A DNA stretch of 64,000 nucleotides from a virus: positions 23,178 to 87,177 of IMG/VR virus record IMGVR_UViG_3300025655_000022, one strand, 5' to 3'. The notes below the pieces were generated by a model. That model ran no database searches. It was given only the letters and a program-made list of their open reading frames with translations, and had not been told where the DNA came from. Both the position numbers and the translations under genes were made by a program. Shown here one piece after another: positions 1 through 64,000 of this stretch. Position 1 is the stretch's first letter. Each line of letters opens with the position of its first letter.

Positions 1-831
1 ATACTCTGCACGGGCACCCATTGCATCTAAACTTGCACCTACACTAACATTTGGAAAATGCTCCCACATATCAAATGCATGTTTGTCTCGTAGTTTTACT
101 TGTGTAAAGTTTGTGTTATAAATCAGTCGAACATCAGTACGTCCACGTTTAATAAGTTCTTCAAGTATAGCATAGTGTTCTTCCATCACAAGAGGCTCAC
201 CACCAGCAAAATAAATCTGTTCTACATAATCAATATGTTCCAACACTTGCTCTAACAAGTCTGTTTCAAACTTGCCAGCATAGGTTAACTGTGGGTTATT
301 CTCTTTATACTCTGGACCTGCTAGTGCAATTTGATCCTTGTACCATTGTGAACTAAAAATGTGGCCACAACTCCTACACTTGAGATTACACAAGTTACTG
401 AAACGAACATCCCAATAGGTCATCTTAAAATTGGCGTAGGCACCATCAGCGTCAGTTTCCGCTACACGCTTTATGTGCTGACCATGATGTTTGTTTGCTG
501 ACTTGCGACCACTAAAAAAGCCTGCCTCGTCTTGTTCATAACAACGAGTGCAGTATGAATTCTTTTGATTATTTAACATGTCCAAACGCAGTTTCTTTAT
601 GCGTTCGCTATTTGCTAGTTTGTTTAACGAGTCTTGTTTGGTAGTGCCCACACAACCTGCACTCATCTCTGCGTGACAACAAGGCCAAGTTTCGCCTGTA
701 GGATATGTGTGCATGTGTATCCACGGATAGATACAAAACGTTTCGCTGTCTCGCAGTAATTCTGTTTCTCGCTCTGTTAATTCATCTACCGAGATCTTAA
801 CAGGTTCCCAACTGTTATAATCATAACTCAT
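1..831 (-). CDS. Radical SAM protein with N-terminal SPASM/twitch-like Cys cluster (partial, runs off the left edge)
   Basis: Not in the ORF track. Translated by hand from ATG at 831: MSYDYNSWEP...FCIYPW...WPCC...WDVRFSNLCNLKCRSC (CxxxCxxC)...IYFAGGEP. The start overlaps the stop of the upstream gene. Confidence 0.88.
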   Translation of the reverse strand, partial: MSYDYNSWEPVKISVDELTERETELLRDSETFCIYPWIHMHTYPTGETWPCCHAEMSAGCVGTTKQDSLNKLANSERIKKLRLDMLNNQKNSYCTRCYEQDEAGFFSGRKSANKHHGQHIKRVAETDADGAYANFKMTYWDVRFSNLCNLKCRSCGHIFSSQWYKDQIALAGPEYKENNPQLTYAGKFETDLLEQVLEHIDYVEQIYFAGGEPLVMEEHYAILEELIKRGRTDVRLIYNTNFTQVKLRDKHAFDMWEHFPNVSVGASLDAMGARAEY

Positions 832-1579
832 ATAAAATACCTTGATTTAGCAACACTTGGACTAGATATTCTGTTGTCCATTTGTAGTGTCCTTCAGCAG
901 TAGGGTGGCCAGCCAGGTAACCAGCTGCCGATTTAGGATAGCAAAGGTTATGCATGTGTGCAACTTCATCAAGTGTTTGCATTCTGTTTATTAGAATCCA
1001 TTTTGAGTAATCTAATTTTAAATTTAACCTTTTTAGATGCTTGTTAAACTTAAATTTATTAGTAATAATGTCTGTGTCAAGTATTTGTGACAGTGTTGTA
1101 AATCGATAGGTATATTGGTTTAGTTCTAAATAGTTATAGAGATTTTGCATATTAATCCAATTTAACAGCACTTGCGTATTTTCACCTACTAAAGACCGGT
1201 AGGTATTACAAAAGTCTGTATCTGGACCAAAGTTGTCTCCGCCTAGTAAGAAATACTCGCTGTGTTCGTTGTACCTATATTCTGGATGCTGTTTTTCTAT
1301 GGTGTACTTGTCTGACTCAACAATAAGACTGGCGCGATCTAATCCGCTCCACATAACTAATACTAACGTATCTAACGGAGACATATTGTTAGCAGACAGA
1401 TAATGCATTACGCTTCTAGATATATGCTCATTGGACTCGCTAGGCACTGCTAAGTTATGAATTTGCATGCCTGCGATATCAGCAAGCATATTTCCCCAAG
1501 ATATACTTTCGTGATAATCGTTGGCCGTATAGCTACATCCGCTAACAACTAAGTGTTTGTACTTAGTCTTATAGTTCAT
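821..1579 (-). CDS. SGNH/GDSL-fold hydrolase or acyltransferase-like protein
   Basis: LVVSGCSYT (GDS-like block I), NLAVPSESN, and C-terminal GHPTAEGH. Likely start is ATG 1579 (MNYKTK), overlapping the upstream stop, rather than 1717. Confidence 0.65.
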   Translation of the reverse strand: MNYKTKYKHLVVSGCSYTANDYHESISWGNMLADIAGMQIHNLAVPSESNEHISRSVMHYLSANNMSPLDTLVLVMWSGLDRASLIVESDKYTIEKQHPEYRYNEHSEYFLLGGDNFGPDTDFCNTYRSLVGENTQVLLNWINMQNLYNYLELNQYTYRFTTLSQILDTDIITNKFKFNKHLKRLNLKLDYSKWILINRMQTLDEVAHMHNLCYPKSAAGYLAGHPTAEGHYKWTTEYLVQVLLNQGILYEL

Positions 1580-2924
1580 TATACCATTCTCCAATGACAG
1601 GGAATGTTTCTGCCAGGTTTTTGCCGCGACGTTGATCATATTGTGCATAAAACTTTTTAAAGTCATTGTGCAGCGATGGCATATCAAACGTATCTGAGTG
1701 CGGAGTCTTAACAACATCTAAATAATCAATTAGTCGTTGCACATGATTAATCTCATGTTCATGCAGTAGTAGATTTTTATATGCATGTTCTTCTAACCAA
1801 GTATCTAGTTTGTCTGCATAATCCATACGCAAATCATCTGGTAATACCAATGGCGATTGAAAACTTGGAAAACGTAATATGTTTAATGTAAACGAAGGAT
1901 AATCCTGACCAAAACGTTTCTTTAAATCTAGCATCCAATCTAAAAACTCTGTTAATGATTCTAAGCATAATGCATTAATAGTACACATAACATGGAAACC
2001 GTCCACTTTGCCTTCGGTTAGAACACGTTCAACATTGTGTTGCCATTGTTCCCAATTTAAACCATCGCGTATATATTCTGCGTGTGCTCCAATACTTTCG
2101 TTACTGGTATATAACTGGAAATTTTTGATGTTATGGCTTGCTTTAATTAGCTGATCAAGTTTAGCATCGTCGATTCCAAGATTACTGTTTAGAGCAAATT
2201 TCACCGGGCTTTCATTCTCAACAAACCAATCAATGAGTCGCATGGTGTGCGGGCTCATCATAGGTTCGCCTCCGGTTAAGCGTAGCTCTTGTAGAGTTTT
2301 GTGCAGATCTGATTCCCACCATTTAAAGAACGCTTCTACATACGGATTAGTTTCGTTTGGCTTATACAACTGTGCTGCATCGTGTGTGTGCGTAAAGTGT
2401 CCTCTACCATCGCTAACCAGTCCTTCATACGCACCGTGTTTCTTTAAATCTGTAACCCATTGCGTACTAAACGCAGGATTGCAATACGAACATGCAAACT
2501 GACAAGTTCTGTCAAACGCAATTTCTAATGTCTTTAAATCTACATCTTCATCTGGATTTAGCATATATGCTTCTACAAGATCCTGCTCAGAATAGATCAC
2601 ACTTTTATAAACACGGTCGCTAATAGCGTCGCGGCCCATGTCTTCGATCTTCCAACAATACTCACATCCGGGCGGACGTTCTCCTACTTGCATTTGCGCA
2701 CGATCTTGTTTCTTTTGTGGAGTATTGTGTAATGCTTTTGGATTAGCAACAACATCCCCAACACTTACTAAATGTGCCGGCGGGTGGTGGCAACTTGTAG
2801 TCATGCCGGATCCTAGCCAAATAGTAGCATTATACCACTTAGCTGCACAAAAGCTCGGACTAAAACCATCGATATATCCTTTAACTTCTAAGTCTGTATT
2901 TCTATCCTTCTTTCTTAAGCCCAT
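1569..2924 (-). CDS. Radical SAM protein (paralog A) with N-terminal twitch-like Cys motif
   Basis: CQFACSYC (CxxxCxxC), LRLTGGEP; N-terminal FCAAKW...SCHHP...CEYCW. Confidence 0.92.
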   Translation of the reverse strand: MGLRKKDRNTDLEVKGYIDGFSPSFCAAKWYNATIWLGSGMTTSCHHPPAHLVSVGDVVANPKALHNTPQKKQDRAQMQVGERPPGCEYCWKIEDMGRDAISDRVYKSVIYSEQDLVEAYMLNPDEDVDLKTLEIAFDRTCQFACSYCNPAFSTQWVTDLKKHGAYEGLVSDGRGHFTHTHDAAQLYKPNETNPYVEAFFKWWESDLHKTLQELRLTGGEPMMSPHTMRLIDWFVENESPVKFALNSNLGIDDAKLDQLIKASHNIKNFQLYTSNESIGAHAEYIRDGLNWEQWQHNVERVLTEGKVDGFHVMCTINALCLESLTEFLDWMLDLKKRFGQDYPSFTLNILRFPSFQSPLVLPDDLRMDYADKLDTWLEEHAYKNLLLHEHEINHVQRLIDYLDVVKTPHSDTFDMPSLHNDFKKFYAQYDQRRGKNLAETFPVIGEWYNEL

Positions 2925-3210
2925 ATGTTACTTAACCTACAATCGTTTTCAATAAATGTTTTATCTACATATTTCTCATCCACTGGCAGTGGATTTAACA
3001 CATCAGATAACTTCGCTCTTTAAAATTTAACAACTTATACCAGTCACTATTTTTAAATTATGAGTCAAACCAAGTCATGTTAATAACTAGATTTTGATTA
3101 TTTGGAAACGCTTCGTCAACCTGCTGGCAACCATTGTTCCAGATCTCTTTCTCTGGTTTTGAATATTGATCTACAGATGATGGTGTTTGGCCTAATGTTA
3201 TCGTACTCAT
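2925..3210 (-). pseudogene. Truncated pseudogene paralogous to the 4030-5085 glycosyltransferase-like gene
   Basis: From ATG 3210 it reads ...FPNNQNLVINMTWFDS*FKNSDW versus FPNERNLIVNITWLGPQFKNGIW in the intact paralog. TAA at 3058-3060 replaces Gln, and the rest is deleted. Confidence 0.75.
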
Positions 3211-3884
3211 TGGATATACTTTTTATAATAAGTCTGATTATAATGCTGGTATTTTTCAATAAACTTTACGGCTTGGGTATTTAAATCAACAAAAAAGTTT
3301 TTATTTACAACGTCAACTAAACGTTTGTCAGATAGGCCAATAACTGTTGCAAAATCTATAACAACATCAAACTCTGTAGGATCTGTAGCTGTTACCCATT
3401 CTTTTACATAGTTTAAATTATGCAAAGATATCATTTCATTGGCAATTATTTCTGAATCTCGAATATTGGTTAGGCTGTATTCAGGCCAGTCATTTCCACG
3501 CAAGTTATTATATGCTGTCTCTGTCCACGACTCAGGATTTGAGTCAGCTTTAAAAGTTTTCTGTGCAGACACTAACAAAAAATCATCAGGTTTACAGTTG
3601 ATCAATGTTACACACGATCCAGAATAAAATTTTTCTATATCATTTCGGTTTGTAAAATGTGTAGTCCCAACTGTAAACTTTTTACTTTTATCTGACATCA
3701 AAAACGAAAAGTTGTTTCCTGATTGCCATTTTCCAAAACCAATATCGTGGCAGTTTCCCTCGGGCGAAATGTAAACATTGTCTAAATCAAAACCTTGCAA
3801 TCCAGATAATAGTACTAATTCTAAAAAAGTTCCTGATGCACCAGTCGGGTGATTTATTACATATTGTTGACTGTTATCTTGCAT
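3207..3884 (-). CDS. Hypothetical protein, possibly P-loop/sulfotransferase-like
   Basis: N-terminal YVINHPTGASGTFL resembles a PAPS/P-loop motif; contains YNNLRGNDWP. Confidence 0.45.
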   Translation of the reverse strand: MQDNSQQYVINHPTGASGTFLELVLLSGLQGFDLDNVYISPEGNCHDIGFGKWQSGNNFSFLMSDKSKKFTVGTTHFTNRNDIEKFYSGSCVTLINCKPDDFLLVSAQKTFKADSNPESWTETAYNNLRGNDWPEYSLTNIRDSEIIANEMISLHNLNYVKEWVTATDPTEFDVVIDFATVIGLSDKRLVDVVNKNFFVDLNTQAVKFIEKYQHYNQTYYKKYIQ

Positions 3885-4046
3885 AATACCTACACTCCCA
3901 CCAGGTAATCATCTCTGGAAATGTTTCTGTAAAATTATATCCATGCCGCTTATTATATTCGTTAAAGAAAAACTCGTACTGAATTCATCGACCCATTGCT
4001 TAATTTCCAGGTCTGTTTCTCTACCCGGTTTACGTAGTTTGCTCAT
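3874..4046 (-). pseudogene. Deletion scar joining the N-terminus of a paralog-A-like radical SAM gene to the C-terminus of a paralog-B-like gene
   Basis: MSKLRKPGRETDLEIKQWVDEFSTSF matches MGLRKKDRNTDLEVKGYIDGFSPSF. In a shifted frame, FFNEYNKRHGYNFTETFPEMITWWECRYYAR* matches FFNEYDHRHNYDFLQVFPEMAAWWNECKYWANQ. Confidence 0.8.
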
Positions 4047-5085
4047 TGAATAACTCGTTTAATTTTTTATCTTGTTCTTGTGCAAATTCAAAGAATCTTT
4101 TTCTATTATAAACTAGATCAGGAAGCATGTCAACATACATACTGTTTAAATCTGCTGTAGTTAGATATTTAACGGCTTCTGTGATAGCTGGGATTATTTG
4201 TTCTTCGTTTACATCTTCTAACTCAACTGGGAAGTAATGCGTAAATGTTTTAAATCCGTTGTCTCTTAACCATTGATATATCTGCGGCTGACCGTTAATA
4301 AGGAACGGGCGCATGCCTATGATTGGTTTCCATGTCTTTTCAGTGACAAACATAGGATCCCACGGCCGCCATTCTGTTTCAGATATGATGTTCAAAAAGT
4401 GCTTGCGCCAGATATCTAACCTTCCAAGACTGCAAACATCAAACGGCACACCACCAAATGCATTATAGCCGCTTACAGACTCTGGAGCATAATCTTCTGG
4501 TGCATCATTATTAATTTTTAAAAATACATCTGTGTTAATGCCTTCGCTTGCGTCATAATCAGCATTGTTAAGTCCTAATGTAACAATACCATCATCAAGT
4601 AAATTGTTGTGCTTTAAGGATTCAACAATACGAATTCTATGTGGTTTGGGTTTTCTATTTAAACACATGTATTTGTATTCTATAGTTTCTAAACGCACAT
4701 CTTCGTCTGTGTAATTTGGAAAATCCTGATAGCTTGCAATAGCACCTGTGTTAAATGTATATGGCCCAGTATTAAACGAAGATCCAACATGAAACACACG
4801 GTTTACACCAAGACGTTGTTCAATCTCGTTACGCTGTTTTTCTGTTATTGTTAGAGGGTCAACAGGAGCCAACCAAAATAGATTATCGTACGTCTTATTA
4901 ATGCTACAAACCTGTTCCCATATTCCATTTTTAAACTGCGGACCTAGCCAGGTGATATTAACTATTAAGTTACGTTCGTTAGGAAAGTTAAACTCAACTT
5001 GACGTTTTACTGTATCAATAATATAATGCTCTTGTTTGCCCCACGGTTCATTAATGGCAAAATGTGTTCCAATAAATGTTATCAT
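4030..5085 (-). CDS. Glycosyltransferase-like protein (GT-B-type C-terminal domain)
   Basis: YMCLNRKPKPHR...NIISETE...FVTEKTWKPI...RPFLING...GFKTF. Likely start is MITFIG (ATGA overlap at 5082-5085). Confidence 0.55.
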   Translation of the reverse strand: MITFIGTHFAINEPWGKQEHYIIDTVKRQVEFNFPNERNLIVNITWLGPQFKNGIWEQVCSINKTYDNLFWLAPVDPLTITEKQRNEIEQRLGVNRVFHVGSSFNTGPYTFNTGAIASYQDFPNYTDEDVRLETIEYKYMCLNRKPKPHRIRIVESLKHNNLLDDGIVTLGLNNADYDASEGINTDVFLKINNDAPEDYAPESVSGYNAFGGVPFDVCSLGRLDIWRKHFLNIISETEWRPWDPMFVTEKTWKPIIGMRPFLINGQPQIYQWLRDNGFKTFTHYFPVELEDVNEEQIIPAITEAVKYLTTADLNSMYVDMLPDLVYNRKRFFEFAQEQDKKLNELFNEQTT

Positions 5086-6494
5086 TGATTGGCCCAGTAC
5101 TTGCATTCATTCCACCAGGCTGCCATTTCCGGAAATACCTGCAAAAAGTCATAATTGTGACGATGGTCATATTCATTAAAAAATCTATAGAAATCTCCCT
5201 TGTGCTTTTGTGAATTTTCAATAGGTGTTTTCATCCAAGCAATGTCTCTGTCCAGGCGTTTAATTTCGTAATCTTTAAATCCTTTAAAGCGTGTTCGTGG
5301 TGTTTCAACATGTTCCATCATCCACATCATTAGATCTTCTAGTTTGTCTGCGTACATATCCGGAAGCAATCGCATACTCTGCCATTTGGGAGTGTGCAAT
5401 ACAGGAGTATCAAACCAAACACGCTGATAGGTATTACTATAAAGTTGTCTTAATCCATATATTCCAGTAAACAAATGTTCTAAACTGGTTACTGATAGAT
5501 TATTCATTGTAATAATAAATGTTAAACTACTTCTATATGGTACTTCTGTTAAAAATTGATTTACACGATCCCATAATAAATTAAAGTTTAGTCCAGCACG
5601 CATATATTCTGCTTGTTTACCAAACCCATCAAGTGAAACATATTGCATAAAATGTTCAACATTCTCACCTTCATTACAAATACGTTTCACATAATCAATA
5701 TATTTGTCCCATAGTTTTTGTTCTACACTGAGATTAGATGTTACATTTAGGTGTAAGTCTGGTTTTGGATTCTCTAATACATAATCAAACACACGATATG
5801 TGTTTTTATCCATTAGTGGTTCACCGCCTGTCATGCGGAAATGTTTTAAATCAGGATACAACTCTGGCCACCATTGCCAAAATGCTTCTACGTATGGATT
5901 ATACTCTGAATGCGGAATAGGTCTACGTTCTCCTTGGAAGTGTACAGGATCGTTATGAGGAACGCTTGTTGGATACGCACCATGTTCTTTTGCCTGGCGC
6001 ATCCACGAACTGCTAAATTGGGGTGAGCAATAACTACACTCTAAATTACAAGCAGAGTTAAAGTTCACCTCAACATACGCAGGGTTAGTGTCTGCCATTG
6101 GGTCAGCTACAACTTCATCAAACTTTTCAATAGCCCACGGTTCTCCTGAACGGTAGTGTCTATCACTAAGTTTTCCGTTATCTTCCATTGCCCAACAATA
6201 GAAGCACTCCTCAGGACGTTCGCCTGCGATCATCTTTTCACGCTGTAGTTTTTTATAATCAGTGTTATGCAACTTACCGGGATTTCCGGCGAGTTCTTCT
6301 ACAGGTATTTTGCGTAGTGGTGGATGATAACATGAGTTATTCATGCCATTGGTTAAATGCAAACTTACCTGCTTCCATTTAGCCAAGCAGAAACTTGGAC
6401 TCACTGTATCTAATTTTTGTTGTGCTATTTCTGCATCACTTAAGAACTTTGACTTAAAGTCCTTGTCTACTTCGTCACCTTTATTTTGGTTCAT
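5082..6494 (-). CDS. Radical SAM protein (paralog B) with N-terminal twitch-like Cys motif
   Basis: CNLECSYC, FRMTGGEP; N-terminal FCLAKW...SCYHP...CFYCW. Confidence 0.92.
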   Translation of the reverse strand: MNQNKGDEVDKDFKSKFLSDAEIAQQKLDTVSPSFCLAKWKQVSLHLTNGMNNSCYHPPLRKIPVEELAGNPGKLHNTDYKKLQREKMIAGERPEECFYCWAMEDNGKLSDRHYRSGEPWAIEKFDEVVADPMADTNPAYVEVNFNSACNLECSYCSPQFSSSWMRQAKEHGAYPTSVPHNDPVHFQGERRPIPHSEYNPYVEAFWQWWPELYPDLKHFRMTGGEPLMDKNTYRVFDYVLENPKPDLHLNVTSNLSVEQKLWDKYIDYVKRICNEGENVEHFMQYVSLDGFGKQAEYMRAGLNFNLLWDRVNQFLTEVPYRSSLTFIITMNNLSVTSLEHLFTGIYGLRQLYSNTYQRVWFDTPVLHTPKWQSMRLLPDMYADKLEDLMMWMMEHVETPRTRFKGFKDYEIKRLDRDIAWMKTPIENSQKHKGDFYRFFNEYDHRHNYDFLQVFPEMAAWWNECKYWANQ

Positions 6495-7440
6495 TATATA
6501 AATCTAATAGTCTATTATAATTATGATCTAAGATATCTTGCATATTCTTTAGCATCCAACTAATCTCTTCGGTAGATTCTTTTGCTAGGGTATCAATTAC
6601 ACGAGTTATTTCATGTATAGAGTGGGTATGTGGATCTTCGTCATATCCCTCGTCCCAAAAATCATTAAATGTTTTAAATCCCAAATTGCGTAAATTCTTT
6701 AGATAGCCTGCCGGGCCTTGCACAATAAATGGAGTCTTTAATAATATTGGACGCCATATCTTTTCGGTCGGGAAAAATGTATTTCCGGTAAAATAGGTTT
6801 CACAAACAATCTCAATAGCAAATTGACTGTACTTGTTTAAAAAATCATCAGAGTCATTCTTAAATAATTGCTGTGCAGGATTAATATCAAGAGTCTTATC
6901 GATTTCAACAGATTGTGTATTAATCGGGCACTGGTTAATGTAGTTAGCAATATCTGTTATGTCAGTAATATTGTATTCGAGCATTAGTCTCTCTAGACCA
7001 ATGTTAGCAGCATAGAACTCGTTGTCTAAATCTAAATGATTTGTGTGTAATGAAATATTGCGATGATTATTATAAAGGTACGACGACAAGTAAAGCCTTG
7101 GTGCGTTTCCTCGGCCGACAAATAATCCAAAATGTTTTAGATCATTTGATTTTTTTATTGTGGATTCATATTCAAGTGCGTTATATACCAGGTGTATAGG
7201 AAAAGTCGATGACGGCTCTAGCATATTACAAGTTTGGAAAGTAATGTTACCGGTATAGTTAACAGTAGTTTTAATGGTATCGATATATTCATCTATGCCA
7301 AGTGTTGTAAAGTCTGGGCCTTCTGAGTTTAGGTCTATTAGCAGATCCTGATTGGTATATAATGCTTGGGCTATTTTTGAATGGACCTCCACGGTGTTCC
7401 ACACTACACTATCGCTAGTTTTAACCTTAACTGTTATCAT
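6481..7440 (-). CDS. Glycosyltransferase-like protein (same family as 4030-5085)
   Basis: IEIVCETY...FPTEKIWRPI...PFIVQG...LGFKTF...DEGYD. Confidence 0.55.
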   Translation of the reverse strand: MITVKVKTSDSVVWNTVEVHSKIAQALYTNQDLLIDLNSEGPDFTTLGIDEYIDTIKTTVNYTGNITFQTCNMLEPSSTFPIHLVYNALEYESTIKKSNDLKHFGLFVGRGNAPRLYLSSYLYNNHRNISLHTNHLDLDNEFYAANIGLERLMLEYNITDITDIANYINQCPINTQSVEIDKTLDINPAQQLFKNDSDDFLNKYSQFAIEIVCETYFTGNTFFPTEKIWRPILLKTPFIVQGPAGYLKNLRNLGFKTFNDFWDEGYDEDPHTHSIHEITRVIDTLAKESTEEISWMLKNMQDILDHNYNRLLDLYNEPK

Positions 7441-7969
7441 CTAATAGAAAGCCTGATACCTGTAAAGTAAACTTATCTTGAAAGCCAGCATTAGCACCAA
7501 GATGCCACACCTCTGAATCCCACATTAATGCATCGCCGGCTTTCCAATGTGTAAAAACTGTATCACCGTACTGTATAAAATGTCCCATTTTCCAGTCTTC
7601 TAGATGTACATTAGCACGAACTTTTAATCTGGTATCGTTAGGATATTTACTAGTAATCTGATAAAACATATCTCTGTGCAAAGGAATAACACATCCTGGA
7701 CGTTGTCTAATAGCACTAACAGAAATTACTTCCATACCTAATTGTTTACCTAAATCTTCATAATCAATTTGTGTGTTGTCATACCATAATTGATTAATTC
7801 TTGTATTATCGTAAGAATACGAATCTGGAAAACCGCCATATTCTTGGTGTATATCGGCGCACTCAGTGATTTGGTGTTTAATGCACGATCCTTCGTGTGT
7901 ATTAAAGTCGTCATTAACAAACCTACTATAATTAATATCTAAATGTTTTTTATTAAAATACATTATCAT
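7427..7969 (-). CDS. 2OG-Fe(II) oxygenase / cupin (Asp/Asn beta-hydroxylase-like)
   Basis: PGCVIPLHRD (HxD) and distal WHLGAN His; double-stranded beta-helix pattern. Confidence 0.7.
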   Translation of the reverse strand: MIMYFNKKHLDINYSRFVNDDFNTHEGSCIKHQITECADIHQEYGGFPDSYSYDNTRINQLWYDNTQIDYEDLGKQLGMEVISVSAIRQRPGCVIPLHRDMFYQITSKYPNDTRLKVRANVHLEDWKMGHFIQYGDTVFTHWKAGDALMWDSEVWHLGANAGFQDKFTLQVSGFLLDDNS

Positions 7970-8892
7970 CCCTCTTGTGTTCTAACAACATCTATCTCAC
8001 GTACAGTAGCACCCATATTGTGCCAATTACTGCGATAATGATGTTTAAAAAATTTACTTGATTTTGCGTCTAGTAGAATCATTGGCAAATCTAAACGTCC
8101 TGTTAAACGCTCGCCATAAAATTCAATCATTTCATGCGGATCGTTGTTTTGTGTTGTAGACCATAATTCTGCTAAATTATCGAACCATTGTACTTCTCGG
8201 TAATCCCAGTCTTCAAGCATAGTCATAGATGTGCCTTGACGTGCACCAGCAATCGCCCACGCTCCGTTTTCTACATCAAGTCCAACATTGTGCCAAATAG
8301 TTAAATGGTCCATGTTACGCTTATGCACTGCATCCTTAAACTCGATTTCAGTCGGTTTACGTCCACGGTCCAAACACATCTTAACACCTTCCCTAAAACC
8401 TGCTCGCCACGCTTGAAATGCACTGCCGTTTGGATATGTTGTACTATAACAATCATGCATAGACCAGTACAATGGATCAAAACAAAATTCTACGCAGGTA
8501 TCATTAGACCCGTCTGATGCTTCGTGTGTTTTCATGTTTCGAATGAATTCACGTGTCCAGCAACTTAATCCACCGTTGCCGTACATAAGCCCATTAATAT
8601 GATTAACTGCTCTCCAACGAAACACAGCCCGCTCATACTCTGGCGTTTTCATTTCTAGTTGTAGATTAAAGAATTCTGGATTTGGCAAATTATCGCCGTC
8701 AATAAGCACAAAACGTTCGGTTGTGCTTGCTTCTGCGGCTGCTTTGTGTGCAGCATCTGAACCTTTTACTCCGTCGACACGAACAGCCCAAGGTATCATG
8801 TTTTTAATTTTAACCCAGAATTCTTCTTTCTGTGGCTCATCATAACTTAGATACACAACATCCAAGTCGGCAATATCAATAATATCACTCAT
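7966..8892 (-). CDS. GT-A fold glycosyltransferase-like protein
   Basis: DVVYLSYDEP, AHKAAA, FVLIDGDN (DxD), YGNGG, AWRAGFREGVK. Confidence 0.65.
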   Translation of the reverse strand: MSDIIDIADLDVVYLSYDEPQKEEFWVKIKNMIPWAVRVDGVKGSDAAHKAAAEASTTERFVLIDGDNLPNPEFFNLQLEMKTPEYERAVFRWRAVNHINGLMYGNGGLSCWTREFIRNMKTHEASDGSNDTCVEFCFDPLYWSMHDCYSTTYPNGSAFQAWRAGFREGVKMCLDRGRKPTEIEFKDAVHKRNMDHLTIWHNVGLDVENGAWAIAGARQGTSMTMLEDWDYREVQWFDNLAELWSTTQNNDPHEMIEFYGERLTGRLDLPMILLDAKSSKFFKHHYRSNWHNMGATVREIDVVRTQEG

Positions 8893-9190
8893 AGCGTTTT
8901 AGTTTCCACGTTTGGTCAGGAGTAACGATTGCAACATCTATACCTTGTGCGACTGGTACAAGTTTCTGATAAACATATTGTCTGGGCTTAATTAATTTTC
9001 CATCAATAACTCGCACATCATAGCGTCCACTAGCATATGTTTCTTTGTCTACTATAATGTAATTACCCAATTCTTTGTCGATTGAATAAAAAACAGGTTC
9101 GCCTAGATCGTTATAATATAAACGATATTCTAACTCTGAATGTTCTGCAGGCTGTTCTGCGTGTTCAAGTGCTTGCCAAAAGTTTGTCAT
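8885..9190 (-). CDS. Hypothetical protein
   Basis: Packed between overlapping operon genes; likely start MTNFWQ. Confidence 0.6.
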   Translation of the reverse strand: MTNFWQALEHAEQPAEHSELEYRLYYNDLGEPVFYSIDKELGNYIIVDKETYASGRYDVRVIDGKLIKPRQYVYQKLVPVAQGIDVAIVTPDQTWKLKRYE

Positions 9191-9974
9191 ATACGGGTTC
9201 CAATTCTTGTGCAAAGTCTTTTTGATGGTAGTGTACTGGATAACGCTGACTTACAGTATTAATTCTAAACTCTCCATCAATTAATTCCCATACAAGTTGT
9301 TTACACCAATCATCAGCAGCGATGTTATTGATGTGTTTTTTCATGTGTACCAAACTTGGGTACGAAGTATCGGGTAGTGTAACACGTTCTACACCGATAA
9401 AACAGGCAGCCATTGCGTATACTAAATCAGTGTTAGCAATTTCGCCCGATCCGCCGCGCAAACTTTGCTTATATACATCCCAATTTTCAAAAATATGTCT
9501 TACTCTAAAGAAAAAATCTTTTGCTGTTTTACTAACACGCCAATATGTAATAGCATTATATACATCTGGCAAATTATTCAAATCAAATATTTTACGATAG
9601 TGTCTTGATGTTGCCGTATGTTGTAAAAAATTTTTACTACCTTGTGTTACTACTACATCGCGATGTTCCAACATAGTCCACCAATGATCAATTGGCGCAG
9701 TAACAATCATATCTGCTTCTAACTTAATAGTTTGTCTAAATGGACTAGCAGAAAACACTTGCCAATCATCAGCCCATCCACCTACTGTAGGATATGGAAA
9801 CTGTTTTACATAATCAAACACAGGATCTGAATATTCTGTATCTGTTAACAAGCATATCTTTGCTGTTGGGTGCCAGTAACGTAGGCTTTTTGCAAGAACA
9901 CGTGCGCACGCAATGTAATCTACATCAGATGTGTTAGTAGCAACAATTAAATATCCACGTTCTGCTTCAATCAT
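9165..9974 (-). CDS. GT8-like glycosyltransferase
   Basis: RGYLIVA...YIACARVLAKS...SPFRQTIKLEADM (DxD-like)...HMK. Likely start MIEAERG. Confidence 0.7.
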   Translation of the reverse strand: MIEAERGYLIVATNTSDVDYIACARVLAKSLRYWHPTAKICLLTDTEYSDPVFDYVKQFPYPTVGGWADDWQVFSASPFRQTIKLEADMIVTAPIDHWWTMLEHRDVVVTQGSKNFLQHTATSRHYRKIFDLNNLPDVYNAITYWRVSKTAKDFFFRVRHIFENWDVYKQSLRGGSGEIANTDLVYAMAACFIGVERVTLPDTSYPSLVHMKKHINNIAADDWCKQLVWELIDGEFRINTVSQRYPVHYHQKDFAQELEPVYDKLLAST

Positions 9975-10704
9975 ACAATGCCTCCAAGTGCTTTTTACCC
10001 ATGGCATGAAAATCCATGCCAGACAATTCTATGCGTTTATTGTCATAGCGTACTGTATACACGTTATCTGTACGTGTTAGTACGTGTTCGGGAACAACAC
10101 TTTGTAGTGTCCAGGGAATATCGAACTGTTCTGCGTTAAAATGTCCGTCAGCAATGTTTAATGCAATACTTAGTGCATAATCATTTCTGTATGGGTGTTT
10201 TTTAAAGTTATACAAGTTAGCATAATGCTCGTAGTTTGTTTCGACCATCTGCATCGCGTCAAATATAGCACGTGCAGTGTCGGATTTTGTAAAGTACACA
10301 ACAGTCGCCCACCACATTGGAAAACGGTATTCACCAAACGTGTTTAGCTGTTTGCTCCAACCTGTACCAGTAACACTGTTTGCATTCCGATGTGCTAGAA
10401 AATCTTGGCCACTTCTAAACAAATTTAACAATTGGTCGCTATTTACAATATAATCTGCGTCCAACAATACAGTTTGATCGTATGGTGATAACTCGTAAGC
10501 ACGTGAACGTCCAGAATTTAACCACTTTACGCTTTTATCGTAATCCGCGAACCAACGTGTACTCGAAGTTTTTGTATCTATATCGGTTATAATAGTCGTA
10601 GGTAGGCCTAAATATTGCTTAATGTTTTTAGCACTACGTTCTGCGAGTTTGACATAATCAATATCACCGTTATTATGTGCAAATATTAAACAACCTTGCG
10701 TCAT
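9967..10704 (-). CDS. GT8-like glycosyltransferase
   Basis: GCLIFA...DYVKLA...SPYDQTVLLDADY (DxD)...RNDYALSIA...HAMGK; paralog of 9165-9974. Confidence 0.72.
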   Translation of the reverse strand: MTQGCLIFAHNNGDIDYVKLAERSAKNIKQYLGLPTTIITDIDTKTSSTRWFADYDKSVKWLNSGRSRAYELSPYDQTVLLDADYIVNSDQLLNLFRSGQDFLAHRNANSVTGTGWSKQLNTFGEYRFPMWWATVVYFTKSDTARAIFDAMQMVETNYEHYANLYNFKKHPYRNDYALSIALNIADGHFNAEQFDIPWTLQSVVPEHVLTRTDNVYTVRYDNKRIELSGMDFHAMGKKHLEALYD

Positions 10705-10874
10705 TTAATTTCCAGCGCCTTTCCAATTGTGTTATCAAGATCTTGCATTGTTGTATGTAAATCTTGTTGAATTTCCAATACCCGACGTTTTGGATTTAGA
10801 TTAAATTTAGCAGTAAACCAAATATTAACACGATCTGCAATGTCTACTAGCATTCTAAAAATTTTACGTTTCAT
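10701..10874 (-). CDS. Small hypothetical protein (57 aa)
   Basis: Below the ORF-track cutoff. MKRKIFRMLVDIADRV...GKALEIK*, with ATGA overlaps at both ends. Confidence 0.7.
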   Translation of the reverse strand: MKRKIFRMLVDIADRVNIWFTAKFNLNPKRRVLEIQQDLHTTMQDLDNTIGKALEIK

Positions 10875-11557
10875 ACTATTCTCTCTAGTGTATCTAAAAA
10901 CAAAGCATGCGCTTCGGGCGGATTGTGGTTATTAACATTATGTGGGCCAAATGGCATATCCCAGGGTTGTTTTTCGTATGGCGGCCATAAACTATCGCCT
11001 AGCCAGTTCCATCCCATCCAAAACATTGGGCCAGGCATAAAGATGAAACGCAGTCCACTCTCTTGTAAAGCACGTAGTCCGTCTCTAATAACGCAGCCAT
11101 CGATGTTGTACTGTAGTCCCATATCGTGCAAATCTGCAATATATCTTTGTACTGCCTGTTTAGTATCTTCACCAACATCAATATATTGTGCTTCGACGAT
11201 ATTTGCTAGTGTATCGCTTACAATAAACACTTCATCGTGATCAAACTCTTGCTCGCTGCTACACTGATATCCTCGATATTCAATATGCTTTAATTCAACA
11301 GGTGACCTCCACCCATCCGGATTACGTACAATATTAATTCTATCACTACTAGTAGCGCCAATAACAATTAAGTCTGGTTTCTGTTTAATGGCATAATCAA
11401 TTTGCAGTCTAATAGCAAAATTTGTAGCGCCAGGACGGGCAATACAATGATATTCATATTTGTTGCGTTCACAAAACTGTTGTAAAAATGTTGGGAAACC
11501 ACATGTAGAGGTATCATCACTCATAAAACTACAACCTAAGCTATATAAGGTTTTCAA
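10871..11557 (-). CDS. SGNH/GDSL-fold protein
   Basis: LYSLGCSF, IARPGATN, C-terminal NHNPPEAH. Confidence 0.6.
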   Translation of the reverse strand: MKTLYSLGCSFMSDDTSTCGFPTFLQQFCERNKYEYHCIARPGATNFAIRLQIDYAIKQKPDLIVIGATSSDRINIVRNPDGWRSPVELKHIEYRGYQCSSEQEFDHDEVFIVSDTLANIVEAQYIDVGEDTKQAVQRYIADLHDMGLQYNIDGCVIRDGLRALQESGLRFIFMPGPMFWMGWNWLGDSLWPPYEKQPWDMPFGPHNVNNHNPPEAHALFLDTLERIV

Positions 11558-11943
11558 AATAACTCCCGCTCAGTTAGTACCTGAAATTCCATATTATATT
11601 CTTTACAGTATTTCTCTGCCGCCGCCCATTTTGCCTTATTAACATGCCATTTCATTTGGTAACGTGGTTTAATCTCAATTAGCTTTTGTCGCGGATTGCC
11701 GTATTTGTCAATATAGTCAACATAAAAGTCAGGATAATAATTACGCATACGGTTTTCTTTAGGATGCATATATGGAATATGAAAACTTTCCGAATCCCAA
11801 AATTGTATTGCATCCGAACGATCACAATATAACATAAACCTACGTTCCCATAGACTACGATAGATAGGATCTTTTTTACCTAAAAACTTTGATTTGTTTG
11901 TAGGGGTAAATTTACCTTTTACGGCTGAGTTCTTGAAATTCAT
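11554..11943 (-). CDS. gp4: T4 gp4-like head completion nuclease (TnsA-N/PD-(D/E)XK)
   Basis: GKFTPTNKSKF...YRSLWERRFMLYCD...WDSE...YYPDFYV...LIEIKP...NKAKWAAA...LTERELF. Confidence 0.88.
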   Translation of the reverse strand: MNFKNSAVKGKFTPTNKSKFLGKKDPIYRSLWERRFMLYCDRSDAIQFWDSESFHIPYMHPKENRMRNYYPDFYVDYIDKYGNPRQKLIEIKPRYQMKWHVNKAKWAAAEKYCKEYNMEFQVLTERELF

Positions 11944-12217
11944 TTAACCACCCATTCATTTGTTCTTGCCAACGTTGTTGCGCAAGCAATTCAAGTTCTA
12001 GTGTGTTAATTTGTACTGGATTGTTGTACTCGTCGACAAGCACACAGTCTTCATCTGGGCATACTGCGATAGTCATTAATAATTCTGGACCAGCACGCCA
12101 CATGCCTCCGTTGTATGCAAACAACATCTTTGCTTCGTATTTTTCACGCAGAATCTGCTTGGCTTGATTGTGATCAAACCGTGCTCGTGATTGTTTGATA
12201 ATATTGTCAGTATCCAT
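11912..12217 (-). CDS. Hypothetical protein
   Basis: Likely start ATG 12217 (MDTDN), 6 nt after a TATAAT hexamer. Confidence 0.65.
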   Translation of the reverse strand: MDTDNIIKQSRARFDHNQAKQILREKYEAKMLFAYNGGMWRAGPELLMTIAVCPDEDCVLVDEYNNPVQINTLELELLAQQRWQEQMNGWLNEFQELSRKR

Positions 12218-12249
12218 ATGGGTATTATACACGATTATATATCAAAAAT

Positions 12250-12271
12250 AAAGCCCCTTGCGGGGCTTTTT
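12250..12271 (-). terminator. Intrinsic terminator (possibly bidirectional)
   Basis: On the minus strand AAAGCCCC-GCAA-GGGGCTTT followed by a T-rich tract; downstream of the 12294-13289 gene. Confidence 0.85.
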
Positions 12272-12293
12272 GGTGTAATAAGTTAAAAACTTA

Positions 12294-13289
12294 TTAGCTT
12301 GTCATTGTCCAAGATGTAGCGTTCATTGCTGGTGTGCCCCAGGTATCTGACAAGTATGTTGTACTTGGTGGACGCACAACCATTGCATTTGAAAGTGTAC
12401 CGTCCACAACGTCTAGTGCGTCGCCTGATCCTGAACCATCTGGAGCAACGGTATCGGCAGCAGCGTCAGTTAATGTAATAACATAAGTTAGCACAGTTGA
12501 CGTAGCGTTTAATGCTAATGTAATTGTAACATAGTTTGCGGTATACGGTGCACTATCAGCATACTGACGGAAAATTGTAGTTGCTGCACCACCTGGTGTT
12601 AAATCATAATAACCAGTGGTAGTAGTTAAGATATCTGGGGTACCTAATCCACCAACTTTTGTAGTACCAGTGTAAGAGGTGCCAGCAATAGATTGTGTTG
12701 CTGAGCCACCTGTAGTAACAATAGTACCGCATTTTGAAAGTAAGTCTGCCCATTCTAGTGACTTAGCGTCACCTGAAGTAAGTGTTAAACTTAAACTGTT
12801 ACGAATCATACCACCTGCATTAAAGAAGTAACGTGCTGCATTTGCGCTGCTAAATGTTACAGTGCGTGTAATTGATGCGCTAACATCCCAGGTAGTAGTG
12901 CTTGTAATTGTGCCGTTTGTAGTAATATCTGTTCCATTAGCAGCAGCATTACCTCTGTTTGTAAAAATACTTGAAATATTTCCACTTAGTGCTGTGTATG
13001 CGCTAATAGTATCACCAGTGGTTGGATTTGTAATTGCTGTAATTGAAGTACCTTGGTGATTAGCAATTGTACTTGTACGGTTAAGTAAATTTACCCATTG
13101 TGTTGCAGTAATTGTTGTTCCTGCACTTACTGTTGAAAGATTACCTGATTGACCGTAACCTTTATCACTTGTTCCTGAACCCCAAACTGTATTCAAGTTT
13201 GCTGTATTATGATCTACTGCTGATGCACCACCTTGTACAAAAATGTTATAGTGGTCATCTAGAATAGTATCGCCTGATGTATATGCCAT
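12294..13289 (-). CDS. Virion structural/tail-associated protein
   Basis: Thr/Ser/Gly-rich beta pattern; GYGQ and ARYFFNAGG motifs; SD GGGG upstream; tail gene context. Confidence 0.55.
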   Translation of the reverse strand: MAYTSGDTILDDHYNIFVQGGASAVDHNTANLNTVWGSGTSDKGYGQSGNLSTVSAGTTITATQWVNLLNRTSTIANHQGTSITAITNPTTGDTISAYTALSGNISSIFTNRGNAAANGTDITTNGTITSTTTWDVSASITRTVTFSSANAARYFFNAGGMIRNSLSLTLTSGDAKSLEWADLLSKCGTIVTTGGSATQSIAGTSYTGTTKVGGLGTPDILTTTTGYYDLTPGGAATTIFRQYADSAPYTANYVTITLALNATSTVLTYVITLTDAAADTVAPDGSGSGDALDVVDGTLSNAMVVRPPSTTYLSDTWGTPAMNATSWTMTS

Positions 13290-13385
13290 TTTACTTTTCC
13301 CTTTGTATTAGTTGACTTTTACCAACGCCATACTTTATATACTTTGATATAAAAGTTATGGCTGGGATTGATTACTAGTCTTCTT

Positions 13386-14750
13386 TTAAAAATTAATTTT
13401 AACGACTGCTTCTACTGTGCCTTCGCCTGTTGTCTCTTTATTAGTTAGCGCACGTCCAATAATGTTACGTGCAGTTGCTTCACCGTCTTGTGCTGCTCTG
13501 GCAAAACCATTGCCTGCAGAAACTAAGCGATCGCCTTTGTTTACAGTTCCAATGACTTTAACTGGCACACGTCCATTCATAGCGATTGGTGGGTGTGTAG
13601 CATTTGAACCTGCTTTTGCGTTCATTAAGTACGCTGCACGGTCTGAGATAACGCCAAAAACGTTTTCTGATAATTCTTCAACCGCCTTAGTAATTTCAGC
13701 AATACCTCCTAACTCTACAACAGTACCTGCTTCATATTCAGCATCTGCTTCAAAGCGTTCTGCCAAGTCAGCATACTCGGCTGATGTGGCTGTTCCTTCG
13801 AAACTGTTTGCATAAACATTATTAAATTTGGTTCCGCTGGCACCCAAGTTAGTTGTGCCACCAACACCAGGCAGAATATCTGATGTTGCGCCATCAAAAA
13901 CAAGTACCTGTGTGGTTGAACCACCATCATTTACACGGAAAATAATATCTCCGTTGTTGATGAGATTATCTAAAATTACATTACCGGTTCCCAGTGGAGT
14001 AGTAATCTGAAAATCGCTGTCAACACCCACTGTTAATCCTGAGTCGTTTAAAATTCCTAGGGAACCAACAGTTGTGTCATTGGCAACGGCGCTAAGGTAA
14101 TCGGTGGCGCTGAACCCGTCAAGTTGGGCCGCATTAGTAGCCTTACCAGTAAACAATGCATTACCACTGTCAACAGTTGTGCTTAATTGAATTCCAGAAG
14201 CAATATTCGCAAAACCAGTTATTGAAGTTTGAGGTGTAAACGTTGAATCTTTACTAACAGTAGCAACAATATCATTTTCAACATATAATTTAACCACGAT
14301 GTGGTCTATGCCGCCGGAATCTCTAACAGTATCAACAATTGCACCAGATGTACCGGTGCCTGAAGTGAATGCTGGACCTACCAAAACAAAACTCGATCCA
14401 TCATAAACTTTTAATTGGCTGTTAGTTGAGTCAAACCACAAATCACCAGCAACGTTACCGGTCGGTGTGCTTGAACTTGACGTAGCAGCACCCAGGTTTT
14501 TCCATTGTGATCCGCTGTATACTTTAAGTAAGTTATTTCCTGAATCATACCATAATTGACCAGTTAATGGAGCAGTTGGGGCTGTGCTATTTGCACTGTT
14601 TTCAAGCATTTTGATAAAGTTTTCTCCCAAAAACTCACCATATCCTGCATAGTTTTTGCCGATAATAGTAATGCTACTTGATGTATTAATAGTACCGTCC
14701 GCAACTGTTGCAAAAATACTACCATTTGTTTTGTTAATTGTATAAGCCAT
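13386..14750 (-). CDS. Tail fibre/structural protein with C-terminal intramolecular-chaperone-like domain
   Basis: GKNYAGYGE...ENF, GQLWYD/GDLWFD repeats, C-terminal YADLAERF...GRVPVKV...GDRLVS...IIGRAL. Confidence 0.65.
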   Translation of the reverse strand: MAYTINKTNGSIFATVADGTINTSSSITIIGKNYAGYGEFLGENFIKMLENSANSTAPTAPLTGQLWYDSGNNLLKVYSGSQWKNLGAATSSSSTPTGNVAGDLWFDSTNSQLKVYDGSSFVLVGPAFTSGTGTSGAIVDTVRDSGGIDHIVVKLYVENDIVATVSKDSTFTPQTSITGFANIASGIQLSTTVDSGNALFTGKATNAAQLDGFSATDYLSAVANDTTVGSLGILNDSGLTVGVDSDFQITTPLGTGNVILDNLINNGDIIFRVNDGGSTTQVLVFDGATSDILPGVGGTTNLGASGTKFNNVYANSFEGTATSAEYADLAERFEADAEYEAGTVVELGGIAEITKAVEELSENVFGVISDRAAYLMNAKAGSNATHPPIAMNGRVPVKVIGTVNKGDRLVSAGNGFARAAQDGEATARNIIGRALTNKETTGEGTVEAVVKINF

Positions 14751-14810
14751 TGTTGCTCAACTCCAAATTCTTTATATAATCTTATTTATTCATTTTAAAT
14801 ATATGTATAT

Positions 14811-15470
14811 TTATGTTGTACTCAAATTGGTTAACGTCTGAATACGTACAGTGTAATCAATTTGTATTTGCCTGTTCAAACTTTTCTGAACTGGGTGGAA
14901 AACCACATGTGTGATTAACTTTAAGTTGTCGGCTGAACCATTCCAACTTTTTAGTCCCAGTTCATCAAACACAAAGTCACCGTCTAGTGTGGTACTGTTA
15001 TCAAATGCCTGTTGACCTGTTGGCTCTCCATAATCTAACAGACAACTAACAAGAATATCAGTATACACACGTCCTGATGTATGTAGAACCGTTAGATTAT
15101 TTCGATTAGTATCAGTATTTGACGAACTATTATCGTCTACAACTTTGCTAAATGTTTCGTTGTATAAGTTTGCGTTTTGTCCGGTACTGTTTGCGGGCAA
15201 ATAGGTAATCACACCAGTGGGATCCACGCTGGAACCACCGTTTCCAAAACTCATCTGGTAAATATAACCCAGATTTTTGTTAGCCAAGCTCTGTGCCAGT
15301 GCTTCACTCATGTTCTCATAATGAATGGCATTTCTTTTATCAATAAAGACTTCTTTACTGTTTGGATCAAAGATTTTAATATGGCCCTGGATGTTTACTG
15401 AGCTTGATTCGTTGGGTTTTGATTCTTTGGTATCCATGGGTTTTTGATAATTTTTATTTGTGTCTGTCAT
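14811..15470 (-). CDS. Virion structural (baseplate/tail) protein
   Basis: GHIKIFD...KRNAIH...FGNGG...FDELGL...HVVFHPVQKS; follows a late-promoter motif. Confidence 0.55.
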   Translation of the reverse strand: MTDTNKNYQKPMDTKESKPNESSSVNIQGHIKIFDPNSKEVFIDKRNAIHYENMSEALAQSLANKNLGYIYQMSFGNGGSSVDPTGVITYLPANSTGQNANLYNETFSKVVDDNSSSNTDTNRNNLTVLHTSGRVYTDILVSCLLDYGEPTGQQAFDNSTTLDGDFVFDELGLKSWNGSADNLKLITHVVFHPVQKSLNRQIQIDYTVRIQTLTNLSTT

Positions 15471-15493
15471 TTTCATTATTTATGCATCCTAGA

Positions 15494-18400
15494 TCACTCG
15501 CCTCTGAAGAATCGTGCTGGAGTTGTTTGTTGTTTTTGCAGTGCAATACCATTGGTTATATACCATATTAAATTATATGGATGGCGTAAAACGCTACCTC
15601 GTGATTGGTCTTGTACTGAACTAGACGCGGCGTGTCTTTGAGTTGCTGTACCGGCTGTGCCTCTTCTGAGTCCACTGATGGTGTTATTGATTGTATCGCG
15701 TGTTCTGTAGGTAATCCTTTCACCATTAATATTAACTACACCAAAGATACCTGCCGGAAGATTGGGTTCGCCCAGCTTGCTTGCGTCATCAACATACACT
15801 GTGTCATGCCAGGGTTCCAAATCTTGCACAAGTTCAGTTGTATTATCACGTATAATACGGTATACTGCTGCATTCCCACGCATATCGTTAAAAATTCTGA
15901 ATGACAATTCATCAGGAACAACACTATTAGTAAATGTGGTAATAGCAACCACATCAATTGAACTGATCGCACCTCCTGATAAAAGAATAGCAGTGCCATC
16001 GTTTGATAAAACAAAATCTTCACCTGCTGTCAATCTGCGTCCATTGAGTGTTACCCAGATTCGGTCAGCATTTTCAATTGTTCGATATAGTTCAAAAATA
16101 TTGACCGTTGAATCAACACCAATAGTATAGTCAAACGGTACACTATCGAAACCAAAAACGTCCATCCCTTCTGATACTGGAAGTTCAATTACTTTGGGTC
16201 CTTGATACACCACAGTGAGTGCATCTTGTTGTCTGATATCTCTGAATGTAGTCACTGCGATAACATCCCCAGCACTCAAGACAATACCAGAGCTTACAAT
16301 TTTTAATTCATTATTGATGTTGTTAACTGTATAGTCAGCCGATCCAGTAACATAGACATCCACCGTATCGCCAGCATCAGGAGTTACTGACATGATAACA
16401 TACCGTTCAGAACTTTCATCGTTAAGTGATACAGCATAATCGCTGCCCAGTGTTTTCTTTTGGTTGTTTATGTATACAACTACTTCTGAATCAGCAATTA
16501 ATGTCTGATCAGTTCCTGTGCGGATGCCATCTGGGAAATAAAACTCCACAGTTGTACCATCACCGATGTGTCGAATGCCTTCGCTAGGGCGCAATCTTCG
16601 TCCATTGAGTTCAACGATGATATTATCTCTGGCTGAGCTTTCGATATTACCAGAAATAATAAAACTGGATGTGGTTCCGTCTGAAACAAATATTTCTGTT
16701 TCAGGATAACTATATCCATAATCGATTAATGATGAATCTGATTCAAGAATTTGTTCACCAAACAAAGTTACAACTATGAAATCATTGCCAGTGTATGTTG
16801 TGCTGAAAATAAATTCAGTTTCGCCAACCACGGTTTCAGAATAGCTATATGCGGTGGTTTCAATACCATTTATCAGGATCAATGCCTGATCAATGTCGTT
16901 AACATCCACTGGCACAGTTATTCGATTTCCAATCTTATCGCCGATATAATTTTTTCTGAATATCTGATGTCCGCCGCCAATCTCATAAACATAAATCTTT
17001 ACTACTTGGCCGGACGATACACCAGAAGTTACTGTGATTGTTCTGTTTACCCAGTTGATGGTATAATTTCTGTTATTATACAACCTATCACCAGTGGTAC
17101 CATTGAATACCACCAATTCCACAGGATGTTCAACAATTCCAGCAAAACTAAAGGTATCTCCGCCATCATAAACATATGATATGCCTTTGATCTGTGACGC
17201 ATGCCCATTGCCAGTATAATCATGCCCAGGTCTGGTTCTGACTGTCATATCAAGTGTATCAAATATTGCGCCAGGTACTAATTCTTCTGGAGCATGTGAA
17301 CTATATTCATCAATAAATGCCCCACCATCTACATTGATGTCTTCAGCACGTGTTCCGATGTAGATATCTGTAAACAAACTGCTGTATTCTGTGTCTAATA
17401 TGGCATCACTATATGTGGGTAATCCTTCAGGACCATAGTCAATATTATCAAATGGTGTAATATCAAAATTTCCAATATCATAACCAGTGTTATCACTAAA
17501 GTTTGTGCTTTGTACTTGTACACCTGGATAATCGATTCCATCGATCAGCAAAGCCAAATCCAATCCAGGATTGTTTACATCAGCAACATAAAAACCGGTA
17601 GTACGATCAACACCGCTCAGTGTGGATGCATTTACCAGTTCATAATTTTCTGGATCAAATGTTGATTCCTGAATTGAGCTACCATCTGCTAAACTTACGC
17701 GATACACACGGTCGTTATAGCGCACCAATTGATCTTCATTGTAAACCGTATCTGGCGTCCAATCCACTATCTGGCTCTGATATTCATAGCGATCATACTT
17801 GATTGTAGTCTTGATGTTTCTGACCAGATCGTTTTTCATGTACACGGTAGTACGTGCGCCAGTGCCATTTCCACCAGTGATTTCTATGATCGGGGTTGTT
17901 CTGTATCCATATCCTGCGGTTGAAATTTGAATTTCAGTAACCTGTCCTACAGAATTAATCAGCGCAACTGCTTGTGCTGGCTGCGTGGCATCTCCAATAA
18001 TGTTAACGGTGGGTGGTACTGTATATCCAGATCCAGCATTGGTTATAACGATTTCATCTACTGCGAGCAGATGATTATCATACCAGTCTGACCAAGGTAT
18101 GGTATCCCATACACTATCAGTGGATAAACGATTGCTTGGATCTGTTTCCAGAGCAGCAAACCCATCATCTAGAATTGGACTTACATATTTTTCATAAACC
18201 GAATCATACGCCGCAGGATTATCAAAATCAGTTGCGCTGCCATCATATAAGTCAATACCTTCATATTTTAATAAGAAGTCTTTAATCTTAACGTGATATG
18301 GTTTAGCCTCTTCAATATAGTTTTGCACAAATGTTTGGTTGTCTTTTCTGTAAACATTGTACTTTTCAAGATTTCTGACTTTGTGTTCGACGTCGATTAA

Positions 18401-21400
18401 ACTAGTCTTAAACAACCAATCAATAGATCCTTGTTCAGATAAGATATAATTAAACATCATGACCAAAAGTTGATTTCTTTGCGCAATGGAATTCCCAACA
18501 AATAGCTCTTCATTAATTGCTTTGATTATTTGTCGAGTTTCTATAACTGGTTCTTGATCAAAATATTGTGCATCAAAGATCTCAACATCAAACCCATAAA
18601 ATCCTGTGTTTGCATAATCCCACAGTGCGTCACTTAACCGGATTGTGCCTCGTTGAGTGCCCACTCTGGTCCAACCACTTGTGCTATTATAATTGTAGAG
18701 TTCCCAATTGCCGGTACTGTTAACATTAACTTTTACTAGCGTGTCATCAGGCACTGTTAACGCAAGAAGCTCACTATATGTGCTGACAATTCTTGATGGT
18801 TTGGATAAGCTATTGTATCCATCTGCATACCAATCAGTATAATCCCAGTACTTGGTTGTGTTATAATTTTGCACTCTGATTAACATCAAAGACAGATCAG
18901 CTTGCACCTGATATATGGTCCATAATCCATTGTTGCTACTGTCAGATTCAACCAATATCCTGTACCCAGAGCCAACCAATTGTAAATTTTGATAGCTTAA
19001 TTCTGAAAGATCAGCAACACGGTCGTCATATGCTCCGGAAGAACTGGACGGAATAGGATCTTTGCTACTTAAAATATTAAACGCAGTTAACTCAGCATAT
19101 GGTTGTTGCGCGAGCAACAGATTTGCATTCGTGATGTAAATTTTTAATGCTGCTAACCGATCAACAAACAGACTTCTTCTGGGTCTGAATTCAACACCAT
19201 ATCTATCGTCAGGTGATAATCCAATGTCCGGCACTTTGTTACCAAGTGTGTCTGTGCCACAAAAACTGTCTTGAAGTTTTCGATATATGCTATCAGACAA
19301 GAAATCTTTTGGTCTCTGTTCTCTGATTAAATCATACTCAACAAATACTTTGTTTTCATTAAAATTTTGATTGTACTCAATATGCAAAATACTATTGGAC
19401 TCATCCACATATTCATTAACATTATACAGAGCAACAACATTTTTTCTCATCATTGCTGCATATGGGATTCCTGAACTTTGTGGATTTTGGATATAAGATG
19501 CAATTGCAGTAGCACTCAGTGTTTTTCCTAGCTTTCTGTTAACTGTGGTGTAATCTTTGACCCAGAAATAATATCGTGTGGTGATTGTTCTGGTCTGATC
19601 CAGTCCACTGATAACTGTGTATTGATTGATGTCTTTAACTGTTCCTGTACCGGTGTATTGTGCCGGCGGTACTGAGCTTTCAATCCATTCATAAACATCA
19701 ACACTACTACCATCTGCTAGTGTACCCCAGTTTTTAGAACTATAAACTAAATCTTGTTGATTGTAATTCACAAACCTTGCATTAGTGGTATCCCACCAGA
19801 TTGTTCCAGTTTGACTGGCTGCCCAATATGTTCCATTGTTATTAACACTATATGATGCTGGGTCCACTGCACCAATAATATCAATATTTTGTTGTGCAGC
19901 ACCCAGAATTTTTCCATTTACTGGGTCAATAAAGTCCAGATATGCTTTGACTGCTTGTGTGTTTGCATCATAAATGTAAACAGCATCAATTAAACGATGA
20001 TCAACTTTTGTTGGCTGTTCCTGAATTGGTTGCCATGCAGCAGATCCGGTTGAACTTGCAAAAATTGTTAGTCTGCCAATGTTAGTCAGTGCGGTATCGT
20101 AACCTGGGCTGGTAACCAAAAGAAGATTATCAGTAAAATCAACAGCCGTTCCAAATCCATCCAATTCTTTGACATCTGGGCTGAAGATCTGTTGGCCAAA
20201 CACAAATTTTCCAGGTACATTATAATTTGAGCTAGGTAGCAGATCGAACGTAAACACCGCACCACTGTCAGGCACAACATCTGATAAGTTAGTGGTGTTG
20301 CTATCAAACGTTGTATTGGATGAATCAAACACAATTGGAATAAACGCACTGGATTTTTTAGCACCAACAACTAGATTGGTTGCACTATAATCAACATGAA
20401 TACTTGAGCCGAACTCACTGTATTCTTCTGGTCTTGGACTCACAATTGTTTGTGTTAATTCATATGGTTGTAACCCCAGTGTTTCAAATGCAGTGCCCTG
20501 ACCTGGCATCACTGTCATTTTAGAAAGCAGCGGTGATTCATTGATATTAATGTTACTAATTCTGAGCTTATTATCGACAATAGATGCCTGAACATTTGGA
20601 ATAACTGCTGAATTGATATCAGATACTATTTGATTTAATGATGTTCCAGTAAATTGTACATCAATATTGTCAATTCTAATAGTTTCACCAACAGTCACTG
20701 ATGGATTGACAACGGTACTATCAATATATCCAAACACTCTGGTTCTGCTAACAAATCTGGCAACACTGCCTGCTTCAGGAAGCAAGGTATTATCTTTTGG
20801 TGAGCTCACATACACAGAACAATCAGTTCTGCAAACACCAAGTGCTGAGCCGAAATAAGCACTCTGGTTGGATTTTTCTGCCGTTAGCGTCTGTACTAAC
20901 TGAAATTGATTAACATCAATATCAATCAAATCGCCTGTATTTAATACTGTGCTTGCATCAACGGTAATACTGTTTGAACCAATATCAATACTATAATTTG
21001 AATCAACATTGTTGATCGAATTAATTTGTTTTACTCTGTTGATTCTAACTGCGTTAACTGCATCGATTGATCTTCTGGTTGGATATCTCAATGTATTTTT
21101 GTTAGTTACAACAAATCGTTCCACTATGCGTTCGTATACATAGGTTTTTCCTGCGAAACTTTGTATTTCGCCATCAACAATGTTTGTTGCATCAGGTGCA
21201 CCAATTATTACTTGCTGTCCATCACTAGTAGTCTTGACTGATCTACCAAAATCTTCGTTGGACGATCTAGAAATTTTACCAACATATCTGAAATAATCCT
21301 GTGCTCTGATTGATATTATTGTACCAGAAGATGGGGCAACTGTAAACGTTATTTCTTTTGTGGAATCGTTAAATGTATAATCGTAATATGGACGTAAAAG

Positions 21401-24400
21401 AACACCATTAATATCTACACTAAATGAATCAATGGTTGTGGCTGTATATAGTTCAGTTATATCAAATGTAAGTGTTGATCCATCACCAGACGGTGTTGTT
21501 GTGTTTTTTCTGGTTACGCTAATTTGTGTTCCTGATGCTGGTGCACCATAAAAAATTAACGTTGTGCCAGACAAATAATAACCGGTACTGCTCTGAACAA
21601 CGTCGTTGAACGAAACTGTTAATTGTTCTGCAGCATTGATTTTTAGATCAGTTGACAGATCGTATTGTGTGGTCTGACCGTCTGCTATAAATGTGGCTGT
21701 TTGATTTTGATATACAATCTTTTCATATGCATACACACTTTCGATGCCAGTAGCACTTACATATATCCAGTTTTCATCCTCGCTGATTGCCACAGCCGCA
21801 CCAAACTCTTGAGATTGGTCGCCTTGATCTGATACCGGAAGTGTCAAGTACTGCCAATTTTGGAAAATGTCCTGGCTTGGATTTCTATAAATTACAGTAG
21901 CCAAACCTTGGCCACTGATACTCAAGCTGGCGCCAGCTACACCCCAGTTTTTAGAAATTGCCACAGCGTTTCCATAACCCTGTGCTTTGTTCGAATCCAG
22001 GGTCAACACACTATCAAATACATATGTGTTGGCGTCTTTGTTGTAACAATAGACACCGCCGCTGGCATTCTGTCTGTCGGTATAATTAGTAGCACCAATT
22101 ATAGCACCATAACCATCAAGTGCTTGCGCTAGACTTATTCCAAAATTGTAACTATCAGTAGCACCAGGCGCAGTAGTATTTTGTTCTAAACTAAACGGTA
22201 CCTTTTTCTCATACACTTTCCATTTGCCGTTTATGTCAGCATCAACCCAAACTTTATCGCCCTGGATTAAATTACTATTATATTCTGTGTTTGCAATATC
22301 ACTTGCTTGATCGACTCTGGCTGTAGTAAGTTTGAATACAATCCCATTTCCTGTTGCAACTGATGTGCTTCCTGCAAGTGACCCAGCCACAGTAACCGAT
22401 TTTGTGTCTTCGATTGTTAGAATTTGATGGGCGCCATTGACCGTATCGTCAAAATATTTGATAATTATTAGTTCATCTCTATGTAAATCAACAGTCAAAT
22501 CAAATTCCAGTGTCAGTGTTCCATTAAGGTTATCGATCACTGACACAAGTTTTGGATTGTCTTCACGAACTCGATAGTCAATTGTTGTTGGCTCATCGGG
22601 ATACACAAACATTGATTGTGATCTTAATAAGCTACAACGATAAACATCCCAATTATATTTGTTAGATTTAACAACCCACACATATGCGCCATCGCGAACT
22701 TTGTCTAATTGTTCTGTTAAGGATGTTAAATCATCAAGATTAAAAATTGAAACATCTATATCATCACTGTTGACATATCCTGCACTAGGAAATGAAACGT
22801 CGGTTATAACTTCTGTTAATTCTGGAAAAATGTTTGTGGTTGTATTTTTGTTGCTTTGTTTATAGATATTATCGATCTGAACCAATTGATCTGCAACAGT
22901 ATCTACACCTAATGTATTGACTTCAATAATACTAGGATTGGTTTTAATTAGTTGCTCATCTAATGAAAATTCCACAAATCGCTTGTTATCATTTGCACCA
23001 TAAGTTGCACGCTTGATAGCCCAGTTTTCATAAATGTTATATTCGGCCAGATCTTTATCAAAAGTTACACCTTGAAATAATTTAACGCTCGATGGTGTTC
23101 CTTTATGATTGACAAGATCGCCATATATGTTGATTTGACTTAAATCACTAATGTTAAGACTTTCCAAATAATCTCGGGGGCGGAATCCGGTAATTCCAAA
23201 TGCAAGCAAATCAACATCGCTTTCCAGGTTAGCAGTTGTGTTATTATAGTATTTTGTCATTTGATCAGCTTTATTGCTGATATTAGGGAGCATTCCTTTG
23301 TTGATTAAATCATAATCAACTTTAATCCAGTCGTCGTATTCAAATGTTTCTGTTGGTTGTAATTTTTCAAATGCCGACCAATATGAATTTTTATATTTGA
23401 CAATGTCGCCTTTGTTGTAATTTACATTAGCGTTCCAATCAGATACATTATCCTGATTGATAATAAATCCTTGAGCATCTAGTTGCCCGTTCCATTCAAA
23501 TGTGGTAAATCCATCAATTTTGATTCGTTGTTGTCTGAGACCAGTTACTGGCTGATATATCAGATCATTAAAGATGCTAACATTGTCCATGATCAACAGA
23601 TGTTCGTAGCTGGTGCTTCTCAATCTCAAGTAACTTAATGATTTGTCAGCCAACATGACCAGTTTGAATTGATTATCCAACCGAACAACTGAGAAATCAT
23701 CTGATTTTAATGGCTGTCTGTTCTGATCAAGCGGACGTTCATTAATTGCCAGATTATTTAAATTATCGACTACTGATAATGGACGCTGGTGTTTTAATAC
23801 ACTTGCTGAAGGGTTGATGTTGATTAAACTTCCGGCAACCCAGTTCTGGTCAGCCCAGTAAACAAACTCTTGTGCCATTTGCGTCCAGGTTAGGATAATA
23901 TTGTTTTCAACATCATCAAATGTCATGCCAGCTGCTTCTAGAAAAGCACCATAACTCACTAAGAAATCAACAACACTGTTAATACTTGCAAATGTATATC
24001 CATAAGGAACACGAACTACTCTGGAAGTAAACTTAGTTGGGATCCTTATTCTGGTTGTCCCTACTGTGATTGTTTCAAAGTCTCCGCTGGTGGAACTTTC
24101 TAGAATACGGAAATATGCTTCTGTCTGACTATTACCATACACTGCATATCCATTTTCTGTGCGTTGAATCATTACACTGGAAAACTGAATATCAGCAAAC
24201 GACTGATTTTTGTAAAGCAACAGATCATAACTTTCATCAGGTATTAGCAGACTTGTGTTAGAACTATCTGGGCTGCTCTTGTCTGTGAAGATTTTAAGAT
24301 ATTTTTTATCTGTGAATGCCCCCATGCGATATGCAAGTCTGACATCTAGCTCAGATATTTCAGTTTTTAAACCATCGGTATCAGGTATTCCAGTACTACG

Positions 24401-27400
24401 GTTATATTCAGCAATCCAGTCGATATAACTGTGCTTTGGCGTTGTATTATTGTAAACATCAATGGTTCTGACATCCAATCGGTATCGTCCAGCGTAAGCA
24501 TATTGACCTAATGTGGTGCCATATGTGTATGAATCTCTGTCTATGCCCAGTGCAAAATATTCAGCTGGTTTTGTTAGAGCAAACAATTTTTGCACAGCAA
24601 ACGGCCAAGAGCTTGAACGTCTCCATGCATTTTCTGCCGGACCAACGTCTCCGGCAATCCAGCTTTTCTTAAAATCACTCTGGTTATAACTTGCAACTAT
24701 AAATTCAAATGGATTTTTTAGTTGGCCTTCGCTATCTACAGGAATGATAGATGATAAACCAGTACGAGCATATCTGCTATCATATGTATCAGTACCTCTG
24801 ATATATCCGGCTTCTAGATCATCCCATAAAATTTGGTTTCCTGAAGTATATGGTGCTGGACCATATTCTGTTTCCCACCATGATGGTTGTTCACTAAATC
24901 CAAGCATTTCCCAGGGATTGGTGTGTGGGCGATCAGTGTCATAATAATTTTTATATATTCCTCTCCAGTTTCCTTTGAGCGGAGTATTGTCCAGTGCAGA
25001 TCCGGCCCGGCCATAATTCCAGGTCCATTCATTAGCAGAAGAATAATTCTGAGTCTTGTAATCAATTTTATGCCAACCTACCCAGTTCAATAACTCTGCG
25101 GAAAGAATTTCAGTAATTTCTGCATCAGTATAGTCTGTGTTTCTGAACTTTCCAGGCAATACATCACTTAGTACGATTGGAATATCTGGATTGACTTTTA
25201 TGTTATTGTATATTCTTTTTTCAAATTCTAAAAGTACATAATCTCGTACGTCATTAAACCCGATGTATATACTACCATCGTGTCCCTGGATTACAGTCTG
25301 ATCCTCGACATAGGTGTTATCAACATATATCTTAGGTTCATATTTTGGATATAAGCCCATTTTGGTTGGAGTTTCAGGAATAAAATTACCCAATGTAGAC
25401 GAATATTCTCTGACTTTTAAAAGATCTCCAGTTTGTGTTTGTGTTAAAATAGTAATTCTGGGACCATCAGTCTCCACAGAATAATCATAATCTTTGAGTA
25501 ATAATGTGTCGTTCAGATAAACCAGTAGTCCCTGCTGGTTGGCTGATGTAAAATCATATACATTGTTTGTATTAAACGTTCCGGTCGTTATCGGTGTAAT
25601 CTGATGAATGGTCTCAACATAGTTACTACCTGTAGGAATCATGTCGCTCCAGAAGAATGTGGAATCATTGGATTTACCAGAATTAATTTCAGTCAGTGCG
25701 GCATCGAGAATTTCACCATGAGTCATACCATAGGTGTCATTGTTATTAACCCAATCCAGTATCAAGTATTTGATTTTTTCGTATTGTGTGCCAACGTACT
25801 GTAATGCACCAAAGAGATCGTACTTTTCTTTGCGCAGGAAAAATGCCGCGGGCGTTACTGGGGCCGAGTGTTGGACAATGATATCTCCATAATGACTAAT
25901 GTCTCCCAGATCACGCAAGTTATTGGCACCATTAATAATACCATCAAATGCAATAATATTTTCGGCCAAACGATTGAAATGGTTTCTGACTGTTCCCAGA
26001 GTTATTGTGTTAGCATTTTCATTGAACGGATTGCTTTCCAGGCTATTGGGAATTTCGTAATATCCAATACCACTGGCCTCGTCGCTAATAATTTTAACCT
26101 GCACCATTGTGCCTGCAGATACTGTATTTGGTTTAAATGTAACTGTGGCTGGTGAATTAACTGTGACTATGTAATTGTCTGGGTCAATGAACTGGTTGTT
26201 TGCATATACTTTTATTCCAGGCACTGTGATATCAGTTCTGGGTGCAATATCCAGCAACAATGGTTTACCCTGATACTCGAATGTGAATACCTGGCGTTGC
26301 CAGTTACGGTCAACACTAGTTGTCCAACCAATTTTGTTTTCGTATTCTGTTCTGGATGAATATTTTCTTACAAATCCATCACTGACTTGTTTTTGAGTTC
26401 GTGTACTATTATTTGCATACACGAACGTGTCCGAATATTGATTGTTTTCAAATACAATATCACCCAGATTGTCGATGTTTAGATATGTTAGAGGAAAACC
26501 TAATACAGGATCATTTCTGCCTGATCCTTGCTTATAAGAAAATAATTTACTTCCGGTGAATGTGTTACTTGGGTAGGCTGCCATATCTCCAAAACTATAC
26601 CCATTGCTATCAAAAACATCAAACAATGGAGCCTGGTTGGTCTGTGTCTTTTGTTGTGCTTCAATCCACGCAGTCCCGGTATACCTGAACATCTTCCCTT
26701 GTAAAGTATTACCGCTCAGACATAGCACAGTGTCGTCTGTAACAACTTGTGTATCGTCGGCCGGAACCAGGTTTATGATATTCCCATATTCTGTACTGAG
26801 ATCATCAGGATCAACAATTTGTACAGTGTAGATTCGATTGCGCACAGATGCATTACTGTCGGCGGCAAAAATTATTCTGGTACCATTGATTAATTGATAT
26901 CCATCAACAAAATATCCAGTACTTCCGTTAACGTTTGATAATGCATCTACCTGTGTTAAATCAATTATGTCCACAGGTTGTTTTGCTTGTGTGCCATGAT
27001 TAAACAATCTTAATCCAGCATTAAATTCAATAATGGGGCGTTTGGCTTGCAGATCGCTATCAAAATTTGCGACACTGTTGTTGTATTCTGCGGTGGCTAG
27101 AATTACATCTCGATGGAACCAACGATTGTAGCGACTCCAGGCATTTGAGTCTGCTGAGTTTCTTTTGATTGTCAGATAATCAGGATCTAAAGGAGAATTA
27201 AAACTGCCATCAAATCCCAGCGTATCGAATGGTGATAAATCAAACAACTCTGAATCTGTGTTAACAAATGTTTCCGGGGTAACCAACTCTGAAACTGGAA
27301 TCAATTCAATGCTGTGACCTACACCTTCTACAATGTATTCATTGTTTTGATAAAAACTGGGCTCAGTTACACTTGCAAATCTTATTTTTAATCCGTTGGT

Positions 27401-28735
27401 AAACACTACTCCATTTGGACTGGTATAGGTTTGTTTTCCAAGAATATCATCGACATTGATGACTGCATCAGATTCTGGATCTACCAGTTGAATAACACCG
27501 AAACGCAGAGGATTCACACCATCCTGATAGTATAAAATGTTATCAAGGGCAGTTAGTTGAGGAATTTTTTCAAAGAATCCAGATGCGTTTTTATAATACT
27601 GAACGTTGCTGTATTCTGCACCACTGCCAATCTTAAACTTATCATTAATATTAATATCACTAATTTTGACCAGTTTTATAAATGTACTGCCGTTTAGTTC
27701 TACATAAGTGATTCTGTATAATCCATACCTCTCATCTTGATCGGTAATGTATCTGGTGGGTTCAAATACAATTTCAGGATATGGAGCACCCTGATCAAAT
27801 CTGGACGAATCATATGGAGTATAATCAACCCAACCCAGATCTTCGGGATCACCTGCCTGCGTATTCAAAAATACCAGCGTCTTGCCTTCAAGATCAGTAA
27901 TACCATCAATGTTATCTACCAAAGAAACCAATCTGTTGTGAATGCTATCAAATCTGTCCATGGTAGCCAGATCTATTGTGCCAATATTATTAAGACCATA
28001 ATAAAAATTTTGATCGGTTGATTTTGGAACATTAAACGTAACTGTGCCTACATCATCACCGTTATTGACTACGCCTAGTACATCACGGCTACTTAAATTA
28101 GGCGAAAAGTTAAGTGTGCCATCTGTGCCTGATTCTGATTGAATCCAGAATGGATTTCCTGGTTGATTAACATTAAATGTGTATGACCCACCTCTGACCA
28201 ATGTAATAGTTGGGTTATCACCAACCAATCCACTTATACCATAATAACTTTCCTCAGTAGCAGATACATCAAAATCATCAATCAATGCAGCACTTCCAAC
28301 ATTCACATCAACTGCATCTGGGCCGGTAGGAATCCAATAATACTGGCTGTAATTGATGAATTTATCAAAATCAATATTTGGATCCCAGCTATACGTCTGA
28401 CTGGCAAACAATCTGTCTGCACGAGATGTGTTTGCTCCTTTAACATCAAGAGCATCTAGCATGCCAACATATGTCATTGCATCTGTGACATTTCCATCAT
28501 TGTCTTTGAATGCGACAGCTGGTTCAAATTGATAATTTGCACGCTGTAATGATGGTTCTAGAACATAACCATCGTTAAAGTTAGTACCAGGCCCGAATCT
28601 ACGGCCAACGTAACCTTGTGTACGTTTTAGCTTTGGTTGTTGAATTAGCTGATCAAGGGTAGCACCAAGAAATTCCCGATTTGCATCGGTTTTGAAAATT
28701 TCAGGCAAAAAGTCAACTGATCTGATGCGTGCCAT
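15494..28735 (-). CDS. Giant (4413 aa) baseplate wedge/structural protein
   Basis: Single uninterrupted ORF after the gp6-like gene. Contains FG-GAP-like repeats, GDG-x-T repeats and EAKPYHVKI. Confidence 0.7.
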   Translation of the reverse strand: MARIRSVDFLPEIFKTDANREFLGATLDQLIQQPKLKRTQGYVGRRFGPGTNFNDGYVLEPSLQRANYQFEPAVAFKDNDGNVTDAMTYVGMLDALDVKGANTSRADRLFASQTYSWDPNIDFDKFINYSQYYWIPTGPDAVDVNVGSAALIDDFDVSATEESYYGISGLVGDNPTITLVRGGSYTFNVNQPGNPFWIQSESGTDGTLNFSPNLSSRDVLGVVNNGDDVGTVTFNVPKSTDQNFYYGLNNIGTIDLATMDRFDSIHNRLVSLVDNIDGITDLEGKTLVFLNTQAGDPEDLGWVDYTPYDSSRFDQGAPYPEIVFEPTRYITDQDERYGLYRITYVELNGSTFIKLVKISDININDKFKIGSGAEYSNVQYYKNASGFFEKIPQLTALDNILYYQDGVNPLRFGVIQLVDPESDAVINVDDILGKQTYTSPNGVVFTNGLKIRFASVTEPSFYQNNEYIVEGVGHSIELIPVSELVTPETFVNTDSELFDLSPFDTLGFDGSFNSPLDPDYLTIKRNSADSNAWSRYNRWFHRDVILATAEYNNSVANFDSDLQAKRPIIEFNAGLRLFNHGTQAKQPVDIIDLTQVDALSNVNGSTGYFVDGYQLINGTRIIFAADSNASVRNRIYTVQIVDPDDLSTEYGNIINLVPADDTQVVTDDTVLCLSGNTLQGKMFRYTGTAWIEAQQKTQTNQAPLFDVFDSNGYSFGDMAAYPSNTFTGSKLFSYKQGSGRNDPVLGFPLTYLNIDNLGDIVFENNQYSDTFVYANNSTRTQKQVSDGFVRKYSSRTEYENKIGWTTSVDRNWQRQVFTFEYQGKPLLLDIAPRTDITVPGIKVYANNQFIDPDNYIVTVNSPATVTFKPNTVSAGTMVQVKIISDEASGIGYYEIPNSLESNPFNENANTITLGTVRNHFNRLAENIIAFDGIINGANNLRDLGDISHYGDIIVQHSAPVTPAAFFLRKEKYDLFGALQYVGTQYEKIKYLILDWVNNNDTYGMTHGEILDAALTEINSGKSNDSTFFWSDMIPTGSNYVETIHQITPITTGTFNTNNVYDFTSANQQGLLVYLNDTLLLKDYDYSVETDGPRITILTQTQTGDLLKVREYSSTLGNFIPETPTKMGLYPKYEPKIYVDNTYVEDQTVIQGHDGSIYIGFNDVRDYVLLEFEKRIYNNIKVNPDIPIVLSDVLPGKFRNTDYTDAEITEILSAELLNWVGWHKIDYKTQNYSSANEWTWNYGRAGSALDNTPLKGNWRGIYKNYYDTDRPHTNPWEMLGFSEQPSWWETEYGPAPYTSGNQILWDDLEAGYIRGTDTYDSRYARTGLSSIIPVDSEGQLKNPFEFIVASYNQSDFKKSWIAGDVGPAENAWRRSSSWPFAVQKLFALTKPAEYFALGIDRDSYTYGTTLGQYAYAGRYRLDVRTIDVYNNTTPKHSYIDWIAEYNRSTGIPDTDGLKTEISELDVRLAYRMGAFTDKKYLKIFTDKSSPDSSNTSLLIPDESYDLLLYKNQSFADIQFSSVMIQRTENGYAVYGNSQTEAYFRILESSTSGDFETITVGTTRIRIPTKFTSRVVRVPYGYTFASINSVVDFLVSYGAFLEAAGMTFDDVENNIILTWTQMAQEFVYWADQNWVAGSLININPSASVLKHQRPLSVVDNLNNLAINERPLDQNRQPLKSDDFSVVRLDNQFKLVMLADKSLSYLRLRSTSYEHLLIMDNVSIFNDLIYQPVTGLRQQRIKIDGFTTFEWNGQLDAQGFIINQDNVSDWNANVNYNKGDIVKYKNSYWSAFEKLQPTETFEYDDWIKVDYDLINKGMLPNISNKADQMTKYYNNTTANLESDVDLLAFGITGFRPRDYLESLNISDLSQINIYGDLVNHKGTPSSVKLFQGVTFDKDLAEYNIYENWAIKRATYGANDNKRFVEFSLDEQLIKTNPSIIEVNTLGVDTVADQLVQIDNIYKQSNKNTTTNIFPELTEVITDVSFPSAGYVNSDDIDVSIFNLDDLTSLTEQLDKVRDGAYVWVVKSNKYNWDVYRCSLLRSQSMFVYPDEPTTIDYRVREDNPKLVSVIDNLNGTLTLEFDLTVDLHRDELIIIKYFDDTVNGAHQILTIEDTKSVTVAGSLAGSTSVATGNGIVFKLTTARVDQASDIANTEYNSNLIQGDKVWVDADINGKWKVYEKKVPFSLEQNTTAPGATDSYNFGISLAQALDGYGAIIGATNYTDRQNASGGVYCYNKDANTYVFDSVLTLDSNKAQGYGNAVAISKNWGVAGASLSISGQGLATVIYRNPSQDIFQNWQYLTLPVSDQGDQSQEFGAAVAISEDENWIYVSATGIESVYAYEKIVYQNQTATFIADGQTTQYDLSTDLKINAAEQLTVSFNDVVQSSTGYYLSGTTLIFYGAPASGTQISVTRKNTTTPSGDGSTLTFDITELYTATTIDSFSVDINGVLLRPYYDYTFNDSTKEITFTVAPSSGTIISIRAQDYFRYVGKISRSSNEDFGRSVKTTSDGQQVIIGAPDATNIVDGEIQSFAGKTYVYERIVERFVVTNKNTLRYPTRRSIDAVNAVRINRVKQINSINNVDSNYSIDIGSNSITVDASTVLNTGDLIDIDVNQFQLVQTLTAEKSNQSAYFGSALGVCRTDCSVYVSSPKDNTLLPEAGSVARFVSRTRVFGYIDSTVVNPSVTVGETIRIDNIDVQFTGTSLNQIVSDINSAVIPNVQASIVDNKLRISNININESPLLSKMTVMPGQGTAFETLGLQPYELTQTIVSPRPEEYSEFGSSIHVDYSATNLVVGAKKSSAFIPIVFDSSNTTFDSNTTNLSDVVPDSGAVFTFDLLPSSNYNVPGKFVFGQQIFSPDVKELDGFGTAVDFTDNLLLVTSPGYDTALTNIGRLTIFASSTGSAAWQPIQEQPTKVDHRLIDAVYIYDANTQAVKAYLDFIDPVNGKILGAAQQNIDIIGAVDPASYSVNNNGTYWAASQTGTIWWDTTNARFVNYNQQDLVYSSKNWGTLADGSSVDVYEWIESSVPPAQYTGTGTVKDINQYTVISGLDQTRTITTRYYFWVKDYTTVNRKLGKTLSATAIASYIQNPQSSGIPYAAMMRKNVVALYNVNEYVDESNSILHIEYNQNFNENKVFVEYDLIREQRPKDFLSDSIYRKLQDSFCGTDTLGNKVPDIGLSPDDRYGVEFRPRRSLFVDRLAALKIYITNANLLLAQQPYAELTAFNILSSKDPIPSSSSGAYDDRVADLSELSYQNLQLVGSGYRILVESDSSNNGLWTIYQVQADLSLMLIRVQNYNTTKYWDYTDWYADGYNSLSKPSRIVSTYSELLALTVPDDTLVKVNVNSTGNWELYNYNSTSGWTRVGTQRGTIRLSDALWDYANTGFYGFDVEIFDAQYFDQEPVIETRQIIKAINEELFVGNSIAQRNQLLVMMFNYILSEQGSIDWLFKTSLIDVEHKVRNLEKYNVYRKDNQTFVQNYIEEAKPYHVKIKDFLLKYEGIDLYDGSATDFDNPAAYDSVYEKYVSPILDDGFAALETDPSNRLSTDSVWDTIPWSDWYDNHLLAVDEIVITNAGSGYTVPPTVNIIGDATQPAQAVALINSVGQVTEIQISTAGYGYRTTPIIEITGGNGTGARTTVYMKNDLVRNIKTTIKYDRYEYQSQIVDWTPDTVYNEDQLVRYNDRVYRVSLADGSSIQESTFDPENYELVNASTLSGVDRTTGFYVADVNNPGLDLALLIDGIDYPGVQVQSTNFSDNTGYDIGNFDITPFDNIDYGPEGLPTYSDAILDTEYSSLFTDIYIGTRAEDINVDGGAFIDEYSSHAPEELVPGAIFDTLDMTVRTRPGHDYTGNGHASQIKGISYVYDGGDTFSFAGIVEHPVELVVFNGTTGDRLYNNRNYTINWVNRTITVTSGVSSGQVVKIYVYEIGGGHQIFRKNYIGDKIGNRITVPVDVNDIDQALILINGIETTAYSYSETVVGETEFIFSTTYTGNDFIVVTLFGEQILESDSSLIDYGYSYPETEIFVSDGTTSSFIISGNIESSARDNIIVELNGRRLRPSEGIRHIGDGTTVEFYFPDGIRTGTDQTLIADSEVVVYINNQKKTLGSDYAVSLNDESSERYVIMSVTPDAGDTVDVYVTGSADYTVNNINNELKIVSSGIVLSAGDVIAVTTFRDIRQQDALTVVYQGPKVIELPVSEGMDVFGFDSVPFDYTIGVDSTVNIFELYRTIENADRIWVTLNGRRLTAGEDFVLSNDGTAILLSGGAISSIDVVAITTFTNSVVPDELSFRIFNDMRGNAAVYRIIRDNTTELVQDLEPWHDTVYVDDASKLGEPNLPAGIFGVVNINGERITYRTRDTINNTISGLRRGTAGTATQRHAASSSVQDQSRGSVLRHPYNLIWYITNGIALQKQQTTPARFFRGE

Positions 28736-28738
28736 TTA

Positions 28739-31700
28739 TTAAATTACTCCACTGTTACTGGTCAATCTTAACTGACTGGATGTCAGTGAATTAACCACTT
28801 GAACGTCATTTACGGTTGCTGCACTAACAAAAATTTCATTAGCCGCAGATTTGATTTCATATAAATTACCAAATTCTTTTGAGGTATCTTTTGGCAACAA
28901 TATCACAGAGCCCAAGATTCCACCCAATTGTTCATGAATATATGCCGATAGTTCGGAAAAATAGAATGTTTCACCAAAGTCCCAGTTATCAATATTAAAG
29001 TATTGGTTAATTGTTTCGATAACACGACTTTTAATTTCGCTTGTGCTGACCACACTGTTTTCAAGTTTAACTACCTTGATAGTGGCTTGCAATGCGGTGT
29101 TTGCTTTGTCACCAAACAACGGTTTAAATTTAACACTATTGAACACCATGTTATCACTTACCATTTTGTAATCATTCAAGGATTCATATGATGTTGTTAA
29201 TTCATCAATGGTGGGTACGTCTGGTTCAAGAACTGTTCCAGTGGTATCCTGAATATATCTTTGATAGTTAGCATAGTACTCTGAAGTAACCAAATATACA
29301 TCAATAATATTGGTCGACCCTGGGTTAATTCTTCTGGAATCTGGACTGTTGTGTCTGTATTGATAAATTAATCCCCCGCGACCAGTGCGAACAATATAAT
29401 CAGTGACTTGCGTTACTGTTCTGACATTAGCAGCAGTTACTGACAACTCAAAAAATTGCTGCTCAGTGGTGGCATAAAATACCTGTCCATCACTATATTC
29501 ATATTTGGCAAGATTGATTGCATCTTGTGTCGGGTATACAGATACTACTGTTCCTTCTGCCAGCGGAACATACCGTTCCAGGTTATCAAAATCTATGGTT
29601 CTTTGGAAAAATGTTAGTTTTTGTGTCGGACTGACATCCGATGCCACAATCAAATCAAAAAAGTCTGGGTCATCTGGAACATTATCATTATCAGTATCTG
29701 ACCAGCTGACTTCAACATTAAAGTCGTTTACAAATCCATCAGTTTCTACAGTTTGTCCTACGATGTCCAGAACTATATCACCAGCAAGTGGGATGTGCGT
29801 ATCTGGCTGGTTGTTGGTTCTGAGTATTTTAATATAGTCATTGATTAGTTTACCAGTCTTTGGATCAAAAATCAGTTGATTGTCATCATAAAAAAATCTG
29901 GTTTGAACAATACTTGAGAAGAAGTATTTTAGCCCTCTGAATGTAACAGTATATGATGTGCCATCACTCGTAAACTTTGCTAGCCAACTAGAATCTAATC
30001 CTGTGCCGGACGTATCTTGTGCATATGTTTGTGCATACGAACCATTTTGGTTTAGATTGGATGATGTTATCAGATACCAGCTGTTGGTTGCATTATCGAA
30101 TCCTATGCCAAAACTTCTGTACAATTCAATCTGAGCAATCATGGATTGCTCTAAACTTGTTGGTAAATCTGATGTAAAATCAGGTATCACAACAGATGCA
30201 ATTGCGCCAGTTGGCACATAATTGTTTAATGTTACTGGACCCACACCGTTGCTATCATTCCCATTGCCGGCATTTGTGCCATCATTCAGTAGCTCTCGTA
30301 TGCTTGCCCAGATATAAGTCTTATCACCAGGTTGACTGGCAGATCCAGTTTGTAATCTGTTGTTCTTATCAAAATATTGACCAGTGGGTGGTACAAATTT
30401 TATTAAACAGCGGGGGGTTAAATATTGTTTTGCTCCATCAAGAGCGGCACCAATTGCAATCGGAGAACCAATGTTGTTCTTAAAATATCCAGTGGTTTCA
30501 TTCACAAGACTGGTACTGAATTGCCAGAACAAACCAGCTGATGTTAGGCTAAATCGATCAAAATTATCATAGTAAAACTGAAGCATACTTCTGGAAGCTA
30601 ACTGTGGTTCAACATCGTTTCGAATAACATTTTCAATGTCATTGACATCCACAAAAGTAAATCCAATCGTGTCAGATGTTTGATCGCGATGGATCATCCC
30701 GTCGTCACCGAACGTATTGATACTGGAATATTTTCCAGTTGGATCAATCAAATCCAGATATCTGCTGGCACCGATGTTTGATCTGTTGACTGCCTTGCTC
30801 TTGATGATTGTGTTAAACTGAGCATAGGGAAAATTATTATAATCTTCGCCATTGACCATTCTGTTTTGCGTATAAAATCTGGCTGGTGCTCTGCGTTTGA
30901 TATCAAGTAGTGCTTCTCTTGATCGACTGTTTGAAATATTTTCCTGTAATCCCAGCGTGAATGTTGCTGTTTCTAATCTGCCTTTGCGACTGACGTAAGT
31001 TAAGCCAACACTTACACTCTGAATTTCGTTGGGATTAATTACATATTCCAAACCATTACTACTGCGTACATAACTTCTGAATGTACCAACTGGTACCTCA
31101 CTGAACACGCCATCACCAAAATTTAGTGTGATCTGATCTGAGTTTCTGGAATCCACACTGAAAAACTTTCTGCCATTAGCACTATTTTGGTTTTGATTTG
31201 TGTAGATATTATCTACTTGTGTCCAGGTTTCTGTTATGTCACCACTGGACGGGTTTATTTTGTATAACCAAATGTCATTATTATTAACACCATTGATATT
31301 GATATCAACTGTTCTGTTATCAATTTTTTCAGGTAAATTGAATTCTCTTGTCTGCAATGTGCCTTGCTTGAAATAGAAAAAATATCCAGTATTTGAACTA
31401 CCAAATCCAAGACCATCATTACGATAAAGAATGTTTAAGTCGCCACCTGGTTGTGGTTGTGGTTCATAGATATAAGTTTTATCCACACTTGATCCACTGA
31501 CAACCTCAAACGGCATGCTAACTCCATCCACAGTTGTTGTAAACGGAATAACTGGCAAAAATCCTGGTGCTAGGTTAATTGTGTATTCACTGGTAGCAAT
31601 ACCTAAAATATCCTGTGTATTTCCTGGTTTACCAACACTCTGACTATTCACCATAATAGCATTCAAAATCGTTCTGAACTGTTCTTGCCAATCGTTGTTA

Positions 31701-32143
31701 GTTCGGTCGTTCCATTTGACTGTTACGTTTGCTAGATTATTTCGATTATAGTCTAAAATGTTTTCAGTCGTGCTAATTGCGGTTACTTTTAGATATCCTC
31801 TGGCTGCTTGATTACGTTTTGGTGTATAACCAACCAATTTAGCTAGGTTAACTACACTATCGCGGCGCTCTGCTGTGTCTAAAAAGTTTTCACGACTGTT
31901 TAAATCTACACGGAACGAAAGGCTTTGTCCCATGAACGCCATGAGATCAAGCATTGCCACAAATTCACTTGACTCAACAAAATCATTGAAGTTTTCTGGG
32001 TAATACTGGCGTAGATAATCTACAAAAGTTTTTCTCAGTGTTTCGAAATTATAACTTTGAAAATCAGCTTCTCTATAATTTTGATAGATTCGTTTCCAAT
32101 CTTCAATACCAAAAATTGTTGTTTGCCGTGAAGTTGTTGCCAT
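28739..32143 (-). CDS. gp6: Baseplate wedge protein, gp6-like
   Basis: DFQSYNFETLR...DFVESSE...ENFLDTAERRDSVVNLAKLVGYTP...APARFYTQNRMVNGEDY. Confidence 0.85.
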   Translation of the reverse strand: MATTSRQTTIFGIEDWKRIYQNYREADFQSYNFETLRKTFVDYLRQYYPENFNDFVESSEFVAMLDLMAFMGQSLSFRVDLNSRENFLDTAERRDSVVNLAKLVGYTPKRNQAARGYLKVTAISTTENILDYNRNNLANVTVKWNDRTNNDWQEQFRTILNAIMVNSQSVGKPGNTQDILGIATSEYTINLAPGFLPVIPFTTTVDGVSMPFEVVSGSSVDKTYIYEPQPQPGGDLNILYRNDGLGFGSSNTGYFFYFKQGTLQTREFNLPEKIDNRTVDININGVNNNDIWLYKINPSSGDITETWTQVDNIYTNQNQNSANGRKFFSVDSRNSDQITLNFGDGVFSEVPVGTFRSYVRSSNGLEYVINPNEIQSVSVGLTYVSRKGRLETATFTLGLQENISNSRSREALLDIKRRAPARFYTQNRMVNGEDYNNFPYAQFNTIIKSKAVNRSNIGASRYLDLIDPTGKYSSINTFGDDGMIHRDQTSDTIGFTFVDVNDIENVIRNDVEPQLASRSMLQFYYDNFDRFSLTSAGLFWQFSTSLVNETTGYFKNNIGSPIAIGAALDGAKQYLTPRCLIKFVPPTGQYFDKNNRLQTGSASQPGDKTYIWASIRELLNDGTNAGNGNDSNGVGPVTLNNYVPTGAIASVVIPDFTSDLPTSLEQSMIAQIELYRSFGIGFDNATNSWYLITSSNLNQNGSYAQTYAQDTSGTGLDSSWLAKFTSDGTSYTVTFRGLKYFFSSIVQTRFFYDDNQLIFDPKTGKLINDYIKILRTNNQPDTHIPLAGDIVLDIVGQTVETDGFVNDFNVEVSWSDTDNDNVPDDPDFFDLIVASDVSPTQKLTFFQRTIDFDNLERYVPLAEGTVVSVYPTQDAINLAKYEYSDGQVFYATTEQQFFELSVTAANVRTVTQVTDYIVRTGRGGLIYQYRHNSPDSRRINPGSTNIIDVYLVTSEYYANYQRYIQDTTGTVLEPDVPTIDELTTSYESLNDYKMVSDNMVFNSVKFKPLFGDKANTALQATIKVVKLENSVVSTSEIKSRVIETINQYFNIDNWDFGETFYFSELSAYIHEQLGGILGSVILLPKDTSKEFGNLYEIKSAANEIFVSAATVNDVQVVNSLTSSQLRLTSNSGVI

Positions 32144-32171
32144 ATTATAAACTCTTGCTATTTAATAGCAT

Positions 32172-32179
32172 TATTTATG
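32172..32179 (-). promoter_or_regulatory. gp55-type late promoter (CATAAATA)
   Basis: One mismatch to the T4 late consensus TATAAATA; intergenic upstream of the gp6-like gene. The same 8-mer occurs at 14808-14815, 15477-15484 and 41817-41824. Confidence 0.7.
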
Positions 32180-32199
32180 GCATTAATAATGTGCGCAGT

Positions 32200-32574
32200 T
32201 TATACAACCTGCACTGTATTATCGTCTTGATCAAACATGAAATTGATAGTTTCTGGTGAAACGTTTGGGTTAATAATTATCACCAGTTCAAGATTTACTG
32301 TGTTATTTAGAGAAGATACAACAACATCAACTACTTCTACTCTGGGATCATAGGTCGTTATGCGTTGAATTTCAGCAGTTATTTGCCGTATTACTTCCGG
32401 TGTGTTGGCTTCAAATATAAAATTCCAGATTCTGGTACCAACATCAGGTTTACCAGGCAATTCACCTTCTCTGATAGACAGAATGTTTAACAAATCTCGT
32501 ATTACCAGATCTCTGTCAGTAACTGTGAACTTTTTATATCGATTAACGGTGCTAAAGCCTTTGAATCTTGCCAT
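32200..32574 (-). CDS. gp25: Baseplate wedge/sheath initiator, gp25-like
   Basis: DLLNILSIREGELPGKPDVGTRIWNFIFE...YDPRV. Confidence 0.85.
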   Translation of the reverse strand: MARFKGFSTVNRYKKFTVTDRDLVIRDLLNILSIREGELPGKPDVGTRIWNFIFEANTPEVIRQITAEIQRITTYDPRVEVVDVVVSSLNNTVNLELVIIINPNVSPETINFMFDQDDNTVQVV

Positions 32575-33752
32575 TATACTATTGTTCCTGTATTACTATT
32601 TACTGTATGACAGATCCATTTTCCACCAGCATTTTCGCATTCTGATTGCGTGGGTGCTATCAGAGTTGGATCGCTACAGGAGCACACTGTAATGGGGTTA
32701 TCAGTGTTGACATTATCATTGTTTACCAGGCCACTCAAACTTGGAAGTTGAAATGAAGCTGCGTTAACTATGCCGGTATAATTTGGCACCGGTACTTTGG
32801 GATTGTCAATAAGACCAATTACAGATGTGTCGACTCCAGTACGATTAACTGTTTGGGTAACTGCCGGTGGGGTATAAGTTACTGGGCCGCTGCTGCCTCC
32901 AAAAAGTCCACCAAGTCCTCCAAGAAGCCCACTAAACCCACCGAGAACATTACTTAATGCTCCAGAAACACTACCAATTAAATTTCCAGCGACATCACTA
33001 ATGGCGCTAATGCCACCGATACTTCCAGCTAGTTCACTAATACTTCCACTAATACCGCCAACAACGTCAGATATTGCGCCGGTTGCATCATTCAATAACG
33101 TACCACCACTGGTAAACATTGATGTGAGTTTAGTATCCACAAAATCGACTGAAAATTGTGCGCCGCGGGCAATTGAATCCATGTTCAACGATTCATCTGC
33201 ACTTAGCCCTTCACCAAGCACACTTCCGGAATCCCCTAATCCCAACCAATCTTTAGTTGGCCCGATACCATGATCGCCTACCACACTCGTGACGCTTGCT
33301 ACTACATCTGGAGACTCAAGCCCGCTAATAATTTTATTTGATTGTAATGTGTTTAACCCTTGCCCGAGTATATCTGACTGCATAGACGTTTGTATGCTAC
33401 TACTTCCCAATACGTCTGATGCTGCACCAATACCATCTTTTCCAGTCCAAACCGTGGGACTGTTTAACACATTGGATAATGCACCAGGATCATCTAAGAA
33501 CCTATCAACTGTTCCTGGTTTAATGTATCCTGCATCTTCAAGCGCCTGTGGTTTTAAACCATACTTTCCTAATCCAGTAGTTGAACTAATAGTATTAACC
33601 ATTTCATCAACAGACAGGGTGTTTGCACTAGCTACAGTTTTTGATTTCTGTGCTAATACTGTTCCAAGTTGATCGGTGCTCACTGATCCAACTGATTCAA
33701 TAACACGATCTTGGTTAGCTAAGTCTGCAATATCTACGTTTAATATAGTCAT
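32574..33752 (-). CDS. Baseplate-associated protein, possible degenerate lysozyme-like domain
   Basis: GLGKYGLKPQALEDAGYIKPG; Gly/Ser-rich middle; Cys-rich C-terminus; located between gp5 and gp25. Confidence 0.45.
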   Translation of the reverse strand: MTILNVDIADLANQDRVIESVGSVSTDQLGTVLAQKSKTVASANTLSVDEMVNTISSTTGLGKYGLKPQALEDAGYIKPGTVDRFLDDPGALSNVLNSPTVWTGKDGIGAASDVLGSSSIQTSMQSDILGQGLNTLQSNKIISGLESPDVVASVTSVVGDHGIGPTKDWLGLGDSGSVLGEGLSADESLNMDSIARGAQFSVDFVDTKLTSMFTSGGTLLNDATGAISDVVGGISGSISELAGSIGGISAISDVAGNLIGSVSGALSNVLGGFSGLLGGLGGLFGGSSGPVTYTPPAVTQTVNRTGVDTSVIGLIDNPKVPVPNYTGIVNAASFQLPSLSGLVNNDNVNTDNPITVCSCSDPTLIAPTQSECENAGGKWICHTVNSNTGTIV

Positions 33753-35263
33753 TATTCTGGTCTAACTCCTATGGAGGAAATTTCATTTAATTTATTAATT
33801 ACATTGTCACTTGGCGGAACTTCACCCGCACCATCATATTGAACGTTAGTTGATACACCTTTGTTGTGGTGTACATACGGTTCATGCGTTGGTGCCCGTG
33901 TTACGATGCTATCCAATAACCCTTCCCCACTGGACCATCCAGAATCCGAGTGTTTGGTATCTGGTAGCTTAGATCTGGCAGCATATACTGGTGGAGCACT
34001 GGGTAGACTTGGACCTGTGTTTAATAATACAAATGCACCATTGACCGCAGTTGGACCAGTTGCACTTAAACTTGCCGCAGTAGTTCCAGCTAATCCTAAT
34101 GTTCCGTCACTCTTTACACTGATTGCTTTGGTGCTATACATGTTTACACTTTTTTCGCCTAACAGACTTACAATACCTTCTGAATTTAAAATAGTTGCTT
34201 TTTTACTGTGCAAGTTCAGTGCTTGGCCAGCAAATAAGTTTAAATTTTGATCGGCGTGTATGTTAACATCTCCCTGAGAACGCAAATTAATTGAATTGGC
34301 GGCATACACATCAACGGTACCCTCTTTGCCCAATTCCACCCATGACTGGCCATTTGCGTGAATAATGTGTATGCAATTTCCATCATCACTCAGCAGAATC
34401 TGATGACCTTTGCCAGTTCTGATACGTACCAGATTATCATTACCAGTTAGGTCTCCATCATCCATTACAAAACTGTGACCGCTACGTCTGCCAACGACCT
34501 TTACATCATCCGGAGTCATTGCGCCTGATCGCAAACTTTGCTGAATATTGTATTCAGATGCGCCACTTTCATAGATAGGTCTGCCAGGAGTATTGATACC
34601 GAATGTTGCACTGGGCGATTCTCTGTACGCACTGGAACCAATTGGCCCTCGAACGGGATCTTTGATTAGACCTTGCTGGTACATCACGGCCGCAGTGTAG
34701 CTATGTACTGGTCTGGTTTGTGCAAAACTACGTGAATCTTCACGAATTTCTGTGTTCTGGTTGTTGATCTCTGTAACGGGCAGTCGGGTAGCACCAGCAT
34801 ATCTTTTCTGCTCTTCTGAATTGTTAAATTCAAAATTAGAACTAGCTCCCACTGCTGGAACCATGTGCATCAGGTCTGGATCTGGAATTGCACCAACGTA
34901 GTAGCCCTGACTCTGATCGCCAGCCACAAAAAAGCATAATACTTTGACACCAACATCAGGCACAGTAAACCACATTCCATAACTATGACTGTTGCCAACG
35001 TATTGTCCTTGGCCTTGACTGGTTCCTGACTGTTGCGTGTTCCCAAAGAATGGACTCAGATATCTAACTGTTCTCCAAGATGTTTGATCACTTTTATCGT
35101 CTGCACCAAATTCTGGAATATAAACCTGAACACGACCAATACGTGCCGGGTCGTGATTGTTCATGACTTCACCAATAAACGGTCCGGTTTCAGTAGGAAA
35201 CCCACCGCGATCTATGCGATAACTTCCTGGGCGGCCTCTGCTACTTTGTAAATTTTCTGCCAT
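33752..35263 (-). CDS. gp5: Baseplate hub/central spike, gp5/VgrG-like
   Basis: OB-fold GEVMNNHDPARIGRVQVYIP...PDVGVKVLCFF, then beta-helix GHSFVMDD...GHQILLSD. Confidence 0.85.
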   Translation of the reverse strand: MAENLQSSRGRPGSYRIDRGGFPTETGPFIGEVMNNHDPARIGRVQVYIPEFGADDKSDQTSWRTVRYLSPFFGNTQQSGTSQGQGQYVGNSHSYGMWFTVPDVGVKVLCFFVAGDQSQGYYVGAIPDPDLMHMVPAVGASSNFEFNNSEEQKRYAGATRLPVTEINNQNTEIREDSRSFAQTRPVHSYTAAVMYQQGLIKDPVRGPIGSSAYRESPSATFGINTPGRPIYESGASEYNIQQSLRSGAMTPDDVKVVGRRSGHSFVMDDGDLTGNDNLVRIRTGKGHQILLSDDGNCIHIIHANGQSWVELGKEGTVDVYAANSINLRSQGDVNIHADQNLNLFAGQALNLHSKKATILNSEGIVSLLGEKSVNMYSTKAISVKSDGTLGLAGTTAASLSATGPTAVNGAFVLLNTGPSLPSAPPVYAARSKLPDTKHSDSGWSSGEGLLDSIVTRAPTHEPYVHHNKGVSTNVQYDGAGEVPPSDNVINKLNEISSIGVRPE

Positions 35264-35288
35264 AATCTTAATTATTCTCTGTTATATT

Positions 35289-38200
35289 TTAACCCTTAAT
35301 AAATTTTCCAGTCTTTTCATCATAGTATCCTTCTTCGGCGGTAGTATCGGTTACGGGATCATAATTAACACGTATACGCTGATTTAAGTATGGATCATAT
35401 GCATCATAGGAAATTGGTTGTCCAGAATCAATTGCTTGTACCTGCGCATCAAGTTCTGCTTGCGTGCGGCCACTAATATTCTTGCCTTTATAATAATACA
35501 TTTGATCAGTGCCTTCAGTTAACGGGTCTGGAGTTACACCTTCTGGTATTCGCTGAAGCGTTTCTGGTTCTGTCCAGCCTGGTCCACTCTTGGGAACTGT
35601 TGGTAATGTGAATGCTGTGTTTGCTTGTTCTGCTGGAATGTCGTTATATTTGGGTGGTAACTCTGTCTGAGTTTGGGGTTCAGGATTATCTGACAGAACT
35701 GGACTTGTATTGTTTTGCGCATACACTGGTGGAGTTTCGACAACTGCTGTGGAAATCTCCTGAGCCGGCTCAGCATCATTATTATAAAAATCAGCAGCGG
35801 CTTCTGCGTCGCCATCAAACATATCCAGTACTTCTGCATCGGTGCTCCATTCTGGCATACCATAATCAGCTGGATCTTGTACCTTGATTGGTGTGCCATC
35901 AGAACTTGCTTTGCCTCCACTAAGACTTGCTGATATATCACTGGTTGATATGTCAGCATCATGCGCAGTAGCAATAATGTTTGCCTGCCGGCGATCTTCT
36001 CGTATTCTGGCCTGAGCGCCTGTGCGTAATCCGCCTGACACCCGTTCAACATTTGGATCATCCAGGTAGGTCATTAGTGTGCCTTCTAATCTTTGCTTGA
36101 ACTCTCCCTTGGATAACACGGTTGTAATAGTGTTTGCACGGTATACTAAACTTAATGAACCACCGCTGTAAGGTGTATCAGTTCTGAGTGTGTTTGGTTT
36201 ATAGTTAATATCCATGAGACCATCTGGACGATAGTCACCAGCAGTATTGTACTTGATGCCAAACAATACTTCACTAGCATCGTAATTTATCGAACCATCA
36301 GTCATAAACGGGCCCAACCCAACATCTGACAATGCCACATCTGGACTATAAAAAATTTCGCTCTGTGCCATCCAGTCAGGGTCACCTAAAATCTCAACTG
36401 TTGCGTTGGCTTGATCAGCCGGGCTATACAGCAGGCTGGCAATGTTGGCAGCGATTTCACCACTCTTACTTCCAGTTCCGCCCAATGCACTTTCGTTGGA
36501 GCGTGGCATGTAATAATTCTTGGTGATGTGAATTGTGTTGGTTTGTGGCATTGATTCAGATGCACCAGTTACGCCCAGTGCCTGCTGATAATACAAATAA
36601 TTATATGACTGTGAAAAACTCAAAATCTCTGTGTTCTGACCAGTGAACCAATAGTCATACTGTTTGTGTACTCCACGATACAGTGGCGGACCAATATAAG
36701 GCGTTCGCAATGAGGTAACATTGTATCTGCTGATTACATAATGTATTCTGTATGCATAATCGTTGGTTTTGTTATCATATTTTATAGGTACAATTTTTGT
36801 TCTGATTTTATACCACATGAATGGATTTTTCTTTCCATCAGTATTAAATTTAACTTCACCAGTAACTCGATCCACATATACGTTTGTTTGTGATGAAATA
36901 TAAGTGCTATTTTTGAGTACATATTCAATTGCCTGAATAATACTGGTGCCAGCCGGTATGGTATAGATTTGGCTGGATTTTTGAACAGAATTTTTATTGG
37001 TATCCAGTTGATTTGCAGGATCATCCTTGGTTGGCGGCATGCCAGTGTTGCTTTTGGCTGTGTTACCGGAAGCCAATACCTCAGCATCGGCAATTGATTC
37101 ATGCTCAAATTCTATCACAAATTCATTGGGATAAGTCTGTTTTTTGTCTGGGGCATTGCCTGAAATTCTTTTCTGGTGTGCATTTAATGCTTCGGTTAGC
37201 CCTTTAAAAATTAATCGTTTGGTGGGATCTACGTTTGCGCCCTGTCGTTCCAGAGATTCAGACAATTGCACTGAAGCTGCACCACCAGCATCTTGTATTT
37301 GACCAGACAAAATGTCCTTTACTGTACCACCGATTAATTCAACATTGAATGGTATGTGTGAATGAGTATCACTAAATGGTAGCACACTTTGTGGTGCTGC
37401 GGCTTCACAGGTATATTCCACTAAGTTATCAGTTAGCTGGAATGTAATTCCCTTAAAGATGAACGGAATGAATTTTTCTGTGACTGCGTTTGGATCGCTG
37501 GTGGGTTCTCTTTTTTTCAGTGTACTTCCACTAACTGGATTTCCATATTCATCATATCCATAAAAGCGCACCACCATCAGATAATTTTGCGCAGCATAGT
37601 TAATGTGTCCTGGTTTGGCACCTTCACGTTCCATGTACTCGGTAACAGCGGCATGTAGTCTTTCTAAAAAACTAAGTCCGTTGGGTTCTAAAATTTTAAA
37701 CCTAATTTCAAACATGTTGTGTGCTGCCTGACTGCTCTGCCCACTTACTAGACCTTTGAGTTCAATATCATCAATATAAAAATCAACATCAAAGTGTTTG
37801 CTTCTGACTGCACCAAAATTACCTATATTTTCTGATGGATTTGTGCTGGAATTAGCACCGCCACTTTGTAGTATTAGTGTCATGCCGTTGACACTTTTGG
37901 TTCCTGAACTTATTAATTCTGCATAGCGTTGAGCACTTAATGCATATACACTGACCGAATAGGTCATAGTTGAAAACTTTTTAAAAATATTTTCAGTTGG
38001 AATGATATTTGGAAAAAATTCTCCAGGTATTGACACATTGCCATCAGCACTGGTGTTGTTTTGTTTAGTTACAGAATCAGCACTAATTTCTGGTGTTGTT
38101 TGTCCAACAACAAATTCTGGTGATATTCCAAACCCTGTACCAGCATCTTCGGCAAAACTTAGTTGAGATGCTGGATCAACTCCTGCCTGTGTAGGACTGA

Positions 38201-39326
38201 TTGGTGTTGTTCCTGAAACTGGAATTTGTGTGGCAGCATTTTGGCCGTCTACTGATACCGGAGATGTTACACCAGAATTTTCTAGCAATGGATCTGTGAT
38301 TATTTCTGCATTTTCGGCATATTCAAGTTGATCTCCACGCACAATTGCACCTGCGCTATCAATTGGCACTGCTGTTTCAGCCAAAGATAACTGATCATTG
38401 TTTGCTGAGTATGATTGTGTTGTTGTGTTGCCCACGGTGCCTGGCAAGGCAGTGATGTTGGCACCGGGTTCTAGTTTAATTTCAGTATTTGGCGGCACAA
38501 CAGCTACACCACCTTGCGACACAACATATCTGCCATTGGCATCTTGTGTAACACCTGTGCCTAGCTGCGCATTGGTTGCAAGATCTGGTGTAATGTATAA
38601 ATTCCCGTCTGCTGCCAGAGATACCTGCGCCAATGGACCAGCTTCAACACTACCAGTGGTTGGATTAAATTCATTTGCACGAGATGGCACAATAACCGGA
38701 GCAGCATCTGGTAGAACATTGACATTTCCCAGTGCCGGATTTGAATCTATGTTTGCATTTATTGCTGACCCTGGCATACCAATTGTGACTGCGTTATTTC
38801 CAACAGTCACAGCTTGTTCTGCTGTTCTCACGGCCGGTGCTTCAGTAACTGGTACATTTGCAGTTGCATCCTGACCAATTACACGTGTATTTGCATCTGT
38901 AATCCTGCCAGAAACATTTGATACAGCCGGAGTACCTTCAACATTTTGTACTGGCGGTAGAGCAGGTGATTGTGCAGGAGTCGAATAATCAATAACTGGT
39001 GCAACGATGGGCGCACTGAGACCAGTTTGAGCAGGGGGCAATACTCCGTATTGTGAATTTGATGGTGTGGGTTTCACTTCTGCAGACGGGGCACGAGATA
39101 TCCCGCCAACCGATCCTTCACCCTGTTTCCATGCAAAATATGAATCTGAACCGGTAGCAGGAATGGGTGTTAATCCAGGATTACCAATAAAAATTCTGGG
39201 TACTGTTCCTGCATTTCCAGTATCAGGACTTACCTCAATTGCGCTGACCACATTTCCAGCAGAGTCTCTGACCACACTGGTCCACACATCACCATTACGG
39301 TCAACATAATAATTTGAATCAGCCAC
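35289..39326 (-). CDS. Baseplate hub/tail protein (gp27-like core) with long extensions
   Basis: DFYIDDIE, KQYDYWFTGQNTEILSF, VEILGDPDW, GEFKQRLE; upstream of gp5. Confidence 0.55.
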   Translation of the reverse strand: MADSNYYVDRNGDVWTSVVRDSAGNVVSAIEVSPDTGNAGTVPRIFIGNPGLTPIPATGSDSYFAWKQGEGSVGGISRAPSAEVKPTPSNSQYGVLPPAQTGLSAPIVAPVIDYSTPAQSPALPPVQNVEGTPAVSNVSGRITDANTRVIGQDATANVPVTEAPAVRTAEQAVTVGNNAVTIGMPGSAINANIDSNPALGNVNVLPDAAPVIVPSRANEFNPTTGSVEAGPLAQVSLAADGNLYITPDLATNAQLGTGVTQDANGRYVVSQGGVAVVPPNTEIKLEPGANITALPGTVGNTTTQSYSANNDQLSLAETAVPIDSAGAIVRGDQLEYAENAEIITDPLLENSGVTSPVSVDGQNAATQIPVSGTTPISPTQAGVDPASQLSFAEDAGTGFGISPEFVVGQTTPEISADSVTKQNNTSADGNVSIPGEFFPNIIPTENIFKKFSTMTYSVSVYALSAQRYAELISSGTKSVNGMTLILQSGGANSSTNPSENIGNFGAVRSKHFDVDFYIDDIELKGLVSGQSSQAAHNMFEIRFKILEPNGLSFLERLHAAVTEYMEREGAKPGHINYAAQNYLMVVRFYGYDEYGNPVSGSTLKKREPTSDPNAVTEKFIPFIFKGITFQLTDNLVEYTCEAAAPQSVLPFSDTHSHIPFNVELIGGTVKDILSGQIQDAGGAASVQLSESLERQGANVDPTKRLIFKGLTEALNAHQKRISGNAPDKKQTYPNEFVIEFEHESIADAEVLASGNTAKSNTGMPPTKDDPANQLDTNKNSVQKSSQIYTIPAGTSIIQAIEYVLKNSTYISSQTNVYVDRVTGEVKFNTDGKKNPFMWYKIRTKIVPIKYDNKTNDYAYRIHYVISRYNVTSLRTPYIGPPLYRGVHKQYDYWFTGQNTEILSFSQSYNYLYYQQALGVTGASESMPQTNTIHITKNYYMPRSNESALGGTGSKSGEIAANIASLLYSPADQANATVEILGDPDWMAQSEIFYSPDVALSDVGLGPFMTDGSINYDASEVLFGIKYNTAGDYRPDGLMDINYKPNTLRTDTPYSGGSLSLVYRANTITTVLSKGEFKQRLEGTLMTYLDDPNVERVSGGLRTGAQARIREDRRQANIIATAHDADISTSDISASLSGGKASSDGTPIKVQDPADYGMPEWSTDAEVLDMFDGDAEAAADFYNNDAEPAQEISTAVVETPPVYAQNNTSPVLSDNPEPQTQTELPPKYNDIPAEQANTAFTLPTVPKSGPGWTEPETLQRIPEGVTPDPLTEGTDQMYYYKGKNISGRTQAELDAQVQAIDSGQPISYDAYDPYLNQRIRVNYDPVTDTTAEEGYYDEKTGKFIKG

Positions 39327-39327
39327 G

Positions 39328-39633
39328 TTAGAACCCTAACACTTCTCGCAACGTTTCTAACTGAGGCAAATATATGTTTTTGCCCAGTGTAAAATCACCC
39401 AGAGGATCGACCAGTGTATTAGGGTTACGCTGCGCAAATACCCACCAGAGTTCGCTGTAACCATATAAATCATAGGCCAACAAATCGGGACGCAGGTTGT
39501 ATACCTGGTTGATTGTGAATAACCGATCATCAGCATTTTTGGGTATGCTGCGATTTACCATTAGATCCAGATAAAATTCGTTAGTACCGGTGTTATAATA
39601 TGGGCTAACTGATGTGTATTTTACTTTTGCCAT
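39328..39633 (-). CDS. gp53: Baseplate wedge protein gp53-like (LysM-type)
   Basis: RPDLLAYDLYGYSELWWVFAQRNP. Confidence 0.85.
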   Translation of the reverse strand: MAKVKYTSVSPYYNTGTNEFYLDLMVNRSIPKNADDRLFTINQVYNLRPDLLAYDLYGYSELWWVFAQRNPNTLVDPLGDFTLGKNIYLPQLETLREVLGF

Positions 39634-41792
39634 TACCAGAATCCTTTCTTGGTTAAGTCACCATATGCATATTTTCTGAGGCTGAATTGATTGCTGATGC
39701 GATCTCTGCTGTCCACTGGGTGGAATGTAAGTTGTATGCCAATCTTGGTGGGCACATAAGTTTCGTCTTGTGAAATTTTAGTAACACCTTCAAATGCCAA
39801 ATCAAAATCAGGTATCGTGGGTGGTGCACCTGACTCCAATTTACTAGTTATTAATCGTGTAATTTTGCTACTCCAGGATTGATAGCCCATGGCTGTGTCT
39901 GTTCTGCCCACAAAGTTATTGGTGTTAGGTCCAGCATAAGCACGCACATAATCCACATTATCAGGAATAGTATAGTTAAATGTACTTAACACACACGGAT
40001 GTTCAGCAAATTGAAAATCACCAAAACCATTCATGTATAACAATGGTGGTGGAACACCCCTGCGCTGGTCCTGACCATAAAACATTTTGGTAGCAGATTT
40101 AAAAAAATGAATGGCTGCTAACAAATAATTAGCTTCGTCAGTATCTTGCGCTGTAAATGTTCCATTGACAACAATGTCACCTATTTGACTGCCCTGATAA
40201 AAAAATCCACGATAGTTACTGTGTGTCAATGCATAACTTGCATAGTTTGCCATATGTGGGACGGTAATGCTAGGAGTATATGGAAAAATTACCCCATCTG
40301 TTTTTTTAAGTGGTGCCAACACATGTGCATTGTGCATGAGCGGATCATTATACAGATAGTCGCTGAATGGACTTAGTCTGATTTTAAATCTCCAGTCTTT
40401 TTTGTCGTAGTTTCGATTGTTTGATTTTCTTGCTTCACGAATACTGATTGGTGGTTCAGGTGTTTCATCAAACGATAACTCAAACTCATCAAACAATTGT
40501 TCTGCTTCAACGTCTGTGAACTCATCATCAACCGGAATTGGTTCGCCCAGATAATTGGAAGTTCCTCCAATAGGAACACACACTCCGTCAGTGTCATCAT
40601 ACTCTTCCTGACCAATGATACACCCAAAATCATCATATTGTGGTTCTTGAGTTACTGTGGTGTCGCCATAGTTCCAGTTGTCTGGTAGATCTTCTCTGGG
40701 AACCCATTCACCAAGATCGTCGTTGTAAACAAACTCGTTTTGGTCTCTGGCTTGCCAATCTTCGGGACGGTCTGTGCGCGGTACATATTCGCCTAGACTG
40801 TCATCATACCATAGATTAGGATCGTCTGCTGGATTCTCATAGTAATCGTATTCGCCTTCGACACCTGCTTCATATGCATCTCTGTCTGCTAGTTGTTGGT
40901 TAATGCTTGCTTGTGTATTTGCTCGATATGCATCAACTGCGGCATCTGGATCCCCATAATCAGCCAACGATGATGCTGGATCTGTTCCTGAAACCGACTG
41001 TTGACTATATGCAGTTTCAGTCGGAGACGCAAAGTTGTTGGTTGTTGAGTTAATGCTGGTTGTAGAAGTACCGGGCACATTTAAAGATGTGGCATTTTGT
41101 TGCGCAGATGCATACTCAGAATTTGCTGTTTGATATGCTGCATTCGCTGCTTTATAATCAGGATGATTAAGCACGTCTGCACCAGATACCCCTTGCGCTT
41201 TCAATCTGTCAATGGTTTCTTTTTTATCTTGTTGTGCATTATATAGGTCTTCATCAGCATTTGATAACCTTTCGTTAGCTGCTTTCTGTGCTGCTGTTGG
41301 CGCATAATCCGGAACACTGGTTTTGGTTACTGTTCGCGTAAATGTGGGTGTATTCGTCGTTACATTGGCATCTCCTCCACTAGAAGTAACTGTCTGTTCT
41401 GTTCTGCTAGTTGGAGTTTGTGTTACCGAGCTTGTGGTTTTTGTGCCACTTGGGCTAATTCCTGGTGACTGTGTTGGGGGTTGCTGAGATGCTTGTTGTA
41501 ATTCTAAACGTGTGCGGCTGTCAGTTGCAGCAGAAGGCACAGAACTCCCACCAAAATCAATTTCTGCTGCTTCGCCTGGTTCAACAGAATTCTTTTTTAA
41601 TATTACAACAGTCTGATTAGCCTGATTAATCTGATTGGTTAATGCTTGATACTGTGGATCTGAGCGCCAGGAAGTTACACCTTTTGCTTGTAGATCACTT
41701 CTGAGTTTGTTACGTGCGCTAACAGCAGCGGCTCGATCCGCCTCTGCATCACTAAGTGCTTGATTGTAACCTTCATAATCAAATATAGCCAT
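39633..41792 (-). CDS. Tail tube initiator/baseplate protein (gp48/54-like C-terminus) with long low-complexity N-terminus
   Basis: DWRFKIRL...GVIFPYTPSI...THSNY...FTAQ...PPPLLYMNGFG...YVPT. Likely start MAIFDY downstream of a late promoter. Confidence 0.6.
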   Translation of the reverse strand: MAIFDYEGYNQALSDAEADRAAAVSARNKLRSDLQAKGVTSWRSDPQYQALTNQINQANQTVVILKKNSVEPGEAAEIDFGGSSVPSAATDSRTRLELQQASQQPPTQSPGISPSGTKTTSSVTQTPTSRTEQTVTSSGGDANVTTNTPTFTRTVTKTSVPDYAPTAAQKAANERLSNADEDLYNAQQDKKETIDRLKAQGVSGADVLNHPDYKAANAAYQTANSEYASAQQNATSLNVPGTSTTSINSTTNNFASPTETAYSQQSVSGTDPASSLADYGDPDAAVDAYRANTQASINQQLADRDAYEAGVEGEYDYYENPADDPNLWYDDSLGEYVPRTDRPEDWQARDQNEFVYNDDLGEWVPREDLPDNWNYGDTTVTQEPQYDDFGCIIGQEEYDDTDGVCVPIGGTSNYLGEPIPVDDEFTDVEAEQLFDEFELSFDETPEPPISIREARKSNNRNYDKKDWRFKIRLSPFSDYLYNDPLMHNAHVLAPLKKTDGVIFPYTPSITVPHMANYASYALTHSNYRGFFYQGSQIGDIVVNGTFTAQDTDEANYLLAAIHFFKSATKMFYGQDQRRGVPPPLLYMNGFGDFQFAEHPCVLSTFNYTIPDNVDYVRAYAGPNTNNFVGRTDTAMGYQSWSSKITRLITSKLESGAPPTIPDFDLAFEGVTKISQDETYVPTKIGIQLTFHPVDSRDRISNQFSLRKYAYGDLTKKGFW

Positions 41793-41816
41793 ATCAATAA
41801 TGTGTCCTTGTGTCAT

Positions 41817-41824
41817 TATTTATG
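41817..41824 (-). promoter_or_regulatory. gp55-type late promoter driving the leftward tail operon
   Basis: CATAAATA on the minus strand in the divergent intergenic region. Confidence 0.7.
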
Positions 41825-41859
41825 TCACCCATTAACTGCGTATATAATGCAAAAAAATA

Positions 41860-41889
41860 TTGACATCATACACAAATTTGTTATATAAT
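41860..41889 (+). promoter_or_regulatory. Sigma70-type early promoter
   Basis: TTGACA-N18-TATAAT, then SD AGGAG (41904-41908) and ATG 41914. Confidence 0.8.
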
Positions 41890-41913
41890 AAGTGTATTAT
41901 TATAGGAGATTCA

Positions 41914-42816
41914 ATGAATCAACCAAAACAGAAAAGAGTAAACTATCTAAACAACAAAGATATACTGGCAGAAATTCACAAAAGTAAGAACACATTTTGC
42001 TCTTACCGAGACAAGATTACAGACAGCGATTTTGATTTAATTTTAGAACCGGACGAAAACGGCAAGACCGGACTTGAAAAGATCAACGTTCGTACACTAA
42101 AAGAAGCACGTGACAATCGTGCCACACGTTTGTCTAAACTCACAGGCGAAACTGTAGATCCAAAATCTATTACTAACGAAGATATTGTTATTCGTGTAAT
42201 GACCGACGAACACGTTCCGCTAGGACCTAAGAAGCGTACAAAAGCAAGCACTAAACCTAAGAAAAAGAAAGCAGCAGACTTGCTTGATGATTTAGATCTA
42301 GATGAAGACACCGACGACACAGATGTTGATGCTAACGATCCCGATGTAGAAATGGTTCCAGTTCGTTGTAACTTTCCGCCATTCAAGCATTATAGAATCG
42401 ACGCAGATGGTAACCCGTTCGAAGTAGGCCGTAGTCACTGGCGTGGTGATTTTGAAACTGGACACTTTAGTAAGAGTCACGGACGTGTTACAGATAAACT
42501 TGCTATGATGTATATGAAGTTATGTGAACGTTATGCTACACGTTCTAACTGGCGTGGATACACTTATAATGACGAAATGCGTTCGCAAGCTCTGCTTCAA
42601 CTTTGTCAAATTGGCTTACAGTTTAACGAAGCAAAATCACTGAATCCATTTGCTTATTACACAGCAGCAGTTACTAACTCATTTACCCGTGTACTAAACA
42701 TTGAAAAGAAAATGCAGAATATTCGTGACGATATTCTTGAACAGCATGGCCTTGACCCGAGTTGGACTCGCCAATTTGCAAATGAGAATGTTGACGGGAA
42801 ATATTTAGGGGATTAA
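41914..42816 (+). CDS. gp55: Late-transcription sigma factor, gp55-like
   Basis: NYLNNKDILAEI...LCERYATRSNWRGYTYNDEM...NPFAYYT...NSFTRVLNIEKK; adjacent to gp47/gp46 as in T4. Confidence 0.88.
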   Translation: MNQPKQKRVNYLNNKDILAEIHKSKNTFCSYRDKITDSDFDLILEPDENGKTGLEKINVRTLKEARDNRATRLSKLTGETVDPKSITNEDIVIRVMTDEHVPLGPKKRTKASTKPKKKKAADLLDDLDLDEDTDDTDVDANDPDVEMVPVRCNFPPFKHYRIDADGNPFEVGRSHWRGDFETGHFSKSHGRVTDKLAMMYMKLCERYATRSNWRGYTYNDEMRSQALLQLCQIGLQFNEAKSLNPFAYYTAAVTNSFTRVLNIEKKMQNIRDDILEQHGLDPSWTRQFANENVDGKYLGD

Positions 42817-42877
42817 AACAAATTAATGTTTGATAAAAGTATCGGTTATCAACAAACAAGTTATTGGAGATTTTTGA

Positions 42878-43891
42878 GTGAGCTTATTCAAACGAGCAGC
42901 AATTTTTACCGATATTCACTTCGGGCTAAAGAATAATAGCATTACACATTTACAAGACTGCGAAAGTTTTGTGGATTGGTTTATTGATTTAGCCAAAAGT
43001 AAAAATTGCGAAACCGGAATGTTTCTCGGTGATTGGCATCATCATCGTGCTAGTATTAACCTACAGACATTAAATTTTAGTTTGCGCAGTTTAGAGAAAT
43101 TGAGTGCTGCATTTGATCGGTTTTATTTCTTGCCCGGTAATCACGATCTTTATTATAGAGACAAACGTGACATTCACGGTGCAGAGTGGGCGAAGCATTT
43201 GCCCAACATTCATGTTGTTAATGATTGGTTTACTGATGGCGATGTAACTATTGTTCCGTGGCTAGTTGGTGATGATCATAAGCGTATTCAAAAGATTACA
43301 TCCAAGTATGTGTTTGGTCATTTTGAACTACCGCACTTTAAAATGAATGCAATGGTAGAAATGCCCGACACCGGCGAAGTTAACGCAGATGATTTCAAAG
43401 GTGTTGAACGTGTGTTTAGTGGGCACTTTCATATGCGTCAAAATAAGGGTAATATTTCGTACATTGGCAATGCGTTCCCACATAACTTTGCTGACGCTGG
43501 TGATGAACAGCGTGGTGCTACAATCTTAGAATGGGGGCAGAACCCAGAGTTCTTTGCGTGGGATCAACAACCAACATATCGTGTTGTTGATTTGTCAGCG
43601 TTAATCGATCATGCCGACCAAATTCTAAAACCTAATATGTATGTTCGTGTTAATTTGGATATTAATGTAAGTTACGAAGAAGCAAACTTTATTAAAGAAA
43701 CATTTGTAAACAGTTACGGTGTTAGAGAAATTAGCCTTTTGCCAAAATCTAAAAATCAAGAGCACGAATTAGATTCATCAGACTCCGTTATGTTTCACTC
43801 AGTTGACCAAATTATCACAGAACAATTAACAAATATAGACTCTGATTTTTATAATAAGCAATTATTGTTAGAAATTTATAGGAATTTATGA
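42878..43891 (+). CDS. gp47: Recombination endonuclease subunit (Mre11/SbcD-like)
   Basis: Phosphoesterase motifs DIHFG, GDWHH, GNHD, GHFE, SGHFH. Confidence 0.93.
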   Translation: MSLFKRAAIFTDIHFGLKNNSITHLQDCESFVDWFIDLAKSKNCETGMFLGDWHHHRASINLQTLNFSLRSLEKLSAAFDRFYFLPGNHDLYYRDKRDIHGAEWAKHLPNIHVVNDWFTDGDVTIVPWLVGDDHKRIQKITSKYVFGHFELPHFKMNAMVEMPDTGEVNADDFKGVERVFSGHFHMRQNKGNISYIGNAFPHNFADAGDEQRGATILEWGQNPEFFAWDQQPTYRVVDLSALIDHADQILKPNMYVRVNLDINVSYEEANFIKETFVNSYGVREISLLPKSKNQEHELDSSDSVMFHSVDQIITEQLTNIDSDFYNKQLLLEIYRNL

Positions 43892-43919
43892 AGGCACTAA
43901 ATTATAGAATATTTTAACT

Positions 43920-44474
43920 ATGGCTAATGTAACAAAAAACTTTCTTAGCGAAATTTCAAAGCATGTTAATATTCTCGCTAATATCAGTCTAATACTTATA
44001 GATGATGATTTTGAAAAACTTCGCTCGATTTTATTAAGAACAAAAAAAGAAACTTTTCAACACAACGATTATTATGTTATATGTCACGGTGATACAGACT
44101 TTTATCTTCCTGGAAGCCCTTATGGATTATCTATTTTTAATCTTGTTAGGACATTCCAAGAAGTTGACATTTCGTTAGGGCGTGTAATTTTTGTAACTGA
44201 TCATTTAGGTATCGAAGAAGAATTTAAATTCCTTATTCCTCAAAAATTACATCAGTTTGATTTACCATTGATCATCGATAATTGTATGAGCGCATCGTCA
44301 GACCTAATGCTAGATAATTTTTGTTATCCAGATATTAATGTTAATCCAGCTAAAATTAAAAAACATGCGTTATGCATGATGGGGGCAAAAAGAATTCATC
44401 GCAACGGATTATTTCATTTTTTAAAAAATAATAACCTATTAGAAAAAATTGTAACATCCTATAATAATACGTGA
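43920..44474 (+). CDS. Hypothetical protein, N-terminal half of the GT-like family
   Basis: Ends ALCMMGAKRIHR..., similar to YMCLNRKPKPHR in 4030-5085; AT-rich. Confidence 0.5.
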   Translation: MANVTKNFLSEISKHVNILANISLILIDDDFEKLRSILLRTKKETFQHNDYYVICHGDTDFYLPGSPYGLSIFNLVRTFQEVDISLGRVIFVTDHLGIEEEFKFLIPQKLHQFDLPLIIDNCMSASSDLMLDNFCYPDINVNPAKIKKHALCMMGAKRIHRNGLFHFLKNNNLLEKIVTSYNNT

Positions 44475-45028
44475 TCATGAAACATAGAATATACACTAAA
44501 CCATTTACTAGAATTAACGAAAATTGGAATACCTATGGAGAGCTAAACACTTTACCAACTGATGAAAAATATTCAGACAACATTATCACCGGCTCTGCTA
44601 ACGGACATCATATTAACAGACATAATGATATTGTCAAAGACTTTTATCAATTAATTGGTATTGACATTGTTACCGAAACCGTGTTCGATTACAAATATCC
44701 GCGGATATCTGAAAAAATAATTCGTCCTATAATTAACAAAAGACCGTTTTTAGTTGTAGGTGCACCTAACACACTAAAATTTTTATGCAGCAAAGGTTTT
44801 CAAACTTTTGCTCCATTTATTAATGAAGATTATGACCAAATAGTTGATCCAGTGTATCGTATGAAATTTTTACTTGACGAAATAACCCGATTAACACAAA
44901 TGCCCATTGACAAAATAAAAGATTTTGTGTTAGAGTATACACCTATCTTGAATCATAATTTTAATATTTTAAAAGACTTAGAGCAGCAAGAACTAAAGTC
45001 AATTTCAAAATTATTATCAAAATTATAA
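44471..45028 (+). CDS. C-terminal half of the GT-like family
   Basis: DIVTETVF...ISEKIIRPI..KRPFLVVG...GFQTF...INEDYD. Confidence 0.55.
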   Translation: MIMKHRIYTKPFTRINENWNTYGELNTLPTDEKYSDNIITGSANGHHINRHNDIVKDFYQLIGIDIVTETVFDYKYPRISEKIIRPIINKRPFLVVGAPNTLKFLCSKGFQTFAPFINEDYDQIVDPVYRMKFLLDEITRLTQMPIDKIKDFVLEYTPILNHNFNILKDLEQQELKSISKLLSKL

Positions 45029-45040
45029 ACAAATAAATTA

Positions 45041-46798
45041 ATGATAACAATTCGCACATTAACCGTTAAAAACTTTATGAGCGTAGGCAATGCTACGCAA
45101 GCAGTTCATTTTGACCGCAATGATCTAACCCTGGTGTTAGGTAATAATATGGACTTAGGTGGCGATGGCGCTCGTAATGGCACAGGTAAGACTACTATTA
45201 TTAACGCACTTTCGTATGCGTTTTACGGTGTAGCACTGACTAACATTAAACGAGATAACTTAATTAACAAAACAAATTCTAAAGGCATGCTTTGCTCTGT
45301 AGAGTTTGAGTACGCTGGCAAAGAGTACAGAATTGAGCGTGGGCGCAAGCCTAACGTATTAAAGTTCTATATTGAAAATGAAGAACAAGAATCAACAGAT
45401 AACGCCCAGGGTGATTCGCGAGAAACACAAAAAGCTATTGAGGAATTGCTAGGTATAAGCCACACTATGTTCAAGCATATTGTGGCTTTGAACACGTATA
45501 CCGAACCTTTCCTCAGTATGCGGGCCAACGATCAGCGTGATATTATCGAGCAATTGCTTGGCATCACATTGCTCACCGAAAAAGCAGAGCAACTAAAAGA
45601 GCAGTCTAAAAATACAAAAGACCTCAAAAAAGAAGAAGAGTTGCGTATTCAAGCAGTTATGGATGCTAATCAACGTATTCAAGATCAAATCGATTCGGTT
45701 AGACGTCGGCAACGTATGTGGTTAGATAATCAACAAAAAGATGTTGCCGATTATGAAGCATCCATTGAAGCTCTTGAACACATTGATATTGAAGCAGAAG
45801 TAAAAGCGTTTGCTGAAATTGATGCATATAACGAAAAGAAAACACAAATTGATACACTACAAGTATATCAAACCTCAATCGACGCCGAGAATAAGCGTCT
45901 TGGAACTAAAATTCAAAAATTAGAAAAAGAAATTGCTTCACTAAAGGATCACAAGTGTCATGCGTGCGGTCAAGAGTTACACGATGCTAAACATGAAGAA
46001 ATTTTAGCAGACAAAGAAGGCGATCTACAACAAGCAGCACTTCAAATTGTTACCAATGAAGGTCAATGGGACGAAGCACATCAAGGATTACAAGCACTAG
46101 GCGAACTTGGATCAAAGCCGCAAACGTTTTATAAAACATTACAAGAAGCATTGGAGCATAAAAATACACTAGAAACTGCTCGTGCGCAGCTAGAAACACG
46201 TCGCAATGAAACAGACCCATATAGTGAGCAAATTACAGAAATGGAAGAACAAGCGTTACAAGAAGTTTCATATGATCGTGTAAATGAGTTAGCACATTTA
46301 CAAGAGCATCAAGAGTTCTTGCTTAAATTGCTCACTAACAAGGATTCGTTTATTCGTAAAAAGATTATTGATCAGAATCTAGCGTATCTAAACTCTCGGT
46401 TAACGCATTATCTTGACAAAATTGGATTAAGACATACAGTACAGTTCTTAAATGATCTTTCTGTAGAAATTACCGATCTAGGACGAGATTTGGATTTTGA
46501 TAACTTATCGCGTGGTGAACGTAACAGACTTATATTAAGTTTGTCATGGGCATTCCGTGATGTTTGGGAATCTCTATACCAACCAATTAATGTTGTATTT
46601 GTTGACGAGCTAATCGACAATGGACTAGATTCGCAAGGTGTTGAAAACGCATTAGGTATCTTAAAACACATGACTCGCGAGCGTTCTAAGAGTGTGTGGC
46701 TTGTTTCGCACAAAGATGAACTTATTGGACGTGTACACAATACATTAACAGTAGTAAAAGAAAACGGGTTCACAACATACGATACAACCGATGCCTAA
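45041..46798 (+). CDS. gp46: Recombination ATPase subunit (Rad50/SbcC-like)
   Basis: KNFMSVG, Walker A NGTGKT, coiled coils with CHACG zinc hook, signature LSRGE, Walker B VFVDE. Confidence 0.95.
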   Translation: MITIRTLTVKNFMSVGNATQAVHFDRNDLTLVLGNNMDLGGDGARNGTGKTTIINALSYAFYGVALTNIKRDNLINKTNSKGMLCSVEFEYAGKEYRIERGRKPNVLKFYIENEEQESTDNAQGDSRETQKAIEELLGISHTMFKHIVALNTYTEPFLSMRANDQRDIIEQLLGITLLTEKAEQLKEQSKNTKDLKKEEELRIQAVMDANQRIQDQIDSVRRRQRMWLDNQQKDVADYEASIEALEHIDIEAEVKAFAEIDAYNEKKTQIDTLQVYQTSIDAENKRLGTKIQKLEKEIASLKDHKCHACGQELHDAKHEEILADKEGDLQQAALQIVTNEGQWDEAHQGLQALGELGSKPQTFYKTLQEALEHKNTLETARAQLETRRNETDPYSEQITEMEEQALQEVSYDRVNELAHLQEHQEFLLKLLTNKDSFIRKKIIDQNLAYLNSRLTHYLDKIGLRHTVQFLNDLSVEITDLGRDLDFDNLSRGERNRLILSLSWAFRDVWESLYQPINVVFVDELIDNGLDSQGVENALGILKHMTRERSKSVWLVSHKDELIGRVHNTLTVVKENGFTTYDTTDA

Positions 46799-46898
46799 TA
46801 TTTTTAATTTGAGTCAAATTGACGAGTATCAGCTTGAAATTACTGCGTGGGTAAATTACAATTTTGAGCAGAATATATTACAAGGTATAAGTAAGCAC

Positions 46899-47426
46899 GT
46901 GCCAAGTCCACAGAAAGCAAAAGGTAGTAATTGGGAAAGAGATGTTGCTAGACGACTTTCTGAAATCTACAATGAAACCTTTATTAGAGTTCCAGGATCT
47001 GGTGCGTATGTAGGCGGCTTAAATGCTGCTCGCAAAGAATTTTTACACGAAGGCACTATACGAGTCCTTAAAGGAGACATTGTTCCTCCGTTAAGTTTTC
47101 CTCGTTTTAATGCTGAGTGTAAAAGTTATAAAGAATTTCCGTGGCATCAACTATATACAGGCGACTGCAAAGTTCTTGACGGTTGGATAACTCAGTGCTT
47201 GGATGCAGCGGACGAAGGCGACGTGAATTTATTATTCATGAAGTTCAACCGTAAAGGCACATTTTTGGCATTTGAAGACAGGCATAAGGCACATTTTAAA
47301 ATAGAAAATTACACCTGTTACAGTCCATTATCAGAGTCCCTGGGAGGACCTTGGATCGTAACAGATTTGGGCACATTCTTAGGCATAAGGCAAAACACAG
47401 ACAAACTGAATGAGTTGTGTGCATAA
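46899..47426 (+). CDS. Holliday junction resolvase-like PD-(D/E)XK nuclease
   Basis: QKAKGSNWERDVA...RVPGSGA...GDIVPP...AECKSY. Likely start GTG 46899 after TATAAGTA. Confidence 0.8.
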   Translation: MPSPQKAKGSNWERDVARRLSEIYNETFIRVPGSGAYVGGLNAARKEFLHEGTIRVLKGDIVPPLSFPRFNAECKSYKEFPWHQLYTGDCKVLDGWITQCLDAADEGDVNLLFMKFNRKGTFLAFEDRHKAHFKIENYTCYSPLSESLGGPWIVTDLGTFLGIRQNTDKLNELCA

Positions 47427-47439
47427 CACAATACTAAAT

Positions 47440-47900
47440 CGTTAAAAGTCTAGCTTGGGGCGGTTAATACAAGCGGTAACACTCTCTGTTGTGAGGAGGA
47501 CACCTAAATCGTGGGTAACGACACGGACATCAATCACTATCCTTAACAGGACGCTAACACGACATGCCTGTGAACTTTGTAACGCTTATTTGTAGTTCAC
47601 TAACGTGTTTGATCGATGTATGGCAACACAAAAAGGCTAAAAGATGCTGCTCTGTAAAAAAAATCAACAGCAAGTTTGCATATAGCGGGCAATTAGTTAT
47701 ATGTAAACTCCCGTCAGAATAAAGTCTAGAGTAGGGGGTACCGGCTGACCGCCTCCGCAAAATGATCATTATAAAATACATTTTAATCTCTTATAATTGC
47801 TGGCTAGCTCACTCGACGAAAGATGAATTAGTTTAACTTTACCCTCGGATGGGTAAAGTTTGACCAGTCTATCTGACGAAATATGTTCAAGAAAACATAT
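47440..47900 (+). ncRNA. Putative large structured non-coding RNA, family unknown
   Basis: More than ten stems including nested long-range pairs, with G-U pairs that favour the plus strand; no credible ORF. Confidence 0.65.
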
Positions 47901-47962
47901 TAAATTTATTTCACTTACATATTGATATCACACTATTACATAATATTCAGAGTCTTAAAAAA

Positions 47963-48006
47963 TAAGATTGAGCGTAAGCGAAATCTTAGATATGCGTAGC
48001 ATATCT
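47963..48006. repeat. Tandem inverted repeats with GC-GTAA-GC and GC-GTA-GC mini-hairpin loops
   Basis: TAAGATT-GAGCGTAAGCGA-AATCTTA (47963-47988) and AGATATGC-GTA-GCATATCT (47988-48006). Confidence 0.75.
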
Positions 48007-48082
48007 CCTGATATTAAATCTATTGTGTGATATGACAAAATTCTGATATTTGGAAACACATTTTCTTATTCATGCGTTCATG

Positions 48083-48116
48083 AAAAAGCCCCTAGCTTTG
48101 GCATACCAGGGGCTTT
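48083..48116 (-). terminator. Intrinsic terminator of the leftward chaperone operon
   Basis: AAAGCCCCT-N14-AGGGGCTTT with an A5 tract on the plus strand (U tract on minus). Confidence 0.7.
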
Positions 48117-48150
48117 GATTTGGGCACGTTACATTGCGTAACAAATTTAT

Positions 48151-48483
48151 TTATGCAAATGTGTCTGGCCAGTCTCGATAATATGCGTGTTTGATATCCT
48201 CTACAAATTGATTAAACGATTTGTGTTTGGTTTCCAGTTCACCTTCCAGAGGGGCTACACGCTGAAACGCCTCTTCTAATTGTGCCATGTTCTTGAATTC
48301 CATCATGATATGCCATTCAGGCAAATCAGGAATACTTGCGAAACCCATTTTGCAACGAGTAATGCGATAGCCTTCGCATTTTCCTTCAGATTTCAGATGT
48401 TCTAAAAATCCTTTCATGTTGTTAACCCAATCGATATCCGAAATATCCGTGGACTTTTCAGCCCAAATATGATAAATGTCCAT
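48151..48483 (-). CDS. Dimeric alpha+beta barrel protein (DUF6614-like)
   Basis: MDIYHIW...FLEHLKSEG...YRITRCKMGF...WHIMMEF...QLEEAF...YRDWPD; family recalled from motif pattern. Confidence 0.6.
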   Translation of the reverse strand: MDIYHIWAEKSTDISDIDWVNNMKGFLEHLKSEGKCEGYRITRCKMGFASIPDLPEWHIMMEFKNMAQLEEAFQRVAPLEGELETKHKSFNQFVEDIKHAYYRDWPDTFA

Positions 48484-48905
48484 TATGTTCTTGGTCCTAA
48501 AATTTCAAATCCGTCAATTTGACGTTTGTATTCGGTAGCTTCGCCTAAGTACAAATAGTCAAACCCTCTACTTTTATAAAACGCACATTCACTTCGTAAG
48601 CTAGAAATTCCTAAATGTAGCTTAGGATTTTGATAATCCCATGCAAATTGAATGGCTTCTACATTTTTATTATTATAAACACGCATTAAGCTAAATGCAA
48701 CCAATTTATCTTGATCATAATATCCTAGAACATCATTTGTGAAATATTCCTCGGTAAAAATAGGCATTACAGATCGGAATTTTTTATGAGCACAATATGT
48801 ATTATAAATGCGCTCTAATTCAATTGGATTTGGATTTACAATAAATTCAAAATTATCCAAAATGCTGTAATTGGTATCTGCCAGTCGTATACGGGCATAT
48901 ATCAT
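48483..48905 (-). CDS. GNAT-fold protein resembling the C-terminal domain of aminoacyl-tRNA-protein transferases (ATE/Bpt)
   Basis: YYDQDKLVAFS...FAWDY..PKLHLGISSLRSECAFYKSRGFDYLYLG....YKRQIDGFE. Confidence 0.62.
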   Translation of the reverse strand: MIYARIRLADTNYSILDNFEFIVNPNPIELERIYNTYCAHKKFRSVMPIFTEEYFTNDVLGYYDQDKLVAFSLMRVYNNKNVEAIQFAWDYQNPKLHLGISSLRSECAFYKSRGFDYLYLGEATEYKRQIDGFEILGPRT

Positions 48906-49405
48906 GATCTGGGATCCTTCCTGTTTGTAAACAAATCATCTAAATATTCTGAATCCCATCCATTATAGTAACCTTTTTTGTATAGTTGCACACTAGCATC
49001 GTCGAGATTTTTAGTTAGAGCACAAATGCTTAATGCATACGTTCCTTGATTAAAACAAACTCCATTTTGTTCTTCGTAATGTCCAGGATGATCTGATAAG
49101 CTAATAAGCCCAGCATTTTTCATTGGTCCGTTGTTTGCAGCGTCGATATGATCATTAAATTCGTCAGCACCCCATAATTCTGGGTCGTATATGTAAACAA
49201 CAACTTCCCAGTTTTCCATACCTTTTTTGCTTAACATTAGCAAGTCTAAATACGGATCTCCGCCTAAACGAAAATCAATTTGATTTTTTAAGCGTGCTTG
49301 TTTAGCATACGGGCACGGTGGAAATCCTCCTAATGCTGGGTGAGGAACTTCGATAAAGTTTTGTAACCAATCTATAACTGACTGTTTTGCTTCGGTTAAA
49401 TTCAT
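48902..49405 (-). CDS. CPYA-motif protein (DUF1415/DUF6875-like)
   Basis: WLQNFIEVPHPALGGFPPCPYAKQA...DHP...L.DAS..LYKKGYY..W. Confidence 0.55.
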   Translation of the reverse strand: MNLTEAKQSVIDWLQNFIEVPHPALGGFPPCPYAKQARLKNQIDFRLGGDPYLDLLMLSKKGMENWEVVVYIYDPELWGADEFNDHIDAANNGPMKNAGLISLSDHPGHYEEQNGVCFNQGTYALSICALTKNLDDASVQLYKKGYYNGWDSEYLDDLFTNRKDPRS

Positions 49406-49635
49406 TAAAAATACGGGAGTCCTGATTTTTTGGTTGTTTCCAGATTGTCTTTGAGCAGTTTTCCAATGCTCTCACGTTCAGAATTACTTAGCATCAGTGC
49501 ATGATCGTAACTGATTCCGCCGCGCATGCCCCAGGATATTCTGAGCGATTCTTCTTTGATGGCCACACACTCTTTTTCCATGTCATCCACTAGCCTGGAT
49601 ATCTGGTCAGAATCCAGCGTGAGCAGCCTTACCCG
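49405..49635 (-). CDS. gp51-like tail chaperone C-terminal segment, probably reached by -1 frameshift
   Basis: ISWGMRGGISYDHALMLSNSERE. The frame stays open upstream to the T_TTT_TTC site. Confidence 0.6.
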   Translation of the reverse strand, partial: RVRLLTLDSDQISRLVDDMEKECVAIKEESLRISWGMRGGISYDHALMLSNSERESIGKLLKDNLETTKKSGLPYF

Positions 49636-50456
49636 AAAAAATTCGACATATCAAATGTAAACGGTTGAGCATATTCATGACCACAATGTGTGCATTTGAT
49701 GTTAAGTGGTTTGAGTTCGCTTTCTGTCTTTAACTTAATAACACGATCACGTAACCGATCAAACACTTCACGATCGCAATTACGTAAAAACTCGTCGATG
49801 TGTTTGCGATCCTGTACTACTGTTTCTGGTGTTTTAATGGCAGCAATGCCTTGGCCCACTGCCTTTAGGGTGAGTTCGCCTATTTTTCGAAACGCATCAG
49901 CAAGAATATTAAGTTTTTGCTTGTCATCCATGTCAGTATTGTCAATGACTGATACCAGTTTTTGTTCTTCAAATTGAAGTACATTGTTTTCTGACATTTG
50001 TTTGTAATTTAACGGTCTGAAATAAACTTCTAAATCACCAATGATTTCAGGAGTTCTGAAATCTGGCGCTGCCAACCCTTCTATTACGGTACGCAAATCT
50101 AGTGCATATGTGGATTCTTCACCACATTTTGTACAAGTGGTGTCAATATCCATGCTGTGCCCATAACTTGCAATTCTTATGGCAACTAGTATGGAATCTA
50201 AATCAACACTGGGCACTGCCCAGGCATTTTTGATGTTTGGAACGCAACTCTGAATTACATCAACTACGGCTTGTCCATTGAACAGCGCATCTGGTGTTCG
50301 ATAGGTGATTTCATCAATGGCCGTCATGGGAAACACTGGTAGTTCATGAGTTTCAGTCATGTTTAATGTATCCTTGGCATAATATTGACCGTCACTGGGC
50401 AGTTTAATGTAAATTGCAGGGCGTCTAAAATAAGTTGTTAAAGGGTTATTTTCCAT
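49629..50456 (-). CDS. Baseplate hub/tail assembly chaperone, gp26-like
   Basis: IYIKLPSDG...PMTAIDE...DLDSILVAIRIASYG...CTKC...CTHC...NFFG; divergent from the tape-measure-like gene. Confidence 0.75.
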   Translation of the reverse strand: MENNPLTTYFRRPAIYIKLPSDGQYYAKDTLNMTETHELPVFPMTAIDEITYRTPDALFNGQAVVDVIQSCVPNIKNAWAVPSVDLDSILVAIRIASYGHSMDIDTTCTKCGEESTYALDLRTVIEGLAAPDFRTPEIIGDLEVYFRPLNYKQMSENNVLQFEEQKLVSVIDNTDMDDKQKLNILADAFRKIGELTLKAVGQGIAAIKTPETVVQDRKHIDEFLRNCDREVFDRLRDRVIKLKTESELKPLNIKCTHCGHEYAQPFTFDMSNFFG

Positions 50457-50468
50457 AGATTTTTATTC

Positions 50469-50476
50469 TATAAATA
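50469..50476 (+). promoter_or_regulatory. T4-type late promoter TATAAATA
   Basis: Exact consensus upstream of 50507; an opposing CATAAGTA lies at 50488-50495 on the minus strand. Confidence 0.75.
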
Positions 50477-50506
50477 TGTGTATTAACTACTTATGGCACA
50501 TAAAAT

Positions 50507-52630
50507 ATGGCTGATGAAAACGACGATATAGATGACAAAGCTGAACGAGCGATAGATCGCATTGAAGATCTGATCCTGGAAATGACAAAAATGCCAGGTG
50601 TTACCAAGGCACAACTGGACAGACTTGCACGATCAGCTGGCCGCGCTGCTGATGGACTGGATGAAGCTGCCCGTGTAAGCACACACATGAAAAAGTTAGC
50701 TGGTGCAATACCAGGGCTAACCGCAGGATTAAGTCGTGGAACCACTAATTTTTCACAACTAAGTGGAGTTATTTCAGGAACAATCAGTGTCATAACTGCT
50801 TTTGCAAAGAAGATTCCATATGTTGGTGGTGCTCTGGGAATTGCTGGTGATGCAATTTCAGCATCAACAGTACCCATCATTGAATCGTTTGATCGTGCAT
50901 ACTCATCATTTGAACAACTGAGTCAAATTGGTGCCATTAGTGGTGAAGGCATCGACGGCATGGTTGATAACTTTGCACAATTGGGATTACCACTGCAAAC
51001 ATATCAACAATTAGTTCAGTCAAACAGCACTAGGTTAGCGCATCTGGGTGGCACAGTTGGTGACGCGGCAGACAGTTTTACTGATGCCGCTGGTGTTATG
51101 AAACGAACCAACGCTGAAAATGCCATCAGCGAGCAAAACTTACGTAGACTGGGATTTAGTGCTGACGAAATATCAGATACCATGATACAATATGCAGACA
51201 TTCAGCGCAGAATGGGTCTGCAAGGCTACATGGATCAGCAAAAGTTGACTGAAGGAACCATAGCATATGGCAGAGAACTGGATGCCATTGCCAAGTTAAC
51301 CGGTCAAAGCCGCAAACAATTAAAAGATCAGAATGATGCAGCACTGCGTAATGCCAGATTTAACGCAAGATTACGTGAAGTAGAAGCTACACAAGGTCGC
51401 GAAGCGGCAGAAAACCTACGCATGATGAATCTGGCACTCAGTAACTACCCTGAACTGCAAAAAGGATTTCAGGATGCAGCATCAGGATTTGTTAGTACAA
51501 CTGAAGCACAGAAATTCTTTATTACCACTCAGGGACAAGGCACCCGTGTAATTGAAGGTGTGATTAATAAACAAATCGGCCTGGAACAGGGGTTAGGTTC
51601 ATTACAACAGTCAATTCAGCAAACAATCCCATATCAGCAGAGTTTAGTTAAAGCTACTGGTGATGCAAACAATGCATTTGTGAACTTTTATGAAACATCA
51701 GGGTTTGCAACGGCAGCACAAGGAGATCTTGCTGAAGCTGCTAGACGGGCACGTGACGCACAAGATCAACAGGTTAAAGATGCCAGCGATAATGCCAAAA
51801 ACTTACAAAAAGCTCGTGGAGATCTTGAACAAGCAGCAAGCAACGTTGATTTATTAATTCTAAAATTGCCTGTAGTAACAGCCACTATTGAAGAATTTTC
51901 CAATGCCATCAAAGCAGCAACCAATCAGTTACGTTACAGAAACATTGAAGGACCAGTTGGTGAAGCGCCAAGTCTGACTGGCGCCAGAATGATTGTGGAT
52001 GAGATTGCAAAAACCAATCAAATTCTGGAATCCAGTGTTGACCCAACAACAGGAAAAAACCTAACTGAAGAACAAATTGTTGATCTTGCTAACAAATTAG
52101 ATGCTCTTAAAAACGCACTGGTAGAAACCAATCAGAGAATCCGAGAAGAAACCAGTGGCGCACAAGGGTACAAAACCCCTAGAATGGATCGACCTTTCCT
52201 GAACGATGCTGAACGAGGTGCTTTCCGTGAACGTGTGATTGACAGTTTGGTTGATTTTTATCGTGCAAATCAGCCAACCACCGCAGCACCTTCAGCACCC
52301 ACCTCAAATGTAACAGAACCGCCAGCATCTGCTGTATCTGATGCACAAAATCAAGGTCTAACTGCACCAGTAGCACCACAAGCCGGTCAGGCCAGAGGTG
52401 CAGTGGTTAGTGGTCCTCGATCAGGGTATCAGACTACTTTGCATGGCACTGAAGCTGTAATACCACTTGATTCGACACGTAAAATTCCAGTTGAAATAAC
52501 TGATTCTCGTGATTCATCAGCAGCATTGCAAATGATGTCTGCACAATTAGCCAAGCTGGATGACATGGTATCAGAATTAAAACGTAACACAGACGTTAAC
52601 GAAAAGATATTCCGCACCAGATACAGCTAA
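50507..52630 (+). CDS. Tape-measure-like tail protein
   Basis: Ala/Gly/Gln-rich helical protein; C-terminal G.VVSGP.SGY...LHGTEAVIPL; next to the tail chaperone. Confidence 0.6.
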   Translation: MADENDDIDDKAERAIDRIEDLILEMTKMPGVTKAQLDRLARSAGRAADGLDEAARVSTHMKKLAGAIPGLTAGLSRGTTNFSQLSGVISGTISVITAFAKKIPYVGGALGIAGDAISASTVPIIESFDRAYSSFEQLSQIGAISGEGIDGMVDNFAQLGLPLQTYQQLVQSNSTRLAHLGGTVGDAADSFTDAAGVMKRTNAENAISEQNLRRLGFSADEISDTMIQYADIQRRMGLQGYMDQQKLTEGTIAYGRELDAIAKLTGQSRKQLKDQNDAALRNARFNARLREVEATQGREAAENLRMMNLALSNYPELQKGFQDAASGFVSTTEAQKFFITTQGQGTRVIEGVINKQIGLEQGLGSLQQSIQQTIPYQQSLVKATGDANNAFVNFYETSGFATAAQGDLAEAARRARDAQDQQVKDASDNAKNLQKARGDLEQAASNVDLLILKLPVVTATIEEFSNAIKAATNQLRYRNIEGPVGEAPSLTGARMIVDEIAKTNQILESSVDPTTGKNLTEEQIVDLANKLDALKNALVETNQRIREETSGAQGYKTPRMDRPFLNDAERGAFRERVIDSLVDFYRANQPTTAAPSAPTSNVTEPPASAVSDAQNQGLTAPVAPQAGQARGAVVSGPRSGYQTTLHGTEAVIPLDSTRKIPVEITDSRDSSAALQMMSAQLAKLDDMVSELKRNTDVNEKIFRTRYS

Positions 52631-52638
52631 ATAGTGAC

Positions 52639-54369
52639 ATGAGTTACAAAAAGCATTTCCGAGCAGCAGATACATCTGGTAGATTTAGTCCACTGGGCAA
52701 CGGCGCTACAACTTCAAATAATTCGCCAAACTTTTCATTTAGAAATTATGAGAGTGTACTGCCCGAAGTTTACACAGGACACCCAAATCGTGTTGAGCGT
52801 TATAATCAATACGAAGCCATGGACATGGACTCAGAAATTAATGCGTGCTTAGATATTATTGCAGAGTTTTGTACTCAAGAAAACGAACAAAATGGCACAG
52901 CGTTTGAAATTAACTTTAACGAAAAGCCAACCGAAAACGAAGTAAACATTATCAGACAACAACTAAAGCAATGGTCCAAGCTAAATCAATTTGACAAGCG
53001 TATTTTTAAATTGTTTCGCAATACATTAAAGTATGGCGATCAAGTTTTTATTCGTGATCCAGAAACATTTGAACTGTTCTGGATTGAACCAACCAAAGTT
53101 TCACGAGTCATCGTAAACGAAAGTGAAGGCAAACGTCCAGAACAATATGTTATTCGGGACATTAACCCTAATTTTGAAAACTTAACCGTAGCACAAAAGT
53201 CAACAAATGACTTTCAGCATAATATTCCAACTAGTGCCAATGGGCAACAGTACAATTATAATATACCTAATTCAACCGGCGCAGGAGCTCAAGGAAGATT
53301 TGAAACAGCAATGAACGAAAGTGCTGTTGATGCTAAACATGTTGTTCATTTAAGTTTAACAGAAGGGTTAGATTTCTTTTGGCCTTTTGGGCAATCAATT
53401 CTGGAAAACATTTTTAAAGTATTCAAACAGAAAGAATTACTCGAAGATGCTATTCTGATTTATCGTATTCAGAGAGCTCCTGAACGCCGTGTATTTAAAA
53501 TTGATGTAGGTAACATGCCAAGTCACATGGCTATGAGTTTTGTTGAACGTATTAAAAATGAAATTCATCAGCGTCGTATTCCTACCAAAAATGGTGGTGC
53601 CAGTGCGCTGGATGCCACATACAATCCATTATCAATCAATGAGGATTACTTCTTCCCACAAACTGCTGAAGGTCGTGGATCCAGTGTTGAAACACTGCCA
53701 GGAGGTGAAAACCTGGGTCAGATTGATGATTTAAAGTATTTTAATAACAAAATGGCACGTGGATTACGTGTGCCTAGCAGTTATCTACCAACTGGTCCAG
53801 ACGATTCAGCGACTCCGTTAAGTGATGGGCGTGTGGGAACGGCACTAATTCAAGAATATCGTTTTAATCAATACTGCCAACGACTACAAAATACACTTGT
53901 TGCTACACTTGATGACGAGTTTAAGATGTTTTTACGCTGGAGAGGCTTTAATATTGATTCAGGATTATTTGATTTAAAGTTTAACTCTCCGCAAAATTTT
54001 GCTACATTCCGCCAAGCAGAGATGGATTCTGCTCGTGTTGGTACATTCCAAGGACTAGAGCAACTACCGTATATGAGTAAGCGTTTCTTGTTAGAACGTT
54101 TCTTAGGGTTAACTGAGGAGGAAATTGTTCGCAATGAAGAATTGTGGAACGAAGAACAAGGATCGCAAGGAGACCTGAGCCCAGAAGGTTCGGATCTGCG
54201 TTCAGTAGGTATCATGCCAGGTGGTTTAGAATCAGACATAGGTAACCTATCAGCTATGGAAATGCCACCAGAAGGTGAAGAAGGAGCTGAAGTTGGCGCT
54301 GGCGAAGTTCCTCCGATGCCTAGCACAGGACCATTAGGTGGGGCAGGCGCACCCCCTCCAGAAGCATAA
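52639..54369 (+). CDS. gp20: Portal vertex protein
   Basis: LLEDAILIYRIQRAPERRVFKIDVGNMP...EDYFFP...VETLPGGENLGQIDD. Confidence 0.96.
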   Translation: MSYKKHFRAADTSGRFSPLGNGATTSNNSPNFSFRNYESVLPEVYTGHPNRVERYNQYEAMDMDSEINACLDIIAEFCTQENEQNGTAFEINFNEKPTENEVNIIRQQLKQWSKLNQFDKRIFKLFRNTLKYGDQVFIRDPETFELFWIEPTKVSRVIVNESEGKRPEQYVIRDINPNFENLTVAQKSTNDFQHNIPTSANGQQYNYNIPNSTGAGAQGRFETAMNESAVDAKHVVHLSLTEGLDFFWPFGQSILENIFKVFKQKELLEDAILIYRIQRAPERRVFKIDVGNMPSHMAMSFVERIKNEIHQRRIPTKNGGASALDATYNPLSINEDYFFPQTAEGRGSSVETLPGGENLGQIDDLKYFNNKMARGLRVPSSYLPTGPDDSATPLSDGRVGTALIQEYRFNQYCQRLQNTLVATLDDEFKMFLRWRGFNIDSGLFDLKFNSPQNFATFRQAEMDSARVGTFQGLEQLPYMSKRFLLERFLGLTEEEIVRNEELWNEEQGSQGDLSPEGSDLRSVGIMPGGLESDIGNLSAMEMPPEGEEGAEVGAGEVPPMPSTGPLGGAGAPPPEA

Positions 54370-54384
54370 AGGTTAAATAGTATT

Positions 54385-54612
54385 ATGAATTTGATGGAAA
54401 TGTTTGATCAAGCAGTATCTGGCTACCAAGATGTTCAAGATGATAACACTCAACTTGACGACGATGCCACACGTAAAACTCGTTTAACACTAAAGCAGAT
54501 TAATAAACTGCGCCGTATGCTTGACTTAAGAAACATTGAATATCGAGAAAAATTAAAGAAAATTCAAAAACAATATGCTGTACCTGCAGAAGCAATGCAG
54601 CCACCAATGTAA
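54385..54612 (+). CDS. Small head-module protein
   Basis: TRKTRLTLKQINKLR...QYA; preceded by GTTAAATA. Confidence 0.65.
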   Translation: MNLMEMFDQAVSGYQDVQDDNTQLDDDATRKTRLTLKQINKLRRMLDLRNIEYREKLKKIQKQYAVPAEAMQPPM

Positions 54613-54748
54613 GCAGAACTGACTGTATCTAGTAGTAAATTCTGACTTTTCTTGTGTTTCTTGCCATTTTTGGTGTTATATACACACATTTTTGTAAGTT
54701 ATTGTAAATACAATACACACAAAGCCATACTTTATTGGAGAACAAAAC

Positions 54749-55492
54749 ATGAACAAATTTGAGAAGCTAATTGAATACGTCATCAATGACGAAGATTCAA
54801 AAGCACAAGACCTATTCCACGAAATCGTGGTTGAGAAGTCTCGTGAAATTTACGAAAACTTAATGTCTGAAGAAGACATGGCAGAAGATGAAGTTGATGA
54901 TCTAATCGACGATATCGAAACTGACGAAGAAGGCGTTGCTGAAGCTGAAGACGACATGGAAATGGACGTTGAAATGGGCGACGATGAAGGCGAACTAGAA
55001 TCAGACGCTGACGAAGAAGAAGGCGAAAGCGAAGACAAAGTTGAAGAATTAGAAGATCGTGTTGTTGATCTAGAAGACAACATGGAAGAACTAATGGCAG
55101 AATTTGAAGCCTGGATGGCTGACGAAGCTGATGAACCAGAACATGCTGACATGGACATGGAACCAGAAATGGAAGGCATGTTTGAATCTGATGAAGAAGT
55201 TTCTGAAGATGCAGATGCAGAAGCCCTGGAAGAAGGTGTTGCACTAAAAGCTGCCCCTGCTCCAGTTAAAAGCGAAGAAGGCACAGTAAACAAGAAGTCA
55301 ACTGTGGCTGCTAATGCCGGTGCTGCAGGTGCTGAAGCAAAACCAACAATGAGTTCAGGTGAAGAAAAAGGTCGCACTGCCCCAACTGCCAAAGACATGG
55401 GCGGTACAACTCATATCGACAAACTAAGTTCTGCTCCCAAAGCCAAAATGAAAGGCGAAGAGTCAGGCACTAACACCAAAAGCACACTATAA
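54749..55492 (+). CDS. Acidic prohead core/internal protein
   Basis: Very Asp/Glu-rich; SD GGAG; lies between portal and protease like T4 gp67/gp68. Confidence 0.6.
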   Translation: MNKFEKLIEYVINDEDSKAQDLFHEIVVEKSREIYENLMSEEDMAEDEVDDLIDDIETDEEGVAEAEDDMEMDVEMGDDEGELESDADEEEGESEDKVEELEDRVVDLEDNMEELMAEFEAWMADEADEPEHADMDMEPEMEGMFESDEEVSEDADAEALEEGVALKAAPAPVKSEEGTVNKKSTVAANAGAAGAEAKPTMSSGEEKGRTAPTAKDMGGTTHIDKLSSAPKAKMKGEESGTNTKSTL

Positions 55493-55506
55493 GGACACCG
55501 AAAGGT

Positions 55507-56139
55507 ATGGCATACTTAAAAGAGAACCTAACCTTTGATGCTGCTAAGATTGTTATCGAAAGCAGCGGAGAAGGCTCTTCTAAGAACCTTTACATGAAAG
55601 GTATTTGCATCCAGGGTGGTGTAAAGAACGCCAATCAACGAGTGTATCCAGTGAATGAAATTGAAAAAGCTGTTTCAACCTTAAATGAACAAATCACAGG
55701 TGGATACAGTGTGCTTGGTGAAGTTGATCACCCAGATGACTTGAAGATTAACCTGGATCGTGTAAGCCACATGATTACCGAGATGTGGATGGACGGTCCA
55801 AATGGTTATGGTAAAATGAAAATCTTACCAACACCGATGGGACAACTAGTTACAACAATGCTGGAAAGTGGAGTTAAATTAGGAGTTTCGTCGCGTGGTA
55901 GCGGTAACGTTAACGAAGGTAATGGTCACGTTAGTGACTTTGAAATCGTTACCGTTGACGTAGTTGCTCAACCAAGTGCGCCAAATGCTTACCCAACTGC
56001 AATTTATGAAGGCTTGATGAATATGAAGCACGGACATAGATTGCACGAGATGGCAAAGGAAGCAGGTGTTGACAATAAAGTACAGAAGTATTTAAAAGAA
56101 GAGGTTAAGAAATTAATTCAAGACCTCAAATTACGTTAG
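55507..56139 (+). CDS. gp21: Prohead protease
   Basis: NANQRVYP...LGEVDHP...VSH...LGVSSRGSG...DVVAQPSAPNA. Confidence 0.95.
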   Translation: MAYLKENLTFDAAKIVIESSGEGSSKNLYMKGICIQGGVKNANQRVYPVNEIEKAVSTLNEQITGGYSVLGEVDHPDDLKINLDRVSHMITEMWMDGPNGYGKMKILPTPMGQLVTTMLESGVKLGVSSRGSGNVNEGNGHVSDFEIVTVDVVAQPSAPNAYPTAIYEGLMNMKHGHRLHEMAKEAGVDNKVQKYLKEEVKKLIQDLKLR

Positions 56140-56150
56140 GAGACTACGAA

Positions 56151-57248
56151 ATGCTTGATGCAATTAAACCATTGCTTGAAAGCGGACTGATTAGCGAAGA
56201 AGTTGGTACTGAGCTTAATGAGGCTTGGGAACAAAAAATCAACGAAGCTCGTGAAGAAGTTCGCGCAGAGCTACGCGAAGAGTTCGCACAACGCTACGAA
56301 CACGATAAAAGCGTAATGGTTGAAGCATTAGATCGCATGGTGTCAGAAGGCCTAACTAGTGAAATCGAAGCTCTAGCAGAAGAAAAAGCTGCCTTAGCTG
56401 AAGATCGCGTTAAGTTCCAAAGCAAAATGACTGAAAGTGCCGGTAAGTTTAACGACTTTATGGTTACTAAGTTAGCTGAAGAAATTAGCGAATTACGTAA
56501 AGATCGTGCAATCCAATCAGAAGGTTTTGCTAAACTAGAGAACTTTGTAATGAAGGCTCTAGCTAAGGAAATCAATGAATTTGCACAAGACAAGCGTGAC
56601 CTAGTTGAGTCTAAAGTACGTCTAGTTGCTGAAGCAAAAGATAAGCTAGAAAATCTGAAGAAGAATTTTGTTGCTGAGTCTGCTGCCAAGGTTAAGGGCG
56701 TAGTGGCCAAGCATCTATCAACTGAATTGTCTGCTCTACACGAAGACATCAAAGTTGCTCGTGAGAACAACTTTGGTCGTCGTATTTTCGAAGCGTTTGC
56801 TGCTGAATTTGGCACAACTCACTTAAATGAGAATGCCGAAATCCGTAAGCTACACGACATTATTGTAGAAAAAGACAAGAAGTTAGCTGAAGCCGTTGAA
56901 ATGACAACTAAAGCTAAGAAGCTAGTTGAATCAAAGGATCGCGAAGTACGTTTAATTAAGGAAACTAATGAACGTGCTCGTATTATGGAAGAACTACTAA
57001 CTCCGCTAAACGAAAGTAAAGCAGGCGTTATGAAGAGCCTTCTAGAAAATGTGCAGACTACTCGCTTACAGTCTGCATTTGAAAAGTATTTGCCAGCAGT
57101 TTTAGCCGAAGGTAAAGTTACTAAGTCTGAAAAAACTACACTAACTGAATCCAAGAAAGAAGTTACTGGCGATAAAACCGTTACAACAAAAGCTGAAGTT
57201 GCGCAAGACGACAACATCATCAGCATTAAAAAGTTGGCGGGGCTTTAA
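56151..57248 (+). CDS. gp22: Prohead scaffolding protein, gp22-like
   Basis: Glu/Lys-rich coiled coil between protease and major capsid genes. Confidence 0.78.
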   Translation: MLDAIKPLLESGLISEEVGTELNEAWEQKINEAREEVRAELREEFAQRYEHDKSVMVEALDRMVSEGLTSEIEALAEEKAALAEDRVKFQSKMTESAGKFNDFMVTKLAEEISELRKDRAIQSEGFAKLENFVMKALAKEINEFAQDKRDLVESKVRLVAEAKDKLENLKKNFVAESAAKVKGVVAKHLSTELSALHEDIKVARENNFGRRIFEAFAAEFGTTHLNENAEIRKLHDIIVEKDKKLAEAVEMTTKAKKLVESKDREVRLIKETNERARIMEELLTPLNESKAGVMKSLLENVQTTRLQSAFEKYLPAVLAEGKVTKSEKTTLTESKKEVTGDKTVTTKAEVAQDDNIISIKKLAGL

Positions 57249-57277
57249 TCTAAGTTGCAATTTGGAGATTATATAAA

Positions 57278-58468
57278 ATGTCACAAGAACTATTAGAAAG
57301 CCGTTGGAGCGAGACCAAAGAAGCCCTACTAGAAGGCCTAGCTGGTTCTCGCCGCAACACCATGGCAGCAGTATTAGAAAATACTCGCGGCCATTTAACA
57401 GAAAGTGCAACCGCAGGTGCAACCGCATCTGGTAACGTTGCTACACTTAACCGTGTAATTTTACCAGTTATCCGCCGTGTAATGCCAACCGTTATTGCTA
57501 ACGAAATTGTTGGTGTTCAGCCAATGACTGGTCCAGTAGGTCAGATCCACACTCTACGTGTGCGTTACGCTACTACAATGAACGACACTTCAGGTACTAA
57601 CACTGATACCACAGCAGGCGAAGAAGCTCTAAGCCCATTCAAGATTGCTACTGCATATTCTGCTGGTACTGGTGCTACCCAAGCTGATTACCGTGGTGGT
57701 CCAACAGCTACTCTAGAAGGTACTGGCGGCCGTTCAATCAGCGTACAAATTCTAAAGCAAACAGTCGAAGCTCGTACACGTAAGTTACAAGCTCGCTGGA
57801 CTTTCGAAGCTGCACAAGATGCACAAGCAATGCATGGTCTAGATGTTGAAGCAGAAATCATGGCTGCACTAGCTCAAGAAATCACTGCTGAAATCGACCA
57901 GGAAATCCTATACAGCCTACGTTCATTAGCTGCACAGGACTTCACATACAACCAAGCCACTGTTAGTGGTACTGCAACTTTCGTTGGTGATGAGCACGCA
58001 GCTCTAGCAGTTCTAATGAACCGTGCTGCTAACCAAATCGCTCAACGTACACGTCGCGGTGCTGGTAACTGGGCAGTTGTAAGCCCAGCAGCACTAACTG
58101 TTCTACAGAGTGCTACTACTTCAGCATTTGCTCGTACTACTGAAGGTGCTTTTGAAGCTCCGACTAACACTAAGTTTGTTGGTACACTAAACAGCGCAAT
58201 GAAGGTATACGTTGACAGCTATGCTAGCGACACCCAAGCTGTACTAGTTGGCTATAAAGGTTCTTCAGAAGCAGACGCAGCAGCGTTCTACTGCCCATAC
58301 ATTCCATTGATGAGCAGCGGCGTTGTACTAGATCCACAAAACTTCGAACCAGTTGTGAGCTTCATGACTCGTTACGGATATGTTGAACTAAGCAACACTG
58401 CTTCTTCGCTAGGTAACGCAGGCGACTACGTCAGCGAAATCGGCGTAAGCAACCTATCGTTCAGCTAA
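57278..58468 (+). CDS. gp23: Major capsid protein
   Basis: PVIRRVMP...VGVQPMTGPVGQI...RKLQARWTFEAAQD...FYCPYIPL...FMTRYG. Confidence 0.97.
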   Translation: MSQELLESRWSETKEALLEGLAGSRRNTMAAVLENTRGHLTESATAGATASGNVATLNRVILPVIRRVMPTVIANEIVGVQPMTGPVGQIHTLRVRYATTMNDTSGTNTDTTAGEEALSPFKIATAYSAGTGATQADYRGGPTATLEGTGGRSISVQILKQTVEARTRKLQARWTFEAAQDAQAMHGLDVEAEIMAALAQEITAEIDQEILYSLRSLAAQDFTYNQATVSGTATFVGDEHAALAVLMNRAANQIAQRTRRGAGNWAVVSPAALTVLQSATTSAFARTTEGAFEAPTNTKFVGTLNSAMKVYVDSYASDTQAVLVGYKGSSEADAAAFYCPYIPLMSSGVVLDPQNFEPVVSFMTRYGYVELSNTASSLGNAGDYVSEIGVSNLSFS

Positions 58469-58487
58469 TAGTTTTACTATTACTAAC

Positions 58488-58513
58488 AAAAAAGCCCCGC
58501 AAGGGGCTTTTTT
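58488..58513 (+). terminator. Intrinsic terminator after the capsid gene
   Basis: AAAAAAGCCCC-GCAA-GGGGCTTTTTT. Confidence 0.9.
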
Positions 58514-58526
58514 ATTGAGTGTACAT

Positions 58527-58600
58527 CATAAATAATATTGTTCATAGTAACTTATGCAGTTTTGCCACTGCGTATGGCCTAGAACGTCACATTAAGGAGA
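58527..58600 (+). promoter_or_regulatory. Late promoter CATAAATA plus structured 5' leader
   Basis: Promoter 58527-58534; hairpin TATGCAGT/ACTGCGTA; GTTC/GAAC pairing; SD AAGGAG. Confidence 0.6.
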
Positions 58601-58606
58601 AAACAA

Positions 58607-59242
58607 ATGGCAAGAGCATTAAAAACACAAAAAACCAACACAGTTGATTCTGGTTTTCCATGGGTTGATCTGTACAATATTGGCGTAGTTGGTGGTAACA
58701 CTGCATTAACTGGTGCACAAATCAAAACTCGCGTTAAAATTGGTTCTGCTTCTGAAGCAGACGGTTACATTATTCGTCAGAAAGGTGCCAAGAAGTTTTT
58801 GGTAACTGACGCCGCTAGCGTAAGTGCTGGTAGCTTTGTTGTCGGCCAATCATATATCGTTTTGACAGCAGGCAATACTGATTTCCAGGCAATTGGCGCT
58901 GATGCATCCTATGCAGCAGGTACAATTTTTACTGCAACTGGCGCTGGTACTGGTACTGGCACAGCAGCTCGCGTGGGCACATGTGTGCTGAGCGATCTGG
59001 CAGATGGTAGCTTGACCGCAGATACCATGACTGTGTCTGTTATTGAAACAGATTCAGGTGTAATTCGTCTGGCACGTATCAGCAACAAATGGGGCGTCGG
59101 CTTCGATGGTGTACAACGTGCATTATCATTCACTGACTTTGCTGATTCATCCGTGGGCACACAAGCTGAAACTATTAAATCAGGTACCAAAGATCTGTAC
59201 GTGGAAATCGTTCAGGTTGATAACGATTATACCTGGGGTTAA
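58607..59242 (+). CDS. Virion (head decoration-like) protein
   Basis: Directly after the capsid gene; GYIIRQKG..KFLV; internal AGSFVVGQSYIV..GNTDF..IGA...GTIFTATG repeat-type module. Confidence 0.55.
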   Translation: MARALKTQKTNTVDSGFPWVDLYNIGVVGGNTALTGAQIKTRVKIGSASEADGYIIRQKGAKKFLVTDAASVSAGSFVVGQSYIVLTAGNTDFQAIGADASYAAGTIFTATGAGTGTGTAARVGTCVLSDLADGSLTADTMTVSVIETDSGVIRLARISNKWGVGFDGVQRALSFTDFADSSVGTQAETIKSGTKDLYVEIVQVDNDYTWG

Positions 59243-59279
59243 TATTTAATTAACGTTAAGATAATTTTACTTGACTAAT

Positions 59280-59315
59280 ATCCCTCTAAGATACATACAC
59301 TTAGAGGGATTTTTT
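59280..59315 (+). promoter_or_regulatory. Hairpin (terminator and/or RBS-sequestering)
   Basis: ATCCCTCTAAG-ATACATACA-CTTAGAGGGAT-TTTTT directly before ATG 59316. Confidence 0.7.
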
Positions 59316-59891
59316 ATGACTGCATTTGTGCTTGGCAACGGCGTTAGCCGAAAAGGGATTAATTTATACAAACTGGAAAATCACGGTGATATCTACGGAT
59401 GCAATGCTCTGTATCGTGAGTTTACACCAACTGTGTTAGTAGCAACTGATCCAGGAATTAGTCGTGCAATTCAGGAATCTGGATACGCACAAAATAACAG
59501 ATTTTATACACGTCGACCATTTTCAGACAGTGGCGCACACGCATTGGATGCCAAATACAAAGGCATGAGCAGTGGCCCCAACGCTGTTAATCTGGCTGTG
59601 AAAGACAGCCACAAACAGATATTTTTGTTGGGATTTGATTTTGGCAGTGTTAATGGCTTGTTTAACAATGTTTACGCAGACACCGAATTCTATAAAAAAT
59701 CCACAGATAAGCCCACATTTGGTGGAAATTGGATGAATCAGATCAAACAAATCATGCACGAAAATCCAGACGTAATTTTTACCAGAGTGGTCAATGGTTA
59801 CAGTCAACAATTTAACATTGATTGGAAGAGTTGCCGAAATTACACCGAGATACCAGTGGACCAGTTTCAGGATGAGTATAAATACACATAA
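59316..59891 (+). CDS. Maf/DUF115 (sialyltransferase-fold) glycosyltransferase-like protein
   Basis: FVLGNGVSR...GCNALYR...ATDP...SSGPNAVNLA...IFLLGFD. Confidence 0.62.
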   Translation: MTAFVLGNGVSRKGINLYKLENHGDIYGCNALYREFTPTVLVATDPGISRAIQESGYAQNNRFYTRRPFSDSGAHALDAKYKGMSSGPNAVNLAVKDSHKQIFLLGFDFGSVNGLFNNVYADTEFYKKSTDKPTFGGNWMNQIKQIMHENPDVIFTRVVNGYSQQFNIDWKSCRNYTEIPVDQFQDEYKYT

Positions 59892-59903
59892 AGGAACTAA
59901 TCT

Positions 59904-60599
59904 ATGTCGCTCACAGTTAAACGTATCACTGGTGATTATGAAATTCAGACAGTTAATCTGGCTGGTAGTACTGAAAACCAGATTATATTTACAACAGACC
60001 AAGTGTTAATTCGCGGTGATTTACAAGTTACTGGAGATTATAACACAACGACAGTTACTGAAAGTAACCTTTCACTAAAAGACAGATTTATTTTACTTAA
60101 TGAAGGTGAAACAGGATCAGGTGTAAGTGCTGGAACATATTCAGGCATTGAAGTTGACCGTGGCAGTTTGGATAAATCTGTTTTTTATTTTAATGAAACC
60201 ACAGACAAATGGGTTATTGGCACGGTTAACACATCAACTGGTACTGTAACTGAAATTGGCGATGTATTGACTACTGGTGCTGGTGGCGGGTTAACAGATG
60301 TAGTTGATGATATTACTCCACAACTGGGTGGTGATTTAGATGTTAACAGTCAATCAATTGTTTCGGTATCTAACGGCGACATTGTGCTTGCTCCAGATGG
60401 TACCGGTACTGTCAAGATTGAAAGCACAGAACTAGCATTTGATAAACTAGCAAGCGATCCAACCGCACAAGCAGATTATAACTTGCTGTACCACAAAACA
60501 GAAGGTTCTGGCGGAACTGGTTTATATTTTAAAACGAGTTCAACTGCCGACGAACTTGTATCAAAAGCAAAAGCAATCGTTTACGGTATTATTTTTTAA
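59904..60599 (+). CDS. Virion structural protein
   Basis: DRFILLNEGE...GIEVDRG, DITPQLGGDLDVN; exact TATAAATA at 59877-59884. Confidence 0.6.
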   Translation: MSLTVKRITGDYEIQTVNLAGSTENQIIFTTDQVLIRGDLQVTGDYNTTTVTESNLSLKDRFILLNEGETGSGVSAGTYSGIEVDRGSLDKSVFYFNETTDKWVIGTVNTSTGTVTEIGDVLTTGAGGGLTDVVDDITPQLGGDLDVNSQSIVSVSNGDIVLAPDGTGTVKIESTELAFDKLASDPTAQADYNLLYHKTEGSGGTGLYFKTSSTADELVSKAKAIVYGIIF

Positions 60600-60609
60600 G
60601 GATTAAACA

Positions 60610-60927
60610 ATGGCAATAACAACAGCAACAGTAGCACAAACTACCCCAGCCGCAGTTTACACAAGCAGCGGTAATACTGCTGTAACATGGGCAACATTTA
60701 CAAATTATATTGGTTCAGCGGCAACCTTAACACTACATATTGTTCCAAATGGTGGCAGCGCAACAGATCAAAACATGATTTTAGACGCAGAATCTATTGT
60801 AGCAGGTGATACATTAAATTTGTATACAGCCGGCGAAAAGATTTTACTTGAAAGCGGCGATGCAATTTATGCTGCTTCAGATACCGCTACCGCAGTTAAC
60901 GCAGTTTTTAGCTATACGAGTATCTAA
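60610..60927 (+). CDS. Small virion protein
   Basis: Beta-rich, EKILLESGD; operon context. Confidence 0.55.
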   Translation: MAITTATVAQTTPAAVYTSSGNTAVTWATFTNYIGSAATLTLHIVPNGGSATDQNMILDAESIVAGDTLNLYTAGEKILLESGDAIYAASDTATAVNAVFSYTSI

Positions 60928-60932
60928 TTAAC

Positions 60933-61349
60933 GTGCCAATTGGACAGTTTCTCAAAAATAGACGAACTGGTAACTCTAGACAGGTTGTAATTCCGTCTGG
61001 GCCTGGTTCTGACAGACCAGATGAACCTATTTTTGGTAGTTTTAGATTTAATACAACAGCAGGTACACTAGAAGTATTTGACGGGAGTGCCTTTAAGTTG
61101 CTTGCTGTTGAAGGATTAACAAATGTTGTAGTTGACGACTTTACAGGTGATGGATCAACAGTAGTGTTTGGATCAATGACAAATACTGTAACCAGCGCAA
61201 CAGATGTTCTAGTATTTGTTGGCGGCGTGTATCAAATACCAACTACAAATTACACAGTTGACGGTAGTTACGATATTACGTTTACTACTGCTATTCCAAA
61301 TAGTGTGCCAATTAACATTATTCATAACTTGAACTCAACGACGGTATAA
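60933..61349 (+). CDS. Small virion/tail-associated protein
   Basis: RFNTTAGTLEVFDG and FTGDGSTVVF...VFVGGVYQ motifs. Confidence 0.55.
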   Translation: MPIGQFLKNRRTGNSRQVVIPSGPGSDRPDEPIFGSFRFNTTAGTLEVFDGSAFKLLAVEGLTNVVVDDFTGDGSTVVFGSMTNTVTSATDVLVFVGGVYQIPTTNYTVDGSYDITFTTAIPNSVPINIIHNLNSTTV

Positions 61350-61350
61350 T

Positions 61351-63903
61351 ATGGCTATTAATAGAATTACCGCAGCAATGCTAGGCACTACAAACTTAGA
61401 ACAAAGTGACTACATTCTAGCGACTGACGGCAGCGGTAATTTATACTGGACTGATGTAGGTTCTGTGTCAACAGGACACGACATTACGCTAGGAGATCCA
61501 TCAGATACGTCTCTATTCCCTCCAGGAGCAATTAATAATTGGCAAAATTCAACAGTTGTTACGGATGCAATCGACGACTTAAATGAATTAGCAGCAAACA
61601 TAATAAACAATACTGCTGTTGCTAATGTTGATTTTACTGCAAGTCCGACAGCAGGCGGTGCAGGAACAGCAGTTACATTAACTATTACGGCTAATGGCAA
61701 TCCAGACAGATATACAATTAACTGGGGTGATGGAACTACAACAACCGGAACTGCTAACAGCACACCAACACATACATATTCGTCAAATGCCGGATCACCG
61801 TATGCTGTAACTGTTACAGCATATAATTCAAATGGAACTGGTACAGGAAGTTCTGTAAGTAAAGAACGTGATGATTATGTTATTATTTACACGGCAGATC
61901 CTGTAGTGAGTTATGATTTTTATAGAACTCCTACGGGTGGCACAGCACTAAGTGGAAACAATTTATATGTTATCGAAGGCGAAAGTCTATACCTTGATAA
62001 CAACACAACTAATATTGGTGCTGCTACCGTTGATTATTCAATGGCATGGGGTGACAGCAGCGCAGATTCTAGTATTGTTTCTGATTCTGCTGCTGGTGGC
62101 ACAGCAGGCGCACGCTTACAACATACATGGGGAGCAGGAACTAGTTCAGGTAACGGAAAAGACACTACACAATTAACATTAAACAGCCACAACACCGCAG
62201 ATCCTGCTGTAATACCTACTAGTAACACAGTACGTTTAAAAGTATACGCAAGCAATCCAACTGCTCCGTATGGTTTAACGGAAACTTCAATTGGATATTC
62301 AGGATCTGTTGGGATTAATCCAAGATTGGCAGTAGGATTCACTGATAATACATCTGTTGCAATATATTCAGCAGGCGATGATGTTAATCGTACAGTAGCG
62401 ACTACTGGTGATATTGAATCTACTGTGACAACATCGTATACATACAATCCAGAATCTGGAACATTGAGTGCTAAAGTTAATGGAAATACAGATGGCTCAG
62501 TTATATTATCAGCATCATTAACACCAGTTACCAACACGAGTCTTGTTATCACAGAAGTTGCTGATTATAACCTGTTAGATAGTTACGGAAATAGTGTATC
62601 GTTTGATAATAGCATTTACTATCCAGGTGCATTTTCTGGATTCAAAGCAAAAGTATCAAAAACCGCTAGTAGCATTTCAGTTGGTGTGAACAGTTTTCAA
62701 ATAACACACTCAGCAGGCGAGTCAACAGATCCTGTTGGGTTTGTTAAAGATGACTTAACAGCAATACCTACTGTAGATATTAGCAATGCTACATTAACAG
62801 AAAATGTCAGTGGGACTTATCGATATATTTCAGGAATCCCGTATTATAATAGTGGAAGTCCTAGTTTAACATTATCGGGTATTTTAATTTCAAACTTAGT
62901 TGGACAATGCTACACTAACCAAGCAAGTATTGTTGAAGTTAATGATGGAACTAATCAAGAAGGTACATCGGCAAACGCTGTTGTTGAGTCTTTTTACAGT
63001 TATGCAAATATTGACGGTGCAACGACTATGCTATCAGGAGGTATTCCAAAGGTTAACATTGGAACTTCAACACCATATGCTATCGGTAACTTAACAATAC
63101 CCATTACGTCAAGTACAGTTAGAACAGTAAGTCGTGTTAAAGTGTTAGCAAAAAATGTTAACGGAACAACTGATTACACTGACGATTTAGCGGTTAATGT
63201 ACAAGTTCATAAATCATCACAATCAGGCGTTAACGAGATCTCTATCCCTGTATCAGTTGACTTAGGTAACGGAGTATATGTAGATAACGGTGTACGAATT
63301 TTTGATTTCAACGCTGCTAGTACCAACACACCAGCGGTTAGTAACGCTATAAATTATTATACGAATAATGTGTATACTGAACTAAGTGATCCGGGCGTTG
63401 CTGGAACTAAAGAAGCAACTGTTAGACTTGGAGTACTAAAGCATGACACTACGGACTATAGCACAAATTATTTACCAGTAGGTCCGGATAGAAGTGCAGA
63501 TACAGGAACACAATATTTTACATTTGCTTTCCGTAGACAAGCAGTAGCGAACTTTTCGGTAAGAATCGTATCGTCCACTGGCATTTCGGGATGCTGGATT
63601 GCTGCACCTAATACTGCAATCGATAATACATCGACGCTAAACGGATGGTTAGATTGTAGCACACAATATGCTGGTTCAGGAATTCCTGGTGCTGACACAA
63701 ATAGTGGCGGTAATGGTAGCAATGGCTGTGCTTTAACTGGAGCAGATAGAATTATTGCTGGCAGTAGTTTAAATACCTACTACACAATGACATTAGGAAC
63801 AGAAAACATGAGCAACTCTACAGGTAACGTAGTTCTTGTTCGTATTGCGTTGAGTAGCGGAGAAAGCATTACCGCTTTAGAAGTAGCAGAGGGTAACAAT
63901 TAA
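61351..63903 (+). CDS. PKD/Ig-domain virion surface protein
   Basis: INWGDG...PTHTY and MAWGD...HTW PKD motifs; Ser/Thr-rich. Confidence 0.65.
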   Translation: MAINRITAAMLGTTNLEQSDYILATDGSGNLYWTDVGSVSTGHDITLGDPSDTSLFPPGAINNWQNSTVVTDAIDDLNELAANIINNTAVANVDFTASPTAGGAGTAVTLTITANGNPDRYTINWGDGTTTTGTANSTPTHTYSSNAGSPYAVTVTAYNSNGTGTGSSVSKERDDYVIIYTADPVVSYDFYRTPTGGTALSGNNLYVIEGESLYLDNNTTNIGAATVDYSMAWGDSSADSSIVSDSAAGGTAGARLQHTWGAGTSSGNGKDTTQLTLNSHNTADPAVIPTSNTVRLKVYASNPTAPYGLTETSIGYSGSVGINPRLAVGFTDNTSVAIYSAGDDVNRTVATTGDIESTVTTSYTYNPESGTLSAKVNGNTDGSVILSASLTPVTNTSLVITEVADYNLLDSYGNSVSFDNSIYYPGAFSGFKAKVSKTASSISVGVNSFQITHSAGESTDPVGFVKDDLTAIPTVDISNATLTENVSGTYRYISGIPYYNSGSPSLTLSGILISNLVGQCYTNQASIVEVNDGTNQEGTSANAVVESFYSYANIDGATTMLSGGIPKVNIGTSTPYAIGNLTIPITSSTVRTVSRVKVLAKNVNGTTDYTDDLAVNVQVHKSSQSGVNEISIPVSVDLGNGVYVDNGVRIFDFNAASTNTPAVSNAINYYTNNVYTELSDPGVAGTKEATVRLGVLKHDTTDYSTNYLPVGPDRSADTGTQYFTFAFRRQAVANFSVRIVSSTGISGCWIAAPNTAIDNTSTLNGWLDCSTQYAGSGIPGADTNSGGNGSNGCALTGADRIIAGSSLNTYYTMTLGTENMSNSTGNVVLVRIALSSGESITALEVAEGNN

Positions 63904-64000
63904 TGGCAATTTCAGACAACCAAAAAGTTGACTATTTGTGGAAAAAGTTAGGTTACTCTGCTACAAAGACAGATACTAATGCTAACAAACTTGGTCCAAA
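63903..64000 (+). CDS. Virion protein (partial, runs off the right edge)
   Basis: TAATG overlap; MAISDNQKVDYLWKKLGYSATKTD... Confidence 0.6.
   Translation, partial: MAISDNQKVDYLWKKLGYSATKTDTNANKLGP

Follow-up and report, generated by a model that had tools for sequence, protein, structure and literature searches.

The window, that is, the whole 64-kb stretch of phage DNA analysed here, carries on its minus strand three small overlapping genes that are closed by an intrinsic terminator. These features and their upstream context are as follows.

48902..49405, minus strand: gene of the CPYA protein (167 aa, motif PPCPYAKQA)
48483..48905, minus strand: gene of the stand-alone ATE_C (GNAT) protein (140 aa)
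48151..48483, minus strand: gene of the DUF6614 protein (110 aa)
48083..48116, minus strand: intrinsic terminator closing the operon (12-bp stem, 8-nt loop, U run)
49405..49590, minus strand: 61-aa ORF in translational coupling with the CPYA gene, listed as context only
49629..50456, upstream of the 61-aa ORF: T4 gp26-type baseplate hub gene (T4_baseplate, phrog_150)

Base-by-base reading of the junctions bore out the three coupled ORFs of the preliminary description, with exact coordinates. The stop codon TGA of the CPYA gene (48904-48902) and the start codon ATG of the ATE_C-protein gene (48905-48903) form an ATGA overlap. The stop codon TAA of the latter (48485-48483) shares one base with the ATG of the DUF6614 gene (48483-48481), giving TAATG, and TAATG is also found between the 61-aa ORF and the CPYA gene, at 49407-49403. 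The terminator previously noticed at the end of the cassette is a strong hairpin. Its stem (48116..48085, minus strand) starts 35 nt beyond the stop of the DUF6614 gene and is followed by the U run, and its fold of -22.8 kcal/mol (z = -2.96) was equalled in stability by one of 200 shuffled sequences. The consensus scan did not flag this minus-strand terminator because the loop has 8 nt and the stem uses A/U tracts; given the A tract on its upstream side, it could act bidirectionally. The ORFs stand far beyond chance, since 783 of the 787 candidates for the 140-aa protein and 306 of the 317 for the 167-aa protein matched at E ≤ 0.001. The upstream gene had been taken for a tail chaperone, which is not proven; it encodes a T4 gp26-type baseplate hub (65.8 bits with Pfam T4_baseplate, and a match to phrog_150). 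The 61-aa ORF is a companion of this hub gene and not of the cassette: the two go together (29 and 30 of 88 loci), and other contexts of the module are devoid of the ORF.

The 140-aa protein scored above the cut-off of Pfam ATE_C (30.2 bits against 25, E = 7.6e-07), which reproduces the C-terminal ATE pattern read earlier by eye, but it did not attain the full-length equivalog score of the NCBIfam arginyltransferase model (28.3 bits, cut-off 252). Its family profile matched solved structures of Ate1 at E = 0.013, and phmmer connected it to Bpt-like relatives of 225-265 aa with E values down to 1.3e-30. Residues F87, W89, S102 and E106 align with F258, W260, S273 and D/E277 of Ate1 and are retained in 65, 65, 61 and 63 of the 65 unique ORFs, respectively. 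The remaining two pocket positions are Ala84 and Leu118, as in Bpt, and the family has an extra pair of invariant cysteines, C38 and C107. In the consulted parts of two studies, the Phe/Trp pair of Ate1 stacks on the 3′ adenosine of the tRNA, and position 277 belongs to the Arg pocket, where E277K/A is inactive and E277D is still active (PMC13592012, PMC9351520); the Leu-specific Bpt has a Gln at this position (PMC9351520). The phage protein retains a Glu at the same place.

The short form begins at the ATE_C boundary, and ATE_N was matched neither by the 140-aa protein nor by any of the 10 viral long forms searched; the stretch equivalent to ATE_N is devoid of Cys in the long forms. The earlier reading that the Cys-containing N-terminal domain is missing was thus upheld. 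This domain houses the acceptor pocket for the acidic N-terminal residue, according to the part of PMC9351520 consulted. An ordinary acetyl-CoA acetyltransferase had been named as the outcome that would speak against the initial idea; no acetyltransferase family model was matched by the 140-aa protein at E ≤ 1, and by family it is not an ordinary acetyl-CoA GNAT. On the strength of these matches, the 140-aa protein is predicted to be an aminoacyl-tRNA-dependent transferase without ATE_N. Some of the long relatives have a weak match to Acetyltransf_6.

In the alignment of the CPYA family, a single Cys is invariant, C31 within PCPYA, together with P32 and, outside this motif, W13, D105-H106, E111, N119, Y147 and W150; P30 is nearly invariant. 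With Pfam DUF6875 (cut-off 24.5), the window protein scored 18.5 bits and the best member scanned 24.1 bits, the latter over model positions 2-96 of 178. Among 37 members, Pfam matches at E ≤ 0.01 were to DUF6875 (9/37) and DUF1415 (4/37) and to no other family, and the neighbours of the protein in the Atlas bear the same two domains. The relation to DUF1415, which had been proposed for checking, thus reappears in four members with a score below the cut-off of that family. A match was also obtained to phrog_28122 (3.4e-11), a phrog of unknown function, and no solved structure matched the CPYA profile at E ≤ 10. DUF6875 corresponds to cytochrome P422, a Cys-ligated heme family with the motif RxGxVCP containing the axial Cys, as described in the part of the preprint consulted (bioRxiv 10.64898/2025.12.11.692455). 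The CPYA alignment has no conserved R, G or V at the RxGxVCP spacing. These comparisons point to the CPYA protein as a weak, partial relative of DUF6875 (thiolate-heme) and DUF1415. The idea of a heme protein is reduced to a weak lead because both of these nearest families score below cut-off. The protein had also been likened to the YqcI/YcgG type. This candidate found no support: none of the 37 members matched Pfam PF08892 at E ≤ 0.01, and hhalign of the CPYA profile with four YqcI/YcgG proteins gave a probability of 5%, with an alignment anchored on the common P-C motif.

The third protein, for which DUF6614 had been suggested, matched this Pfam family over nearly its full length, residues 1-108 covering positions 1-107 of the 116 in the model, and scored 92.2 bits (cut-off 25, E = 2.9e-26). 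The mean column identity of the family alignment is 59%, and 22 residues are invariant across 15 diverse copies, including Y4, Y39, T42, R43, K45, H87, N91, H99, R103 and D104. Its profile matched no solved structure at E ≤ 10. The preliminary description had called the protein an alpha+beta barrel; for such a dimeric, ferredoxin-like fold (beta-alpha-beta-beta-alpha-beta), the Atlas gave a weak lead to DUF6974/DUF4286 clusters (score 0.91, 151 common features). The anti-Druantia protein Druad1, reported as "DUF6614", has 44 aa and is without BLAST homologues, as stated in the part of the source consulted (bioRxiv 10.1101/2024.04.14.589459); it was rejected as a guide to the phage protein, which has 110 aa and is highly conserved.

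Linkage was counted in a non-redundant set of 43 IMG/VR loci that extend 2.5 kb or more to each side, a partner being scored within 3 kb of the ATE_C gene. The CPYA gene was found in 42 of these loci, the DUF6614 gene in 30 and an arginine amidinotransferase gene in 25; all four genes were together in 13. In the reverse direction, 45 loci seeded on DUF6614 contained the ATE_C gene in 44 cases, the CPYA gene in 43 and the amidinotransferase gene in 21. The co-occurrence expected from the preliminary description was therefore obtained from both sides. The CPYA and GNAT genes usually overlap. The former lies directly upstream of the latter with a gap of at most 30 nt in 48 of 64 non-redundant loci, and many loci hold these two genes alone. 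At least eight gene orders or strand arrangements were seen, and the flanking genes vary from locus to locus (gp23, gp19, UvsY, helicase, exonuclease, MazG). The long-form ATE relatives have the same neighbours as the short form, CPYA included. The core of the module is the CPYA protein with the stand-alone ATE_C GNAT, and DUF6614 and the amidinotransferase are frequent extras. In this phage, the three genes represent one copy of that module, which is conserved and mobile among uncultured aquatic T4-like and jumbo phages. In five fragmentary records (4-39% complete) whose cassette has no DUF6614 gene nearby, none was found elsewhere.

The fourth member matches the structures of AGAT, StrB1, SxtG and HsvA, with E values down to 2.4e-19 (AGAT). 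It aligns with AGAT end to end in three stretches, which include the motifs H-x-D-A and G-G-x-x-C-x-T, and the cassette-embedded copy of one relative locus gave a structure match at 1.1e-12. Many phages have this gene inside the cassette, flanked by those of the GNAT and DUF6614; in this phage, it lies about 57 kb from the cassette, outside the window. Roughly half of the loci have the amidinotransferase as a module member; this genome carries it unlinked. It was also present in all five related records whose cassette has no local copy, and in one of five further records (3-62% complete) it was found elsewhere. Paralogues of the amidinotransferase are frequent in the jumbo phages concerned, so that the unlinked copy may serve another pathway.

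Among 50,697 GenBank phage records, neither blastn with the region nor tblastn with the 140-aa protein found anything. Distant homologues of the CPYA protein (27-30% identity) were found in four GenBank records that represent three phages, Puniceispirillum phage HMO-2011 and Roseobacter phages CRP-810 and CRP-345. The module HMMs detected CPYA alone at the HMO-2011 locus, so that CPYA-like proteins also occur outside the module. Of 11 pattern matches in a scan of cellular genomes, one per species, two were relatives, and each came from a MAG; one of these, a Haliscomenobacter MAG, has two cassette copies on two contigs. This MAG was itself the only one of 401 genomes sampled from the same phylum to contain DUF6614. 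DUF6875 was found in none of 201 genomes of the phylum sample, a blank that shows little because the controls were likewise without a match. Seven runs from four freshwater-metagenome studies contained at least 0.91 of the sampled sequence words of this stretch, and this DNA may have come from two of the samples; the small word shares in estuary and marine-sediment runs are no evidence of habitat, and no RNA runs were listed for the stretch.

What the analysis establishes is that the genes are real, that three of the four proteins can be assigned to families, that the donor-side residues are conserved and that the genes co-occur. During infection, the module probably serves to make an arginine-like group or to attach one. 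The best reading of the data, which we hold to be about evenly balanced between right and wrong, is an arginine/guanidine-centred, aminoacyl-tRNA-dependent pathway with a non-canonical acceptor. The GNAT would bind aminoacyl-tRNA through its conserved Phe/Trp pair and hold a basic aminoacyl side chain against Glu106, most likely Arg, possibly Lys. It would then move the aminoacyl residue onto an amine, the best candidates for the acceptor being a small amine and a substrate that a partner protein presents; a non-canonical acceptor is proposed because the ATE_N pocket that reads a protein N-terminal Asp or Glu is absent. The CPYA protein would work through its one invariant Cys, which sits in a PCP loop resembling the thiolate-heme loops of DUF6875/P422, and would either oxidise (hydroxylate) the acceptor or product, or provide the missing acceptor-binding half. 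The amidinotransferase could shift a guanidino group from free Arg to the same scaffold, and the DUF6614 protein might be a small tailoring enzyme or a carrier. The net product would be an arginine- or guanidine-bearing compound or group formed during infection. Donor identity, acceptor, heme binding, order of steps and product are our inferences.

Several observations weaken this pathway reading. The CPYA-heme scores are below cut-off and cover the N-terminal half at most, with RxGxVCP matched at C-P only; many loci have CPYA and GNAT alone; the unlinked amidinotransferase of this genome may act in a different pathway; and, in the flanks examined, the module is not accompanied by genes for a redox partner, a transporter or precursor supply. 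A bolder form of the proposal, which we offer tentatively, is an "oxidise, then arginylate" phage machine. Here a small thiolate-heme CPYA protein would replace ATE_N in trans and would either generate the acceptor used by a minimal Arg-tRNA transferase or present it to that enzyme, and the amidinotransferase and DUF6614 protein would extend the chemistry.

The main rival, rather unlikely in our judgment, is protein tagging. Host, defence or virion proteins would receive Arg or a different residue from aminoacyl-tRNA through the GNAT, with the CPYA protein as an acceptor-recognition or priming subunit in place of ATE_N that might first oxidise a residue, and with the amidinotransferase and DUF6614 protein as further protein-modifying or adaptor parts. 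In eukaryotes, Cys oxidation comes before arginylation. The near-inseparability of CPYA and GNAT (42/43 loci; directly upstream in 48/64) fits a two-subunit enzyme, and the long forms still have CPYA despite their N-terminal extension; however, no six-frame segment in 242 loci matched two of the four families, so that CPYA-GNAT fusions number zero. The pocket by which ATE_N reads acidic N-termini is absent, as is any domain carrying the Cys motifs of ATE_N. The amidinotransferase also speaks against tagging, as AGAT-family enzymes are known to act on small amines and not on proteins. Known defence and anti-defence models were unmatched (PADLOC, no match with five proteins). On the other side, the characterised ATE/Bpt enzymes all modify the N-termini of proteins or peptides and not small molecules, as far as the consulted part of PMC9351520 describes them, which in turn weakens the pathway reading. 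Protein or virion modification would also suit two further points: in this phage the cassette is joined to baseplate genes of the late class, and an amidinotransferase homologue of cyanophage S-SCSM2R was detected in the virion proteome (PMC12801897). The preliminary description had proposed either a small pathway or tRNA-dependent tagging. Neither option has been demonstrated, and the small pathway is favoured over tagging of host proteins by the amidinotransferase, a module member at roughly half of the loci and an unlinked gene in this genome.

Far less probable is an action on the aminoacyl-tRNA itself, by which the module would alter or divert the attached amino acid (hydroxylation, amidination) and so re-program translation or counter tRNA-directed defences. 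Conservation of only the donor-binding half of the enzyme, and partners that are enzymes of arginine or guanidine chemistry, would suit such an action. However, we know of no precedent for an ATE-type GNAT altering the amino acid on a tRNA, no tRNA gene was found in the 64-kb window, and translation genes showed no link to the module in the flanks examined. T4-like phages have variable islands of small ORFs, and one could suppose that unrelated small genes merely travel together in such a hypervariable island, the GNAT being an ordinary acyl-CoA acetyltransferase, as the shortfall of the NCBIfam arginyltransferase score might suggest. This we regard as very improbable: the linkage persists through many rearrangements and genomic contexts, the 140-aa protein has no acetyltransferase family match at E ≤ 1, and its aminoacyl-tRNA-binding residues are near-invariant (61-65 of 65 ORFs).

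To our knowledge, Ate1/Bpt-type aminoacyl-tRNA transferases have been known solely as cellular enzymes of the protein N-degron. A literature search of main texts found no paper on a phage ATE_C protein or on this module. The domain-minimal ATE_C form is present in hundreds of uncultured phage contigs, paired with the Cys-loop CPYA protein and often with the amidinotransferase. If a guanidino compound is made, the module would represent a new class of virus-encoded metabolism drawing on the charged-tRNA pool; if proteins are tagged, it would be a new viral means of rewriting host or virion proteins. The "oxidise, then arginylate" scheme, if true, would constitute the first virus-encoded aminoacyl-tRNA-dependent natural-product pathway, or a viral redox-gated arginylation. 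The module also supplies a genomic context and a testable partner for the DUF6614, DUF1415-like and short DUF6875-like families.

Compared with Ate1 and Bpt, the phage protein keeps an ATE_C match above the Pfam cut-off, the Phe/Trp pair, the serine and the Arg-pocket acidic residue. It differs in that it has merely 140 aa, without ATE_N, the Cys cluster and the C-terminal variable domain, and lies far under the NCBIfam equivalog cut-off; it also has the Bpt-like Ala84/Leu118, the extra invariant C38/C107 and the pairing with CPYA. Like P422 (DUF6875) and DUF1415, the CPYA protein has an N-terminal helix that leads into a loop whose Cys-Pro is invariant, whereas all its scores are below cut-off and extend at most over model positions 2-96 of 178. 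Unlike P422, it lacks the R, G and V of RxGxVCP, has 167 aa against 180-300, and does not display the substrate-binding motifs of that family in its alignment as read by eye. The fourth module member aligns throughout with the AGAT family, catalytic His and Cys motifs included; its setting is a cassette in many phages and an unlinked position in this genome. The closest parallel in logic may be argolaphos biosynthesis, where, in the consulted parts of the two studies, Arg is first amide-linked and its guanidine hydroxylated afterwards by the thiolate-heme N-hydroxylase AlpD/AglA acting on AMPn-Arg, and the GNATs AlpF/AlpO are proposed aminoacyl-tRNA ligases (PMC8976061, PMC12866846). That system belongs to a Streptomyces phosphonate cluster and not to a phage, its GNAT is of another family (Acetyltransf_6 type, 342 aa), and its heme enzyme is of the YqcI/YcgG type, without significant profile similarity to CPYA. 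What the phage module would have in common with it, as far as those parts describe it, is the combination of a putative tRNA-dependent GNAT ligase with a small Cys-ligated heme enzyme acting on amide-linked arginine.

ORF calling on the window returned three minus-strand ORFs exactly where the preliminary description had placed its coupled cassette, and reading of the sequence confirmed both junctions. The stop of the CPYA gene overlaps the start of the ATE_C-like gene as ATGA, and the stop of the latter has one base in common with the start of the DUF6614 gene (TAATG).

Genes of the cassette
49405..48902, minus strand: CPYA gene, 167-aa ORF with the motif P-C-P-x-A
48905..48483, minus strand: ATE_C-like gene, 140-aa ORF
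48483..48151, minus strand: DUF6614 gene, 110-aa ORF

Upstream, a 61-aa ORF (49405-49590) is coupled to the CPYA gene via a further TAATG; it is preceded by the gene of a T4 gp26-type baseplate hub (49629-50456), of which it is a constant companion. The terminator said to close the cassette is present as a 12-bp hairpin followed by a U run, 35 nt past the stop of the DUF6614 gene (-22.8 kcal/mol, z = -2.96; 1 of 200 shuffles folds equally well). Since this hairpin is bordered by an A tract and, on the opposite side, by a U tract, it may terminate in both directions. A long AT-rich non-coding gap (47430-48150) separates the cassette from a convergent PDDEXK endonuclease gene. The source IMG/VR virus record measures 87 kb, with its completeness put at 25%; a related 328-kb record that bears terminal repeats is classed as complete, so these are jumbo phages. 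The stretch is nearly fully contained in freshwater metagenome runs, and a search for RNA data on it found none.

The 140-aa protein matched Pfam ATE_C with 30.2 bits, above the curated cut-off of 25, and the NCBIfam full-length arginyltransferase with 28.3 bits, far under the cut-off of 252. It starts at the start of ATE_C and ends at the end of Bpt-like proteins. This agrees with the earlier view of an ATE_C-type protein devoid of the Cys-bearing N-terminal domain. An exhaustive phmmer search linked it to 142 cluster representatives, the majority of about 140 aa. Some relatives reach 225-265 aa, and the query aligns with their C-terminal two thirds; their N-terminal extension is without the Cys motifs of ATE_N, and the ATE_N model matched none of the 10 viral long forms scanned.

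Alignment with yeast Ate1 equated F87 with F258, W89 with W260, S102 with S273 and E106 with D277. In Ate1, F258 and W260 are reported to stack on the charged tRNA's 3′ adenosine (PMC13592012), and the arginine pocket is described as Ser255, Ser273, Glu277 and Tyr289, with E277K and E277A abolishing activity and E277D being active (PMC9351520). The same source gives Ala, Ala, Gln and Leu at these four positions for the Leu-specific Bpt (PMC9351520). The phage pocket, composed of Ala, Ser, Glu and Leu, is like Bpt at Ala and Leu but differs from it at Ser (Ala in Bpt) and Glu (Gln in Bpt); as in Ate1, the Phe/Trp pair, the pocket Ser and the acidic residue are all present. Among 65 unique family ORFs, F87 and W89 are invariant, E106 occurs in 63 and S102 in 61. 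By this conservation and the pocket residues, the donor-binding half is intact, and the aminoacyl group that it indicates is a basic one. ATE_N is described as the site recognising the acidic N-terminal residue of the acceptor (PMC9351520); this canonical acceptor-binding half is missing.

The family is large, since 783 of 787 candidates matched in a large protein collection and at least 560 relatives were confirmed among the 598 pattern matches listed from IMG/VR. Only two relatives, both in MAGs, were found in one-genome-per-species contigs, and none in GenBank phages. ORFs were called in fetched loci and searched with HMMs of four families, namely those of the cassette and an AGAT-family amidinotransferase. 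The ATE_C-seeded set consisted of 43 non-redundant loci in which the ATE_C gene has 2.5 kb or more of flanking sequence on both sides; it was drawn from the scan's best 80 loci and so leans to close relatives. Within 3 kb of the ATE_C gene in these best-80-derived loci, CPYA was present in 42/43, DUF6614 in 30/43 and the amidinotransferase in 25/43; CPYA and DUF6614 were found together in 29/43, and all four families in 13/43. The three genes thus co-occur elsewhere, as the preliminary description required. A DUF6614 pattern scan (589 of 600 matches confirmed) yielded 45 non-redundant loci, with the ATE_C gene in 44, CPYA in 43 and the amidinotransferase in 21.

Eight or more different arrangements of gene order and strand occur, and the flanks vary by lineage (baseplate hub and tape measure, gp23 and gp19, UvsY, helicase, 5′-3′ exonuclease, MazG, RpiB). 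No further gene family recurred across these contexts, and no fusion between the module families was seen in the fetched loci. The long-form ATE relatives (L094-L129) have DUF6614 and CPYA as flanking neighbours on the opposite strand, and forms about 255 aa in length, which are more distant, are solitary. The data show that the cassette belongs to a mobile functional module, with CPYA and a donor-side-only Ate1-type GNAT as its core and arginine-linked accessories. In a Haliscomenobacter MAG (G001), the CPYA and DUF6614 pair occurs twice, on contigs C1 and C3 (loci L090-L093), and the C3 copy adjoins genes for a phage hub and a tape measure; the two are probably phage contigs that were binned together with a possible host or are integrated in it.

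The CPYA family alignment contains one invariant Cys, in the P-C-P-x-A loop, along with invariant D105-H106, E111, N119, Y147 and W150. All Pfam matches of the 167-aa protein itself were sub-threshold. DUF6875 was matched by 9 of 37 family members (best E 3e-05) and DUF1415 by 4 of 37, with no other family among their Pfam matches; one member reached 24.1 bits against the DUF6875 cut-off of 24.5, over model positions 2-96 of 178. Both domains are also borne by Atlas neighbours of the protein. DUF6875 is described as a family of Cys-ligated b-heme enzymes, "cytochrome P422", with the heme-binding motif RxGxVCP (bioRxiv 10.64898/2025.12.11.692455), of which the CPYA protein has C-P only. The suggested YqcI/YcgG identity was not upheld: profile comparison with four fetched members gave a probability of 5%, despite an alignment anchored on the common P-C motif. 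Heme binding is therefore taken as a lead and not as a finding. In the short ATE_C forms, C38 and C107 are invariant (65/65 ORFs) and are not present in Ate1; the Cys at the second position is also missing from the long viral forms. These two residues and the single CPYA Cys may jointly make up one metal or redox site. A CPYA-family protein is also encoded at 3971-4498 (locus L088, HMM E 1.5e-25) in Puniceispirillum phage HMO-2011, a cultured SAR116 phage; the 8.5-kb stretch examined contains no ATE_C, DUF6614 or amidinotransferase gene, and this phage is a possible experimental handle on the CPYA family alone.

The third gene is an unambiguous DUF6614 member (Pfam, 92.2 bits), in line with the assignment considered initially. 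Of the three proteins, its product varies least: mean column identity is 59%, and 22 residues are invariant across 15 diverse copies. Profile search found no solved-structure relative, and the Atlas yields a weak lead only to its fold.

Locus L005 carries, between its ATE_C and DUF6614 genes, a gene whose 383-aa product matches structures of L-arginine:glycine amidinotransferase (AGAT), HsvA, SxtG and StrB1. Genes for an Fe/Mn superoxide dismutase and for a B12-binding radical SAM protein lie on the same viral contig, and a 72-aa ORF adjoining the module (3895-4113) presumably resembles translation initiation factor IF-1. The window's own virus record (G000) has a homologue outside the window:

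G000 contig 13665-14708 (locus L255 1489-2532), about 57 kb from the cassette: amidinotransferase homologue, 347 aa

The gene is intact, and its product aligns with AGAT over three stretches, including the His and Cys motifs (E 2.4e-19). All five related records without an amidinotransferase at the cassette have one elsewhere, some with several paralogues. In the related jumbo-phage records G402, G403 and G406 the paralogues are expanded, each record having them at two to three distinct positions; TGA codons break one of the G403 copies. In G000, the amidinotransferase start is overlapped by a 402-aa ORF without Pfam match, which has a paralogue just upstream and a C-terminal motif common to window ORFs at 43920-45028.

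We propose, with about an even chance of being right, that the module produces a guanidino compound. The ATE_C GNAT would form an amide bond from aminoacyl-tRNA, with a basic donor, probably Arg, onto a non-canonical acceptor, the CPYA protein would perform an oxidation, and the amidinotransferase would transfer an amidino group. A less probable but serious rival is protein tagging, in which CPYA would be the subunit on the acceptor side. It stays in play because several points speak against our proposal: all characterised Ate1/Bpt enzymes have protein acceptors, the heme link of CPYA is weak, a redox partner or transporter is not among the genes travelling with the module, the cassette in the window is coupled to late structural genes, and the virion proteome of cyanophage S-SCSM2R is reported to contain an amidinotransferase homologue (PMC12801897).

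For the guanidino-compound pathway, argolaphos is the closest parallel in logic. Small molecules are used by other GNAT-type tRNA-dependent ligases, in dehydrophos and pacidamycin biosynthesis. In argolaphos, the thiolate-heme enzyme AglA/AlpD is reported to hydroxylate arginine after its amide linkage to aminomethylphosphonate, and GNATs encoded in the cluster are proposed to be aminoacyl-tRNA ligases (PMC8976061, PMC12866846).
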